Counted from the first letter of the stretch, positions 1-64,000 are shown. The stretch: 64,000 nt of DNA from an uncultured Chloroflexia bacterium (GCA_963849635.1 CAWKIA010000024.1:33615-97614); one strand, 5' to 3'. The notes: generated by a model from the sequence alone, not told the origin. Translations and numbers: made by a program.

Positions 1-560
1 GCCAATCGTGCCGATCATGATCGGCGCCCCGGATGGGCGTGGACCCCGCGGGCGGAGTTCGCAGTCGTTCGCCTGGTAGAAGCGGCCGGAATAGTCGATG
101 TGCCCGTCGCGCAGGAGCCCGCGATGATCGTGATCGCCTCCTCGAATCGGGAGACGCGGTGGTCGAACGGGTAGCCGAAGGCCGTGTATTCCGGCTCGTG
201 CCAGCCCGATCCAATCCCGAGGATTAGCCGCCCGCCGCTGATCTCATCGACCGTGTCCGCCATCTTGGCGAGCAGGGCGGGATTGCGGAATCCACCGCCG
301 AGCACCCAGGTGCCGATCTGGACGCGAGATGTCGTGGCGGCGAGGGCGGAGACCAGCGACCAGGCTTCCCAGATGCCGTAGTCTGGTGTGCCGGGAGGAC
401 GGTGGATCAGGTGGTCAGGAATCCAGATCGAATCGAACCCGACATCTTCGGCGACTCGCGCCCGAGCCGCAAGATCGTGCCAGCTTGGGGTGGTGGTGCC
501 CCCGCGATCCTCGACAGACGTGATGATCAGCCCGACTTTGATCGGTCGCTGTTTCGACAT
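1..560 (-). CDS. LLM-class (luciferase-like) flavin/F420-dependent oxidoreductase; 3' end runs off the window; frameshift near 118
   Basis: Starts MSKQRPIKVGL at ATG 560. LLM motifs [39 protein letters not shown]. After a shift near 118 it continues LLRDGHIDYSGRFYQANDCELRPRGPRPSGAPIMIG. Confidence 0.85.
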
Positions 561-561
561 G

Positions 562-1566
562 TTACTCACCACCTGCATCCTTGACCAGGGCGGTGTCGAT
601 CGTGTCGAACACGCTGTGGCGAGGCGCGTAGCCAAGCATCCCCCGAGCTTTGGCGGTGCTGTGGTGGATCCGAATCGGTTCACCGGGGACTGTCGCCTCG
701 ACGATGGGCTGTCCGGTCTTACCGGCGATATAGGAAACGGCTTCGTCGAAGGCGAAGGGGGCCGGGCCGCTCAGATTGAACGCCTCTCCGATCGCGGCCG
801 GCTTCTCAAGCAGCAGGAGCAGGCCCTGGACGAGATCGCGCACGTCGCAGAAGTGGAAGAGCCACGGCCGGCCCGATTCGTCGCGAGGTATCCAGAGCTG
901 GTTGGTGTCGGGCAACACTCTCGCCGCCAGTTCGTCGGCGACAGCCTCGCCGTTCCGGCCGCGGACGAACTCGATCATGGAGCGAAGATGCAGGAAGTTG
1001 CCGAGTGGCCGGTCAGGGCGGAGAACCTCCCACGGTTCAATCGTCAGGGCAAAGCGGGCGATTGCGCCCGGAATTCCGTGCGCCCGACCGTAGTAGCGCA
1101 CCAGGTCCTCGCCACTGAGCTTGGTGTAGCCGTAGAAGCTGTAGGGATTGGTCGGGTGGCTCTCGTCGATCGGCAGGTATTTGGCGTGGAGGGAAGGGTA
1201 GACCTCGTCGCTGCTGGCAAAGACGAAGCGCTTGATGCCGGGGTTGTGCACCGCTATGGCGTGCAGGACGTTGAACGTCGAACGCAGATTGTCTTCCATC
1301 AGGGCGGGATCATCTTCGCCCTTGCGGAAGAGCAGCATCGCGCCGAGGTGCATCACCGCGTCACACCCGTGGACGGCCTGAGCGCAAAACTCGGGGTCGC
1401 GCAGGTTCCCCTGGATGCAGGTCGCCCCGGCTCGTTCCGCCCGCTCCAGACCAGGATCGTCCGGTAAGAGCACGGCGCGCACGTCCGCGCCCTGAGCGAT
1501 GAGAGCATCGGTCAGATTTCGCCCGATTCTGCCGGCCGCGCCGGTCACCAGCACTTTCACTGACAA
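562..1566 (-). CDS. NAD-dependent epimerase/dehydratase (extended SDR)
   Basis: N-terminal Rossmann motif VLVTGAAGRIG, ASSDEVY, and YxxxK (YGYTK). Confidence 0.9.
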   Translation of the reverse strand: MSVKVLVTGAAGRIGRNLTDALIAQGADVRAVLLPDDPGLERAERAGATCIQGNLRDPEFCAQAVHGCDAVMHLGAMLLFRKGEDDPALMEDNLRSTFNVLHAIAVHNPGIKRFVFASSDEVYPSLHAKYLPIDESHPTNPYSFYGYTKLSGEDLVRYYGRAHGIPGAIARFALTIEPWEVLRPDRPLGNFLHLRSMIEFVRGRNGEAVADELAARVLPDTNQLWIPRDESGRPWLFHFCDVRDLVQGLLLLLEKPAAIGEAFNLSGPAPFAFDEAVSYIAGKTGQPIVEATVPGEPIRIHHSTAKARGMLGYAPRHSVFDTIDTALVKDAGGE

Positions 1567-1571
1567 TCCCT

Positions 1572-2636
1572 TCAGCCGGCAGATCGTTGCCGGCCCGCGA
1601 TCGCGGCGAGGGCAGCGATCGTTGAATCGACGTGGACAATGAACTCAGCCGTGATTTCAATCTGGTGGGCGACCGGCGGGTTGGGATCGAGATCGGCGGT
1701 GTTATTCCAATTGCCGCCCGCTTCCTGTCCCGCGCGAAACCAGTCGCCCATCTTGATGAGCCACGGCTCATACGCCGCATCGCCGGACGCGAGCGAGATC
1801 AGAGAACTCCCCCAGGCGCTCTTGCAGACTTGCTTCGTTTCGAATTGGCCGGGTGTCGTCTCCATCGAAAAGCGCTGATATGCGCCCGCGAGATTGAGCC
1901 AGCGATCTTCACCGGTGGCCATGAAGAGATGAGCGAGGCAGGCGGCCGCAATTCCGCCGTTGTAGTGGTATTGCTGGATCTCACCCGACTCGTTGATGTA
2001 CTGCTTACGGTTCTCGCCCTCCGGCACCTCGGTGGCGAGCCCACCGGCGGTGGTCCAGATCGTGTAGAGGCGATCGGGCAATTCGGGCTGTGCTCGCCAC
2101 AGGCGCTCCAGCCACTCACCCACCTTGATTGCCTCGTCGATGCGGCCGGTGATTGTGGCGGACATGCCGTATTGGCAGGTGGGGAAGAGGAGTTGACGGC
2201 CGTCGGGGCCAGTCTCCTCTCGGTTCATGAAGACTCCGCCAGTTTCGGGGTCTTGAAACTGGCTGGCAAAGGACATCGCCCGGCGGGCGATGTCGAACCG
2301 GCGGAGGAGCATCGCACCGTAGGCAAGAATGGTCTCCGGGTACGTATTGGTAGAGCGATTGGCGACGGGATCCCACGCGACCGCCGCGTTGAACCGGCCG
2401 TCACTGCCCAACCGTGTGCGCTCGATCCAGTCGAGCACGCGCATCCCGGCCGCCGTCTCGCCGCAGACTTGGAGCGCCCACGGCACCCGGTAGTAGCTGA
2501 CCCTCGAGCGGCCAGAGTCAGCGACCTCCCCGTCCGCCGCGATGTTCGCGAGCAGGAAATCGCAACCCTTACGCCGAGTCTCCAGATAGCTCGCGAACTT
2601 CTCCTCGATTGCGACGTCCGCTGTTGCCACCATCAT
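1572..2636 (-). CDS. Hypothetical protein, probable (alpha/alpha)6 toroid fold
   Basis: Intact 354-aa ORF packed in the operon. Helical repeats ending in QxxxGG-like turns (QDPETGG, QEAGGNW) resemble prenyltransferase/squalene-cyclase-like barrels. Function unknown. Confidence 0.7.
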   Translation of the reverse strand: MMVATADVAIEEKFASYLETRRKGCDFLLANIAADGEVADSGRSRVSYYRVPWALQVCGETAAGMRVLDWIERTRLGSDGRFNAAVAWDPVANRSTNTYPETILAYGAMLLRRFDIARRAMSFASQFQDPETGGVFMNREETGPDGRQLLFPTCQYGMSATITGRIDEAIKVGEWLERLWRAQPELPDRLYTIWTTAGGLATEVPEGENRKQYINESGEIQQYHYNGGIAAACLAHLFMATGEDRWLNLAGAYQRFSMETTPGQFETKQVCKSAWGSSLISLASGDAAYEPWLIKMGDWFRAGQEAGGNWNNTADLDPNPPVAHQIEITAEFIVHVDSTIAALAAIAGRQRSAG

Positions 2637-2667
2637 CGCGTTCCCTCCAATGCTGTGCAGCGTGGAA

Positions 2668-3552
2668 TCACAGTCGTCGCAATCGCGGGTCGAGTCGATC
2701 GCGCATCGCGTCTCCGACGGTATTGAGCGAGAGCACGAGGACGAAGATCGATATTCCCGGCGCGAGCACGTACCACGGCGCCTGGGCCGGATAGCTCTGG
2801 GCGCTTTTGAGCATCGTGCCCCAGGTCGCGGTGGGCGGCTGGACCCCGAGCCCGAGGTAACTGAGTCCCGCCTCGATGAGCACCGCCACCGCCATCGCCA
2901 GTGTGATCTGCACCATGATGGAAGGGAGGCAATTCGGCAGGATGTGGCGCAGGATCAGGCGCGTCTCCGACGCGCCCGCCGCGCGGCTGGCGGTCACGAA
3001 GTCTTCGTGCTTGAGCACCAGCACACTGCCGCGGACAAGACGGGCAAAGCGGGGCAGGTAGATCGCGCCGATCGTCAGGACAATCGACTTCTGGGACGCC
3101 CCCATTGCCGCCACTACCAGGATCGAGAAGAGTACCGCCGGGAAAGCGAGCAGGGCGTCCTGAAACCGCATGATGAAGGAGTCGATGAACCCACCGCGGA
3201 AGCCCGCGATCACGCCCAGCGGCACCCCGGTCGCGACTGCCGCCGTCACGCCAAGCACGCTGATCACGAGCTCAACCCGCGCGCCATGGATGATCCGGCT
3301 GAGGATGTCGCGGCCGAACTCGTCCGTTCCCGCCAGGTGACGCCAGGACGGTGCGGCGAGCAGGTCTTTGCCGAGCGCATCTGGATCGGACGGTGCCAGC
3401 AGTCCAGGAACAAGCGCCGCGATAACCGCGAGAAGCACGAACGTGAGGGCGACGGCAAAGAGTGGGTCGGCGTGCCGGCCAAGGATCCGGCGGCGGAGAC
3501 CGATCCACATCGCGCTCGGGCTACGTGGCGCAGCAAGCGTGTGGCTGCTCAC
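2668..3552 (-). CDS. Peptide/nickel-type ABC transporter permease (DppC/OppC-like)
   Basis: HLAGTDEFGRDILSRIIHGAR; EAA loop FVTASRAAGAS; LSYLGLGVQPPTATWG. Confidence 0.95.
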   Translation of the reverse strand: MSSHTLAAPRSPSAMWIGLRRRILGRHADPLFAVALTFVLLAVIAALVPGLLAPSDPDALGKDLLAAPSWRHLAGTDEFGRDILSRIIHGARVELVISVLGVTAAVATGVPLGVIAGFRGGFIDSFIMRFQDALLAFPAVLFSILVVAAMGASQKSIVLTIGAIYLPRFARLVRGSVLVLKHEDFVTASRAAGASETRLILRHILPNCLPSIMVQITLAMAVAVLIEAGLSYLGLGVQPPTATWGTMLKSAQSYPAQAPWYVLAPGISIFVLVLSLNTVGDAMRDRLDPRLRRL

Positions 3553-3570
3553 CGCCGACGGTCCTCCACG

Positions 3571-4527
3571 CTACGAGACCCGGAGCTTCGGGTTGAGCAG
3601 CCCGTATCCGAGATCGACGGCGAGATTGACCAACGTCAGTCCAACCGCGACGAACAGCACCGAGGTCTGCACGAGCGGGTAATCGCGGTCGAAGATCGCC
3701 TGCACGGTAAGCCAGCCGATCCCGGACCAGCCAAAGACCTGCTCGATGATGACCGCGCCACCGAGCAGCGCCCCGATCTCGAGACCGGCAATGGTGAGCA
3801 CGGGAATGAGCGCGTTGCGAACCGCGTGCTTGACGATCACGACGCGCTCGCGCAGTCCCTTGGCGCGCGCGGTGCGGACGTAGTCCGCGGCAAGCACATC
3901 GATCAGGTCAGCACGAAGGAAGCGCATCAGCGTCGCGGAGAGATACAGGCCAAGCGTAGCCGCCGGCATCAGCAATCGCTGGATGTTCTCAACCGGGTCT
4001 TCGGTGAAGGGCACGTACCCAGACGCCGGCAGCCACTTCAGCTTGACACTGAAGACCAGGATCAGGGCCAGCCCAAACCAGAAACTCGGCACCGCGAGCC
4101 CCGCGCTGACGAAACCGACGGCGGCACGGTCGACGATCGTCCCTCGTCGGATTGCCGCCAGGATGGCCATGGGAAAACTGACGAAGAACGCAAACAGCGA
4201 AGCCGCCAGGACAAGTTCTAGCGTGGCCGGCAGCTTCTGGACGAAGAGGTCAAAGGTCGGCCGTTTGCTCCGGACGGAGTCCCCGAACTCCCCTTGAGAC
4301 AAGTCCTGTAACCAGAGCACGTACTGAACGGGAATCGGGCGATCCAATCCCATCTCGTGACGAAGCGCTTCCAGCTTCGGCTTGTTCTCCTCGCGGGCCG
4401 CTTCCCGGCCCATTTTCATTGCCGCCGGATCGCCTGGCGCCATCCGGATCAGGGCGAAGACGATGATCGAGACAAAGAAGAGCGTGGGAATGGCCTCGAG
4501 ACATCGTCGCGCCGCATACCGGGCCAT
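3571..4527 (-). CDS. Peptide/nickel-type ABC transporter permease (DppB/OppB-like)
   Basis: APGDPA, GLDRPIPVQY, YVRTARAKGL, GAVIIEQVFGWSGIG, DYPLVQ. Confidence 0.95.
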   Translation of the reverse strand: MARYAARRCLEAIPTLFFVSIIVFALIRMAPGDPAAMKMGREAAREENKPKLEALRHEMGLDRPIPVQYVLWLQDLSQGEFGDSVRSKRPTFDLFVQKLPATLELVLAASLFAFFVSFPMAILAAIRRGTIVDRAAVGFVSAGLAVPSFWFGLALILVFSVKLKWLPASGYVPFTEDPVENIQRLLMPAATLGLYLSATLMRFLRADLIDVLAADYVRTARAKGLRERVVIVKHAVRNALIPVLTIAGLEIGALLGGAVIIEQVFGWSGIGWLTVQAIFDRDYPLVQTSVLFVAVGLTLVNLAVDLGYGLLNPKLRVS

Positions 4528-4567
4528 CTGGGTTCCTCAAAACGATCACGCAATCAGACGGGGACAT

Positions 4568-4651
4568 CGTAGGGGTGCGATTTATCGCGCCCGGCTGCCA
4601 GCCACGAACGATCGTGAAGGGAACGTGGGCGCGATTTATCGCGCCCCTACG
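4568..4651. repeat. Inverted pair of GTAG-type REP palindromes (REPIN-like)
   Basis: CGTAGGGGTGCGATTTATCGCGCCC (4568-4592) and GGGCGCGATTTATCGCGCCCCTACG (4627-4651) in inverted orientation, between the SBP and permease genes. Confidence 0.75.
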
Positions 4652-4665
4652 AAATCCAGGGCCCT

Positions 4666-6246
4666 CTACTCGCCTATCTTTGCGCCACTGACGAAGACGA
4701 AGCCGAGCGGGTTGATCTCCCATCCTGTTACGTCCGGGGCCAGCAACGACGCCTGGGGTGCCTCCTGAATGACCATGATCGGTAGCTCCTGCACCGTCAG
4801 GTCCTGGAGCTCGCCATAGAGCGCCGTCCGCTCCGCCTGGTCGAGGGTCTGGTTCGATTCGGTCGCGAGGCGCGCCGCATCGGGGTTTGTCCAGCCGTCG
4901 TCCAAATGGGGCTTGAGGCCGAGGCTGACGAAGTAGTTCGGGTCCGCGAAACCTGGGAAGACGTTCCAGATCACGTCGTAGGTGTGGTTGATGTAGTTGT
5001 CCAACCAAACGGAGAGTTCCTGGACCTCGATGTTCATGGTGATACCAGCTTCGGCGAGGCCGGCCTGCCAGATCGTCGCGGCCTTTTCTCCATCGGGATA
5101 GCCCTGAATGCAGAGACAAGTGAACTCAAGGTCGGTGACGCTGGCTTCCGTGAGCAGCGCGGTGGCGGCAGCGGGGTCGTACGGATAGCCTGCTTCTTCT
5201 TTGTAGGCCCAGTGGGTCGACCCGACAAAGCTCCACTTCGGAAAGCCCTCGCCGTTGAAGACGGTCGCCTGGACCGCCGCCTTGTCGAGACAGTGGGCGA
5301 GCGCCTGACGGACCGCCACGTTGGACCGGATTGCCTCGTGATTCTTGCCGAGCATCTCGAAGAGGTGAATTGAGGTCGTTGGAACGATCACGGCGGACAC
5401 GTCGGTCGAGTCCTTGAGCGGCGCCGCCTGCGAAACCGGGACGTTCAGCACCGCGTCCACCGTGTCGCTCTGCAGGTTGGTGATCGCGATCTGGGCTTCC
5501 GGGATGATCTTGAACGTCAGCTTATCGACACCCGGCACGCCCGACTCGTGGTAGTTCGGGTTGCGCTCGAGCACGATGCTGTCGTTGGGCGTCCATTCGA
5601 CAAACGTGAATGGGCCGGTTCCGACTGCCGTGGTTTCGATCTCTTCGGCGATCTCGGGCGAGATGATGCTTAGCGGAACAAGGCCATCGAGGAAGTCTGC
5701 CTGCACGTTCGTAAGGGTGATCTTGACTGTCTTCGGATCGACGACCTCATAGCCGGCGATGTTGGCCACGCGGCTCGCCCAGACTGTCTCCTTCTCCGCG
5801 ATCCGCTTGAAGGAGAACTCGATATGGCTCGCCTCGACCGCCTGCCCGCTGTGGTAGGTCAGGCCATCCTTGAGTGTGAAGATGTAGGTCTTGTCGTCGG
5901 GATTCTCCCAGGATGCAGCCAGATCGCCGACGTAGCTGAGGTCCGGTGCGTACTTCACCAGGCCGTTGAAGACGGTGAAGCGCATCATGTTGCCAAAGAC
6001 GAGGAGCTGGCTGACATGAGGATCGGTCGTGTCGATGTCGCCGTCGGCCGCGACGACCAGTTCGCCGCCATCCTGGGCGAGCACCCTGAGGCTGCCCAAT
6101 CCAGGTGTCGCCAGGGCCGCACCGAGGGCGGTTGCCCCGACGCCGAGGAGTCCAGCCTTCTCCATCAACGTTCGACGATTGAGTTTGCCCTGGAAGAAAG
6201 CGCTAACCAACGATTCGGCTCGAATGCTCTCGGTGCGGTCCCGCAT
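4666..6246 (-). CDS. ABC transporter substrate-binding protein, family 5 (Tat-like leader)
   Basis: GGAGGAG RBS before ATG 6246. NRRTLM twin-Arg leader; GTGPFTFVEW; DPHVS; family-5 architecture. Confidence 0.92.
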   Translation of the reverse strand: MRDRTESIRAESLVSAFFQGKLNRRTLMEKAGLLGVGATALGAALATPGLGSLRVLAQDGGELVVAADGDIDTTDPHVSQLLVFGNMMRFTVFNGLVKYAPDLSYVGDLAASWENPDDKTYIFTLKDGLTYHSGQAVEASHIEFSFKRIAEKETVWASRVANIAGYEVVDPKTVKITLTNVQADFLDGLVPLSIISPEIAEEIETTAVGTGPFTFVEWTPNDSIVLERNPNYHESGVPGVDKLTFKIIPEAQIAITNLQSDTVDAVLNVPVSQAAPLKDSTDVSAVIVPTTSIHLFEMLGKNHEAIRSNVAVRQALAHCLDKAAVQATVFNGEGFPKWSFVGSTHWAYKEEAGYPYDPAAATALLTEASVTDLEFTCLCIQGYPDGEKAATIWQAGLAEAGITMNIEVQELSVWLDNYINHTYDVIWNVFPGFADPNYFVSLGLKPHLDDGWTNPDAARLATESNQTLDQAERTALYGELQDLTVQELPIMVIQEAPQASLLAPDVTGWEINPLGFVFVSGAKIGE

Positions 6247-6557
6247 ATGCTCCTCCATGTTCACGTAGTTTGCTGCCGGTCAGAGTGAATTACTCGTGCG
6301 ATATTCCTTCCCGGGACAGGCCGATTCCGCACGCCCTCGCGCCATGCAGCGCCGCGAGGACAGTCCCGTCGTGCAAGGAATCCGCATACCCGGAGCAAGA
6401 GGGTTGCATCCTATCCGGCGCATCCGGTTTGTCAAGCGTCCCAACGCGAGCGGCGGACCAACTGAAGTCCAACATCAACTCGATAGCACGATGGAGCCCA
6501 GTGACACTCTCTCGTCCGCTTGGCCGTGGCGGCAAGGACGCGTGGCAGCGGCACCGT

Positions 6558-8071
6558 CTAATCCAGGCTGAACGGCGGCACCGTCGTCTTGAAGAGCCAG
6601 TCCTCAAAGAAGGCGCTGAGTTCTTGGCCACTGATCTCTTCGGCGAGGGCGATGAAGTCGGCGGTGGTGGCATTGTCATGACGATAGCGCTCTGTCCACG
6701 CTTGGAGGAGCGTGAAGAAGGCGTCGTCTCCGACGGTGATTCTGAGGGCGTGGAGGGTCAGGGCGCCACGGCCATAGATCGCGGTGGGCGAGAAGAGTTG
6801 GTCCGGACCGGGGTCGCCGGTGAGCAGCGGCGGGCCGGGTGCGAACAGGTTCTGAAGTCTCCTGTTGCGCGCTTCCACTCCTTGCGAGTGTTCGAGCCAG
6901 AGTACTTCGGCGTAGACGGCGAACCCTTCGCTCAGCCAGATATCGCGCCAGTTGTGAATACTGACCGAATCGCCGAACCACTGGTGGGCTAATTCGTGGA
7001 CGATTGTGAGCTCGAAGCTGCTCAGCAGGTTGGGCGCGACCGGAACGTCTCGGCCTTCGCGCAGGGACCCGAAGATTGGGAGCGTCTGCGTCTCGAGTGC
7101 CAATCCGATCGATTCACTGATGACCGTGGCCCCAAGCGATTCGAACGGGTATGGCCCGAAGACAGACTCCAGATAGGCAAGGATCTCAGGGATTTTCCTG
7201 AAGGTAGCGCGCTGATCGTCGGGAACGGTCGGAGCGAACGAGATCTGGATCGGGAGTCCGGTGGCGCCATTGAGGTTCTCGGTCTCGAGCAACCCGGCAT
7301 GGAGGGTGACGAGGTAACTGGCCATCGGATCGGGCGAATCCCAGACAAACGTTGTGCTCTCCCCGTTGTCGACGTGATCGATGAGGGAACCATTGGCGAC
7401 GACAGTGAACGGCTCGGGTACGGTGTAGCGGGCGGTGTAGGATGCTTTGTCGGCGGGATGCTCATTGACCGGGTACCAGTAGCGGCTGCCGGTCGGCTCG
7501 CCCAGGGTAAAGATCTCGCTGTCGGTTGCAAACCAGCCACCCCGAATGACCGGCGTTTCGTCGGGATCGGCTCCACCCAGGCCAATGGTCGAATCTTCGA
7601 GCGCCGGCGGAGCGGGACGCGCCAGGGACGCCGCCACCGGGGTGCCGTGATAGCGCACGGTGACCGCGAAAGATGTGCCGGTGGCGATAGGCTCCGCGGG
7701 AGTAATGGTCAGTTCCTTGCCGTTTCGGGCGTACTGCGTTGGGACACCGTCGACCGAGATGGCATCGATGGTGAGCCCTTCGAAGTCCAGGTTGAATGCG
7801 CAGAGGCTGGTCGACGCCTGAGCGTCGATGGTGACGGTCGCTTCAGCGATCTCGCCCCAGTTCCGTCAAGGTTGAGGTCCAGATCGTAGTGGAGCACGTC
7901 GTAGCCGCCGTTGCCCATCGTCGGGTAGTAAGGGTCCCCGATGCCGTTCGACCCGATTGCACAGGAAGAGCTGGAAGACTGGGTGGCGCCGATGGCGCGG
8001 ACCGGTATGCCGGCGGTGAGAATGAGAACGAAGAGGAGAGCGAATTGAGGGTTCCAGATTCGGCCCCGCAT
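6558..8071 (-). CDS. M1-family zinc aminopeptidase, secreted; frameshift near 7860
   Basis: Signal peptide, then GDPYYPTMGNGGYDVLHYDL (ORF 7709..8092) joins ORF 6558..7658. Carries HELAHQWFGD and WLSEGFAVYAE (HEXXH-x18-E). Confidence 0.88.
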
Positions 8072-8203
8072 CGCTTTGTCCCTTTCTTGCACAGTCCGTA
8101 CGGCGTCCGGCCTGGGCGATGGCGGACGATCCAGACGTAGCGTGAGTCTGATCTAGTCAGGACTGCCGGCGCAACCGATGTCTTCCCGCGCCAATATATA
8201 AGA

Positions 8204-8237
8204 GCGAGCGCCGGGGCCATGTGGCACCGGCGCTCGC
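8204..8237 (-). terminator. Probable intrinsic terminator downstream of the 8265..9879 gene
   Basis: Stem GCGAGCGCCGG/CCGGCGCTCGC followed on the minus strand by TCTTATAT. Confidence 0.5.
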
Positions 8238-8264
8238 GTCTCATCGGTGGAATTTGTCGAAGGT

Positions 8265-9879
8265 TTACTTCGAGATGAAGTAGACGACGAGCGCGGCGGA
8301 CGGCTGATCCGGGGTGAGGACGAAGCCACCCGCGTGGGGCTCCTGGATCGTAGTGCCATCGGTGGTGAAGGCGAACCAGTCGTAGCCGGCCGGGTAGGCG
8401 TACACCATGTTCGAGTAGGCGATGCCGCTCGAGATGTCCTGGCTGATGGTCAGGCCCGACCACGTGAAGGCGCCTCCGTTGAGGGATGCGTCTGCGAGGT
8501 GCAGGTCGGTGTCGCCCTGGAAGCCGAAGTCGAATCCGTCGGTGATGAGGGTGCAATCTGGGCTGTAGAGCGTGGCGAAGGTCATGCCCGCCGGGCAAGC
8601 GTAGAAGCTCGCCTCAATGGAGCCGGTGTTGGCGGGCTCGCCCGAGCCTGCCTCATCGCCGAGTTGAACGGTGCGGCTGATGCACAGGTACTCCCGTTCC
8701 GCCGGAAGATCGACATTCACGACGCTGGCGTCGAACTCGACATGGGGGAGATCGGCGCTGCTGTCCTGGCCGCCGCAGATGCCCACGGAGTGCCCCAACT
8801 CTGAGCCAGAATCGAGGACGACCTGGTACGGGCCAGCCGGCAGTCCGAGGAAGGCGGCCGTGGCATTGACCGGATCAACTCCGGAGGAGAAGCTCTCGCC
8901 AGTGTTGAGGTTGGTGATCGTGACGAGCATATCGGTGACGGCCCCGCCGCCAAAGCATGGATTTCCAGCGCTGGTGTCCTGCGCTTGCTCGATGGTCACA
9001 CCGGCCGGGCAGAGCTCGGTCAAAACGAGGATCTTGCTGGTGCTGGCGGAGACAGGGTCGGAGTTCGGGACCTGGGTGGCGACCGGCGAGGCATCCGCGG
9101 TCGGGTTGGACTCAGCGGCCGGAATCTCGTCGCCGATCACGGCGACGACCACGCGAGTTCCGTCCTCGCTGGCTTCGATGTCGACCGTGCCATCGACGGC
9201 AGTGGCGTCGCCTGCCTCAAGGTCATCATTTCCGATCGTGGCAGCGCCCGACAGGACAATAACCAGGGCAGGAGCGGAGGAGCGGATGGATGTGGACTCC
9301 CCTTCGTCCAACTTCGCTGCGATCAACTCGACCGAGCGGTCGCCGTTAGGAGCAGTGAAGGCTTCGCTGGCGAAGACCAGGGTGTCGCCGTTCGGGTCGC
9401 TCGACTCCGCTGCCGGCACCAGTCCGATCCTTAAAGTAGGAGGTGCTGGCGTCGCCCAGGCTTTCGCGGCGCTGGACCGTTCCTTCGTTTGTGAAGGCGG
9501 CTTCTCCGCTGGCAAGGTGAACGCGGGCGCCGGTGGCCTCATCGGTCAAGAGCAGGTCGTCGCCGGTCGCAATCGCGAATCCCAGCGCCCGCTCCTCAAA
9601 GCCGGCCGTGCCAATCTCTTCGGCAGTGTCTTCGACGAGACGCCATGCGATCTCTCCGCTCGGCAGCGAGTCGACTCCCTGAGCGACGACTTCGGCGTTG
9701 TTGCCCGCCAGAGACGAGCCATTCGACGCGTTAGCGTCGACCTGTGCGATGGCCCGGGATTGAGCTGCAGGAAGCAAAGACAGAACGAAGACGAGCAATG
9801 CGGTGGTAATCGCGATCCGCCGGAGCGGGCGCAAGGAGAGATGAAACGCGGCCGAGGGAACGCGCAAAGACACGGACAT
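8265..9879 (-). CDS. Secreted protein with cupin-like N-terminal region and Cys-paired C-terminal repeats; frameshift near 9430
   Basis: ORF 9346..9879 (signal peptide, VVAQGVDSLPSGEIAWRL) joins ORF 8265..9542 at ...ASTSY|LRIGLVPA. Two CP(A)G-initiated domains follow. Confidence 0.65.
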
Positions 9880-10109
9880 ATTCCTTTCGAGGGATCCTGC
9901 GACCCTGTGGTTGAAATGGAACGAGTCGGGAGTGGACGTGCTCTCGCACCTGATTCGTTACCGGTTTACGTTCAGGGCATCGAGCGATGTCATAAGAATG
10001 TCTTACGTCTGGCGGCATGCCAACAGTGGGATCATGTAATCGTGGTCGCCGACTATGCGGTGCTGTCTAAGCATCTCGGCAAGATGCTTAAGCCCGGAAG
10101 CCAGGGGCT

Positions 10110-10280
10110 CGAACTAATTCGCTTTGCTCCAAAGCGTTGGCAGTGATGTCCAGAGCGAGGCGGGTCTTGCCGACATCCCAGGTCCGATCATTGTTACAAG
10201 GTGGCGTCCGTGCTCGCCGAGCAGAGCGCGGACTTCGTCGGTCTCGCGCACCCGGCCGATCAAGGGCGTCATCGGGGGTG
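10110..10280 (-). pseudogene. Remnant of an ATPase/LuxR-type (STAND) regulator N-terminus
   Basis: Across frames reads MTPLIGRVRETDEVRALLGEHGRHLVTMIGPG.VGKTRLALDI, a broken Walker A. No downstream continuation. Confidence 0.55.
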
Positions 10281-10372
10281 AACAGGGGGGCGGTGATCAT
10301 GGGGCTGTGTGGAGAACCGGTGCGACAGTCTGAGGCTGGCTCGCAAGCGTCAACAACGCCAGGACGCCGCCG

Positions 10373-10414
10373 TTGACACAATGATTCGGAGGCCGTATTA
10401 TTCGGAGTACGAAT
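10373..10414 (+). promoter_or_regulatory. Sigma70-type promoter with overlapping palindromic operator(s) for the marR-MFS unit
   Basis: TTGACA (10373-78), 17 nt, TATTAT (10396-10401). Palindrome ATTCG-N5-CGAAT at 10400-10414; degenerate copy at 10384-10398. Confidence 0.65.
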
Positions 10415-10440
10415 GGTTCGGCAGCCGAAAGGAAGCAACA

Positions 10441-10959
10441 ATCACAGCAATCGTCGCAAGCCCCGTGGATGACCCCACGGACCACGATAACGATGATTTG
10501 TTGGAAGAGGCGGTTGTGCTCTTGCCCGAGGTGGGCAAGTGTCTGTTCGCCTCCATCATGCGGCATCCAAGCGTCGAAGGCTTGACCATGCCGCAGATCA
10601 AGGCACTCGGATTCCTCGGCCACCACGCTCCCTGCACGGTTGGTGAGCTGGCAAACGGGCTGGGGATCGCGATGGCGACCGCGTCCGAAGCGGTCGACCG
10701 CCTGGTGGAGCGCTCGCTGATCGAGCGCCAGGCAAACCCCACCGATCGTCGCAGGGTTATGTTGACGCTGACGGCCCAGGGACGGTCCCTGACGGACGAC
10801 CTGCTGGCCATCCGGCGTCGTCAGATGCGCTCGGCCTTTGCGCACTTGTCCGGCGAAGACCGCGCCGCGTTCGTCAATGCCCTCAGAGTACTGGTGGGGG
10901 TACTTGGCGACGACATCGAACCCGGAGCGGAAAAGAATGGGGCCGCGACGGCGGCCTGA
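10441..10959 (+). CDS. MarR-family transcriptional regulator (start uncertain)
   Basis: wHTH: TVGELANGLGIAMATASEAVDRLVERSLIERQANPTDRRRVMLTLT. AAGGAAG RBS lies 5 nt before an in-frame ATC at 10441; next in-frame GTG at 10465. Confidence 0.85.
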   Translation: MTAIVASPVDDPTDHDNDDLLEEAVVLLPEVGKCLFASIMRHPSVEGLTMPQIKALGFLGHHAPCTVGELANGLGIAMATASEAVDRLVERSLIERQANPTDRRRVMLTLTAQGRSLTDDLLAIRRRQMRSAFAHLSGEDRAAFVNALRVLVGVLGDDIEPGAEKNGAATAA

Positions 10960-11076
10960 TCACCCCCAGGCTAAGGGGACCGGACAGACCGGCGACCAAC
11001 TCACAATTCGACAGTTTTCCAGTTCAATCGTTGAGGACAGAAAACACCGGTGACCTCGCCGGTCGGAGGAGATTTT

Positions 11077-12753
11077 ATGTCGCAACCAGTTGCGTCCGCC
11101 CGGTCAGTGGGCGGAATCTCGGGCGGAGGAGCCGGCGCCGGCACAGGGGAGCGCAATCCCTGGTTGGTGCTCGTGGTGCTCTGCACGGCGGTCTTCATGC
11201 TCCTGCTGGACACGACGATCGTCAATGTCGCCCAGCGCAAGATTCAAGAATCACTCAACGCGGATCTGACCCAGATCCAGTGGGTTCTCGATAGCTACAT
11301 TCTCGCCTTCGCCGTCTTCCTCCTCTCTTTCGGCCGCCTGGGCGATGTCTTCGGCCGCAAGAAGCTCTTCATGATCGGAATCACGGTCTTTACCCTGGCC
11401 TCCGCCCTGTGTGGCGCCTCGGTCTGGATCGGCGACATCCTGGGCGTCTCCAGTATCTCGGTCTTGATCGGCGCCCGCGTCATCCAGGGCCTCGGCGGCG
11501 CCTGCATGATGCCGCAGTCGCTCTCCCTGCTCACCATTGCCTTCCCCGCCGAGAAGCGCGGCGCCGCGATGGGCATCTGGGGCGCAGTGGTCGCTCTCGG
11601 AGCCGTCACTGGCCCGATCATCGGTGGTCTGATCGTCACCGACTTCGCCTGGGAGTGGATCTTCCTGATCAACCTGCCGGTCGGTGCCGCCGCCCTGTGG
11701 GCGACGCGGGAAATCGTGCCGGAGTCGGTCGATCCGCTGGCGACGAAGCGGATCGACTGGGGCGGGCTCGCCCTCTCCGGGGTCGGCATCTTCTCCCTCG
11801 TCTACGCCTCGATCGAAGGCAACGCGAAGGGCTGGACCAGCCCGTTGATTCTCGGTCTTTACGCCCTGAGCGTGGTCCTGCTGGTCGCCTTCATCTGGTG
11901 GGAGAGCCGCGTTGCTGACCCGATGATGAAACTCGAGCTGTTCAAGCTGCGCAACTTCTCCATCGGCGCCGTCATCTCCCTGATCGTCTCGTTCGGGATG
12001 CTGGGGATCTTCTTCCCGATGACTATCTTCCTCCAAGGCGTCCTTGGCTTCACCCCGATCAAGGCCGGACTGACGATGACGCCAATGTCCCTGATGCTCA
12101 TGGTGGCGGCTCCGATCTCCGGGCGGTTGACCGACCGGATTGGCGCCCGCTGGATCATGGTGACGGGCCTATCCCTGGTGACGGTGGGCATCCTCTTCAT
12201 CATCAACCGGGTCGACACGCACACCAACTGGGTCCACCTGCTCCCGGCGCTGCTGGTTGCCGGAGCCGGCATGGGGATGACCTTTGCCCCGATGACCGCC
12301 GCCGCCATGGCCGATGTGCCGCCGCGGATCACGGGCAGCGCCTCCGGGATCATCAATACGATGCGCAATATCGGCCAGGTGCTTGGTATCGCCATCCTGG
12401 GCTCGGTGCTCGCCACGCAGGTCGGAACCCACACAGCCGATCGCCTGGCGGAGACGTCACTCGATCCCGCGACGCAGGCCCAGGCGGTCAGCCTGGCCAA
12501 GGAGAGCCGGTTCGAGCAGATCGCCGGCATTCTTCCGGCCGATCAGGTTGCTGGCGTGATGCGTGACGTGCAGTTGGCCTTTATCGATAGCCTCCACAAC
12601 ACCTTCCTCGTCGGCGCCCTCGCCTGCGCCATCGCGGGTGTGATGGCCTACTTCATCCGCAACCCGTTGCCGCGAGCGGTGACTCGCCAGGCGGCCGAGA
12701 CCTTCGGCGAGTCCGAGACGAGCACCGCCCCGGTGGTAGTCGCGGCGGACTAG
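11077..12753 (+). CDS. DHA2-family (EmrB/QacA) MFS efflux transporter
   Basis: GGAGGA RBS; LLDTTIVNVA; motif A GRLGDVFGRKK; 14-TM pattern. Confidence 0.95.
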   Translation: MSQPVASARSVGGISGGGAGAGTGERNPWLVLVVLCTAVFMLLLDTTIVNVAQRKIQESLNADLTQIQWVLDSYILAFAVFLLSFGRLGDVFGRKKLFMIGITVFTLASALCGASVWIGDILGVSSISVLIGARVIQGLGGACMMPQSLSLLTIAFPAEKRGAAMGIWGAVVALGAVTGPIIGGLIVTDFAWEWIFLINLPVGAAALWATREIVPESVDPLATKRIDWGGLALSGVGIFSLVYASIEGNAKGWTSPLILGLYALSVVLLVAFIWWESRVADPMMKLELFKLRNFSIGAVISLIVSFGMLGIFFPMTIFLQGVLGFTPIKAGLTMTPMSLMLMVAAPISGRLTDRIGARWIMVTGLSLVTVGILFIINRVDTHTNWVHLLPALLVAGAGMGMTFAPMTAAAMADVPPRITGSASGIINTMRNIGQVLGIAILGSVLATQVGTHTADRLAETSLDPATQAQAVSLAKESRFEQIAGILPADQVAGVMRDVQLAFIDSLHNTFLVGALACAIAGVMAYFIRNPLPRAVTRQAAETFGESETSTAPVVVAAD

Positions 12754-12923
12754 CTGGCGCCTTTATCGATTTCGAGAGACGCGAACGGGGCGGAGAGCAA
12801 TGGTCTCCGCCCCGATCCGTTTGCCATTAGGTCGGTTTCTTCTTAGGCTCAGATCAGGCCACCCTTACCGCCCGAATCGGATTGCGCATGGCGCACCTCC
12901 TCAAAACGTGAGCCGTTTGAACG

Positions 12924-13166
12924 CTATATCCGCGAGGTCGACCAATCCTTCATGGCCTGCTTGCCCGGCCGGTCGACGTGGACGTGCTGATCGACCCTGG
13001 TGACCCAGTCGACCGGGATCCAGTGATGCTGCCCCTGATCATCCCTGGTCAGCTTGATCGAGTTGCCGTCCATGTGATCAACCGTGGCAAACTGGCCACC
13101 CTCCGAGCACACGACCGGCATGTGAGCGCGAATCATCTCGGTGTTAACTGGTGTTCTGGTAGCCAT
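12924..13166 (-). CDS. DUF2171-family small protein
   Basis: IRAHMPVVCSEGGQFATVDHMDGNSIKLTRDDQGQHHWIPVDWV; GGAGG RBS. Confidence 0.85.
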   Translation of the reverse strand: MATRTPVNTEMIRAHMPVVCSEGGQFATVDHMDGNSIKLTRDDQGQHHWIPVDWVTRVDQHVHVDRPGKQAMKDWSTSRI

Positions 13167-13371
13167 AGAGGGCGTTCCTCCATCGGAACAGGCAATATTG
13201 CCTGCAGAAGACTACGCAGAAGCCATGCCACGCCACACAGTGAACGGAAAAGAATGGAAAACTACGTACGGACATGATTCCGGGCACGGTACTTGCCGTA
13301 ATACCTACAGGTGGGGGAATTGGAGCTAGCACCTGCTCCAGCATTCCACCTCAGAGGCAAAGGAGGTACCT

Positions 13372-13851
13372 GTGGCCATCACCGAAAAGACCATCGATGT
13401 CAATGTTCCGATCCGGACCGCGTACGATCAGTGGACCCAATTCGAGTCGTTCCCGCTCTTCATGGAGGGCGTTGAAGAAGTTCGCCAGGTAAACGACAAA
13501 CGTCTCGAATGGCGCGCGAGGATTGCGGGCAAGTCCGAGACGTGGACCGCCGATATCACCGAGCAAACGCCGGATCGCGCGATCGCGTGGCGAAGCACGA
13601 GCGGCGCCGAGAACTCCGGTCGGGTCACTTTCACGCCGGTTGATCCTACGACCACAAGGGTCATGGTTGAGATCGGCTACGACCCGAAGGGCGTGGTGGA
13701 GAAGACAGGTGACGCCATGGGCGTGATAGATCGCCGTGTCGCAGGCGACCTTAAGCGGTTCAAGCAGTTCATTGAGGAACGCGGGGCCGAAACCGGCGCC
13801 TGGAGGGGCGAGATCCACAGCGGTCAGGTCGAGCACGGAGCCACGAGCTAG
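13372..13851 (+). CDS. SRPBCC / polyketide cyclase-dehydrase family protein
   Basis: VPIRTAYDQWTQFESFPLFMEGVEEV ... DLKRFKQFIEERGAETGAWRG; AAGGAGG RBS. Confidence 0.92.
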   Translation: MAITEKTIDVNVPIRTAYDQWTQFESFPLFMEGVEEVRQVNDKRLEWRARIAGKSETWTADITEQTPDRAIAWRSTSGAENSGRVTFTPVDPTTTRVMVEIGYDPKGVVEKTGDAMGVIDRRVAGDLKRFKQFIEERGAETGAWRGEIHSGQVEHGATS

Positions 13852-13876
13852 CCAGCCAACGAGCCACGATGCTACA

Positions 13877-13912
13877 GGGAGCGCCCCCGGCTACCCGGCC
13901 GGGGGCGCTCCC
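13877..13912. terminator. Bidirectional terminator-like hairpin between convergent genes
   Basis: Perfect 15-bp stem GGGAGCGCCCCCGGC/GCCGGGGGCGCTCCC. Confidence 0.65.
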
Positions 13913-13957
13913 GTGTCAAGTTCGGAATGGTTCGAGGAGATCGGGGAGGGCCGGAGT

Positions 13958-14299
13958 TCAGGACCCAAATGCTGCTCCCTCCTCCCCTTCCATACCGGTG
14001 CTCGCGGGATTGCTAGTGGGGGCCATCGCAGTCGGCAGTTCGATCGGGCCACCGCCGGGGTCGCTTGACGGCGGACTCATCGACCAGTCACGCCGGACCT
14101 GGCCGATAGGGCGATCAACCTGGACGGACTGGTCGACTCGAGTCACCCAGTCGGCGGGAATCCAGTGATGGTGCCCTTGATCGTCCTTCGTCAGTTTGAT
14201 GTTATTGCCCTCGACCCGGTCGACCGTGCCACAGCGGCCACCGTCGGAGCAGACGACCGGCATATGTTCGCGGATGTCCTGGAGACTGCTGGGAGTCAT
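13958..14299 (-). CDS. DUF2171-family protein (paralogue of 12924..13166)
   Basis: MTPSSLQDIREHMPVVCSDGGRCGTVDRVEGNNIKLTKDDQGHHHWIPADWV; GAAAGGA RBS. Confidence 0.8.
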   Translation of the reverse strand: MTPSSLQDIREHMPVVCSDGGRCGTVDRVEGNNIKLTKDDQGHHHWIPADWVTRVDQSVQVDRPIGQVRRDWSMSPPSSDPGGGPIELPTAMAPTSNPASTGMEGEEGAAFGS

Positions 14300-14396
14300 G
14301 GCGCTAACGGTCCTTTCACGAACGCGATCCCGGCGGGTTCGCCGGCTACCGATCCGTGTCGCAGAACGCTTGCCATCCGCGTGGTCACGAGGCCGG

Positions 14397-14774
14397 CTAG
14401 CCGATCCCATATCCGTAGTACGCGCTGAGGCCGTCCCAGTAGTCCGGCGGAGGTGGCTCTGCGGGGTCATACAGGGGCCCACTGAGTACCCGCTCCCGCA
14501 AGTGCTCCAGAAACAGGCGATCGCGCTCTAACCGGGCAATAGCGTCGACCGGTATCGCGAATTCACGTAGTTTCGTATCGAGCGTGTGATCAGCGACGAC
14601 GACAAGGAAACGAATGTGGCCGTTGGCGCCGTCCACCAGGAGATCGCGCACGTTGCCGATCTCCTCGCCCGCCTTGTCGAAGACGCGGCGACTTCGCAGG
14701 TCTTGCTGACCTCCACCCGGAGGATCTCCCTGCATGCCGAGGGGAACGAGGGTGCCGTCGTTGCCGTACTCCAT
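14397..14774 (-). CDS. PRC-barrel domain protein
   Basis: DLRSRRVFDKAGEEIGNVRDLLVDGANGHIRFLVV ... AIPVDAI ... YWDGLSAYYGY. Confidence 0.85.
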   Translation of the reverse strand: MEYGNDGTLVPLGMQGDPPGGGQQDLRSRRVFDKAGEEIGNVRDLLVDGANGHIRFLVVVADHTLDTKLREFAIPVDAIARLERDRLFLEHLRERVLSGPLYDPAEPPPPDYWDGLSAYYGYGIG

Positions 14775-15051
14775 CCTGGTGCGTCTCCTGGCTGCGCGTA
14801 ACGTGAGTCTTTCCGTTGAACCACCGTCAGCAGGAAAGAGACCATCGTCCACTGTTCTTCACTCAGGTGTGGAGTGAATCACAACCCAAGTTGCCTAGCC
14901 CACAAAGTTCAGCGTTCCCCACTACCGATCTTGGGCGAAACGCCGTATTATCTCGCCGCGCCTCCGGCTGATCTGAGACGCAGGGATGCACAGATGCAGG
15001 GCGGAGCATCCGCGTTCAGGATGGCCGATCAGTTAGGCTCACGCGCGAGAA

Positions 15052-15723
15052 ATGGAGAACCCGGTGACCGACACCAATGTCCCGTCGTCCCAGAAAGTTG
15101 TGCTCTGCTACGGCGATTCAAACACCTGGGGCTATGACCCCGCCACCCGGACGCGCTTCGGACCTACGACGCGCTGGACAGGCGTCCTGGCTCAGAACCT
15201 GGGACCAGGCTTTCGGGTGATCGAAGAGGGGCTCAACGGGCGGACGACAGTCTTCGATGATCCCCTCTCGCCGGGAAGAAACGGCCTGACCTATCTGCTG
15301 CCCTGCCTGGAAAGCCACTGCCCGGTCGATCTGGTCACGATCATGCTGGGCACGAATGACCTCAAGCAGCGCTTCAACCACTCGGCCAGTGATATCGCCG
15401 AAGGGGCGGGCCTGCTCGCCGATTTCGCGAAGCGATACGCTCGCCGGAACGACGGCAACCCGGCGACTATCCTCCTCATGGCGCCCCCTCCGATCGTCAA
15501 TCTGACCGAATTCGATCTCATGTTTGAAGGCGCCTGCGAGAAATCACGCCAGTTCGGGACGTACTACGAGCGCGTCGCCCGTTGGAACGCCGTCCCCTTC
15601 CTCGATGCGGGTCAGGTTATTGTCTCGAGCGAGTTGGATGGGATTCACTTCGACGCCGACCAGCACGTCAAATTAGGTGAAGCCGTGGCGGCGAAGGTCC
15701 GGTCGCTCCTGGCGGAGGCGTAA
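15052..15723 (+). CDS. SGNH/GDSL hydrolase (arylesterase-like)
   Basis: GDSNTWG, EEGLNGRTT, MLGTND, DGIHF catalytic blocks. Confidence 0.93.
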   Translation: MENPVTDTNVPSSQKVVLCYGDSNTWGYDPATRTRFGPTTRWTGVLAQNLGPGFRVIEEGLNGRTTVFDDPLSPGRNGLTYLLPCLESHCPVDLVTIMLGTNDLKQRFNHSASDIAEGAGLLADFAKRYARRNDGNPATILLMAPPPIVNLTEFDLMFEGACEKSRQFGTYYERVARWNAVPFLDAGQVIVSSELDGIHFDADQHVKLGEAVAAKVRSLLAEA

Positions 15724-15728
15724 CGTCT

Positions 15729-16880
15729 ATGCCCCCAGCGGATGCCGGCACAGACTGGCTGGCGGCGATCGACCCCGAAGAAGCCGCCTCCCTGACAGCC
15801 ACGCTCGTTGCCATCAGGTCGTACCCCGGGGAAGAGCGGGCAGTGCAGGAGGTGGTTGCCACCTGGCTGCGCGCGAACCGCATCGAGGCTGAAGAGCGAC
15901 CTACCGAGGACTCCAACCGTCCCAATATCGTCGCCCAGATCGAGAACGGCCCCGGGCCTGTCCTCCTGCTCAACGGTCATACCGACACCGTTTTGGCGGC
16001 GGAGGGTTGGTCGTCCGACCCGTGGACCCCGCGGCGGGACGGGGACCGGCTCTACGGTCTCGGCGCCTGCGACATGAAATCGGGCGTGGCGGCGGCCATG
16101 CTTGCCACCCGCTCCCTCGACCAGCATCGCGACCGCTGGCGCGGTACCGTGATCTTCACCTCGGTTGTCGACGAGGAGGCCTATTCGATCGGGGCCCGAG
16201 CCCTGATCAATGGTGGGATTCGGGCGGATGCCTGCATTGTCACCGAATCATCCTGGGAACAACCCGCCCTCGGATCGGTCGGCAAAGTCCTGATCAAGGT
16301 CGAGGTCATCGGGAAGGCGTCCCACGCCTCGTGGCCGTGGGAGGGTATCAACGCCGCCGTTGAGGCCGCCCGCTTCGCGGTGGCGATGGAAGGTCTACCG
16401 CTGGGCACGCACGCGCGGCTGCGAGCCAGCCAGTGCGTACTCTCGCTGTTGGGCGGCAGTGCCCAGTACGTCATTACCGTTCCCGAGAAGGCAACGATCC
16501 TGGTCAACCGGCATATCGTCCCCGGCGAGACCGCCGAGAGCGTACTGGCGCAGTATCAGGCATTGGCTGACAGCCTAAACTCGCCGGCCAGGTTCAAACT
16601 CAGCATCGCGCCGCCGTATTATCCGTCGTGGGAGATCGGGACGGACCATCCCTTCGTTGCGGCTCTGGCCACGGCGTACACCGCCGAAACAGGCTCAGTG
16701 CCCAAATGGGGATACTTTGGGTTCAGTGATGCCAATCTCTTCAGTGGTGCCGGGATCCCGTCTGTCCAACTTGGTCCTCACGGCGGGAACTTCCACGCTG
16801 CCGACGAATGGGTCAGCGTCCAGAGCATCGCCGCGGCGGCGCGGGTGCTGCTCCGCACGGCGGAGGTGATTCTGGCGTAG
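15729..16880 (+). CDS. M20-family metallopeptidase/deacylase (ArgE/DapE-like)
   Basis: NGHTDTV, GLGACDMKSG, DEE, ES, GKASHAS, GNFHAADE. Confidence 0.92.
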   Translation: MPPADAGTDWLAAIDPEEAASLTATLVAIRSYPGEERAVQEVVATWLRANRIEAEERPTEDSNRPNIVAQIENGPGPVLLLNGHTDTVLAAEGWSSDPWTPRRDGDRLYGLGACDMKSGVAAAMLATRSLDQHRDRWRGTVIFTSVVDEEAYSIGARALINGGIRADACIVTESSWEQPALGSVGKVLIKVEVIGKASHASWPWEGINAAVEAARFAVAMEGLPLGTHARLRASQCVLSLLGGSAQYVITVPEKATILVNRHIVPGETAESVLAQYQALADSLNSPARFKLSIAPPYYPSWEIGTDHPFVAALATAYTAETGSVPKWGYFGFSDANLFSGAGIPSVQLGPHGGNFHAADEWVSVQSIAAAARVLLRTAEVILA

Positions 16881-16905
16881 GCGTCAGACGTATTGAGGGA
16901 GCGTT

Positions 16906-17739
16906 ATGCGGTTCGGGGTGCAGGTACGGGCGACGGCGGAGGGCGGTAACCTGCGCGACCTCGCCCGGCGAATCGAGGAAGCGGGCTTCGAATCACTCTG
17001 GCTGCCGGAACATACCCACATGCCCGTCAGCGTGGGCCGGGAGCACGCTGAGGGAGCCGACTGGCTCGCCGTCAACATGCGCCTGTTCGATCCCTTTATT
17101 GGCCTCGCGGTCGCGGCTGCCGCCACGACCCGGCTGCGCCTTGGCACAGGGGTTTGCCTCATTCCGCAGCACAATCCGATCACGCTCGCCAAGCAGGTTG
17201 CCACGCTGGATGTCCTCTCCGACGGTCGATTCCTCTTCGGCGTCGGGGCCGGATGGAACGAGCCGGAACTCGCCCACCATGGCGTGCGGGCCGGAACGCA
17301 GTGGACCGTAATGCGCGAGACCGTCGAAGCGCTCCGGGCGATCTGGACATATGAAGAGGCGGCCTACACGGGGACGTACATTCAATTCGATCCGATCTGG
17401 CAGTGGCCGAAGCCGGCCCAACGGCCTCATCCCCCGATTCTGGTTGGAGGTGAGGGTCCGCATGTGCTTCGCCGCGTCGTCGCGTACGGCGACGCCTGGA
17501 TGCCCAACGACCATCCGGAAGTGATTGACCGCATGGCCGAACTGGCCGAACTGGCTCAGGCGGCTGGCCGGCAGCCGATACCGGTGACCACCTACGCGAC
17601 CCCCGCTGATCCGGCCCGGATCGAAGCCCTCGATGCCGCCGGGGTCTCTCGCTGCGTCTTCAACCTGCGCACCGGAGATGCTGACGATGTGCGCTGGTCC
17701 CTGGCCAAGCTCGGTGAGATGGTGCGGCCCTATCGGTAA
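16906..17739 (+). CDS. LLM-class F420-dependent oxidoreductase
   Basis: GFESLWLPEHTH, LAKQVATLDVLSDGRFLFGVGAGWN, PKPAQRPHPPILVGG. Confidence 0.92.
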   Translation: MRFGVQVRATAEGGNLRDLARRIEEAGFESLWLPEHTHMPVSVGREHAEGADWLAVNMRLFDPFIGLAVAAAATTRLRLGTGVCLIPQHNPITLAKQVATLDVLSDGRFLFGVGAGWNEPELAHHGVRAGTQWTVMRETVEALRAIWTYEEAAYTGTYIQFDPIWQWPKPAQRPHPPILVGGEGPHVLRRVVAYGDAWMPNDHPEVIDRMAELAELAQAAGRQPIPVTTYATPADPARIEALDAAGVSRCVFNLRTGDADDVRWSLAKLGEMVRPYR

Positions 17740-17826
17740 AAGTCCGACTCCCTCGATGACAGCGGCGTATGGCCGATAATCTGCCAAGAGTGACGTGGAT
17801 TCGGGTTCGGCGGCCGGTGCCTAAAA

Positions 17827-18483
17827 ATGAGGGTGTCGCCTATGCGACGTCCGCTCCCCGCTGTGCTATCCCGAGAGATCATTCCCTTGCCGGGTGACCG
17901 GCGGCATCAGGCCGCCGATTTGCTCGGCCTGGCCTGCGCCGATCATCCGCTCGTGCCTTTCCTTGCCCCGGCGGCCTATGCCCGGACGCGGCAGGCGCTG
18001 GCCCTGGCCGGTCAGTCGCTGATCGGGTTTGGCGAGGCCTGCGGCACGGTCGATGTCACCTCGCCCATCCTCGATGGTCTGGCGATCTGGCTCACCCCGG
18101 CTCCCGCCTGGCAACTCCCGGTCCGCCGGGCCTGGGAGGTCCAGGTCGCCGCCGCCTTAGGACAGGGGTTAGCTGGGTTTCTCCGCTGTCTGCGCCTGCT
18201 GGCCCAACTCGATCGGGTCGGCAAAGAGGCCGCGCCAGAGCCGCATTCTCAATTGCTGGCCCATGTAGTCCACCCGGCCCGGCGCGGCCGGGGCCTGGAA
18301 GACGCGCTGCTTGAGACCGGATTGGATCGCGGGGACCGGGCCGGGGTGGCCTGCACGACAGTCTGCTTCCAGGCCGCGGCAGTGCTCTATTATGTCGATC
18401 ATGGCTTCCGGGCAGTAGCTGACGGCGATGTGCCCCAGGGCGGCCCACACTTCTGGCTCTTGAGACGGCCGGCCAGGCGCTAG
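17827..18483 (+). CDS. GNAT-family N-acetyltransferase
   Basis: C-terminal VVHPARRGRG motif A and YYVDHGF motif B. Start uncertain. Confidence 0.65.
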   Translation: MRVSPMRRPLPAVLSREIIPLPGDRRHQAADLLGLACADHPLVPFLAPAAYARTRQALALAGQSLIGFGEACGTVDVTSPILDGLAIWLTPAPAWQLPVRRAWEVQVAAALGQGLAGFLRCLRLLAQLDRVGKEAAPEPHSQLLAHVVHPARRGRGLEDALLETGLDRGDRAGVACTTVCFQAAAVLYYVDHGFRAVADGDVPQGGPHFWLLRRPARR

Positions 18484-18512
18484 CGAGCTGCGTCCCCAGA
18501 AGAAATCCCGAT

Positions 18513-18833
18513 TCAGTCGACCAGTGCCACTTGAACGTCTTCGCCCACAACACGGACGCGGTACTTCTCGATCGCGACGACCACCGGGAAGCAGGCCGGA
18601 GCGCCGGTGCGGATGTTGAAGGCGCCGCCGTGAAGTGGGCATTCGATCTCGTCGCCTGAGATCTCGCCGTCGGAGAGGGAGGCGTCCTGGTGGGTGCAGG
18701 TGTCGTTGATGGCGTGGTACTCGCCGTCGAAGTTGATCAGGCAGACGGGGGTGTCGCCGACTTCGACGTAGAGCATTTCGCCGGGCTTGAGTTCATCGGT
18801 CTTGGCGACGGTGACAAACGAGCTATCAACCAT
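18513..18833 (-). CDS. Rieske [2Fe-2S] ferredoxin (SUF-associated)
   Basis: CTHQDASL ... IECPLHGGAF Rieske ligands; last gene of the suf operon. Confidence 0.93.
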   Translation of the reverse strand: MVDSSFVTVAKTDELKPGEMLYVEVGDTPVCLINFDGEYHAINDTCTHQDASLSDGEISGDEIECPLHGGAFNIRTGAPACFPVVVAIEKYRVRVVGEDVQVALVD

Positions 18834-18881
18834 CAACTATCAGCTTTCAGTAAACGCGGGGGTTCACCCCCCGGGGTACAG

Positions 18882-19265
18882 CTAGTCATCATCCTGGGCG
18901 ATGCCGTAGATGCTGGCCTTCAGAACTTTGAGCGGCAGCAGGGCGCATTTCAGGCGGGCCGGGCTGACAGGGATGCCGATCTCGTCAAGCAGGTCGTCCT
19001 TCGTCAGCGCTTTGACCTCGTCGATCGACTTGCCTTCGACCATCTCGGACAGGATCGAGGCGGAGGCCTGGCTCACCGCGCAGCCGCGGCTGCGCTGGGC
19101 GATCTCGGTGACGACGTCGTCGGCGACCCGCAGGTCGATCCGGACCTCGTCACCACAGAGGGGATTGGTGTCTTCATACGAGAAATCATGCGGATCGAGC
19201 GTTCCCTTGTTCCGAGGGTTGCGCGAGTGATCCAGGATGATCTCGCGGTAGATGCTGTCAACCAT
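18882..19265 (-). CDS. sufU: SufU/IscU-type Fe-S scaffold / sulfur-transfer protein
   Basis: YREIILDHSRNPRN, NPLCGD, GCAVSQAS, RLKCA. Confidence 0.92.
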   Translation of the reverse strand: MVDSIYREIILDHSRNPRNKGTLDPHDFSYEDTNPLCGDEVRIDLRVADDVVTEIAQRSRGCAVSQASASILSEMVEGKSIDEVKALTKDDLLDEIGIPVSPARLKCALLPLKVLKASIYGIAQDDD

Positions 19266-19292
19266 AGTCGCGTCCTTCGTCGAGGTGTGGTC

Positions 19293-20639
19293 CTAAGCGG
19301 ACGTAGGTGTGGAGCGTGCCTTGAATGCCGAACAGTCGCTCGACGTTCGCGGTGTGACTTCCGGGGCGCTATCGGCGAGCGAGAAGACTTTCCGGACGCG
19401 GCCGAGGCCGTCAATCAGGCGGTCGACATCTTCGGGCGTGTTGTAGAGGTAGAAGCTGGCGCGAGTCGTGGCCATCACTCCCAGAGCGTCCATCAGCGGC
19501 TGGCAGCAGTGGTGGCCGGCGCGGACCGCCACATTCTCCTCGTCCAGGATCGCGGCGACGTCGTGCGGGTGGATATCGCCCAGGGTGAACGAGATCACCC
19601 CGCCGCGCTGGGCCGGGTCGGCCGGTCCAAAGATCGTCAGGTCCGGCACTTCGCGCAGGCGCTCAAGCGCGTAGCCGGTCAGCTCGATCTCGTGCTCCCG
19701 GATTCGGTCGAGCCCGATGCCGGTCAGGTACTCGACTGCGACCCCTAGCCCGATTGCATCACCGACGGACGGAGTACCCGCTTCGAACTTGGCGGGGACA
19801 TCGGCCCAGGTCGAGCGCTGCAAGCCGACCTTACGGATCATGCTGCCGCCGCCCATGTACGGCGGCATCGCATCGAGCAGCTCGCGCTTGCCGTAGAGCA
19901 CGCCGGAGCCCATCGGGCCGACCATCTTGTGGCCGGAGAGCGCCAGGAAGTCGCAGCCAATCGCCTGCACGTCAACCGGGAGATGGGGCACGCTCTGGGC
20001 GCCGTCGATCAGGACGACCGCACCCGCAGCATGGGCGCGGCGAGTAACCTCGGTCGCGTCGACGATGGTGCCGAGGCTGTTCGAGACGTGCGGGAAGGCA
20101 ACCAGCTTCGGCTCCCGCGCCAGCAGTTCGTCCAAATGGTTCATGTCGAGCAGACCATCCGGTGTGAGCCGGACATGGCCAAGCACCGCGCCCTTCTCCT
20201 CGGCCAGGATCTGCCAGGGGACCAGGTTCGAGTGGTGGTCCATGACCGTCACGACGATCAAGTCACCCTCGCCGACGTTGCGCCTGCCCCAGGTCTGGGC
20301 AACGAGGTTGATACCTTCGGTCGTGTTCCGGACGAAGATGCACTCCCTGGCCGACGCCGCGTTGATGAAGGAGGCCACGATGTGACGAGCTTCTTCGTAC
20401 TTCGCCGTCGCCTTCTCCGAGAGTTGGTAGACCCCACGGTGGATGTTGGCGTTGTAACTCCGATAGTAGGTGTCCATCGCCTCGATGACCGCGTTCGGCT
20501 TTTGCGAAGAGGCGGCGCTATCGAGGAAGGCGAGCGGCTTGCGCCCAGCATCTGGCGTCTGATTCAGGATTGGGAAATCGGCGCGGATGGCAGCGGCATC
20601 GAGGGGGGTGACGACCGTGTCGGTATGTGGTGTGGCCAT
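19293..20639 (-). CDS. sufS: SufS cysteine desulfurase
   Basis: FLDSAASSQKP, NIHRGV, SGHKM (PLP Lys), RAGHHCCQP. AGGAAAGG RBS before ATG 20639. Confidence 0.97.
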   Translation of the reverse strand: MATPHTDTVVTPLDAAAIRADFPILNQTPDAGRKPLAFLDSAASSQKPNAVIEAMDTYYRSYNANIHRGVYQLSEKATAKYEEARHIVASFINAASARECIFVRNTTEGINLVAQTWGRRNVGEGDLIVVTVMDHHSNLVPWQILAEEKGAVLGHVRLTPDGLLDMNHLDELLAREPKLVAFPHVSNSLGTIVDATEVTRRAHAAGAVVLIDGAQSVPHLPVDVQAIGCDFLALSGHKMVGPMGSGVLYGKRELLDAMPPYMGGGSMIRKVGLQRSTWADVPAKFEAGTPSVGDAIGLGVAVEYLTGIGLDRIREHEIELTGYALERLREVPDLTIFGPADPAQRGGVISFTLGDIHPHDVAAILDEENVAVRAGHHCCQPLMDALGVMATTRASFYLYNTPEDVDRLIDGLGRVRKVFSLADSAPEVTPRTSSDCSAFKARSTPTSA

Positions 20640-20704
20640 GGGTACGTCCTTTCCTGAACCGGCCGGGACGAGCCGCCTGGGAAAACGGTGCGGCGTCCTG
20701 GTTT

Positions 20705-20858
20705 CGCCCGGGGCTAAAGACCCCGGGCTGAATCTGATAACCCGGCTAAAGCCGGCTGCCACCCGTCTCGAGTGTCGGAAAGATCCGAACAAAGGCCCGC
20801 CGTTGCAGCCCCCTTTAGGGGGTTATCTGGCCCAGCCCGGGGTCTTTAGCCCCGGGCG
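20705..20858. repeat. Composite nested inverted REP-like element between sufD and sufS
   Basis: Perfect 26-bp inverted repeat (20705-30 / 20833-58) enclosing a second inverted pair of TAAA/TTTA-loop hairpins (20736-59 / 20805-27). Confidence 0.75.
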
Positions 20859-20898
20859 TAGCCGCAGCGCCGCGCCACCGTTTCATCACGATCGACCC

Positions 20899-22248
20899 TT
20901 AGTACCCGACCTTGCGGGCGATCGCGTTCTGCAGGAAGTCCTGGATCTCCTCGACCGGAATCCGGTCGATCACCGGGCGGAAGAACCCTTCCACAATCAA
21001 CTTCTGGGCTTCCGTGCGCGGAATACCGCGGGCCTGCAGGTAGAAGATGTGCTCCGGCTCGACCTGGGCAACCGTCGCGCCGTGGGTGCAGCGGACGTCG
21101 TTGGCGGCAATTTCGAGATTTGGGATGGAGTCGGCCCGGGCCGTCCGGCTCAGGACAAGGTTGCGGTTCTGCTGGTAGGCATCGGTCTTCTGAGCGCCTT
21201 CGTACACCTTGATCAGACCGGAGTAGACCGAGCGGGCGTTGTCCTTGAGGGCGCCCTTGAACTCCAGGTCGCTGGTCGCGTTCGGCGACTCATGCAACTG
21301 CCAGGTGTGATGGTCGAAGAACTGATCGCCATCGAGGAAGAAGATGCCGAGCATCTCGGCCAGGGTGTCGCGGCCGCGCAGGTGGGAGCCGATCGAGTTC
21401 TTGCTCCACTTCGAGCCGAGCGAGACGTGCAGGCTCTTCAGCTCAGCCCGGTCCGCCAGGGTGGCCCGCTCGGTCATCATGCTGGAGACGTGGCGACCCC
21501 AGTCCTGCACCTGAACGTAGCGCAGCTTCGCGTCGGTCCGCAGGACCAACTCGACGACTTCGGAGGCAAATCCGGCGCCCTCCAGCGAGGGGGAGCGGAA
21601 GGCATCGACGAAGAACGCCTCGGCACCCTCTTCCAGGACGACGAGGGAGTGGGCGAAGAGGGAGGCTCCGCCTTCCTCGCCAAGGACGAAGGAGCGGAAG
21701 GGCAGCTCGACCGTGACGCCTTTGGGCACGTAGAGGAAGGTGCCGCCCTGCCAGAAGGCCGCGTGCAACGCCTCGAACTTGCCGAAGTTGACCGGCACGG
21801 CCTCCGTCATGAAGTACTTCTTCAGGAGATCGCCATGCTCGCGGAAGGCGGTATCCAGATCGGTGTAGATCACACCCTGGGCCGCGACCTCTGGGTCGAT
21901 CTCGGTGTAGAGGGTAGCGGCGTCCTTCTGCACGACGACGCCGGCGTGACGACCGACCGTAAGAGAGGCATCGCCGACGCCAGTGAGCAGCCCGTCCAGG
22001 GACTCTGAACGCTCTGCTTCGAGGTTGGCGAACGGGGCGAGGCGGTCGAGCTTGATGCCACGCAGATCGGTGCGGCGCCACTCCTCGTCGGAGCGCTTCG
22101 GCATCGGCAGGGACTCGTAAGTCTCCCAGGCGGCCAGGCGGGCATCTCGCACCCAATCGGGCTCGGCCTTGCGCCGGGAGAGGTCCTCCAGGGCTTCACG
22201 AGAGAAGCCGGTCAATGATGTAGTGGGTTCAGTCAAGGTTGCGTCCAT
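20899..22248 (-). CDS. sufD: SufD Fe-S cluster assembly protein
   Basis: EEWRRTDL, KFEALHAAFWQGGTFLYVP, ARADSIPNLEIAANDVRCTHGAT, FYLQARGI. Confidence 0.95.
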   Translation of the reverse strand: MDATLTEPTTSLTGFSREALEDLSRRKAEPDWVRDARLAAWETYESLPMPKRSDEEWRRTDLRGIKLDRLAPFANLEAERSESLDGLLTGVGDASLTVGRHAGVVVQKDAATLYTEIDPEVAAQGVIYTDLDTAFREHGDLLKKYFMTEAVPVNFGKFEALHAAFWQGGTFLYVPKGVTVELPFRSFVLGEEGGASLFAHSLVVLEEGAEAFFVDAFRSPSLEGAGFASEVVELVLRTDAKLRYVQVQDWGRHVSSMMTERATLADRAELKSLHVSLGSKWSKNSIGSHLRGRDTLAEMLGIFFLDGDQFFDHHTWQLHESPNATSDLEFKGALKDNARSVYSGLIKVYEGAQKTDAYQQNRNLVLSRTARADSIPNLEIAANDVRCTHGATVAQVEPEHIFYLQARGIPRTEAQKLIVEGFFRPVIDRIPVEEIQDFLQNAIARKVGY

Positions 22249-22268
22249 CGACTCCTCATATCCAATCA

Positions 22269-22710
22269 TTAGGGCACGTCAGTGGCGAGAATCCATCCGC
22301 CGTCGAGTAGCGGGACCGTTCCGCTGCCGCGACCGCTCACGGTCGCCGTCAGCCTGGTTTCCGGCACAGAAGCGGCATCGACCATTTCGACGTCGATCCC
22401 CGCCAATGAGATCTTCAGGCGCTTGATCCAGGTGTTTGGGGCCGCTCCAACGTCGCGTAAGCTCAGGTAGAGAAACGGCGCGGCCGGTGTGCCCTGGACG
22501 AAGGGTCCGCGATATCGGACCGGCGGTGATCCGCCGGTTCGGGTGGCTTCGACCGTCAGGTCGAACTGGACAGTTCCGGCGCCGAGGTCAATTCCGGCCG
22601 TCAGCGCGCCCTTCTTGTCCTGCAACCCGAACTCGGTCGCGGCGCCACCGATACGGTCCGGCTGGGCGATCGAGGCAGGTGATACGAAGGTGGACCGTTT
22701 GCGTCTCCAT
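22269..22710 (-). CDS. DUF5990-like protein; probable frameshift near 22660
   Basis: FGLQDKKG ... YRGPFVQGTPAAPFLYLS ... WIKRLKISL. Likely start METQTVHLRITCLD at 22710 is in a different frame. Confidence 0.7.
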
Positions 22711-22746
22711 TCGTTCACCCGCCTCATCACCCGTCGCCGGGTCTGA

Positions 22747-24151
22747 CTACCCGACGCTGCCTTCCATCTCGAGCTGGATGAGACGGTTGAGCTCGACCGC
22801 GTATTCCAGCGGGAGCTCCTTGGCGATCGGCTCAATGAAGCCGTTGACGATCATGCTCATCGCCTCGTCGGTGGTCAGGCCGCGGCTCTGGAGGTAGAAG
22901 ATCTGGTCTTCCGCCACCTTGGAGACGGTCGCCTCATGACCGATCGAGACGCGCTCCTCTTCGATCTCCATGTACGGGTAGGTGTCCGTCTTGCTCGTCT
23001 CATCTAGGAGCAGGGCGTCACAGACCACGTTGGAGCGAACGTTCTCGGCGCCCTTGTAGACCTTGACCAGACCACGGTAGGAGGAGCGGCCGTTGCCCTT
23101 CGAGATCGACTTGGAGATGATCTGCGACGAGGTGTTCGGGGCGACGTGGACGACCTTGCCGCCGGCATCCTGGTGCTGGCCGTCAGAGGCGAAGGCGACC
23201 GAGAGGATCTCGCCGCGAGCACCCGGCTCCATCAGCCAGACCGCCGGGTACTTCATGGTCAGCTTGGAGCCGAGGTTGCCGTCGACCCACTCCATGGTGG
23301 CGTTCTTGTAGGCGGCGGCCCGCTTGGTGACCAGGTTGTAGACGTTCTTCGACCAGTTCTGGATGGTCGTGTAGCGGCAGCGCGCCCCCTCCTGGACGAT
23401 GATCTCGACCACGGCGGAGTGGAGGCTGTCGGTGGAATACGTCGGGGCGGTGCAGCCTTCGACATAGTGGACGTAGGAGCCCGGGGCGCAGATGATCAGC
23501 GTCCGCTCGAACTGGCCCATGTTCTCGGCGTTGATGCGGAAGTAGGCCTGGAGCGGCACTTCGACCTTGACGCCTTCCGGCACATAGATGAAGGAGCCGC
23601 CGGACCAGACCGCCGTGTTGAGGGCGGCGAACTTGTTGTCGTTGGCCGGGATGATGGTGCCGAAGTACTGCTTGACTAGATCAGGGTACTCGTGGACCGC
23701 GGCATCCATGTCGAGAAAGACGACGCCCAGGGCGGCGAGATCCTCGCGCAGGGAGTGGTAGATCACCTCGGACTCGTACTGGGCGCCCACACCGGCCAGG
23801 AACTTCCGCTCCGCCTCGGGGATGCCCAGCTTCTCGAAGGTGTCCTTGATGTAGGCCGGGACCTCGTCCCAGGTCTTGCCCTGCTTCTCCGAGGGGCGGA
23901 TGTAATAGAAGATGTTCTCGAAATCGAGATCCTTCAGTTCGTCCGCGCCCCAGTTGGGCATCGGCCGCTTGATGAAGTGCTCGTAGGCCTTGAAGCCGAA
24001 CCTCGAGCATCCACTCGGGCTCGTTCTTGATCTTCGAGATCTGCCTGACCACGGCCTCGCTCAGGCCGCGCTCGCTCTTGAAGACGTAGTCCTCTTTGTC
24101 GTGGAACCCGTACTGGTAATCAGCGAGTTCGATCTGTGGCTTGGCAACCAT
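22747..24151 (-). CDS. sufB: SufB Fe-S cluster assembly protein; frameshift near 23995
   Basis: N-terminus [36 protein letters not shown] joins MPNWGADEL ... GQFERTLII ... YVEGCTAP ... [23 protein letters not shown]. Confidence 0.95.
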
Positions 24152-24172
24152 TGATTGCTCCCTTCGGTCGCA

Positions 24173-24240
24173 AGTGCCGAGTGCTGAGTGCTGATGAACC
24201 GAAGGTGCCTTACTCGGCACTCAGCACTCGGTACTCGGCA

Positions 24241-24242
<2 letters not shown>
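24173..24242. repeat. Inverted heptamer tandem repeats (AGTGCYG)n between sufC and sufB
   Basis: AGTGCCG AGTGCTG AGTGCTG at 24173-93 and four reverse-complement units at 24211-42. Confidence 0.7.
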
Positions 24243-25029
<787 letters not shown>

Positions 25030-25171
25030 GGAATCGCTTGTCTCCCGTGCTGGCAGCGGAGTTCGCATCCGCGCCAAATCAAGTAAACCAATAGACCAGT
25101 GGTCCGAACGCCGAAACTCATCTCAATGAACGCGAACCGAACGAGTCTGTGCCGTGCGCGTCGAGCGGGAC

Positions 25172-25615
25172 CTAAACGCCTCGTGGGTGGCTCCCAGCGG
25201 GGCTCGCACGATCGCCACCACCGCTGTGGCCCGCTCGGCCTCGGCAATTCGGGCAGAGGCCAGCGAAGACGGTGTGGTGGCTGGTGACGTCGAACCCGCT
25301 CTGCTCGGATGCCACGTGCCGGGCGATAAGCGCAACCGGCACATCGACATCCAGGATCAGGCCACAGCCGGTGCAGTGGACGTGGTCGTGCCGGTCGACG
25401 CGGGCATCGAAGCGGCTCGCCTGGTCAGCGAAGGTCAGCTCCTGGATCTGGCCGTGCTGGACGAGCAAATGCAGGGACCGATAGACGGTGCCGTAGGCGA
25501 TGGTTGGGTACTGGCGGCGCACACGCTCGAAGATCTCGCCGGCGGTCAGGTGGCGCTCAGCCGCCTTGACCTCCGACAGGATCACCGCTCGCTGCGTTGT
25601 ATTCCGGTAGGTCAT
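25172..25615 (-). CDS. Fur-family transcriptional regulator (PerR/FurA-like)
   Basis: TTQRAVIL, HLTAGEIF, TVYRSL, HDHVHCTGCG ... GLCPNC. Confidence 0.92.
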   Translation of the reverse strand: MTYRNTTQRAVILSEVKAAERHLTAGEIFERVRRQYPTIAYGTVYRSLHLLVQHGQIQELTFADQASRFDARVDRHDHVHCTGCGLILDVDVPVALIARHVASEQSGFDVTSHHTVFAGLCPNCRGRAGHSGGGDRASPAGSHPRGV

Positions 25616-25657
25616 CACCCGAAGTCCGCCTCGCTGCCAGAGCATCTATCCGCAGTA

Positions 25658-25677
25658 GTTGAGAATGAGTCTCGTTA
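25658..25677. promoter_or_regulatory. Candidate Fur/Per box upstream of the fur-family gene
   Basis: GAGAAT-G-AGTCTC (25661-73), a near 6-1-6 palindrome resembling GATAATGATAATC-type boxes. A related site reads ATTGAGATGAGTTTCG on the minus strand at 25112-27, upstream of sufC. Confidence 0.5.
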
Positions 25678-26068
25678 CCACCCGCAAGTATACCAATAGT
25701 CGCCGGGCATCGCCACACGACGATACCAATATCCGACTATTTTACTCGGATATGAGCACAATGCTACAGCCCGTAAGCGCCCGCGTCCACGCCTCTGCCA
25801 TCGCAAGCGGCTGATGCCTGTGGCGCGCGACCACACCTTCGAGTCGTATGCCGATCAACCGCACATGATGATCTCGCTGGGCCCGGCGGTCGGAGACAGT
25901 TCCTGGAACCGATGGCTCTGGTGGGCCAAGAAGCTTAGGCTACATTCTCCCCAAATACCGTACAGCAAGACGCCCACTTCCGTACAACGACGGATGTCGG
26001 GTACTCCCCATAACGGGCTACCCTCGGTTACATGGACGCGTACTCGCGCGGGATAGTGGGGAAAGACA

Positions 26069-27082
26069 TTGGATCATCGAGAGTTTGATGCACTCGCACG
26101 CTCCTTGGCGGCGCACCGTTCGCGGCGCGGTTTGCTCGGTGCGGCCCTTGTCGCGGCCGAAGGGGCACTTGGTCTCCGCGGAACTGAGGCACAAGTTACC
26201 CAGGTGCAATACGGTAACCAGATGTGCGCCTCTAACCCAGGGGGCTGCAACGCCGGGTGCGTCTGCTGCGTCTATACCAATGCCGTCACCGGTAAGGTGA
26301 CCAACTCCCGCTGCCGCCCACCGGGAACCTGATCTCCGGGAGTCGAGGCCGGCGGTGCCACGACCCCAGCACCAACCACCACGACTGCCGCACCGACCAC
26401 GACCGCGAGGCCAACGACCACTACCATCGCGCCCCCAACCACAACCGCCGCGCCGACGACGACCACGACTGCACGCCCGGGCCCGACCACCTGCACGACG
26501 TTTGCGGACTGTCCATTCCCTCCGGCCGGGAACAATTGCCGGGTGCGGCAGTGTGTCAGCGGCGTCTGTGGCTTTCGTTTCCTGCCCGGGGGGACCCAAT
26601 GCGCTAAACCGACCGGTGATCCAGGCGTGCTCTCGTCGACCTGTGTCGCTGGCGGTCCAGGCGGCTTCAATCAGTGCTTTCCGGAGACGTTCGACGACCG
26701 CCCGGCCTGCCTCCGACCCTGCGAGACGGTGGCGGACTGCCCAAGTCTGGCGGGCCAATGCCAAGAGATGGCCTGCGTTTTCGATCCCCAGATCGGCACC
26801 GGTGGTTGTCAGGTGGTGGCGGATTCTGATGCGAATGGACGCGCATGTACCGACGAATGCCGGACATGTGCTCCGATGGATGAACGGCGCTGCATTCCGG
26901 ATGGAACCTGTCAGAACGGGACCTGTGCCGCGGGACCACGCACCTACACATGTTCGCCCACGCCGAGCATCATCTGCTGCTTCGAGCAGAAGGACGGATG
27001 TGATTTGCCCGCCGGATCCAGTTGCTCCGGGCAGCCAAGTAGGTGTTGCAGCGGCCAGTGTCCCGGCGGCGTCTGTGCGTAG
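26069..27082 (+). CDS. Secreted Cys-rich protein with Tat-like leader and Thr/Pro linker; in-frame TGA at 26330-32
   Basis: MDHREFDALARSLAAHRSRRGLL leader. ORFs 26069..26332 and 26543..27082 share one frame, separated only by the TGA. A PTTT-rich linker and many Cys follow. Confidence 0.7.
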
Positions 27083-27409
27083 GCCTGGGTAAGGAAATCG
27101 CTCCTGAAGGCACGCCGGTCACTGGCTGAATCCGGGCAATTCCGTAGTGCCTTGCGACTCGATTCCGTTGCACCGCGGATGGTCTGCCCGGCCGGGTGCG
27201 CCTATCGTAGCGATGGCTGTACGTTCAGTCGGTTACGGCGCCGGCGGGTCTGATCCTCGGGCAGTGGACGAGAGCGGTACGTTCGCCTGCCGGAAGACCG
27301 ACCACGCCAGTAATCCTCCCGGCGTCAGCGAGCGCGTTCTGTGGTACACCACGTTCGCTAGCGGACGCGGCCGGCGTCCGTGTCGATTGATGGGGACGAG
27401 GGTGAAGCG

Positions 27410-28325
27410 ATGGTGCCCACACAAGGCTTCGTCGCTCGAGTTCTTCATGGTCACGCCGCTGCCTGGGCGACGAGCGATCTGCTTCTTGCCATCCGGGCCG
27501 AGGATATCGACGCCGGGCTGTGGGAGGCGGCGGATATCCAGTGGTGGTGGGCCACAGATAAGGATGAAGCCACTCGCACCACCACGATCTGGACAGGCCT
27601 GGACGACCGTGATGCTGTCTACCTGATTCTGTCGAACGAACCAGGGACTGATGGCCCGGGCCAGATCTATGCCGACTTCGGCTGGCTACCCAGTGTCGAC
27701 GCCGCGATCCGAACGAGCATCTTGCCAGAGATCTTGGCCCGAATAACGACCGTAGAGGCGCTACCGGATGCCCAGATAGCGGTCATACTCGACGAACGAG
27801 ACATCGATCTGGCCCGGCGCTTGGAGAATGCAGGCTTCCAACCCGATCCGGCCAACGACTACATCGAGATGCAGCGCCTGCCCGATGCCCCGGTCAGGCC
27901 CGCGGTATTGCCATCCGGTTTCCGATTCTCGGATGAGGTCGAGCGAGGTGATATCCGGCGACCATCCCCTCGCGCGGCGCAACGGCACCGGCATTGCCGA
28001 ACGGCTGCGGGCGTGCTCGTGCTATCGCCCCGACTTGGACCTTCGGATCCTGGCGGATGACGGCACGGTGGCTGCCTATTGCCTGTGCTGGCTCGATGCG
28101 CGTAATGGCGTTGGCCTGTTCGAGCCGGTTCGCACGGAGGATGCCTTTCAGCGGCGCGGCCTGGGCCGGGCGCTCATCGCGGAGGGCATCACCCGGCTGA
28201 CCGCCCGTGGGGCCGCCACGATCCGGCTCACTCGGGCCGCCGATGGCGACATCGCGGCTCGGTTGTATCGCGGTGCCAGCTTCGTCGACACATATCGCAA
28301 GCTCGGGTACGTCCGCCGGCCATAG
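27410..28325 (+). CDS. GNAT-family acetyltransferase; frameshift near 27955
   Basis: C-terminal GLFEPVRTEDAFQRRGLGRALI ... AARLYRGASF. N-terminal half is in ORF 27380..28060. Confidence 0.8.
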
Positions 28326-28536
28326 GCCGCCCGACCATCGCGGTACGGAATGGCCGATGGCGTGCTGATGGATATGACCGGGGAAGGGGGTCGACATGCC
28401 AATGCGAGAGTCCTATAACCGCACCTGTAGAATCCTGATAGGTGGATGGTGTGGCGCGGGATTGCGATTGACCGCCGCCTCACATGGTTGATCCGGGTCG
28501 TCGTTCGGGCCAACAGTGTTCGGCCGCCGCCCATAG

Positions 28537-29601
28537 ATGGAGTGCTCCACGATGGCCGTCGCCCTTTGGATTTTCCTCGTTGTCATGGTCCCGGTAGTGG
28601 TGATCCAGGGGTGGCTCCTGCTCAATCTACGTGGACAGCAGAGTCGCCTGCATGGCCGGCTCGATGGCGTCGCCTCTCTGGCAGCCCAGGCCCGAACCGC
28701 CGCTCGGCCGCATAGTCCCGCCACCCCACCTCCACCAGCGGCCGCCGCCGCTGAGGTCGTGCAGGCTCCCGATTTCGATCTCCCGACCCTGGCGAATACG
28801 CTGACCTCGTTGGAGGATCTGCTTTCGCGCGGGAAGCCCGTTCTCCTGGGGTTCACCGATCCCCGCTGCGGGCCGTGTTACGAACTGCTCCCGGACTTCG
28901 CCGGTTGGCAGCGGATCTATGCCGATCGTCTCACGGTCGCGCTGATCTCGGGCCAGGCAGTCGAGCAAAACCGGGCGATGACCGCCGAGTACGAATTCGA
29001 ACCGCGCACGATTTTGATTCAGCGTGAGCACGAAGTCGCTGAGGCGTACAACGTCCAGATGGCCCCGGCCGCCCTGGTGATCCGGCCAGATGGGACGATC
29101 GGGCGAGAGATGGTCTACGGCGCTCACCGGGTTCGGGAGCTCGTGGCGGATACCCTTGGGTTGGTGCTCCCTGGTAAGGACGCCCCCGCGCAGGAGATCC
29201 AGACGGTCTCCCTGGGCCAACGAGTCCCAACCATCCGCCGGCCCGACCTGGATGGCGTTCCGATTGATCTGGATTCGCTCGGGGAGACGGCGATGCTTGT
29301 CTTCTGGAGTCCCGGGTGTACCCACTGCCAGGAAGTCTTGCCCGCGATCCGGGCCTGGGAAGCGCAACCAGGCGGTCCGCGTCTGTTGGTGGTTACTGCT
29401 GGACCAGTGGGGCTAAACAAAGAGGTTGGGTTGCGCTCGCCGATGATTCCGGACGACGACAGCACGTTGAAGCGGACATTTGGGGTGACTGGAACCCCCG
29501 CCGCCGTCGTGATCGATGCCCTGGGCATCGTCGCCTCCGACGTTGCCCGGGGAGCGACCGCGGTACGGGCACTGGGAACGGATCGCTTCGCGACAAGCTG
29601 A
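28537..29601 (+). CDS. Membrane-anchored tandem thioredoxin-like (TlpA/MauD-like) redoxin
   Basis: N-terminal TM helix; CGPC and FWSPGCTHC; TPAAVVID cis-Pro loop. Confidence 0.85.
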   Translation: MECSTMAVALWIFLVVMVPVVVIQGWLLLNLRGQQSRLHGRLDGVASLAAQARTAARPHSPATPPPPAAAAAEVVQAPDFDLPTLANTLTSLEDLLSRGKPVLLGFTDPRCGPCYELLPDFAGWQRIYADRLTVALISGQAVEQNRAMTAEYEFEPRTILIQREHEVAEAYNVQMAPAALVIRPDGTIGREMVYGAHRVRELVADTLGLVLPGKDAPAQEIQTVSLGQRVPTIRRPDLDGVPIDLDSLGETAMLVFWSPGCTHCQEVLPAIRAWEAQPGGPRLLVVTAGPVGLNKEVGLRSPMIPDDDSTLKRTFGVTGTPAAVVIDALGIVASDVARGATAVRALGTDRFATS

Positions 29602-30178
29602 GCGCCCTGGCCGGCCGGGGCACGGACATTCGCGCGCACGTGATTCCGTACTCGCCAGTGGCCAATTCCGTAGAACGACGGATATTCCCAGATCGCCGCA
29701 CAGCCTATAGTCGGGGCAGGTCAGGTTTGTTCGCGATTTGCGCCCGTGACTCGTTGCATGTGCCGCGAGACTCGGTGGTTTGTTCACGATTCTCGGGGAT
29801 CGGGTCACGTTCGCGGAGCAGCGAGATGGATAGATTTCGGGTCGATCGAATCTCCAAGGTGATTGCAGGTCGCGCGCGCGTTCATGCTCAAGCGATTGCC
29901 CAGGGCGGAGCAACCCAGGATATGAGAACCGACGCTCCCTGCGTCAGCCGGAGCGATCTTCTCTTCACAACGGGAGGGTACGTCGCGTTAGGAGGCCGTC
30001 AGTACCGTTCAACCGTGCGCCACTATCGATATTGACCCAGTACGTTTGGGCTAGTGTGTATCGATTCGTACGTCGGTACGATATATTGCGTAGGTCTCAT
30101 CGCCAAATAGCCCATGTAGGTGCCCAATTTCGCGCGTGTCATGCGTGCGCGGGATTCAGCTGCCAGGAGGTCCAGTGT

Positions 30179-31677
30179 ATGAACCATCGTTCGTTGCTGC
30201 CCCGCGTCCGCGCCTCGATCCTGGTCGGGCTTCTGATACTGGTCGCCCCCCTGATTGGCCCGCGCCCAGAACGCCACCCCCGTCGGATCTAGCGCGGGCG
30301 TTACCCTGGCCGCGAGCGGGCTGGAGGCCCCGCGAGGATTCACCTGGGGGCTTGATGGCTCGCTCTACGTCGGGCTCTCCGGCTCGGGCGGTGCCGCGGA
30401 GGCCGATGCGCAGCGGATCGGGCATGTCCGGTGGCTCGGGCGGACTGACCGCCAGTGTCGTCTGGATCTCCGATGGCTGCCCCCAGATCTGGGAAGATGA
30501 CCTGCCCTCCTCCCGATCCGCCTCGGGCTCGGTCCGCGGCGTGGCCGCAGTCGCCATCCTGGACACGCGCCTCTACGCGCTCTTCGCCGGCGGTGGCGAG
30601 GCGAACGGCAACCCCAACACCCCGAACGGCGTCTACTCCGTCGATGGCGACGGCAGCGTCGAGCTGGTGGTCGATATCAGCTCCTGGGTCCGCAACAACC
30701 CGGTCGGGACCGTCCCCGGTGACGTCACCCCGGAAGGCGATCCATTTTCGATGGTCGCCGGGGACGACGAGCTCTGGGTGATCGAGGCCAATAGCGGCCA
30801 GTTGCTCCGGGTAACGCCCGATGGCCAGATCACCCGGCTGGTCGACTTCTCCACGCCGAAGCACATGGTCCCGACCGGACTGGCGCTTGGCCCCGGGCGG
30901 CGGGCTGTACGTCGGATTCCTCACCCCGGCCCCCTACACCGATGGGGCATCCAAGGTGGTCAAGGTCGAAGAGGACGGCACCGTCACCGATGTCTGGACG
31001 GGGCTGACCGCGATCACCGGCCTTGCGGTCGACTCGGATGGCGCCCTCTATGCCCTCGAGATGGGCACCGGCAACTCCGCGTCCCCGCCCTTTGCCCAGC
31101 CCAACACCGGCAAGGTCGTTCGCCAGTCCGGACCCGACACGGCGACTGATGTCGCGATCGGTCTCGACCGCCCGGTGGCGATGGCCTTCGGCCCGGACGG
31201 TGGGCTCTACGTCGGCTTCCCGGCCTTCGGCGGCGTGGGGCCGACCGGCGCCATCGTGCGCCTGGACCTCGACCAGGGCCAGACCCTGACCATGGATCCC
31301 GCGCTGCTCCAGACCTCTACCTGCCCCGGCGCCCTTGATACGCCTACGCCGACTCCCGATGCGACCCCAGACGCGACCGCGACGGCCGAATCTGGGGCAG
31401 CGACGCCCGACTCCGGCGGGGCGGCGTCACGGGTAATGCCGTCTCGATCGCGAACTTCGCCTTCGATCCGACCTCCCTGCAGGTCGCGGCCGGCACGACG
31501 GTGACCTGGACCAACAATGACAGCGCCGCCCACACAGTCACCGCCGACGACAACTCCTTCGACTCCGGCAACCTCAATCCGGGCGATACCTTCACCCACA
31601 CGTTCGATACTGCCGGGTCGGTCGCCTACCACTGCAATTACCACCCGAACATGCAGGCGACCATCGTCGTCCAGTAG
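30179..31677 (+). CDS. Secreted ScyD/ScyE-family beta-propeller fused to a type-1 copper cupredoxin domain; several frameshifts
   Basis: Signal peptide; GLEAPRG, VPTGLA, DGALYALEM propeller repeats. Terminal domain IANFAFDP..VTWTNNDSAAHTVT...YHCNYHPNMQATIVVQ. Shifts near 30255, 30420, 30900 and 31430. Confidence 0.75.
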
Positions 31678-31729
31678 GGGATGTTCAGCCCGGCTTCTGG
31701 ATTGGAGACAGGACTCAACAGCAAGGAGC

Positions 31730-33297
31730 ATGACAAGGCGATGTGGAAAAACCGAACCTCTGTTCGCCGGGGATGATCGTCCGGATGCTTGGCCTGCGCC
31801 GGGCTGTTGCTCGTCACGCCGGTGGCGGTAATGGGTCAGGACGCGACGCCGGTCACCGCGCCGGACGGCGCGATCACGCTGGTGGCCGGCCAGTTGGAGA
31901 ACCCGCGCGGATTCGCCTGGGGCGAAGATGGCCTCCTCTACGTCTCCCTGGCCGGCAACGGCGGCACGAAGATCACGACCTCGGATGATGCCTCGCCGGA
32001 GGATCAGGTGGAGGGACCGACGATGACCGGGCAGACCGCCAGCGTCGTCCAGATCGTTGATGGTTGCGGCGTGCCGTTCGTCACCGGCCTCCCCTCCACC
32101 GCCGATCCCTTCGGCGATGTGCAGGGACCGGTGGATGTCGCCTTCCTCAATGGCCAGATGCACATCCTCCAGGACGCCACCGGCGGCTACGAGGCGGTCG
32201 GCCCGGATTTCCCGAATGGCATTTATACCCTCAATCCGGACGGCAGCGTCCGCCTGATGAGCGATCTCTCCGCCTATGTCGCCGCCAAGCCGGCCGGGAA
32301 TCTCTATCACGTCCTGGAGCTGGGTGAGCCGTTCGCGTTTGCCCCTGGTGATGGCGGCTTCTGGGTGGTCGATGCTAACCAGGGCCTGCTGCTCTGGGTG
32401 GCGACCAGCGGACAGGTCACGCTGGTCGCCGACCTCTCCGAAGGCCATCCCGTCCCGACCGCGCTGACGGTCGCGCCGGATGGAGCAATCTACGTCGGCT
32501 ATCTGACCCCGGGACCTCATGTTGATGGCACCTCCAAGGTCGTCCGCATCGACCCCGACGACTACTCGGTGAGCGACTACTGGACCGGCCTGACGACGGT
32601 TACCGGCCTGGCGACCGATGCCGACGGCACCCTGTACGCGCTCGAGATGGCGACCGGCAACCAGACGACCGAGCCCAACATCTTCCCGGATACCGGCCGC
32701 CTGGTCCGTCAGACCGGACCGAGCAGCATGGATGTCCTGATCACCGGGCTTGATTTCCCGATCTCGATGGACTCCGGTCCAGACAGCGCCCTCTACATCT
32801 CACTGCCGGCCATCGCCACCGATGGCGAGCCGGGCGGCATCATCCGCGTCGATCCCACCTTGATCACGGAGACGGTCGCGATGCCTGAGGGCCTCCTGGC
32901 GACCTCGCTGTGCACCCCTATCGCCACGCCTGTGTCCGAGCCGGATCTCGTTCCCGCCACGATTCCGGCCGCGTCGCCCGTTGCGACCGAGGAGGCCGGC
33001 CGCCACGCCCGCGGCGGAACGAGACCGACCTGGGCGACAAGCAAGGGATCGCCTCCGTCGCGGTTCAGATCGAGAACTTCGCCTTCGGTCCAGCGGAGCA
33101 GACAGTTGCGGCCGGCGGGATCGTTACCTGGTCGAATGTCGACTCGGTCGCGCACACGGTCTCGGCGGCGGACGGCAGTTTCGATTCCGGCAACCTCAAC
33201 CCCGGTGAGACCTTGTTCACCAGTTCGACCAGGCCGGAACATTTGACTACCCTGCCACTATCACCCCAACATGATGGGCACGATCACCGTCCAGTAA
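31730..33297 (+). CDS. Second ScyD/ScyE-family propeller + cupredoxin fusion (tandem paralogue); frameshifted
   Basis: AAGGAG RBS; GQLENPRG, HPVPTALTVAPDGAIYVG. Terminal IENFAFGP..DSVAHTVS..CHYHPNMMGTITVQ. Confidence 0.75.
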
Positions 33298-33377
33298 GCC
33301 AGTACTCAAGCCCGCCAGATTGCCGGCCTGCAAGCGTGGGCTCCGGCCGTCAGTAAGTCGACGAGAGGGATGCGAGG

Positions 33378-34840
33378 ATGCAGACGAAGGATGAACGGGA
33401 GTCGCCCGCGAAGGGCGTGAGCCGGGCAGAATCCGGGAATATGTCCCGGCGTGGGCTGATGCGCGCCGGGGCGGGGCTGCTCGGTGCGAGCGGCGTCGCC
33501 GCCATCGGACTCGGCACGGCCGGGGTCGGCGGCCTCGGCGCCCAGGACAACGCGACGCCAATGGCCACCCCGAGATGGGCGGCATGTCCGACGGATTTAT
33601 CGAACCTCCTGTCCTCCAGAGCAAGGACGGCTTTCTCTCCGTCAAGCTGGAGGCCGCGCCGGACCCCACCGCCGGACCGGGCCGGATGGCCTACGAGCAG
33701 TCCATTCCCGGTCCCACCCTTCGCCTGCGCGGCGGCGATCAGCTCAATGTCGCCCTGGTCAATAGCCTGGGCGGCGACTCCACGAATCTGCACGTCCACG
33801 GGATGCACGTCTCCCCCAAGGACAACGGGGACAACGTCTTCATCCATGTCGACTACGGCCAGACCTTCAATTACACCTACGCCATTCCGGAGACCCACCC
33901 GCCCGGGCTCTACTGGTACCACCCCCACAGCCACGGCGACTCCTCCCAGCAGGTCTCGGCCGGGCTGGGCGGGGCGATCATCGTCGAGGGCGGCCTGGAC
34001 GATCTCCCCGAGATCGCAGGGCTGACCGAGCGGCTGTTCGTCCTCCAGGGGCCGTTCCTGGGGCCGGACCACCAACCTCAATATCTCGTCAACGGCCAGG
34101 TCAACCCCGAGATCACCATCCGCCCAGGCGAGACGCAGCGCTGGCGGATTTTGAACGCCAGCGCGAACTCGTTCTTCAACCTGCAACTTGTCCGCCATAC
34201 CCTCCACGAGATCGCCACGGACGGCAACGCCCGGCCGGAGGCGGCGTCGATCGATACCCTCCTCCTGGGGCCGTCCGAGCGGAGCGAGGTGCTGGTCCAG
34301 GGTGGACCGGCCGGCATCTACCAGTTCCGGTCGCTGCCCTGGGCCGAGGACATCTCCAGCCAGGCCCAGCCGCAATTCCTGGTCGCGACCCTCGTCTCCG
34401 GCGGCGAGGCGGTCGAGCCGATGGCGCTCCCGACCACCCTGATCGACCGCGAGGATTTGCGCACGGTCAACGTCGACAAGTCGCGGACGGTCGTCTTCCA
34501 GGAAAACAGCTCGCCGCCAGTCTTTGCGATCGACGGCAAGGCGTTCTCGATGGATCGGGTCGACCAGACCGTCCAGCTTGGCGCGGTGGAAGAGTGGACG
34601 CTGCGCAAGACAGCCCGGAGTGGCACCCGTTCCATATCCATGTCAACGACTTCCAGGTGATGTCCCGCAACGGCGCAGGAACAGCCCCGGACGTACGAGG
34701 ACACCTCGCGCATTCCGCCGCACGGCGAGCTTGTCATGCGGACGCGCTTCTCCGACTTCAGCGGCAAGTTCGTCTATCACTGCCACATCCTCGGCCACGA
34801 GGATGCCGGCATGATGGGCGTGGTCGAGGTCGTCGAGTAG
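33378..34840 (+). CDS. Tat-exported multicopper oxidase (laccase/CueO-like); frameshifts near 33575, 34610 and 34680
   Basis: SRRGLM leader. All four copper motifs: NLHVHG, YWYHPHSH, HPFHIH, YHCHILGHEDAGM. Confidence 0.9.
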
Positions 34841-34845
34841 GCGGT

Positions 34846-34880
34846 GGCTGATGGCGGGGCGGATTGCCTCGCCATCAGCC
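34846..34880 (+). terminator. Hairpin after the multicopper oxidase gene
   Basis: 15-bp stem GGCTGATGGCGGGGC/GCCTCGCCATCAGCC; no clear U tract. Confidence 0.5.
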
Positions 34881-35512
34881 GATCGGGCTGCCGGTCAGAC
34901 GGTCGGTGTGGCCACCTCGACGATATCGATCAACTCGTCGACCAGCCATCTGGTCTGTGCATTAGGACGACTCATGAGGTATCTCCCACGACCGCCCAGA
35001 TTTCCTTGACGCCGCCGCCCGGCAGCTGACACGAGTGGCATGGCCTTCGCTTTCGGGGTCGCGATCAGATCAACCTCCAATGTCAACCGTTTTGCTGGAG
35101 CTCGGTGCATCGTTTTCTGCCGTTCGGCGAGCAAACCATGTGAACTCAGCGTTCCATCCAGAACTCTGTAGCATCGGGGATGCGAAAGCAATCTAGCGGG
35201 CGGTGGTTCAGGCGCTCTCTTCGGATTACATGAGATTGGTGTTCGCCGGGCTATTTGAAGCGTGAGTTTGGCCAACACCGTTGGTTCCAATCGCAATCCC
35301 CCAGATGTCCTCTCCATGGCTGTCGCAAGCGAGGAATTCTGTGCTACAACATCTCTACGATCTCTCGAAAAACGGCTAAACCTGGCGAAACGCTGAAGGC
35401 GCGTTCGTGGTCGGCGCAGGAATGCACCCTGGGTCTATCGAACCGGTGCGGGACGTCACCGTGTTAGGCAGGGACAGGGTACCGACCACGTAACGGCCGC
35501 GGCGATATTCAG

Positions 35513-37505
35513 GTGAGTGGAACCACTGGGGTGCGGGAGGCCATGCGTACCGGAATTGCGTTTGAGCGGGTGTTCCGTCAGGGGATTCGCGGGCTTTGTC
35601 TGGCTGTGCTGATCGCTTTGGTGTCGGGGTTAGCCTCGCCCGCGGCGGCTCAGGATGACTCCGCCACAGTCGATCCAAATGCACAGTCTCTGGCCGACAA
35701 GTACGCCCCCATCGTGTATCTGGCGGAACAGTCCCAACCGTGCGACAAGAAGGGCGAAGCCTACTTTCCGACACGGGTTGAGACAGTCCTCGGCAATCAG
35801 CAAGTCGGTCTGATGGACGGCGACCCGGTCGAGGAGGTCGCCAGGGGGGCGACTGCCCCCGACGTGTTTCGGCTGCCAAATGAGTCGTATCTCGACTTTC
35901 CTGGCAATCCGCGCTCCCCCGGATGCACCTATGACCGCGCGTTTCGGGCAATGCCTTCCCAAGATGAAGTGGCTTATGCCCATGTGATCGCCGATGAGCA
36001 TGAAGACGGAACCCCCGCAATCGCGCTGCAATACTGGTTTTCTATTACTTCAATGACGCCGACAATACCCACGAGGGCGACTGGGAGATGATCCAGCTCT
36101 CCTGGGACGTCGCCACCGTCGAGGAGGCGTTAGCCCGGGATCCGGACCGGACGGCATACGCCCAGCATGGGACCGGCGAACTCGCCGAATGGACGGACGA
36201 GAAGGTCCAAAAGGAAGACGGGCACCCAGTCGCCTATTCCGCGCTGGGTTCGCACGGCAGCTACTACGGTGACGGCGTCTACCTGATGTACGGCGAGGAC
36301 TCGGCCGGCTTAGGTTGTGACGACACCTCACGGCCGGCCCGCCGGACTCCCCTTGAAGCGATATTGCTTCCAACCGAGGTCGAGGACCAGGACGATCCGC
36401 TTGCCTGGTCTGCGTTCGAGGGGCGGTGGGGCGAGCGTCAGGGGGGATGTGGAATGGACCCACCGGTCCAAATACCAAGGGCCGCTGGACCGAGCCTATC
36501 GCGTGGGAAGATGGCCTCCGCGACTTCAGCTATAGCGTCGGTGAGAACAACCTTGGAGGGTTGAGTCCGGTCAATATATTCTGCCAGGGCGTCAGCTTTG
36601 CCGGGCGAGCGCTCAACCTCGACGCCACGCATCCGGTCGCGTTCAGGCTCTCCGTCACTGCGGTAGTGCTGGCGGTGCTTCTGCTGTTCTACCGAGATCG
36701 CAAGATCCTCGCTGAGGCTGGCAGGCTCTATTTCCGCCATCTACCGACGTTCGCCGCACTCGGGCTGCTAGTCGTGCCCGTGGCGTTGATCGTGAACGAA
36801 ATCCAATACCTCTTATCGTTTGCCCCACCCATCGAGTTCCTGCTAAAGCTGGGGGAGCGCAGCCCGACTTCCTGGATACTCTATCTGGTGGCGGCGAGTG
36901 GACTGGTTCACTTGCCCGTCCTGATCTTCGTGGGGCCGGCGGTGATCGAGGCGGTACGTCAGGCAGAGGCGGGCCAGAAACCCGGCATCGTCGAAAGCTG
37001 CCGCGCAACAGTGGAGCGACTGAAACTGCTGGCGATCTCGTCTGCGCGTGTCTGGTTTCTGATCGCCGCTCTGGTAATCTCCGTGATCGGCCTGCCGTGG
37101 GCTATCAGCAAGGCGATCGACTGGGCGCTATTCCAACAGGTGATCGTCTTTCAGGGCGCACGTTCGCCGGCGGCCGCCATCGCGGGGAGCACCGCGTTAG
37201 TGCGGGGGCGCCGGATCGGCGCCGGGCTGACGCTCTTGCTCCTGGCGATCCTGGTTGCGGTCGCGCCACCCTTGATCGGGGTGGTGCTCATGCTCCAATC
37301 GGAACTTTCGCTGGGGTGGATTACGACTGTTAGCGGTCTTCTGACCGCCGCGATGCTGCCGTACGCGGTGATCGGCGCGACGGTGTTCTATCGCAATCTG
37401 GCGACCCATCCGGTGGATCGAACGGTCGGTCAGACCGTTGCGGAGCACGAGGACTCGCACAGCGCGATGGTTCAGCCCGCATTGAATTCCGGCGGAGGTA
37501 CATAG
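35513..37505 (+). CDS. Secreted Vps62/NPP1-like domain with C-terminal multi-pass membrane region; frameshifts near 36045 and 36440
   Basis: Signal peptide; LADKYAPIVYL; LQYWF..YYFNDADNTHEGDWEMIQL; GSHGSYY; FEGRWGE..NGPTGP; then several TM helices. Confidence 0.65.
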
Positions 37506-37544
37506 CGACCGGCACGGGCTGTCGCGGATTGCGGGCATGCGTTC

Positions 37545-37592
37545 GGGCACGAGAGCGCCCCGCTGCCGTGGCAGCGGGGCGCTCTCGTGCCC
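37545..37592. terminator. Perfect 23-bp inverted repeat between convergent genes
   Basis: GGGCACGAGAGCGCCCCGCTGCC-GT-GGCAGCGGGGCGCTCTCGTGCCC. Confidence 0.65.
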
Positions 37593-37608
37593 AATGTAAC
37601 GGAAAGAT

Positions 37609-38383
37609 CTAGGCAGTGGTGTCTTCTTCGACGGTCCGGTCATTGAGCGGTTGCAGCGGGCAAGCGTCGAACTCGAAGATCTTTCGATAGCCCGCGATCT
37701 GCTCTGCTGATACTTCCGCGGGCTCGGTGAAGAGGTGCCAGTGAACACCTCCACTGCACGGGGGTGTCGTCAACGAGCCCATGTACCGGAACGTGGCTGG
37801 TGACTCCGGAAGGAGAGCGGCGAGATCGACCGCCCCTTCTACTTTCTGCTCCGGGCCGGTCATGACGGACATGGCCTCGAACACCGTTTTGAGACCGGTA
37901 TGCTCAGCCCCCTCCTTCAGGAGAAGACCGACGACCGCCAACGCCCCGTCTTCCGACCGGTGGACAAGGTGCAGTTCCATCGCTTCCGTTTTGCCGTCGA
38001 CTGCGTGTTCGCTCGGCGTGTGAAAGTGGAACTGGATCACCTGGAACGTCGTCCCGTCAACGACGATCGTGTTCCCTTCGGGGACATTCACGAATATCGA
38101 GTACCCGTTGTTGATGATATGGAGCGGTGAGATCGGCCCCCTCGGCTCCGACAACATCGATCGGCGATTGTTCCGTCCCTCCGGAGCACGTAGCGAAGGC
38201 CGGATCTAGCTCACCCCAAAACTCAGGACCCTCTTCGCCTTCATAGGTCCAATGAGGCGCCTCATCGGCACGGACCAAAGCCCTACCGCCGAATCCTAGC
38301 GCCACGGCAGATAGGGCCGACCCACCCGCGGTCAGTCCGGCCCGGCGTACGAGACCACGCCGGTTGATCGCTCGAGACTCCAC
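37609..38383 (-). CDS. Alpha-class carbonic anhydrase with Tat leader; frameshift near 38140
   Basis: NRRGLV leader; HWTYEGEEGPEFWG; QSPID; QFHFHTPSEH; ELHLVH; YMGSLTTPPC. Confidence 0.9.
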
Positions 38384-38650
38384 GCCGCAGGCGTCACACG
38401 TCGAAGATGCTCCTCGAAAAGCTAATTACCAGGCAATTGCTCCTAGCGTCCCAAGTACTTGAACGGCGCTTAGTGGCGATGGCTTGCGCGGTTGCCGGGG
38501 ATATTGCACGAACGTGGCGTCTTGCAAAGCTGAGGTCAGGATCCGCTACCTGTCCTCTGCCCGTCGTCGCTGAGATACACTAGGCTTGAGGTTATGCCTG
38601 AGTCGGGCAGGGTGAGTTGGCAGTAGGACAGTACAGGGGAGTTTGTCCGG

Positions 38651-39577
38651 TTGGATTGGATTGGGAACAGCGAAATCTGGGTCGCGTTGTTGACGTTGAC
38701 AACGCTCGAGATCGTGCTCGGTATCGACAACATCATCTTCATCTCGATCCTGGCGGGGAAGCTCCCCCCGGAACAGCGCGAGCGGGCCCGATTGCTGGGA
38801 CTGGGCGCCGCGCTGATTACCCGGATCTTGTTGTTGCTTTTCATCAACGTCATCGCCGGGCTGACCGATCCGATCTTTACGATCGTCGACCAGGGTGTCT
38901 CCGGTCGTGATCTCATCCTCCTTGGTGGTGGGCTCTTCCTCCTAGGGAAATCCACGTTCGAGATTCACGAAAAGCTAGAGGGCCATGAGAGTACCGGCGC
39001 TGCCCGGACCGCCTCGTCATTCGCGAGCGTCATCATTCAGATCATGCTGCTGGACATCGTCTTCTCGCTGGACTCGGTGATCACCGCTGTCGGCATGGCC
39101 GATGATATCGGCGTCATGATCGCTGCGGTCGTCATCGCGATCGGCGTGATGCTCTTCGCGTCCGGCCCGATCTCGGCGTTCGTCGAGCAGCATCCGACCG
39201 TCAAGATGCTCGCCCTCTCCTTCCTCCTCCTGATCGGCATGTCACTGATCGCCGAAGGCGCGCATCAGCACATTCCGAAGGGCTATATCTACTTCGCCAT
39301 GGCCTTCTCGGTCCTTGTCGAGGTGCTCAACCTACGCCTTCGCGCCCGATCCGAGCACCCGGTTCACCTGGGTCCCCTCAATCAGGGATTTGCCCCATCC
39401 CCTGATCCGGTCGGAGCGACGGCGGGATCCGTTGCCCGGGCGGTGCCGGCGGCGGAAGTGGTCGGCACCACCGAAACGGGCGATCCGCGACCGGCGGGCA
39501 AAGGTGGTCCTGGTAGCCGCGGCCGGGGCCGGCAGGTCGGGCCCGGAACCCGCAACAGGGACCGCAAGCGGCGGTAA
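38651..39577 (+). CDS. terC: TerC-family membrane protein
   Basis: TLEIVLGIDNIIFISIL, LLDIVFSLDSVITAVG, IPKGYIYFAMAFS. TTG start after AGGGGAG. Confidence 0.92.
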   Translation: MDWIGNSEIWVALLTLTTLEIVLGIDNIIFISILAGKLPPEQRERARLLGLGAALITRILLLLFINVIAGLTDPIFTIVDQGVSGRDLILLGGGLFLLGKSTFEIHEKLEGHESTGAARTASSFASVIIQIMLLDIVFSLDSVITAVGMADDIGVMIAAVVIAIGVMLFASGPISAFVEQHPTVKMLALSFLLLIGMSLIAEGAHQHIPKGYIYFAMAFSVLVEVLNLRLRARSEHPVHLGPLNQGFAPSPDPVGATAGSVARAVPAAEVVGTTETGDPRPAGKGGPGSRGRGRQVGPGTRNRDRKRR

Positions 39578-39761
39578 GTCACCTGCGCAGTCAGGTTGTC
39601 CATGAAGAAGCCGGTCGGCAACGTAGCCGACCGGCTTCGTTGTGCGGATGCGACAGTTTGCCCGCTTCTACCTGTTGCGCTTCCCCCGGTTCGGTCGTAC
39701 CGTAACCGGCCGTGAGCCCGTGGTGGCCGGTTGGTGTGAGATGGATGGGATGGGAGCGGAG

Positions 39762-40775
39762 ATGGCGACCGCGAGTCAAGCTGGCGAGGCCGAACAGGCG
39801 GTTCGGCCGTTGGTGGCGGTGACCCGGGAGATTCCCGAGGCGGGCATGGCACTGTTGCGCGAGGCGGCCGACCTGCGCGTCTGGCCGGATGACATGCCGC
39901 CCAGCGCCGCTGAGCTGGCGGAGCTAATCCACGGCTGTGTCGGAGCCCTGACCCTGCTGACCGACCATATCGATGGCGCCGTGCTCGACAAGGAGCCACA
40001 GCTAAAGGTCGTCAGTAACTTCGCCGTGGGGTACGACAATGTCGATGTGCCGGCCGCCACCGAGCGCGGCGTGGCGGTCTGCAATACCGCCGAGGTCCTC
40101 ACCGAAGCGACAGCCGATTTCGCCTTTGCCCTCTTGATGGCGGCGGCCCGCCGGATCGTCGAGGGCGCCGACTACGTCCGGGACGGCAAGTGGCGCACCT
40201 GGGGGCCAACCCTGCTCCGCGGCCAGGAGTTGACCGGGGCGACGATCGGGATTGTCGGGTTCGGCCGAATCGGCAAGGAGGTGGCGAAGCGCGCCAGTGG
40301 CTTCGGCATGCGCATCCTCGCTCACGACAGCTACCAGGATGAAGAGGCCGCCCGCGCCCTGGGCGCCACCTTCACCGAGCTGGACGATCTCCTGCGCGAA
40401 GCTGATTATGTCACGCTGCATGTCGCTCTGACCGACGAGACGACCCACCTGATCGGCGCCCGCGAGTTTGGCCTGATGAAACCGACCGCCATCCTGATCA
40501 ACGCCGCTCGCGGCCCGGTGGTCGACACCGACGCGCTGGTTGACGCCCTGCGCAACGGCGAGATCTTCGCCGCCGCCCTCGACGTCACCGACCCGGAACC
40601 CCTCCCGGCCGACCATCCCCTGGTCTCCCTACCCAACGCGATCGTCGTGCCACACATCGCCTCGGCGACCGTCGCCACCCGGGACGCGATGGCCACCCTC
40701 GCCGCTCGCAACTTGCTCGCGGTGCTGCGCGGCGAGCGGCCGGAGCAGATCGTCAATCCGGAAGTGCTCGGCTAG
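39762..40775 (+). CDS. D-glycerate/glyoxylate reductase (D-2-hydroxyacid dehydrogenase)
   Basis: [37 protein letters not shown]. Confidence 0.93.
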
Positions 40776-40894
40776 CTATCGCGCACTGCCGAGCCGCAAA
40801 TCACTCGTCTTCCCCTAACGGCCCGGAGGCAATCCGGGCCGTACAGAGTATCCTGTCCGTATACGCCAGCAGGATCGATTGGGAGGAATGACCG

Positions 40895-41968
40895 GTGGGC
40901 TCACCAGCCGTTTCGAGGCACCTTGTGCCCGATCTCGACGCGGGCGACTTGCTCGAACGCTTCCTGATCTCGGCGGTTGGGGCGATCCTCGGCATCCGCG
41001 CCTACCTGGCCGCGACCGGCTACCCCCAGGTCGGCGGCAACGGGTTGCACGTTGCCCACATGCTCTGGGGCGGTGTGCTGATGCTGGTGGCGGTGGTGCT
41101 GCTGCTCTCCTTCCTCGGCAACCGAGTCAAGATGGTCGCATCCGTCCTTGGCGGGCTTGGTTTCGGGACGTTCGTGGACGAGTTGGGCAAGTTCATCACC
41201 AGCGATAACAACTACTTCTTCGAACCGACCGTCGCCATCCTGTACATCATCTTCGTTGTGCTCTTCCTTGCCTTTCGCACGATCTCTCGCCAGCGTGATA
41301 TCTCGCCCCGGGCCTATCTGGTAAATGCGCTCGATGCGACCGAGGATGTGGTGATCCGCGGCGAGCATGACGTCGATGGAGTTGCGCGCGCCAAGGCGCT
41401 TGCACTCCTCGACCATTGCGATCCACAGGACTCGCTTGTCATCGCGCTGCGCTCAATGCTCAACGCGCAGCCGCTGCGATCGGCAGCAGCAATCCACAAG
41501 TCTGGCCCGATGCATTCGGTACGCCGGGCTTATCTGTCCTTCGTTCGCTCAAAGTGGGTGCGGCGGGCAGTTGTCGGCATCTTCCTGCTTCACGCCCTTG
41601 GGGCGATTGTTGCCTCGATTGCGGCCGTCGTCACCGATCCCCGGTTTGCCTTCGAGCGCCCGGACGTGTCGTTCGCCGAGGCCGGCGCGGGAATCTCATC
41701 GTTCCTCGCGGGGTTATTTGCCGTGATCGGCGCGGTCCAGTTGCGGTTCTCGACGCTAGCTGCCTATGAGTGGTTCCGGCGATCGACGCTGGTCTCGATT
41801 TTTCTGGCTCAGATCTTCGCCTTTTACCGGGAGGAGTTCGTGGCGCTGTCATCGCTCGTAGTTGTGATCATCTACCTGACCGCGCTCAACTATGCGATTA
41901 AGCAGGAAAAGCGGTTAGCCCGGGGTGACGCCGCCGCGTCACCCGCTGCGCGGCCCGTGCCAGCCTAA
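40895..41968 (+). CDS. Conserved hypothetical integral membrane protein
   Basis: Intact 357-aa ORF with many TM helices; TGYPQVGGNGLHVAHMLWGG and GFGTFVDELGKFITSDNNYFF. Confidence 0.75.
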   Translation: MGSPAVSRHLVPDLDAGDLLERFLISAVGAILGIRAYLAATGYPQVGGNGLHVAHMLWGGVLMLVAVVLLLSFLGNRVKMVASVLGGLGFGTFVDELGKFITSDNNYFFEPTVAILYIIFVVLFLAFRTISRQRDISPRAYLVNALDATEDVVIRGEHDVDGVARAKALALLDHCDPQDSLVIALRSMLNAQPLRSAAAIHKSGPMHSVRRAYLSFVRSKWVRRAVVGIFLLHALGAIVASIAAVVTDPRFAFERPDVSFAEAGAGISSFLAGLFAVIGAVQLRFSTLAAYEWFRRSTLVSIFLAQIFAFYREEFVALSSLVVVIIYLTALNYAIKQEKRLARGDAAASPAARPVPA

Positions 41969-42423
41969 TGGAATTGTCGGGATAGGTTGAGATGGCTTCG
42001 ACCCGCTAGACGTGCAAAATAGTGTATTGCGTCAAATACGGAAATTGTGTGGCGAATCTTGTGATATCTGGTATTGCTATACGACTGTATAGGACGACGA
42101 TGTGTCGGATAGACCTTGTCGCCAGTACTAGGTCATCTGTACTATCGCCGAGGCTTCAACCGACATAGGAAACCGACGCGGGGACATTGCGCCCCGCATC
42201 GCCGTGTCATAGGCCGCGGGATCGGCGCCACCGCGGGGTGCCGATCCCGCGCTTCGCGTGTGTCCGATTTCCGATCCGGCTGAGGAACCATTCTGTGTAC
42301 AGGTCGACGTGGACCCCGAGGAGTGTCGTCAGGTCGACTTCGGCGGGACATCCCGGCTGTCCTGAGTTCGTCAATCCCGTTGTCTGCCCTAGCTGGGCGC
42401 AGTTTTCTGGAGGAACATTCGAG

Positions 42424-42969
42424 ATGCGCGTCGCGACGTTGATCATTGGCCTCATGTTGGTTCTTGGGCTGTTCATTCAGTCAGCGCTTGTCGGTGGACT
42501 GTCGGAGATGGCTGGGGATGAAGGCTCTTCCACAGCCGCCGCTGTCGGCGTGCTAATGGCTCTGATCTGGATCTTTGGGTGCGCGCTCGTCATCCCACTC
42601 CCTCGAATCGCGATGATCCTCTTTATTCTGGCTGGCGTTCTTGGATTCGCGGCTTCAGCCGAGTTCCCTGACCTCGGCTTTTGGGGTGGCATCTCTATGG
42701 TCCTCGCACTGTTCAGCTTCTTCGGATGGCGCGGAAAGCGAAAGGCAGATCGGCGCGAGCGCGAGCGTGACGAATTGATCCGGCAGGCGACGGGCGCTCA
42801 ACTGGTCACGGCTAAGTCAACGGCGTATTTGGCGCAAGGTGTTAGCGGTGCTGCTCCGAAGGCGGTCGCTGGCTCGAACCGTTTCTGTGAATCCTGTGGA
42901 GAGGGGATCCCCAATACTGCGCGGTTCTGTGCGAGTTGCGGTTTCGCGGCGGCGGGCGTACCTGCGTAG
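42424..42969 (+). CDS. Small membrane protein with C-terminal zinc ribbon
   Basis: Four TM helices, then FCESCG..ARFCASCG. Confidence 0.7.
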   Translation: MRVATLIIGLMLVLGLFIQSALVGGLSEMAGDEGSSTAAAVGVLMALIWIFGCALVIPLPRIAMILFILAGVLGFAASAEFPDLGFWGGISMVLALFSFFGWRGKRKADRRERERDELIRQATGAQLVTAKSTAYLAQGVSGAAPKAVAGSNRFCESCGEGIPNTARFCASCGFAAAGVPA

Positions 42970-43124
42970 AGATCCTTCAGGTCCAATTCCACGTCTTTCA
43001 TCATGCACCCCGCCCGGCACTAGTGCCGGGCGGGGTGCGCGCTTTTCCACTGCCGGATAGGATGGGCGCTGCCGATTTCGCGACGCTCCGTGCGCCGCTC
43101 GCGACCGCAGGAGGCAAGCCCACG

Positions 43125-45119
43125 ATGACAGCCACCCTTGAAAGCCCAGCCGCAACGACGACACAGACGAAGCCACTCACCCCCGAGATCCTGGTCTACG
43201 GCTTTACCTCCGCTGGCGGGCCGCGGATCTCGCCGGATGGCACGACAATCGTCTATGCCCTGGGTAGGACCGATCAGGAGACCGGCAACTCCCAATCCCA
43301 CCTGTGGCGTTGCGCCATCGATGGCGGCAATGCCCGCCAGTTGACCTTCGGGACCTCGAAGAACGGCGGTCCGGTCTGGTCCCCGGACGGGAGCACTATC
43401 GCATTCACGTCCGACCGTGTCGATAAGCCCGCCAAGCAAGGAATCTTCGTCCTCTCGATCGCGGGCGGCGAGAGCCGCGAGGTGACGGGCCACACGGTGG
43501 AGATCTCTGGGCTCGCCTGGTCGCCGGATGGCGCCCACCTCGCCTACATCGCCTCGTTCGATCCCGACAACCCGGACGAAGTCGACCGCCCGGCCGACGC
43601 CCCGCCTCCGGTGCGCGTCTTCCGCCGGATCGACTACAAGCAGGACAACCGTGGCTACCTGGGCGACAAGCGTCTCCAGGTCTGGGTGGTCGATGTCGCC
43701 AGCGGCGTCCGCCGCATGGTCACCACCGATGCCGTCGACCACACCGATCCGGTCTGGTCTCCTGACGGCAAGATCATCGCGGTCAAGATCGCCAACCGGA
43801 ATGGGCTGTGCTCACAGCTCGGCCTGATCGACGTCGCCACCGGCGCGGTGACGCTCGTTGGTCCTCGGGACGGCGCCGTGGCCGTGTGGGCATTCACGCC
43901 GGATGGGAGCAAGATTCTCTACGCCGGCGACGAGACCCAGACCTGGCAGGCCGATTTCTTCCTCTACGACATCGCCGCCAGAACATCGCGCCGGCTGACC
44001 GATGACCTTCAAGTACTCCCGGACGCCGGGTTCCCAACGATTGCCTCGCCGTCGCAGCCCGTCTGGCTGCCGGACGGTCGCGCCCTGGTTCACGCCACCC
44101 GGGCGGGCGGCAGCGGTCTCTATGCCCTCAACGTCGAGACCGCCGAGGTGGAGACGCTCCACACCTGGCAGGCAGTGCTGGGCGGCCTGAGCATCGACGC
44201 AAGCGGGCGCTATGCGGTTCAGGGGTACACCAGCCTGGAATCGGTTGGCGAGATCGTCGTCACCGATCTCAACTCCCGGACCGCGAGGGTGATTACGACG
44301 TATTCGGAGCCGACCCTGGCGGACACGCCGGCAGCCAAGTGGGAGCGATTCGATATCGAGCGCGGCGGCCTGACGATCGAGGCCTGGCTCCTCTTCCCAC
44401 CCGACTTCGACCCGGCAAAGAAGTATCCGGTTGTGCTCGATGTGCACGGCGGACCCAACGGACACTACGGCTACGGGTTCAACGCGACCCAGCAGGCGCT
44501 CGCCGGGGCCGGCTTCCTGGTGGTCTTCTCCAACCCGCGTGGTTCAACCTCCTACGGCCGCGACTTTACCAGCCGGGTGACCAACGATTGGGGCGGCGAG
44601 GACTTCCTCGATCTGATGGGCGTGGTCGATGCCGTCCTGGAGCGCCCGTACGCTGATGCCGAGCGCACCGGCATCGTCGGCTACTCCTACGGCGGCTACA
44701 TGACTTCCTGGACGATCGGCCAGACGGATAGGTTCAAGGCGGCCGTCTGCGGGGCGCCCTGCTTCGACTTGGAGTCGATGTGGGGCACCAGCGACATCGG
44801 CCATGTTTTCGGACCGATGCAATGGGGCGGGACGCCCCATGTGAGTCCGGAGTGGTACGCGGCTCACTCTCCCTCGTACTTCGCCCACCGCGCGACCACG
44901 CCGACCCTGATCGTCCACGGCGAAGCCGACGACCGCTGCCCGATCGGCCAGGGCGAGCAGATGTTCGTGGCGCTCTCAGATGCAGGCTGTGAGGTCGAGT
45001 TCGCTCGCTATCCGGGCGGTTCTCACCTCTTCCTCCGCTCCGGCCCATCCGCCCACAAGGTCGACTACTACACGCGCGTCACCGGGTGGTTCCGCGACCA
45101 TCTCGGCGGAGCGAAGTGA
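43125..45119 (+). CDS. S9-family prolyl oligopeptidase / acylaminoacyl peptidase
   Basis: GGAGG RBS; PD40 propeller repeats (WSPDG); HGGP; GYSYGG nucleophile; DDRC; SH catalytic His. Confidence 0.95.
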   Translation: MTATLESPAATTTQTKPLTPEILVYGFTSAGGPRISPDGTTIVYALGRTDQETGNSQSHLWRCAIDGGNARQLTFGTSKNGGPVWSPDGSTIAFTSDRVDKPAKQGIFVLSIAGGESREVTGHTVEISGLAWSPDGAHLAYIASFDPDNPDEVDRPADAPPPVRVFRRIDYKQDNRGYLGDKRLQVWVVDVASGVRRMVTTDAVDHTDPVWSPDGKIIAVKIANRNGLCSQLGLIDVATGAVTLVGPRDGAVAVWAFTPDGSKILYAGDETQTWQADFFLYDIAARTSRRLTDDLQVLPDAGFPTIASPSQPVWLPDGRALVHATRAGGSGLYALNVETAEVETLHTWQAVLGGLSIDASGRYAVQGYTSLESVGEIVVTDLNSRTARVITTYSEPTLADTPAAKWERFDIERGGLTIEAWLLFPPDFDPAKKYPVVLDVHGGPNGHYGYGFNATQQALAGAGFLVVFSNPRGSTSYGRDFTSRVTNDWGGEDFLDLMGVVDAVLERPYADAERTGIVGYSYGGYMTSWTIGQTDRFKAAVCGAPCFDLESMWGTSDIGHVFGPMQWGGTPHVSPEWYAAHSPSYFAHRATTPTLIVHGEADDRCPIGQGEQMFVALSDAGCEVEFARYPGGSHLFLRSGPSAHKVDYYTRVTGWFRDHLGGAK

Positions 45120-45469
45120 GCGAATCTAGCGGGGAACATCGGCCCTTTCGCGCGAGCGAGGCACAGGCGAGAAGGAAGTTCAAGCATGCGCGCACGTTTG
45201 GCATCGAAGGGCCGTGCAACCGAGCATCCATCGCGCAGTTTATCCATGCCATGGAGATGCACGTTGCTGATCGAGAGAACGACGCGGTGCCGTGTGTCTT
45301 TGCTCGGGGAGCCTCGAAGGGCGGGTATCCCGTGCTCGTCTACGTGGACTGGCGGAGCGGTTTGGCCGTCATCACCGATCTGACTGGTCAGTACGTGACC
45401 AGTTACGAGCTTTCACCTGACCAACGGCAGGCACTGATAGCGGTTGGGCGACTTGGCGGTGGACCGTAG
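45116..45469 (+). CDS. Stand-alone colicin D-like tRNase toxin domain
   Basis: QARRKFKHARTFGIEGPCNRASIAQFIHAMEMHVAD aligns by eye with colicin D QLDKKYKHAGDFGI..KNRETLTKFRDAIEEHLSD. Ends YELSPDQRQALIAVGRLGGG. GTG start overlaps the upstream TGA. Confidence 0.75.
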   Translation: MSESSGEHRPFRASEAQARRKFKHARTFGIEGPCNRASIAQFIHAMEMHVADRENDAVPCVFARGASKGGYPVLVYVDWRSGLAVITDLTGQYVTSYELSPDQRQALIAVGRLGGGP

Positions 45470-45558
45470 GAACTTGATCCGTTGAGAGCCGCTAGAATGA
45501 ATGAGCGTCGGGCGCGGACGTCGAAGAGAACGTCGCCAGCGCGAGGAGAAATGCGGAC

Positions 45559-45861
45559 ATGCCAGCACGATTGCCAGCATCACCACGTTCGCTGGATGAA
45601 TACGTTTCGCTCATGGATGCGTTCTCCGGCGGACGGCTTCCGGTGGACGTGTTCGAGCGGCGATATCTCGACCTGTTCCAATCCGACCAGACGATGCGTG
45701 GAGAGTTCATCTTCCGCACAATTGAGGACGTCTTCTTCGCGGTCGATGAGTATTGCGGTGATCCCGACCTGCGGGGCGAGTACGACATCGACGAGGACCA
45801 ACTGCGGGAGCGGGTTCGGGCCGCGCTTGAAGCACTCGCCAACGTCAGGGCACCTGTCTAG
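45559..45861 (+). CDS. Colicin D immunity-like protein
   Basis: GAGGAG RBS; acidic helical 100-aa protein, LMDAFSGGRLPVDVFERRYL ... EDVFFAVDEY..D.DLRGEYDIDEDQLRERVRAALE, matching the ImmD pattern. Confidence 0.78.
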   Translation: MPARLPASPRSLDEYVSLMDAFSGGRLPVDVFERRYLDLFQSDQTMRGEFIFRTIEDVFFAVDEYCGDPDLRGEYDIDEDQLRERVRAALEALANVRAPV

Positions 45862-46141
45862 GCCAATGGTCAGCACTTAGACATCATTGGCGTTCGCCCC
45901 GTCAGCATCGATCGCAATCCTGACAATGGCGTTGCCCCCTCACCCTCGTGTAGGGATGCCGCGCGAATCCCGCGTCTTTAGAGTGAAGGGCGGGATGCGG
46001 TTGTATACTCGCGGGGACTGTTTGTCCCCTTGCCGGGCTGTACGTTGAGAGCGCAAGATCGCCGATCACCGACCCGGATCGACGCCGAAGTCCAACTGTC
46101 CTGCCGGCTACTCGGCTTTGCCGCCCTAGCCGACCGAGAAA

Positions 46142-48244
46142 GTGAGCCAATCCATGTTCCGCTGCAAGGTCTGTGGCTGGATCCACGAAGGGGAGACACC
46201 GCCGGATAGCTGCCCGTCTTGCGGGTCGCCGGCGGATCGCTTCCGGCCGATGACCGGACAGGAGGTCGGCCTGGCGGCCGGCGACCTGTCGGCGTACGGG
46301 ATCGTCGGCCAGGGCTACGACATGGATGTCGAGGACGGGCGGCGGATTCGTCTGCTCGCCTTCGTCGATGCCTCCTTCTACGCACCATTTGCCCGGCGGC
46401 AGGGCAAGCGCTACCCGATTTTTACCGGCGACGCGCAGTGGTTCTCCGACAACATTCCCTGCATGAGCGCCTGCCCGGCCCACACCGATATCTCGCGCTA
46501 CATCGCCTTCATCGCCGACGGGCGCTACGCCGACTCCTTCGAGCTCAACCGTGAGCACAACGTCTTTCCTGGTTGCCTGGGTCGGATGTGCGCCCGGCCT
46601 TGTGAGGAAGCATGCCGGCGGAAAGAGGTCGATGCTCCGATCGGCATCTGCTACCTAAAGCGGGTTGCGGCTGACTACCGTGGCGAGACCCGGCGGGAGA
46701 CACCGCCGCCGCCGAACGGTCTGACCGCCGCCGTCATCGGGGCCGGGGCCGCTGGGTTGACGACTGCCCGGCAACTCGGCCGCAAGGGCTATGCGGTCAC
46801 GGTCTACGAAAAATTTCCGGTTCCAGGTGGCGTGATGTGGACGGGGGTACCGGAATGGCGTCTACCGCGCGACGTGATCATGGACGAGGTCGAGCTGATC
46901 ACCGATCTTGGCATCGAGATCAAGTACGGAGTTGAGATCGGCAAAGACATTACGATGCAGCAGCTCTCCGACGGTCATGATGTCGTCGTGATCGCGGCCG
47001 GTTGCCAGACTGCGTCCCCGCTCGGTATTCCGGGGGAGGATATGCAGGGAGTCGTCTCCGGGCTGCAGTTCCTGGAGGATGTCGCCCTGGGTCAGAAGGA
47101 AGTTTGGGTCGGGCAGCGGGTCGTCACCGTCGGTGGTGGATTCACCTCGATGGACTGCGTTCGCACTGTCCTCCGAATGGGGTCTGAGCGGTCGGTGATG
47201 ACCTATCGCCGGTCGATCCAGGAGATCCCGGTCGATGAGCTTGAGCTGGAGGAAGCCGAGATCGAAGGCGTCGAGATCATGTACATGGTCTCGCCCGTGC
47301 GGGTCGTCGGCGAGCGCGGCCGGGTCACCGGGATCGAGCTGATCAAGAACGATCTGGGCGAGCCGGATGCTCAGGGGAGGCGCCGGCCGGAGCCAGTTGC
47401 CGGGAGCGAGTTTGTTATCCCCTGCGACATGATCCTGGTCGCGATCGGCCAACGGCAGGACAACAATTTGCTTGGCGACATGCTGCCGGAGCGCGATCGC
47501 CGCGGGGTGCCCCTGCTCGATCAGAATCTCAAGACGGCGCTGCCGAACGTGTGGGCAGTGGGCGACTACGTCATCAATCCGACCAACTTCATCTCCTCGA
47601 TCGGCGAGGGCAAGCGGGTGGCGGATCTGATCGATGAGGAGTTGCGCGGGGCGCGGCCACGGGTCCGGGAGATGGAGATCACTCGGGTTCCGACCGAGTT
47701 CGTTGCGACGCCGAATCCGCTCGTTGCCGAGGGTGTGGCCGAGTGGAGTTTGACCGCGATGAGCCGCCGCCTTGTTTGGGGCGACGATTATGCGGGCGTC
47801 GGCCGCCAGGAGATGCCGACCCTGCCGGTGCCGAATCGTGGCCTGGGGACGGGCGACTACACGCTGGAGACGGAGCTCGGCTACACCAAGCCGATCGGGT
47901 TCGAGGAGGCGAAGCGTTGCCTCCAGTGCCAGCTGAACATCTTCATCGACGGCAACCGCTGCATCCTGTGCAATGGCTGCGTCGATGCCTGCCCGCACCA
48001 GTGCATCGAGATGATCTCGCTCGACCGGATCTACTCGATCGACAACGACATCGAGCTGGCGGAGATGGCCCGTGGTGAGCTGGGCCCAAACGCGACGGCG
48101 ATGATCATCGACGAGCGGTCCTGCATCCGCTGCGGCATCTGCGTCGACTGGTGCCCGACCGAGTGCCTGACGATGGACCACTTCCGGGTCACTCCGGCCG
48201 AGCCACGCGAGAGCGTCGATCTGGCGATCGTGGCGGACGGGTAG
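46142..48244 (+). CDS. NAD(P)H-dependent Fe-S flavoprotein (GltD/DsrL-like) with N-terminal rubredoxin-like domain and C-terminal 2x[4Fe-4S] ferredoxin
   Basis: CKVCG..CPSC; PCMSACPAH; CGRMC-type CLGRMCARPCEEAC; VIGAGAAG; VGGGFTSMD; CILCNGCVDACP and CIRCGICVDWCP. Confidence 0.88.
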   Translation: MSQSMFRCKVCGWIHEGETPPDSCPSCGSPADRFRPMTGQEVGLAAGDLSAYGIVGQGYDMDVEDGRRIRLLAFVDASFYAPFARRQGKRYPIFTGDAQWFSDNIPCMSACPAHTDISRYIAFIADGRYADSFELNREHNVFPGCLGRMCARPCEEACRRKEVDAPIGICYLKRVAADYRGETRRETPPPPNGLTAAVIGAGAAGLTTARQLGRKGYAVTVYEKFPVPGGVMWTGVPEWRLPRDVIMDEVELITDLGIEIKYGVEIGKDITMQQLSDGHDVVVIAAGCQTASPLGIPGEDMQGVVSGLQFLEDVALGQKEVWVGQRVVTVGGGFTSMDCVRTVLRMGSERSVMTYRRSIQEIPVDELELEEAEIEGVEIMYMVSPVRVVGERGRVTGIELIKNDLGEPDAQGRRRPEPVAGSEFVIPCDMILVAIGQRQDNNLLGDMLPERDRRGVPLLDQNLKTALPNVWAVGDYVINPTNFISSIGEGKRVADLIDEELRGARPRVREMEITRVPTEFVATPNPLVAEGVAEWSLTAMSRRLVWGDDYAGVGRQEMPTLPVPNRGLGTGDYTLETELGYTKPIGFEEAKRCLQCQLNIFIDGNRCILCNGCVDACPHQCIEMISLDRIYSIDNDIELAEMARGELGPNATAMIIDERSCIRCGICVDWCPTECLTMDHFRVTPAEPRESVDLAIVADG

Positions 48245-48248
48245 ATCC

Positions 48249-48277
48249 GAGTCGTGAGTCGTGAGTCGTGAGTGAGT
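48249..48277. repeat. Heptamer tandem repeat (GAGTCGT)3
   Basis: Three full units at 48249-69 plus GAGTGAGT, directly after the stop codon. Confidence 0.7.
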
Positions 48278-48312
48278 AGCCCCCTCTTCCGAATCGGGAG
48301 AGGGGGCTTTGT
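48278..48312 (+). terminator. Intrinsic terminator
   Basis: AGCCCCCTCTTCCG-AAT-CGGGAGAGGGGGCT followed by TTGTGTT. Confidence 0.7.
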
Positions 48313-48784
48313 GTTGGTGGGCAATCGATGGCCCAGTTTCCGAGTGGCGCTTTTGCCCTGATCGCGGGTTGGGGATCCGGGGGCGCGTGACCGGCGGCGC
48401 TGCGATCTGCGAGGGAGGTCCTCCGGGAGCGCGGGCGGGGACGGGATGACGGCTGGTCTCCGAGCCGGACGCGGTGAGGCGCTGACCAGGCCCGCAGCCG
48501 CGCCGGAAGTGCGTCTTGGTGCGACCAAAGCAGGGCGAATGCTCTTGTCAAGGGCAGGGGGCGAGGTCCGAAGCTGACGAGAGCGTTCTATGTACCCCTT
48601 TTCCTCGCTAACGAATGCCCCATACCTGAGTAGCTCCCTTCTTTCTTCTCGGCGAAACAGGTATTGCCAATGGGTAATTGGAACGGTTCCGGCCGTGACG
48701 CGGCCGGGCACTATCGAGTCATGCCCGTCGACACCTGGGCCACGACATTTCGAACTGACACCGAATGAGATAGAGGAGGTTGCA

Positions 48785-50419
48785 ATGCATATGGCGCGCG
48801 GAATTCCGGCGGTACCGGTCCCCGTTCATGACGACGTGGATCGTTCGAGCGTGAAGTACCAGCGGCGCTGGTGGACGCTCGGCGTTCTTTCGCTCAGTCT
48901 GCTCATCATCGGCCTCGACAATACCATCCTCAACGTGGCCATCCCGACGCTGCAGCGTGAGTTCAACGCCACGTCCTCCCAGCTGCAGTGGATGGTCGAT
49001 GCCTACGTCGTCGTCTTCGCCGGTCTGCTGCTGACGATGGGAGCGCTCGGTGACCGCTTCGGGCGAGGCAAGGCGCTGCAGGCAGGTCTGGCTATCTTCG
49101 GACTCGCCAGTCTCTGGGCCGCCTATGCCGGCTCGTCCGACTCGTTGATCAGCGCTCGGGCGGTGATGGGTATCGGAGGCGCTCTGATCATGCCGGCAAC
49201 CCTCTCGATCATCAGCGACGTGTTTCCGCGGGAAGAGCGGGGCAAGGCGATTGCGATCTGGTCCGCCGTGGCGGGGATCGGGATCGGACTGGGACCGCTT
49301 TTGGGTGGTCTGCTCCTCGAGTGGTTTTGGTGGGGTAGCGTCTTCCTGGTCAACGTTCCGGTCGCGCTCGGCGCCCTCGTTCTCGGCAAATGGCTGGTTC
49401 CGGACAGCCGCGACCCGCACCCTGCCCGAATCGACGTGCCTGGGGCGCTCCTCTCCATCTCTGGCATATCGCTCATCGTCTACGCCATCATCGAGGCCCC
49501 GACCCACGGCTGGTTCGACGTGAGGACGCTTGCCGCGTTCGCGGTCTCGGCCGGTCTCGCCGCTGCCTTCTTCTGGTGGGAACGGCGGACCGATCATCCG
49601 ATGCTCGATCTGAGCTTCTTCAGCAACCCGCGCTTCTCGCTCGGGGCCGGTGCGATCGGGTTGACCTTCTTCGCCTTGTTCGGGACGATCTTCGCCTTCA
49701 CCCAGTACCTGCAGTTCGTTCGTGGTTTCACCGCCCTGGATGCCGGCATTCGCCTGATTCCGCTGGCGCTCGGGATCATGGTCGGCGCTGGTCGCAGTCA
49801 CCATCTGGTCAAGAAGCTGGGCACGAATAGGGTCGTGGCGGCCGGGATGTTGATTGTGGCCATCGTTCTGGCGACCTTCACTTTCTGGGACGTCGAGACC
49901 AGCGAGTGGGTGATCGGATTCGCAATCTTCTTCCTCGCGCTTGGCATGGGCAACGTGATGGCGCCCGCGACCGACGCAGTGATGGGCGCTGTCCCGGAGG
50001 CGAAGGCGGGCGTGGGTTCGGCGATGAACGATGTCGTCCGCCAGGTGGCCGGTGCCCTCGGGGTCGCCATCATCGGGTCGATCATGAACTCGGTCTACGG
50101 CAGCAACATGGCTGACCCGACGTCGGGGTTGCCGGCGCAGGCTGCGGGGCCAGCCAGGGACTCGGTCGGTGCGGCGCTGGTGGTCGCCGGCCAACTCGGC
50201 GGAGCGGCTGGGGATGCTCTGGCAGCGACTGCGCGGACGGCCTTCGTGGATGCGATGGGGGTCGCGGCGCTGGTCGCGGCGGCAGTGGCTTTAGCTGGCG
50301 GTCTCGTCGTCGCCAAGTGGCTGCCGGCCGGGCATGTCGCCGCGAAGGAGGAGGCATCCGCCCTCGATGTCCCAGTTCGGCACGGCGCGATGGCCAGCCA
50401 AGTGGCAATCGGCGACTGA
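48785..50419 (+). CDS. DHA2-family MFS efflux transporter
   Basis: GAGGAGG RBS; GLDNTILNVAIP; GALGDRFGRGK; GSAMNDVVRQ. Confidence 0.94.
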   Translation: MHMARGIPAVPVPVHDDVDRSSVKYQRRWWTLGVLSLSLLIIGLDNTILNVAIPTLQREFNATSSQLQWMVDAYVVVFAGLLLTMGALGDRFGRGKALQAGLAIFGLASLWAAYAGSSDSLISARAVMGIGGALIMPATLSIISDVFPREERGKAIAIWSAVAGIGIGLGPLLGGLLLEWFWWGSVFLVNVPVALGALVLGKWLVPDSRDPHPARIDVPGALLSISGISLIVYAIIEAPTHGWFDVRTLAAFAVSAGLAAAFFWWERRTDHPMLDLSFFSNPRFSLGAGAIGLTFFALFGTIFAFTQYLQFVRGFTALDAGIRLIPLALGIMVGAGRSHHLVKKLGTNRVVAAGMLIVAIVLATFTFWDVETSEWVIGFAIFFLALGMGNVMAPATDAVMGAVPEAKAGVGSAMNDVVRQVAGALGVAIIGSIMNSVYGSNMADPTSGLPAQAAGPARDSVGAALVVAGQLGGAAGDALAATARTAFVDAMGVAALVAAAVALAGGLVVAKWLPAGHVAAKEEASALDVPVRHGAMASQVAIGD

Positions 50420-50442
50420 CGATTCCCTGCTGCATGCGATCG

Positions 50443-50479
50443 TTGACCGCCGCTCCTGTGGGAGCGGCGGTCAATTTTT
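50443..50479 (+). terminator. Intrinsic terminator
   Basis: Perfect 14-bp stem TTGACCGCCGCTCC/GGAGCGGCGGTCAA followed by TTTTT. Confidence 0.85.
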
Positions 50480-50899
50480 CGCCCGAGCGGTGATCCGCCA
50501 GGTGGCGGCGCCACGATGTAAACCATCCCGCAATGACGTGAGTCCCCGAGGCTGAGCATGGCGACCAGGAGGTTCCATGTCCTCGTTTCGCAGAAATCCG
50601 GCCAAAGACTGGTTGAATGCGAGGATGGTGCTCCGATTTCCTGAGACGCAGTGCCGTGGCGATAATATTGCTGATAAGCAATCCATCCGCTAGGAGGCCC
50701 CACGAGTGGGAGGCGGCGGATCTTGGAGCGCGGGAGCCGGACAATGCCGTGACCAGGGCCGGTCTGGAGGCATGGTTTCGGGGATTGGTTGCGGTCAGGC
50801 GTGGCAGGGCACACTCCGCGTGATCTCACTCACATCTGTGTCGCCTGGAGTAATCGGTGCCATGAGGTATCGGTCGAATTAGGCGAGAGGAGGATTCCC

Positions 50900-51397
50900 A
50901 TGCGTCTGCAGCGCGTTGTCCCTGGATCCTTGGCCCTGTTGCTGGCGATCATCCTTGCCGCGGCGCTGGTCGCGGTTGGCGGCGTCGATGCCGGCGCCAA
51001 CGGTGGGCGGCCGTTCACCGTCGTCCTCAGCGGCGACCAGGAGGTGGCGCCGGCGATCGGCGACAAGGAGGGGACTCCGGGAGCGGACGGCGTCGCCGGC
51101 TCGGGTGTGGCGACCTTGACGCTCAACCCGGGCCAGGGGGAAGTATGCTATTCCTTCGCGGTTGCCGACATTCAGTTACCGGCTTCCCTGGCGCATATCC
51201 ATCAGGCGCCCGCCGGGGTGAACGGGCCGGTCGTCGTTACCTTCGTCCCGCCCGGCGAGGACGGTACGTCCTCCGGCTGCGTCGCGGTCGACCGAGCGCT
51301 GGTGAGAGACATCATCAAGAATCCCGAGCAGTTCTACGTCAACGTCCACACCCCGGAGTTTGGGGCGGGGGCTCTGCGCGGTCAGATCGGCAAGTAG
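50900..51397 (+). CDS. Secreted CHRD-domain protein
   Basis: GAGGAGG RBS; signal peptide; LSGDQEV, AHIHQAPAGVNGPVVV, FYVNVHTPEFGAGALRGQI. Confidence 0.9.
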   Translation: MRLQRVVPGSLALLLAIILAAALVAVGGVDAGANGGRPFTVVLSGDQEVAPAIGDKEGTPGADGVAGSGVATLTLNPGQGEVCYSFAVADIQLPASLAHIHQAPAGVNGPVVVTFVPPGEDGTSSGCVAVDRALVRDIIKNPEQFYVNVHTPEFGAGALRGQIGK

Positions 51398-51433
51398 CCC
51401 CAACAGGCCGCTACGCGAATCGATGGTCATTGG

Positions 51434-51470
51434 ACCGCGCCGCGGCGGGCGTCGCCCGCCGCGGCGCGGT
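51434..51470. terminator. Perfect 17-bp hairpin between convergent genes
   Basis: ACCGCGCCGCGGCGGGC-GTC-GCCCGCCGCGGCGCGGT. Confidence 0.55.
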
Positions 51471-51658
51471 GATGGCGGCTTGCTACTGGCCGGATATCTC
51501 ACCGCGAAAGAGGTGCCCGGCGGCCAACCAATAGTCAGATGAGGATCAGCACTCCGCGACGTATGAGGCGCATCCTTCCAGGATGGGTGGGTCGGCTGAA
51601 GGAGTGATCAGCCGTCGGCGGGGGGACGAACGCCTCCATTGCCGTCTTTCATCGCGCC

Positions 51659-54600
51659 TCAGCCGCCGCAGCCGATGTCTTCGATTGGGAGATCGGTGAC
51701 GGGCACGATGTAGTCGGTGCCGTCTGGATGTCATGATTTTGAGGGCGGGCATGCCTTCGCTGCCGGGATTCCCGGTCCAGATGGAGGCGATGCGGCCGTC
51801 GCCCAGCACGCACGGCGCGCTGTCGCCGTCGAAGTCGGCGCTGACGGGCTCTGGCTCGGACTGCCCTGGGGAAGACGCCAGATCGCGCCGCTCCAGCTGG
51901 ACTGGAAGACGATGTCGCCGTTGGGCGCGTAGTCGGGGTGATGGAGTGCGCCGCCCGGTTGCGCATCCATCTGGGGCGTCGTCTGGGGTGAGGACGATGC
52001 GAGAGTCGGACCCGTCGGTGGAGACTTCGCAGATGGCGCCTTCCTCGCCGCGTAGGGCAGGTCGCCGCAGTCGAAGATGATCCGCGTCGCCGTCGGCGGA
52101 GAAGATGGCGGTGTGGTTGAAGTCGAAAGTTGATTCCCCGGTTAGCAGAAGAGGTTCGCTCCAGGTGTCGCCGTCGCGGGTGACGGCCCAGAGATCGAGG
52201 GTGTGGGGACCGCCGCTGGCGTGGATAGACGATCAGGTCGCCGCCACTGGCGATTGTGCCGAATCCGTCGGGGTGGACACACCGGCACCGGATGCGGACG
52301 GGTTCGCCCGCGGAGAGATCGGCGGGGACGACTGCCATGCATGGCCAGCCGGCGCAGTCCGGATCGAAGCGCTCCGTTCCCAGCAGTAGCCATTCTCCGT
52401 CCGGTGAGATCCCGATCCAGTCGTCGTTTGCCGACTGGGTCGATGTCGTCGAGCGCCACGGTGAGGTCCTCCGGCGGTCGGCGCCTTCGCGTTGCGTCGA
52501 CGCGGTAGAGGTGCCTGGTCTCGGACGCCGCGTCGGTCGGCTTCCATAGACGATCTGACCGTCGCCATCCGCGCTGGTGCTCGCTTCGGCCTTCGTTCGG
52601 CAGTCGCCGCCGTCGACCGTCGCCTCATCGCGGCTATCATCATCGGCCTCGTCAGATCCGAACAGTGCTGGCACCGTCACATCTGGGAGGATGCCGGCAT
52701 CGTCGCCTTGATCGACTGGCTCATCGGTGACGTCCGTCTCTTGCTCTGCCGTCTCGGGTGTGGAAGCGTCTCCTGCCTCGATTGAGTGCTTGTGAGAGCG
52801 AATGAGGAAGTCCCAAGACGAGTCGGGCAGAGTGCCGACGAGCAGCACGCCGCCGTCGTCGGCCTGGTAGCTGGTGCCGGCCGTGACCGTGACCGCGATC
52901 TCGTCGCCCGTGTGTCGGTGATGACGTCGTAGCCGCCGCCCGGGGTGAGGCCGGTGATCAGGTGGGTCGTCGTCTCGGCGGGACGGTGTAGGTGGATCTC
53001 GCCGGCCTCGGCGCCGAGATCGACCGGGAAGAGGATCGCCGTCGTTCCGACGACCGTGCCGGCGAACGCGCCGTCGGCGCTTTCCAGGGACGTGACCGCA
53101 GCGCCGGCTGTGCGCACCGGCGTCCGCGCCCTGGAGGACGTTGAGGAAGCGTGTCTCTTTCGGGTCGCCCGGCGCTTCGACGAGGAACTGGTAGCGCATC
53201 GGTTCGCCCGACCGCCAGCGTGTCGACCGGGTTGTCGAGCGGCCGGACTCCGGTGCCGCGCCGGTGGGCACAGGGTGTCGATCACGAGTTGCTGGCCGGT
53301 CGCTGTCGTCATCGTCGTCGGCGTGCCATCGACGGTGGCATCGGCCGGGAGGTTGAGCCAGAAGCGTTTGAAGCGGCCGTCCGATCTTGGAGGCGGCGCG
53401 GTCGTAGACGACGATCACGTCCGGCGCCAGCCAGACGATCGAGCGGCTGGCGTGGAGGATGTCGATCGACGCCTTCTTCGGTCGAGTTGTAGAGGTTGGT
53501 CGCGTCGCCGAGGGCGTAGGCGTAGCCGGGTTGGACGCTCAACGCCAGGATGGTCGGGTCACCGGCGGGGACGTACTCCCATTGCGAACCGCGCGCATAG
53601 AGCTGGCTGCGGTAGTCGGTCGGGCACGTTGCGGAGAACGGCTCGATCGTTCTCAAGGCGAGCGTGTTTTGGTGGTCGGAGCTCGGGTAGTAGAAGTCGT
53701 CGCTGGGGTCGTCGTCGCCGTACTCGCCGCCGTAGCCGACGAGTCCCTTTGGTCAGCCACTCGCCGTCCCGATAGAAGGAGAAACAGTTGCCGTCGCCGT
53801 TCTGGTGGTCGATCCCGACCCAGCCGAGGCTGTAGGTGAACCAGGCGGCGTCCTCGTCCCAACTCGTGCGGGCGAGGAGAGTGGCCGATGCCGGGCGCGA
53901 AATGGAAGAGCGGGAGGGCGGGACGGGGATCGGCCGCGGGCGGGCGCATTCGGATCGAAGAGCATGAAGTAAAAGAGCGCATTGACGAGCGGCGCCGTAG
54001 GCCATTGGCGTAGACGACGCGGTCGGTAATGAGCCATTCGGCGCCGCCGGGCGGCGTGAAGGTCTCGATCCAGCGGATCGCGTCGAGGCGCTCCGTGTTG
54101 CCGGTCGACTTCGTCGTAGCGGCCCATCGAGCCGAGGAGCGGCGATCATGTCGGGGCCCACGTAGATCTCGCCGTCGCCGTACCAGGCGGGCTGGTAGAC
54201 CTCGCCGTAGATCTTCGGCGCCGGGCAAGAGGACGGTTTCGCGGACTGAGTGAGTGGAGGAAACCCGGGATGACCTCGTCCCAGAACGGGTTGTCGGTCA
54301 AGGACGACCTGCGGTCCCCACTTCGCCGGGTCGTCCTGGCCGGCGGTGTGGAGGGCGAGCAGGAACTGGGCGACGTAGGCGAGCGACTGCGGGCTGTACT
54401 CGAAGCCTTCGGGGGCGAGACCACCGCGGCATCGGTGCGCAGCAACTGGTCGGTCATGTAGAGGTGAGCGCCGATCGCGGTCTCCAGATAGGCGCCGAGT
54501 TCGCCGCCGGGGTCGTCCTCGGGGTCGAGCGCCAGCGCCATCAGACCGAGGTTGCGCATGTGCGAGGTGAAGTAGTTGTTGCCGGACCAGCGGAACGCGG

Positions 54601-55312
54601 CTCGGTTGGCGAAGAGCGCGGGATCGTTGGTGACGCCGATCGGATCGGGGTGGTTGTAGCCCTGGGTGACGATCTCCTCGGACCAGCGCAGGAAGACCTC
54701 GCGGATCGTCGCTTTGTCCTCGTCGGTCAGGAGGGATAAATCCAATCGACGGTCAGCGCCCAGCTCTCGCCCCACCAGCGGAGGCGGTCGCTGAACGGGA
54801 TGACGAAATACGGGTCGCGGAAGGGCTCGCCGTCGGCCGGTCCTTTGGCCGCCTCGTTGATGCGCGTACATGAGGAGGGTGCGGGCGCGTTCGGCATAGT
54901 CCGCCCGCGCCGCTTCGTCTGGGTGGACCAGCGAGAGGAAGGCGAAGAATTCCGCGTAGCTCTCGGTTGGGTAGGGCTGATAGGTGTCGAGGCCGTCGTC
55001 CTCGCCGGGGACGGTGCCGGCGTCCATGTCGGCCTTCATCCGCTCGATCAGGGGAGCCAGGCCGTCGCGCCAGATCGGGTTGGCGTCGGTCGCCCAGCCG
55101 CGCAGGCGCGGCAGGTCGTCCTGGGTGATCCAGAGGCGGGGGTGGCTGGTGACGGGCTCGGGGGATTCAGTGTCTGACTGGGTGCTGGCTGGCTGTATGG
55201 ACTCAAGCAGCCGAGGGGTTGCGGCCGCGGGGCGAAGGCTGGCGGGTAGGGCTGAGAGGAGCAGCGCGAGGACGAGGAGGGCCGCGAACCGGCGGTGAGA
55301 ACCGGGAGCCAT
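51659..55312 (-). CDS. Large secreted heparinase II/III-like protein with C-terminal TolB/PD40-like propeller; heavily frameshifted (possible pseudogene)
   Basis: Signal peptide; HPRLWITQDDLPRLR; NNYFTSHMRN; IDHQNGDGNCFSFYRDGEWLTK; ISPDGEW and FSADG repeats. Ends IEDIGCGG* at 51659. Pieced together from many frames. Confidence 0.6.
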
Positions 55313-55455
55313 TGGAGAGTCCTTTCGCGCGGAGGCGAAATGGCCGTGCCAAGGATTCGATTGACGCGGAAATGCATCGCTATCGTATCCCAGGCGCCAA
55401 TGATCTGCCGAGTTTTGGCGTGGAGAAGGGACGTCAGGGGACGCCGGGGAGAGCC

Positions 55456-55503
55456 CCCTAACCCCCCGGCCCCCTTCCCCTTGCCGCGGCAAGGGGAAGG
55501 GGG
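55456..55503. repeat. CCCCTTCCCC..GGGGAAGGGG-type dispersed hairpin repeat
   Basis: Perfect 16-bp inverted repeat at 55470-85/55488-503. Its 32-bp left part recurs at 62979-63010. Confidence 0.7.
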
Positions 55504-55592
55504 AGGATGTTGCACATAGGGGGCTGGCGTCTGGGGGCCACCGCCACAACCCCAGCGCCGAACGCCGATTCCTGGGTGGAGGTCGAGTGGGG

Positions 55593-56180
55593 CTAGTTGG
55601 TCGGTGTGGCGGCGTCTGGGGTGGTGGGTGCGGAGGGGTAGAAGAAGGCGTAGGTTGCTTCGTAGGGTTGGCGGACTTCGTCGCCGGCGTGGTCGGCGTC
55701 GCAGCCTTCGGCGGGGGCGGCGCCGCCGACGGTGTCAAGCCGCTGGACGTGGGTGATGGTGGAGAAGGCGCCGGCGCCGGTGTGCTCGGTGGCTTCGAGG
55801 AGGAGCCAGGGGATCGAGCCGGTGTCCGGGGAGTCGGCGCGTTCGAGGACGGCGCCGGCGACGGAGCTGCCGTCGTAGCCCTGCCAGGTTGGGCCGGCGA
55901 AATGGGTGCCGACGACGTCGCCGTTCTTGTTGAACAGGTCGGCCTCGGGGGCTTTGAAGGTCCAGACGAAGGCAGTGGCGTCGTCGGGCTTTGCCTCACA
56001 GGTGTAGATCTGGACACCCTGGGCGGCGAGATCGAAGAGGAGGATGGAGCTTGTTGGTGGGACAAGGTTCTCCGGGATGTCGTCGGTGGCCGGCGACTGG
56101 TGGGCTGTCGCCGTTCCGGCCAGGGTCATGAGGGCGGCGAGGACGAGTGCGAAGATGGTCATGATGCCGGTCGATCGCAA
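55593..56180 (-). CDS. Secreted DUF3455-family protein
   Basis: AAGGAGG RBS with TTG start; AQGVQIYTC, GTHFAGPTW, SIPWLLL, HVQRLDTVGG. Confidence 0.85.
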   Translation of the reverse strand: MRSTGIMTIFALVLAALMTLAGTATAHQSPATDDIPENLVPPTSSILLFDLAAQGVQIYTCEAKPDDATAFVWTFKAPEADLFNKNGDVVGTHFAGPTWQGYDGSSVAGAVLERADSPDTGSIPWLLLEATEHTGAGAFSTITHVQRLDTVGGAAPAEGCDADHAGDEVRQPYEATYAFFYPSAPTTPDAATPTN

Positions 56181-56402
56181 CTGGATGCCTTCCTTTCTAC
56201 GAGTCCACGTTGGGCCGCGATGGGCCCCGATGCCCGATTTCGTCCCGGCGTTGCCGAGTACTCCGGCGGCCGGGCGCGGGCATGATTCGATAGTACTGGG
56301 CAACTGGCTGCCGCGTATCCCTAGGATTAAGCAATTCCGCATAAGTGGAGCTTAAATAAGAGGGAGATCGATGGCGCGACATTGCGATGACGGACGGCGA
56401 GA

Positions 56403-57365
56403 TTAATGGGTTGGTGAGCCCAGTGATCCCAATGGCAGCTCCAGTCCCAGGACCAGCCGGTCGAGGAGGCGTTTTTCGGCGACTTTGGTGATGATGCGGG
56501 CGGGGAGGCGGGTGGAGTCGGGCGGGAGGTCGTCGCGGCCGATGGCGCGGTGGCGGCCGTCGAAGGGCTCGACGACGAGGGGGCGGTGGACCTCGTCCTC
56601 GATGTAGGAGGGGTCGAGGAGGACGGCCGGGACGACCGGATCGTGCATGCGGCAAGACCAGACGCCGAGGAGGGTCTGGTAGAAATCGAAGTAGAAGGGC
56701 AGGATCTTCCAGGCGAGTTGACCGTGGGGCGTGGTGGCGGTGCGCATGCGCTCGATCTGCTGGTCGTCGAAGACGACGCTGTTGGTCGTGTCGACTGGAA
56801 TGACGAGCAGGGGTGTTTCCGAGGCGAAGAGGCGGTCGGCCAGATCGGGGCTGCCGAAGACGTTGGCGTCGACGGTGTGGGGATCGCCGGGGCGTGGGTA
56901 GCGCGAGTAACTGCCGAGGATCGAGACCGAGCGGAAGCGGGTGAGTGACTTGGGATCGCGCTCCAGGGCGAGGCCGAGGTTGGTCATGGTGCCGACGGCG
57001 ACGAGGTCGAGTTCGCCGGGACGCTCCAGGCCGAGGCGGAGAATCTGGTCGACGGCGGACTCGTTGGAGGGCGATCGCTTCGAGGGGGGAATACCGACGT
57101 CACCCAGGCCGTCATCGCCATGGACATGTGGGGCGGCGATGACGTCTTTCAACGGGCTCTCCGCACCGACGGCTACGGGAACATCGTCCAGCTCGAGGAC
57201 ATCGAGGACTTTGAGGGTGTTGAGGGCGGCCTGGGCGGCGGAACAGTTCCCGTGGCAACTGCCGATGGCGACGATCTCGGCGTCCGGCTCGGCGGCGAGG
57301 TAGATGAGCATCAGGGCGTCGTCGATGCCGACGTCGGTATCGAGCAGGAATTGGCGCTTGGTCAT
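56403..57365 (-). CDS. Inosine/uridine-preferring nucleoside hydrolase family protein
   Basis: LDTDVGIDDA Ca-binding motif, HGDDGLG, VGTMTNL, MHDPV. Confidence 0.92.
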   Translation of the reverse strand: MTKRQFLLDTDVGIDDALMLIYLAAEPDAEIVAIGSCHGNCSAAQAALNTLKVLDVLELDDVPVAVGAESPLKDVIAAPHVHGDDGLGDVGIPPSKRSPSNESAVDQILRLGLERPGELDLVAVGTMTNLGLALERDPKSLTRFRSVSILGSYSRYPRPGDPHTVDANVFGSPDLADRLFASETPLLVIPVDTTNSVVFDDQQIERMRTATTPHGQLAWKILPFYFDFYQTLLGVWSCRMHDPVVPAVLLDPSYIEDEVHRPLVVEPFDGRHRAIGRDDLPPDSTRLPARIITKVAEKRLLDRLVLGLELPLGSLGSPTH

Positions 57366-57587
57366 TGGTTGCTCCTTGGCGGCAGGTCGTCTGGGTGAGA
57401 TTGACGCATGCCGCCAAGGGGAATGTCTAGGGGCGGTGTGGGCGCGGCGGAAACCAGGGAATGAATCCCAGGCTATGCCAGACAAAGCATTTTCAGGGAT
57501 AAGAACGTCCAGGTTCCGCGGACGATATCGCCTTCGCGGCCAGGATCTAGAGCGTGTCGAGGGTGGGGCGGGTACCGTGGAAGTCGA

Positions 57588-57980
57588 TCATGAGGCGGCC
57601 TGGGCCATGGACGATTGGTTAGCGTCGATGCCCATCATGACGAAGGGGAAGAGGTCCGGGGTGGCGTAGTGCAGGGTGATCTTGCCGTTCTCAACGCGGT
57701 CCATGCCGAGGACGATGAATGAGATCTCACGGCCCGTTGGCGTCTCGCCGATGAATGACCCGGAGTGGGTGCCGGTGACTGTGATCACCGTCGCGACCAT
57801 GTCGCCTTCGATGGTGATGTGGTCGATGACGGAGCGGAGGTTGGTAATTGAGGCCCAGAGGTGGGGCATGTGCCGGACCGTCTCATAGAGGCCAGGGTGG
57901 GAGCGGAGGGTATCGAGGTCCTGGGCGTCGATCGCCGCGTTGACGTCACGGACGACTTGCTTCTTCTCGTCGGGGGTCAC
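57588..57980 (-). CDS. SnoaL-like ester cyclase (NTF2 fold)
   Basis: IEGDMVATVITVTGTHSGSFIGETPTGREI ... ENGKI; GAAAGG RBS with GTG start. Confidence 0.85.
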   Translation of the reverse strand: MTPDEKKQVVRDVNAAIDAQDLDTLRSHPGLYETVRHMPHLWASITNLRSVIDHITIEGDMVATVITVTGTHSGSFIGETPTGREISFIVLGMDRVENGKITLHYATPDLFPFVMMGIDANQSSMAQAAS

Positions 57981-58044
57981 CGGTGGGGTCCTTTCGTGCG
58001 CTTGTGTGACGTGCAAGTGGGACGTCATCTGACTCGTGCTAAGA

Positions 58045-58092
58045 TAGACAAAAGACTTGTCTAACCCCATCGATGGTAAAGACTTTTGTCTA
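58045..58092. promoter_or_regulatory. Palindromic operator pair between divergent snoaL-like and marR genes
   Basis: TAGACAA-N5-TTGTCTA (58045-63) and an inverted partial copy GACTTTTGTCTA (58081-92). Confidence 0.7.
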
Positions 58093-58136
58093 TGCCGTCA
58101 AGTGCCTAAATCGGGCAGCGCGGTGGATGGAGCGCG

Positions 58137-58622
58137 ATGGACGATTCCGACGACGGATTTTTGATCGGAGGTCTGCTGGGCGCGCCGTATGAGGCGCTGG
58201 CCAACCGCGTCTACGCCCGGCTGGCGGACGAGGGTCTGGGCGATCTACGGCGGGCGCAGGCGGAGGTTTTTCGATATGTTCCTCCGGAGGGAGGGCGCGT
58301 CACGGACGTGGCCGCGGCGGCGGGCGTGAGCAAGCAGGCGATGGCCTATACCGTCGAGTCATTGATTGAGATGGGCTATCTCAGCCGGGAGCCGGATCCC
58401 GCTGACCGGAGGGCGCAGATCGTCCGGCGGACGGAGCGCGGCTGGGAGGTCAACCGGGCGGCGCGGCGGGCGGTGCAGGAGGTGCAACGGGAGTGGACGG
58501 CGGCACTGGGTCCGGAGCGGATGGAGTGTCTGCTCGATCTGCTCCGAGATCTGGGCGAGCATCTGGGTATCGCGTATCAGGGCAGCATTTCGGAGGTCAG
58601 TACCAGGGAACAACCGGTCTAG
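58137..58622 (+). CDS. MarR-family transcriptional regulator
   Basis: GGRVTDVAAAAGVSKQAM ... GYLSREPDPADRRAQIVRRTERG. Confidence 0.9.
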   Translation: MDDSDDGFLIGGLLGAPYEALANRVYARLADEGLGDLRRAQAEVFRYVPPEGGRVTDVAAAAGVSKQAMAYTVESLIEMGYLSREPDPADRRAQIVRRTERGWEVNRAARRAVQEVQREWTAALGPERMECLLDLLRDLGEHLGIAYQGSISEVSTREQPV

Positions 58623-58679
58623 TGGTGGGACGGGACACGACCGGTGCGTGGGCGCTGGGCTTGTTGGCTTGACAGGAGA

Positions 58680-59567
58680 CTAGGGATGGAGGCCGGTGAT
58701 AATCGTGTCCACGAACTGGGCGGCGATTGCTCCAGTGAGGTCAAGGGCAGGGTTGAAGATAGTGATGTCGATGCCCGCCAGCCGGCCGGACACGATGGCG
58801 GCGGCAAGGACGGTGGAGACTTCGGCCCATGACAGGCCGCCGGGGAGGCGGTAGTCGACGGCAGGCATGATGGTGTCATCGAGGACATCGGCGTCGAGGT
58901 GGACCCAGAAGCCTGCCAGGTCGGGTCGGGTGAGCTGGGTAAGGGCGGTGGATGTCGCCAAGGTGATTCCTTGGGCACGGACGGTGGCGAGATCGATGAG
59001 GGTGATGCCAGATTCCTCGATGCGCTGGCTGCCTTCCGCCTCCGCTTCTTCCGCGTCGCGGCGTCCGAAGGCGACGACGTCTTCGTCGTGGACCAGGGGG
59101 CGTTGGCCGTCCAGATCGGTGACAAGTGACGGGCCCCGTCCCGTGGCGAGGGCCAGGTCCATCGAGGCGGCCTCGCCGTTGGGTTCGGCTTCGGGTTGGT
59201 AGAAGTCGGCGTGGCCGTCGAGGAAGAGGAGCCCGTACCTGCCCCGTCGCTTCAGGGCCAGGAGTGGACCGAGCATGATCGAGCAATCGCCGCCGAGGAC
59301 GACCGGAATGTTCCCCGCGTCGATCACGTCCGCGGTGGCCGTGGCCAGCGCGAGGGCGTAGGCAGCGATGCCGCGCGGGTTGAGCATCTGGGTCTCTGGA
59401 TCGCGGCGGTCGTCGTAGGGAGGTGGTTCGATCCGGCCGGCACGGCGCGCTCCGAGTTTCTCGGCGAGGCCCGCCGCGAGCAGGGCGTCTGGTAGCCGCT
59501 CGACTCCCTTAGGGAAGAGGCCGAGGACGGACGGTGCTTCAATAATGGCAAAGGTGGGAGCGGGCAT
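58680..59567 (-). CDS. Arginase/agmatinase-family protein
   Basis: LGGDCS, DGHADF, HLDADVLD Mn-binding motifs; FNPALD. Confidence 0.92.
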   Translation of the reverse strand: MPAPTFAIIEAPSVLGLFPKGVERLPDALLAAGLAEKLGARRAGRIEPPPYDDRRDPETQMLNPRGIAAYALALATATADVIDAGNIPVVLGGDCSIMLGPLLALKRRGRYGLLFLDGHADFYQPEAEPNGEAASMDLALATGRGPSLVTDLDGQRPLVHDEDVVAFGRRDAEEAEAEGSQRIEESGITLIDLATVRAQGITLATSTALTQLTRPDLAGFWVHLDADVLDDTIMPAVDYRLPGGLSWAEVSTVLAAAIVSGRLAGIDITIFNPALDLTGAIAAQFVDTIITGLHP

Positions 59568-59606
59568 GGCGTTCGCCTCCTTCGTTTAGAACGCCGGGGC
59601 AGCAGG

Positions 59607-60794
59607 TTAGTCAGGGTTGGTACAAATCAGGCACCAGGGCTTGTCCTGGACGCGGGTCATGACGACGGTGGCGCGGTGGGGACCGGCGAGCTTGAAGCGG
59701 CGGCGGATCTCTTCGACGTCGCCGGGGAGGCCGCGGCGGCGGATGTCGACGGCTCCGATGCCGAGGGCGCGGAGACGGGCGGCAATCTCCTTGGGGTGCC
59801 AGGGGAGGGAGTCTGCGACGTACAAGGTGCGGGCGAAGGGTGTGCGTAGATCGCGGTCGAGGGAGAGGAAGGCGATCCGGTCGTCGATCTTCCAGGCGCC
59901 AAGATCTCGGGCAAGGTCTTCGACCAGACCGGCCCGGGTTACGGCGGGGTTTGGATCGAGCAGGTAGGCGCCAGGCGGTGAGACGGGCACGAGATCGCCC
60001 GGTACGGGAAGCAGTGTGTCGCCGGTGGGCATCACGGTGGCCCGCCGCGTTGTCTGGGCGAGGGACGGGGACCAGAGGACGGATTCCTTGAGTTCGCGTT
60101 CATCGGCGACGAACTCGATCTCCCAGCCATCTGGAATGTGGTCGGTATCTATTCCGGGCGCGGCCTTGATCGCGACGGCGGGGACACGTTCGGCCAGGTC
60201 GAAGCACCAGGGCAGGGGCGGCTCGGTGAGGTTGGGGCCGAGGCGGCGGTCCGGCGTTCGGCGGGCCGGGTCGATGAAGACGGCGTCAATGCCAGTCAGG
60301 TCGAGCGCCTGCACGTCGGCCTCGCGGGCGTCGACGTTCATGGCAACGTCATAGATCCCAGCGTTGTGGGAGGCCATGCGCAGGTGCAGCGGGTCGCGAT
60401 CGACTGCGAGGACTGGGGCATGAGCCGCCAGAGCGATCAGATCACCACCGATGCCGGTACAGAGATCGGCGATACGCGTTGAGTTGGTAAATCTGGCAGC
60501 GCGGTGGCGAGAGAGCGATTCGGCGGTGGCCTGTTCGAGACCCGGACGGGTGAAGAGCATTTCAGCGGCGCGTTCGAACTTGATCGCCGCGCGAATACGA
60601 AGGTCGTGGAGGGTGAAGGCGGCGGCGACGAGGTCTGGGGGGTAGTCACGGCGAAGCGCTGTGCCGAGGCGGAGGATTGCGTCGGTGGGGATCGGGTCTG
60701 GGCCGATGCGGGCGAGGAGGGCCTGGCCGGTGGGGGAGAGAAGGGCGTCAAGGTGGACGAAGGTTGCGACCGCGGGATCATCGCCGATTGACAT
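59607..60794 (-). CDS. Class I SAM-dependent methyltransferase with THUMP-like C-terminus
   Basis: GLEQAT, ADLCTGIGGD, FIDPARR, IKAAPG, YLLDPNPAVTRAGL. Start set at 60794 to avoid overlap with vapC. Confidence 0.88.
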   Translation of the reverse strand: MSIGDDPAVATFVHLDALLSPTGQALLARIGPDPIPTDAILRLGTALRRDYPPDLVAAAFTLHDLRIRAAIKFERAAEMLFTRPGLEQATAESLSRHRAARFTNSTRIADLCTGIGGDLIALAAHAPVLAVDRDPLHLRMASHNAGIYDVAMNVDAREADVQALDLTGIDAVFIDPARRTPDRRLGPNLTEPPLPWCFDLAERVPAVAIKAAPGIDTDHIPDGWEIEFVADERELKESVLWSPSLAQTTRRATVMPTGDTLLPVPGDLVPVSPPGAYLLDPNPAVTRAGLVEDLARDLGAWKIDDRIAFLSLDRDLRTPFARTLYVADSLPWHPKEIAARLRALGIGAVDIRRRGLPGDVEEIRRRFKLAGPHRATVVMTRVQDKPWCLICTNPD

Positions 60795-60816
60795 TGTTGC
60801 GCGATCCGCCCCTTCG

Positions 60817-61230
60817 TTAACTGGGCCATTCGGGACGGTCCACTCGAAGACCTTCAATTCGCCCGAAATCGCGGACATTCTCGGTGATGATCCAGCGATC
60901 GTGCGCCATCGCTGTGGCTGCGATCAACACGTCGTTGGCGCCGATTGGCTGGCCAGTGCGTCGCAACCTGTCAATTAGGCTCGCATGCAACCGAGCAGCG
61001 GAAAGGTCGAATGGAAGAACAGGGGCCGCCTTGATCACGGTCTCGATGAACGCTCGCCGGAGGTCCGTGCGCTGGCCTGACTGAGCGCGGTACAGACCGG
61101 CAAGGAGTTCGGACACGGTGACACTTGCGATCGCGACAGACCGGGAAAGGAGGAATTCTACGCTCTGGTCAATCGTGTATCCGCGGCGCTCCATCGCGAT
61201 CACGACGCTCGTGTCGACTAATCCGGCCAT
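60817..61230 (-). CDS. vapC: VapC PIN-domain ribonuclease toxin
   Basis: LVDTSVV, VSELL, IGANDVLIAATA, ITENVRDFGRIEGL. Confidence 0.92.
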   Translation of the reverse strand: MAGLVDTSVVIAMERRGYTIDQSVEFLLSRSVAIASVTVSELLAGLYRAQSGQRTDLRRAFIETVIKAAPVLPFDLSAARLHASLIDRLRRTGQPIGANDVLIAATAMAHDRWIITENVRDFGRIEGLRVDRPEWPS

Positions 61231-61532
61231 TCGGGGTAATCCGCCCAGTCGATCTTCGGTAGTTCAGCGAGGACGGCTTCGAGATCGTCGGCGAATTGGT
61301 CGTCCGGGCGCGGACCATGCCGCAAGAAATCCAGGAAATCTCCGAACGTCACGACCTTTTCCGCGGGTGGCGGGTCAATGCGCGCGATCACCTCACCGTT
61401 GCGACGGACCTCGAAGTGCTCGCCCTTGTATTTGACGCGGTTGAGAATGTCCGAGAGGTTTTTTGCGAGCTCGGTGGCGGTAACGATGGTTGGAGTGGAT
61501 TCTGTGATTTGAGCTGGCTTGGTCGTGGCCAT
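61218..61532 (-). CDS. Phd/YefM-family antitoxin
   Basis: VTATELAKNLSDILNRV..GEHFEVRRNGEVIARI; acidic tail; overlaps the vapC start. Confidence 0.88.
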   Translation of the reverse strand: MATTKPAQITESTPTIVTATELAKNLSDILNRVKYKGEHFEVRRNGEVIARIDPPPAEKVVTFGDFLDFLRHGPRPDDQFADDLEAVLAELPKIDWADYPEWPD

Positions 61533-61602
61533 CTGGCGTCCTCCAAAGGTAATGCATCAGGATTATACGATAATCTGATTCTCTGTTAATCATCAGATGA
61601 GC

Positions 61603-61634
61603 GAGAGGCGGTCCGCAATTGCGGTCCGCCTCTC
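61603..61634. terminator. Terminator-like hairpin between the dehydrogenase and TA genes
   Basis: GAGAGGCGGTCCGCAA/TTGCGGTCCGCCTCTC with one mismatch. Confidence 0.5.
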
Positions 61635-61664
61635 TTTAGACGCGTCAGTTGGAAGATTGCCCGA

Positions 61665-62900
61665 TCAGGCCTCGTAAGAGATGCGGTAAAGGAGGCCGGC
61701 AGTATCGTCGGAGACGATCAAGGAGCCATCTGGGGCGACGAGGATGCCAGCGGGGCGGCCCCAGCGGTCGCCGGACTCGTCTTGCCAGCCGGTGGCGAAG
61801 TCGGAGGCGCCGGATGGATCGTCGCCGTCGAAGGCGATACGCAGGAGCTTGGGTTCGGCCGGTTCGGTGCGATTCCAGGAGCCGTGCTGGACGACAAAGA
61901 GGCCGGCGAACTCGGATGGGAACGGGTCATCCACGGCGAAGGCGAGGCCGAGCGGGGCGGAGTGGGCCTGGATGCCGACGGTAGGTGGGGTTATGCCGGA
62001 GCAGTCGGCGCCCGAATCCTGCGGAGTGGCATCCGGCGGCTGGCAGGTGGGCCAACCGTAGTTCGCGCCCTCCTGGACGACGGTGACGAGGTCAGGAGGG
62101 ATCTCGTCACCCTGGTTGTCCCGCTCGTTCACGGTCGCCCAGAGGCGTTCGGTGCCGGGTTGGAAGGCGAGGCCGACCGGGTTGCGAAGGCCCCAGGCGA
62201 AGCGGTTTGCATCTGCGCCCGTCGGGGTGTAGCGCATAACGGCGGCACGGCGGTCGTCGTCCTCCGCGCAGATGTTGCAGGAGGAGCCGATCGCGACGTA
62301 CATGAGATCGTCTGGGCCGAAGGCGATCGTACGCGTGCTGTGGCCGCCGACGGGGAGGTCGGGAACGACCACCTCGATCTCGCCGGGCGTCCCGGCCGGG
62401 TCGTACGAGGCGCGGCTGATCTGGTTGGTCTCGCCGACGTAGAGGTAGGTCGTGCCGCCATCGTCGAGAAGGGCGACGTTGGACGGGGCGTTGAGGCCGG
62501 AGAGGAGCGGCTCCGGCGGGGTGGGCGCCGGCGCGATTGCGCCTTCGGAGGCGGGGTAGCGGTAGACGTTCCCGGCGCTGGCGTCGGCGACAAGGAGGTT
62601 ACCGTCCGCGTCGACGGCCATGAAGCGGGGAGAATCCAGCCCGGCGGCGAGGACAGCAATTACGAACCCTTCCGGCAGGTTGACGGTCTGGGCGGCCACG
62701 TCGAAGCCATCGGGGACCTGGAGTTCGGTCGGGACGAGGTCGGGGTTGGCGGTGCGGGCATCGTCGACGATGAGCGGAGGGGAGGTCGAACCGTCCTGAG
62801 CGCGGGTGTGAAAGGGGGTCATAAGGGCGGGCGTGGAGACGGCCGCGGCGACCGCTGGGGTTGCCAGGAGCAGGTGGCGGCGGGTCAACTCGATCGGCAT
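61665..62900 (-). CDS. Tat-exported PQQ-dependent sugar/sorbosone dehydrogenase
   Basis: TRRHLL leader; GHSTRTIAFGPD; GLRNPVGLAF; HSAPLGL; HGSWNR; GRPAGI. Confidence 0.92.
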   Translation of the reverse strand: MPIELTRRHLLLATPAVAAAVSTPALMTPFHTRAQDGSTSPPLIVDDARTANPDLVPTELQVPDGFDVAAQTVNLPEGFVIAVLAAGLDSPRFMAVDADGNLLVADASAGNVYRYPASEGAIAPAPTPPEPLLSGLNAPSNVALLDDGGTTYLYVGETNQISRASYDPAGTPGEIEVVVPDLPVGGHSTRTIAFGPDDLMYVAIGSSCNICAEDDDRRAAVMRYTPTGADANRFAWGLRNPVGLAFQPGTERLWATVNERDNQGDEIPPDLVTVVQEGANYGWPTCQPPDATPQDSGADCSGITPPTVGIQAHSAPLGLAFAVDDPFPSEFAGLFVVQHGSWNRTEPAEPKLLRIAFDGDDPSGASDFATGWQDESGDRWGRPAGILVAPDGSLIVSDDTAGLLYRISYEA

Positions 62901-63040
62901 GGGGCATCTCTCCTTGGGATGGACGTAACCGGGATACGGCACTGACGCGATCAAGAAGTGTGCCAGGCGAATCTTGCTCCCTAACTCCCCGGCCCCCTTC
63001 CCTCTGCCGCAGCGCGGGCCGGACGCCGACTCGCCACCTC

Positions 63041-63321
63041 GTCATCCTGAGCTTGCGAAGGATCTTGGCCGCCGCGCGGCCTTTGCAACCGACCCTGACG
63101 ACGCGCGTTCGGCGCGACATCCGGCGTCAGCGTACGAGCACGAAGGCGCTCACGCGCCAAGATCCTTCGCAAGCTCAGTAGTCCGACCAGGGGAAAATGT
63201 CGGGTTTAGGGGGCGGGTCGGGTCCAGGAGCGGATTTGCGGGCACCAAGCTGACCCGATTCGCACGGCCGCAAACGCCAGCCGGACATGACATATACGCT
63301 GGTCAGACTACTCAGGATGAC
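63041..63321. repeat. GTCATCCTGAGC..GAAGGATCT / AGATCCTTCG..CTCAGGATGAC inverted repeat pair; right copy interrupted
   Basis: Left copy at 63041-65. Right copy is split into 63160-78 and 63311-21. Confidence 0.75.
63179..63310. mobile_element. 132-bp non-autonomous MITE-like insertion
   Basis: Terminal inverted repeats TAGTCCGACCAG / CTGGTCAGACTA (11/12 match) flanked by a CTCAG duplication (63174-78, 63311-15). Confidence 0.7.
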
Positions 63322-63447
63322 GTCCGGGGGGGCTGGCGTGGCGGAGTCATGGGCCAGCAGGGCTGTGGGTCGTTGGGCAAGGGGACCACTGGGGTGATAA
63401 GAAAGTGAGGTGATGGGACGGCAGAGTAGCTGAGTGAAATCAGGTGA

Positions 63448-64000
63448 TCAGGCTGTGCGGGAGTCCCGCCACTGGATGAGTTCCTTGAGGTGGCCGGTGT
63501 CGTAGGTGGGGCCGCCGGTGTTGACGATGAGGTGGGTGATGCCGTTGGCGACGTAGTCGTCGGCGCGTTCGACCTGGGCCGGGCTGAGCAGGATGGAGCG
63601 CTCGATTTCGGCGGGGTTGCGGCCGACGCGGGCGCACCAGTCGTCCAGGACGGTAGAGAGGCGGCCGGCCTCCTCTGGGTCGCCGAAGCTGTTCCACATG
63701 TCGGCGTGCTGGGCGACGATGCGGAGGGTTACCCGCTCGCCGCCGCCGCCGATCAGGATGGGGATGTGGCCGTTGACCGGCCCGGGGTTGAGCTTTGCCA
63801 GGCGCTCCTTGATGACAGGCAGGGCGGTGTCGAGGTCGCGGAGGCGGTCCGGGGCGGTCTTGAAGTCGTAGCCGTACTCGTCGTAGTCGCGTTGGAACCA
63901 GCCGCTGCCGATACCGAGGATAGCGCGGCCACCGGAGATGTGGTCGATGGTGCGGGCCATGTCGGCGAGCAGGTTGGGGTTGCGGTAGGAGTTGCAGGTA
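63448..64000 (-). CDS. LLM-class F420-dependent oxidoreductase; 5' end outside the window
   Basis: [56 protein letters not shown]. Confidence 0.9.

Follow-up and report, generated by a model that had tools for sequence, protein, structure and literature searches.

A stand-alone colicin D-type nuclease gene and its ImmD-type immunity gene at a polymorphic site behind an S9 peptidase gene in a soil Thermomicrobiales bacterium

The chromosome of a soil Thermomicrobiales bacterium (Chloroflexota) carries a two-gene cassette in which the nuclease domain of a colicin D-family toxin stands alone, followed by a gene for an ImmD-type immunity protein. Both genes are intact and lie on the forward strand of the window (the whole 64-kb stretch analyzed), the toxin gene at 45116-45469 and the immunity gene at 45559-45861, immediately behind an S9-family peptidase gene. 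The cassette is accessory and polymorphic among relatives, and purifying selection acts on both of its genes. With moderate confidence, we interpret the pair as a putative toxin-antitoxin (TA)-like module that acts inside the producing cell as a selfish or defensive element. This intracellular reading fits best because the cassette is present in some close relatives and absent from others, is under purifying selection, has decayed in one lineage, and is replaced at the orthologous gene of another by a PIN-Phd pair. The sequence-only reading of this DNA had likewise proposed a TA or anti-phage module; the intracellular TA part of that proposal stands, whereas the anti-phage context does not.

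Toxin and immunity proteins

Both open reading frames were found where the sequence-only reading had put them, and its assignments to a colicin D-type nuclease and an ImmD-like protein held in profile and structure searches. The toxin (117 aa, GTG start, 12.8 kDa, pI 8.7) matched Pfam Colicin_D (PF11429) at 39.7 bits (E 6.6e-10, cut-off 25 bits) over profile positions 3-81 of 84, beginning at residue 19, and scored 39.4 bits when scanned within its own genome. Comparison with the PDB by phmmer retrieved chains 1tfo_A and 1v74_A of colicin D (E 3e-5), aligning KFKHA of the toxin with KYKHA of colicin D. Its AlphaFold model (pLDDT 88.8) had colicin D chains as the top five PDB matches in Foldseek (probability 1.00, TM 0.65-0.79, rmsd 2.5-3.0 Å), and the first match after these had an E of 0.29. 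The gene encodes a true colicin D-type nuclease domain, by family a putative BECR-fold RNase and most likely a tRNase. Two CDI toxins of the ColD family reportedly cleave tRNAs other than tRNA-Arg, whose anticodon loop is the target of colicin D, so the tRNA specificity of a family member cannot be assumed. Both are tabulated as ColD-family tRNases (PMC9990079).

The immunity protein (100 aa, ATG start, pI 4.4, net charge about -9.5) matched Pfam Colicin_immun (PF09204) at 49.4 bits (E 7e-13, cut-off 22 bits) over profile positions 2-88 of 88. This was its sole Pfam match, and no DNA-binding family was found in it. Plain phmmer against the PDB was non-significant (E 0.49); the best PDB matches of its four-helix AlphaFold model (pLDDT 86.1) were ImmD chains 1tfk_B and 1v74_B (probability 1.00, TM 0.67-0.78, rmsd 2.1 Å). 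An immunity-family gene lies within 400 bp of the ColD gene in 61 of 81 cases in named genomes. In the mechanism we propose, the toxin would act as the catalytic domain alone of a metal-independent RNase with His24 as general base, and the acidic four-helix inhibitor would be expected to plug its basic active-site face.

The proposed active site comprises R20, K21, K23, H24 and T95. Alignment places the first four at colicin D K607, K608, K610 and H611, and Thr95 at S677, preserving a Ser/Thr in the last strand that is invariant as Thr across the clade alignment; the His at the H611 position is present in 232 of 234 homologues. The sequence-only reading was right that the equivalents of K608 and H611 (K21 and H24) are retained, yet it overlooked the loss of a third residue. 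The acidic residue of the Hxx[ED] motif, Asp614 in colicin D, is Thr27 in the toxin and Ala or Pro in its nearest relatives. Because Thr27 replaces a residue named essential in colicin D (PMC3482391), the toxin may be weaker, differently specific or inactive, which weighs against a TA-like function. Taken further, the substitution would suit an inactive remnant, in which the toxin has lost catalysis and the pair is drifting, or the immunity gene alone matters against the ColD toxins of relatives. A clearly decayed allele in one relative (L099) and the general commonness of orphan immunity genes (PMC3482391) agree with such a remnant. Selection does not: dN/dS across alleles was 0.11-0.42 for the toxin and 0.11-0.25 for the immunity gene, and toxins of six lineages contained no stops or frameshifts. 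His24, Lys21, Lys23 and Thr95 are also kept, and about 9% of N-terminally extended, deliverable homologues likewise have no Asp/Glu at the D614 position (present in 175 of 192 extended and 31 of 42 stand-alone homologues). We consider decay of the cassette into a remnant very improbable.

S9 peptidase junction and intergenic spacer

The gene upstream (43125-45119, forward strand) is a conserved core gene encoding a 664-aa S9-family peptidase with a PD40 propeller and a Peptidase_S9 catalytic domain. Its product is identical to that of a called gene, and its homologues are named S9 peptidases of Thermomicrobiaceae, Nitrolancea and Sphaerobacter, names from which the taxon of the host was deduced; the Pfam Peptidase_S9 match (173.5 bits) extends to residue 725 of a 727-aa reading of the upstream ORF. 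The coupling junction occupies 45108-45119 on the forward strand, where a GGAG Shine-Dalgarno-like motif (45108-45111) and a 4-nt spacer precede the sequence GTGA. Here the toxin start GTG (45116) overlaps the peptidase stop TGA (45117-45119), the S9 gene ending 4 bp into the toxin gene. All six related loci retain this junction and toxin start position; the toxin is intact in five of them and decayed in one (L099). Because the GTG start overlaps the stop of an intact peptidase gene, the toxin is not the decayed tail of a larger gene, a possibility that the sequence-only reading had itself raised; the upstream ORF encodes a whole S9 peptidase, with 83-91% identity to its counterparts in the closest relatives. 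A longer toxin of 127 aa from an in-frame GTG at 45086 is disfavored, given that all six related loci start at the GTGA junction. Reading of the sequence 5' of the S9 stop revealed no slippery sequence for an S9-toxin frameshift fusion.

This layout suggests that toxin synthesis would be low and would depend on termination-reinitiation, across the GTGA overlap, by ribosomes finishing the S9 gene. It could also suit a three-gene unit in which the peptidase cooperates with the pair, perhaps breaking down the immunity protein or cleaving the toxin in response to a trigger; the conserved coupling to the S9 stop would in that case have a function. Seven loci preserve the S9-GTGA-toxin junction, with varying downstream neighbors (the oxidoreductase described below in the window, an MFS gene in L012, a PAP2 gene in L096), and the S9 genes that carry the cassette fall into two distinct clades and include one whose 3' end is mosaic. 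However, the peptidase is a widely conserved Thermomicrobiales core gene with thousands of homologues and occurs without the cassette in four relatives (G001, L100, L101 and L102). Conversely, ColD is absent from 187 of the 192 genomes of the order; in the four that carry it besides the present host (5/192 in all), it lies in frames of 294-638 aa. A metagenome scan for further S9-linked alleles returned 80 ColD loci, all ≤38% identical and none S9-linked, and of 10 upstream neighbors scanned for stand-alone ColD genes of named genomes, none was an S9 peptidase. A 4-bp overlap is, moreover, the commonest operon junction in high-GC bacteria. A working partnership with the peptidase is improbable.

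The immunity gene follows after a spacer of 89 nt (45470-45558, forward strand) between the toxin stop and its own start. The spacer contains a -10-like hexamer, TAGAAT (45493-45498, forward strand), 60 nt 5' of the immunity start, and, closer to that start, the Shine-Dalgarno motif GAGGAG (45543-45548, forward strand). A TAnnnT hexamer lies 48-67 nt 5' of the immunity start in all seven S9-linked loci (five with TAGAAT, one with TACCAT and one with TACAAT) and is unique within the spacer in six of them, the rest of the spacers being poorly conserved; TAGAAT occurs only three times in the 64-kb window. A sigma-70 consensus scan found no full promoter, and there was no convincing terminator. 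Fold z-scores of -0.47 to +1.2 across six loci argue against an RNA structure or attenuator in the spacer. The hexamer is a putative promoter element of the immunity gene itself. The gene would be read both by read-through and from this -10 element, which would keep immunity in excess.

An accessory and polymorphic locus

In blastn comparison with the same-genus genome G001, homology ends at 45123 and returns at 45948. These breakpoints delimit an accessory insert of ~0.8 kb at 45124-45947 on the forward strand, lower in GC (0.58-0.61) than its flanks (~0.66), at whose site the ORFs of G001 show an MFS transporter gene instead. The downstream flank, outside the module, holds a conserved rubredoxin/FAD/4Fe-4S oxidoreductase gene (46142-48244, forward strand) that is 96% identical in G001. 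A search for terminal repeats or a target-site duplication at the cassette yielded chance-level short repeats only. One of them, a 13-nt repeat, AAGTGAGC(G/C)AATC, has its first copy where the toxin gene begins and its second where the downstream gene begins, the latter 190 nt inside the conserved flank. In plasmid and phage collections, a tblastn search of low sensitivity found no relatives.

The ten neighboring proteins scanned include TerC, a 2-hydroxyacid dehydrogenase, membrane proteins, the oxidoreductase, an MFS transporter and a CHRD protein, and no secretion, lysis, mobile-element or defense genes were found among them. In PADLOC-DB v2, defense models gave no match for the toxin or the S9 protein and only a chance-level Cas7 match for the immunity protein (E 0.018). 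Without a meaningful PADLOC match, and outside any defense island among housekeeping genes, the locus does not provide the anti-phage setting that had been envisaged from the sequence, which also counts against the TA-like interpretation. Of 234 homologues compared, 192 are N-terminally extended.

The earlier observation that the toxin comes without delivery parts was borne out. Its N-terminus is not hydrophobic and carries no signal peptide, a Pfam scan of the 117 residues found no receptor-binding, translocation or trafficking domain, and neither WXG100 nor RHS had a match anywhere in the host genome. The toxin would be expected to stay in the producing cell because it has no export signal or delivery domain. 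The 7.46-Mb genome (8% of the genome is missing) contains one ColD and one ImmD match and no full-length partner. These results bear on the orphan polymorphic-toxin cassette suggested in the sequence-only reading, which would be a reserve of such a system. Stand-alone toxin cassettes of this kind have been described (Zhang et al. 2012, PMC3482391), some stand-alone ColD genes elsewhere lie behind PT-HINT or RHS fragments (L036, L063), and a long ColD toxin (frame >600 aa) occurs in the same bacterial family (G007). Here, however, the single ColD and ImmD matches stand in a genome free of RHS and WXG100 matches, the upstream gene is a housekeeping peptidase and not a toxin, and there is no pre-toxin homology arm. 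The cassette also brings its own start codon and an SD-like motif, at a junction kept in seven loci, and selection maintains both genes. Taken together, the evidence makes an orphan cassette decidedly improbable.

Six metagenome contigs share the layout of S9 gene, GTGA overlap, toxin, spacer and immunity gene. The S9-linked loci comprise at least four allele types that are ≤58% identical, behind an S9 C-terminus that is 80-96% identical, and the identity of the immunity proteins changes in step with that of the toxins, indirect support for a putative cognate inhibitor. For the window and L012, dS was ~1.8-2.1 in the cassette but 0.36-0.74 in the flank, a discordance that points to old alleles, either swapped or retained, in the manner of colicin, CDI and Rhs loci. 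At the S9 C-terminus, dS values of 0.4-0.9, not near zero, indicate that the gradient of S9 identity mostly reflects constraint. Recent recombination as the source of the high C-terminal identity was rejected on these values, with the exception of L097, in which the last ~137 S9 residues group with the genus clade and the remainder does not; this mosaic is possibly a chimeric contig. The conserved region behind which the variable alleles sit is a separate gene. In the decayed allele (L099), the toxin is truncated and the His has changed to Tyr, and in L102 a PIN-PhdYeFM pair lies behind the orthologous S9 gene. The site behind the S9 stop is a polymorphic locus in this lineage, occupied by the deeply diverged co-varying types, empty in some relatives and decayed in one.

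Deeply diverged alleles whose immunity genes co-vary are the textbook mark of antagonism between strains, which would need export and so counts against the TA-like reading. Alternatively, the toxin could serve in inter-bacterial competition, released or transferred by a route not evident from sequence (lysis, vesicles or an unknown Chloroflexota export system) and killing relatives without the matching immunity. The allele divergence behind a conserved S9 C-terminus and the dS excess over the flank both speak for such a toxin. So do the toxin-then-immunity order and the putative immunity-specific promoter, which are bacteriocin-like, and a literature in which colicin-like RNases of the BECR fold are found mostly as exported effectors (bioRxiv 10.64898/2026.08.28.747851). 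The missing delivery and release functions argue the other way: the toxin has none of the domains for export or uptake, no lysis or secretion gene was among the neighbors scanned, and the genome has no WXG100 or RHS. Delivered homologues carry 50-1900 extra N-terminal residues, and a 12.8-kDa folded RNase alone would have no known route across a target membrane. We regard a competition toxin as unlikely.

The TA-like reading that we prefer has further difficulties of its own. Toxin-first order, an inhibitor that is well folded, and the missing DNA-binding antitoxin domain are traits of bacteriocins and polymorphic toxins and not of classical type II TA systems. We know of no proteolytic lability in ImmD-type proteins, which TA-type activation would need. 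We assign a low probability to a more speculative proposal. The site at the S9 stop codon would be an export-free polymorphic toxin locus, with the conserved 3' end of the S9 gene serving as a homology arm by which ColD/ImmD alleles are swapped between lineages and so playing the part of the constant N-terminal region of CDI and Rhs toxins. The tRNase would be an intracellular abortive-infection or addiction device, translated only by reinitiation from the S9 gene and held in check by immunity from its own promoter, and allelic diversity would come from phage inhibitors or mimics and not from strain competition.

Relation to known systems and significance

Stand-alone colicin D genes account for 17-33% of the family members sampled. 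Their commonness, with annotation already in existence, had escaped the sequence-only reading, as had the putative translational coupling to the S9 gene and the polymorphism of the locus. The toxin belongs to a clade of five proteins, all stand-alone (support 99), nested in a clade of eight (support 93). In named genomes, an ImmD gene follows 13 of 14 stand-alone ColD genes, several of which adjoin housekeeping genes. One distant stand-alone pair (L057) adjoins a HEPN AbiU2 gene. Database entries of ~100 aa named 'colicin D domain-containing protein', for example in Richelia sinica, Brunnivagina elsteri, Kamptonema and Pirellulales, share the stand-alone architecture of the window toxin, but they are only 28-40% identical to it and have no S9 link. 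No experimental characterization of these genes was found in the literature searched.

The closest characterized counterpart is colicin D/ImmD of E. coli pColD (PDB 1V74, 1TFO, 1TFK, 5ZNM), with the related klebicin D, carocin S2 and pyocin-type ColD. Both partners belong to the same Pfam families and share the fold (TM ~0.7-0.8), and the two systems have in common the K-x-K-H active-site helix with its catalytic His, the last-strand Ser/Thr, an immunity gene directly downstream, and an acidic inhibitor facing a basic enzyme. By contrast, colicin D has 697 aa with receptor-binding, translocation and central domains that the 117-aa toxin does not have. The present cassette also differs in being chromosomal and not plasmid-borne, in having no lysis gene in view and Thr for D614, in a 6-residue RGxxxGG insertion between strands, in its sequence (~25% identity), and in its soil Chloroflexota host. 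Its chromosomal housekeeping context is not that of a nuclease-bacteriocin operon, which is plasmid- or prophage-borne with a release gene.

With CdiA-CT(EC3006), CdiA-CT(Kp342) and polymorphic toxin systems (PMC3482391), the cassette shares a ColD-family warhead with cognate immunity downstream, many divergent alleles at one position, an abrupt drop in similarity exactly where the toxin begins, and possible signs of allele exchange. In those systems, however, the constant part is an N-terminal delivery region of the same protein, a place taken here by a distinct housekeeping gene that ends at a stop codon of its own; nor is there a T5SS, T6SS, T7SS, RHS or MuF context or a tandem orphan array. 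Type II TA modules with BECR-fold RNases (RelE/ParE superfamily) resemble the cassette in their two small, adjacent, co-oriented genes, in pairing an RNase of the same superfold, putatively cytoplasmic here, with a protein partner, and in a patchy accessory distribution over variable chromosomal spots with decay in some lineages. A PIN-Phd pair occupies the equivalent site in a relative. In type II modules, a labile antitoxin with a DNA-binding domain is encoded first and autoregulates the operon; the cassette differs from them in having the toxin gene first, a compact inhibitor with no DNA-binding domain, and a different BECR clade.

Colicin D-type RNases are known, and have been studied, in weapons made for export (colicins, pyocins and CDI toxins), whose warheads they form, and a 2026 survey of the BECR fold still counts colicin-like RNases chiefly among exported effectors. 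In this cassette, as in the stand-alone share of the family sampled, warhead and inhibitor occur alone, here intact, in a housekeeping operon, and as several old alleles at a single site. Should the pair prove ordinary, a clean annotation of two hypothetical genes would remain. If it acts within the producing cell, some of the genes now labeled bacteriocins or polymorphic toxins would really be TA-like or defense cargo, and the natural allele types (four or more) would lend themselves directly to testing toxin-immunity specificity. ColD/ImmD would then be a small, new tRNase/inhibitor set with which to study the passage of toxin modules between offense and self-directed roles.

Toxin and immunity protein

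The cassette, a colicin D-like (ColD) toxin gene followed by an ImmD-like immunity gene, is a real, well-defined feature of the window. Its two forward-strand ORFs, a toxin gene of 117 aa with a GTG start (45116–45469) and an immunity gene of 100 aa with an ATG start (45559–45861), lie exactly where the sequence-only reading had placed them. The toxin matched Pfam Colicin_D (39.7 bits, E 6.6e-10, cut-off 25), and the immunity protein matched Pfam Colicin_immun (49.4 bits, E 7e-13, cut-off 22). Searching the PDB with the toxin sequence retrieved the colicin D catalytic-domain chains 1TFO and 1V74 (E 3e-5), in an alignment that pairs RRKFKHARTFGI of the toxin with DKKYKHAGDFGI of colicin D; plain phmmer with the immunity protein gave nothing significant in the PDB (E 0.49). 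The five best PDB matches of the AlphaFold toxin model (81 homologues as input, pLDDT 88.8, pTM 0.82) were all colicin D chains (probability 1.00, TM 0.65–0.79, rmsd 2.5–3.0 Å), and the first match beyond these chains had an E-value of 0.29. Two ImmD chains were the top matches of the immunity model (pLDDT 86.1; probability 1.00, TM 0.67–0.78, rmsd 2.1 Å). Profile, sequence and fold evidence thus confirms the initial observation of a colicin D-type domain with an ImmD-like partner. The toxin (12.8 kDa) has a pI of 8.7, and the immunity protein (11.5 kDa) is acidic (pI 4.4, net charge about −9.5), in line with expectation for an inhibitor of the ImmD type. The immunity protein also matched the C-terminal part (model positions 121–201, 27 bits) of the NCBIfam model for the monothiol bacilliredoxin AbxC; since PF09204 is also mentioned in AbxC (PMC8301015), the ImmD fold is thus reused in this Deinococcus redox protein.

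The Tox-ColD signature comprises [KH]K, Hxx[ED] and [ST], and colicin D residues K607, K608, H611, D614 and S677 are listed as essential (Zhang et al. 2012, PMC3482391). Their equivalents in the toxin are R20, K21, H24, T27 and T95, with K23 at the position of K610. The catalytic His and the lysines singled out by the sequence-only reading are retained, but T27 replaces Asp614, leaving the toxin one short of the five signature residues. Its nearest relatives carry Ala or Pro at this position. Among homologues, the catalytic His was conserved in 232/234, and Asp or Glu occupied the D614 position in 175 of 192 N-terminally extended and 31 of 42 stand-alone forms. Asp loss is commoner among stand-alone forms and is also seen in toxins with delivery regions. 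Judged from sequence, this substitution lowers confidence in full colicin D-like chemistry; inactivity is not implied, because delivery-bearing toxins can lose the same Asp.

A small insert behind an S9 peptidase gene

The genome assembly (7.46 Mb, 46 contigs, 92% complete) contained one ColD match, one ImmD match and no match to WXG100 or RHS, and the toxin N-terminus has no hydrophobic stretch, in keeping with the earlier statement that a signal peptide and delivery region are missing. The cassette is neighbored by genes for a TerC protein, a 2-hydroxyacid dehydrogenase, membrane proteins and the S9-family peptidase directly upstream, and further by genes for an FAD/FeS oxidoreductase, an MFS transporter and a CHRD protein. 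Scanning these neighbors revealed no genes for secretion, mobile elements or defence, and PADLOC models gave no meaningful match; the noted lack of nearby secretion genes was borne out, and the suggested anti-phage role found no support in this context. An orphan polymorphic-toxin cassette had also been proposed. Stand-alone toxin cassettes have been described as a stock for recombination that accompanies full-length toxins (Zhang et al. 2012, PMC3482391), a role that we consider very improbable here given that a partner gene was not found in the genome.

In a same-genus genome without the pair (G001), homology to the window ends at 45123 and restarts at 45948, with an MFS transporter gene in place of the cassette. 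GC content is ~0.66 in the flanks and 0.58–0.61 over the cassette. Only 5/192 species-level genomes of the order encode any ColD homologue, the other four in frames of 294–638 aa. The absence from G001, the GC dip, the single copy and the order-wide rarity together identify the pair as a small accessory insert and no part of a larger toxin locus. The S9 peptidase gene (43125–45119) is intact, its Peptidase_S9 domain extending to the final residues, and its TGA stop (45117–45119) is overlapped by the toxin GTG (45116), with a GGAG motif 4 nt upstream of the toxin start. The closest S9 homologues bear the names Thermomicrobiaceae, Nitrolancea and Sphaerobacter, which puts the genome within Thermomicrobiales, Chloroflexota. 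Cassette-identical reads occurred in soil and rhizosphere runs, among which may be the source sample.

Several further observations concern this region and its relatives. Two copies of a 13-nt direct repeat, AAGTGAGC(G/C)AATC, lie across the toxin start (45114–45126) and across that of the downstream oxidoreductase gene (46140–46152); by our own estimate, chance would give ~0.5 such matches in the stretch, the right copy sits 190 nt within conserved flank, and the repeat is probably fortuitous. At the G001 locus (L011, G001:C30:414000-424000, about 4949–7712), matches to the S9 peptidase fall into several fragments that lie in different frames, and two ORFs make up the MFS gene; these broken genes are pseudogenes or assembly errors. 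A ColD-type toxin of a same-family genome (G007, L004:1-1809), encoded in a frame of >600 aa, has hydrophobic segments at its N-terminal end and about 20 LKELVD-type helical repeats; the 180-aa gene after it does not resemble ImmD. This arrangement may represent an uncharacterised delivery architecture in Thermomicrobiales.

In its working, the pair may be likened to colicin D with ImmD, with which it shares both Pfam families. Lacking their delivery domains, it does not qualify as a colicin, pyocin or CDI toxin; with its reversed gene order and an inhibitor devoid of a DNA-binding domain, it is no classical type II toxin-antitoxin (TA) system either. A 2026 BECR survey placed colicin-like RNases mainly among exported effectors (10.64898/2026.08.28.747851), and our limited full-text literature search turned up no publication that regards solitary ColD/ImmD pairs as intracellular modules.

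Stand-alone pairs across the colicin D family

A search of 1.84 billion representative proteins (E 0.001 or better) found 398 relatives of the toxin, in most of which the ColD domain forms the C-terminal end of a protein of 150–1900 aa. In named genomes, 14/81 ColD genes lay in stop-to-stop frames of ≤130 aa; in metagenome contigs, 27/81 were stand-alone. An ImmD-family gene followed within 400 bp after 61/81 ColD genes of named genomes and after 13 of the 14 short ones. Such genes already carry the database name 'colicin D domain-containing protein'. The domain tree indicated at least five independent origins of the stand-alone state and placed the window toxin within clades of five (support 99) and eight (support 93) members, all stand-alone.

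Housekeeping neighbors of stand-alone pairs included genes for GH116, ribonucleotide reductase and GalT (the last in 2/3 related cyanobacterial loci scanned), and another solitary pair sits between housekeeping genes on a 68-kb contig. Some stand-alone pairs lie beside PT-HINT and RHS fragments and look like true orphans or broken toxins. In a Phormidium sp. MAG (L057:4722-6641), a distant stand-alone pair lies directly downstream of an abortive-infection-type HEPN AbiU2 gene, the sole defence-like context among ten scanned upstream neighbors of stand-alone ColD genes. One library protein (P0143, 244 aa) joins a ColD domain without the GRLGGG end, a Ser/Ala-rich linker and an ImmD domain in a single ORF, which represents either a frameshifted pseudogene or a natural fusion of toxin and immunity protein.

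A polymorphic locus adjoining the S9 gene

Six short metagenome contigs (L012, L013, L097, L096, L098 and L099) share the window layout of S9 gene, GTGA overlap, ColD, spacer and ImmD, with spacers of 90–145 nt and ColD proteins of 116–118 aa, except for the decayed L099 copy (93 aa). The toxins form at least four types with mutual identities of 58% or less, represented by the window, by L012, L013 and L097 (80–83% identical among themselves), by L096 and by L098. The last ~114 S9 residues, the stretch comparable in all six, are 80–96% identical across loci, and where the toxin gene begins, DNA identity between the window and L012 or L013 falls from ~0.9 to ~0.6. Window and L012 differ by dN 0.042 and dS 0.55 over the last 250 S9 codons, dN 0.35 and dS 1.8 in the toxin, and dN 0.23 and dS 2.1 in the immunity gene, values of dS above about 1.5 being saturated. 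This several-fold excess in cassette synonymous divergence over the flank points to old alleles, exchanged or maintained, beyond merely fast protein evolution. Across all allele pairs, dN/dS was 0.11–0.42 for the toxin and 0.11–0.25 for the immunity gene, indicative of purifying selection on both; an inactive remnant, which this constraint contradicts, is scarcely probable. One copy has decayed: L099 (2367–2982, JGI 3300012682 contig) retains a 93-aa ColD remnant that scores under the Pfam cut-off and in which KFEYA has replaced KFKHA (catalytic His to Tyr); an ImmD-like gene still lies downstream.

In the S9 tree, the cassette occurs in 4/5 members of the genus-level clade and is decayed in L099; it is missing in G001 and in the next branch, L100, and is present in L096 and absent from its sister L101. 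A joint function of the S9 peptidase and the pair as a three-gene unit is improbable, as most S9 orthologues lack the pair. In L102 (5021–5796, ERZ1300058 NODE_1111), where the 2-hydroxyacid dehydrogenase and S9 peptidase region is syntenic, a convergent PIN_3/PhdYeFM toxin-antitoxin pair occupies the ColD/ImmD site directly behind the orthologous S9 gene. The S9 gene of L097 (75–2021, GCA_030154665.1 contig JALYEK010025515.1) is a mosaic: its first ~540 alignment columns show much the same distance to every other S9 (40–60% identical), its last ~137 are 83–99% identical to the window's genus clade, and a type-A ColD/ImmD cassette follows. This suggests that the S9 3' end was transferred together with the cassette; the alternative is a chimeric contig. 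The 3' half of the immunity gene (window 45751–45810) is 87% identical to L012 in DNA and its protein segment FFAVDEYCGDPDLRGEYDIDEDQLR is identical, the remaining cassette being about 60% identical, which hints at a recombination breakpoint within the gene or very strong constraint.

The 89-nt toxin-immunity spacer of the window showed no significant RNA fold, and a consensus scan found no full sigma-70 promoter. It contains GAGGAG 10 nt upstream of the immunity ATG and TAGAAT (45493–45498) 60 nt before it, a hexamer occurring three times in the whole 64-kb window. All seven spacers of S9-linked loci, poorly conserved elsewhere, carry a TAnnnT hexamer 48–67 nt ahead of the immunity start codon: five have TAGAAT, one TACCAT and one TACAAT. 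It is unique within six; the L013 spacer contains TATCGT as well, 25 nt from the start codon. On the strength of its conservation, we read the hexamer as a candidate −10 element that would give the immunity gene its own promoter.

Immunity identity follows toxin identity across loci. This co-varying, deep allele series and the bacteriocin-like gene order would suit a competition toxin exported via an unrecognised route, the main rival explanation, which we consider unlikely given that no entry or export device accompanies the pair. We lean, by a little over an even chance, towards a cytoplasmic RNase, probably a tRNase, made at low level through reinitiation after S9 translation and neutralised by an immunity protein that would be supplied by read-through and its own promoter. 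Accessory and polymorphic in distribution and with both genes constrained, the pair may persist as a TA-like selfish or defence module. The most interesting part, above the stand-alone state itself, is the polymorphic locus coupled to the S9 gene.
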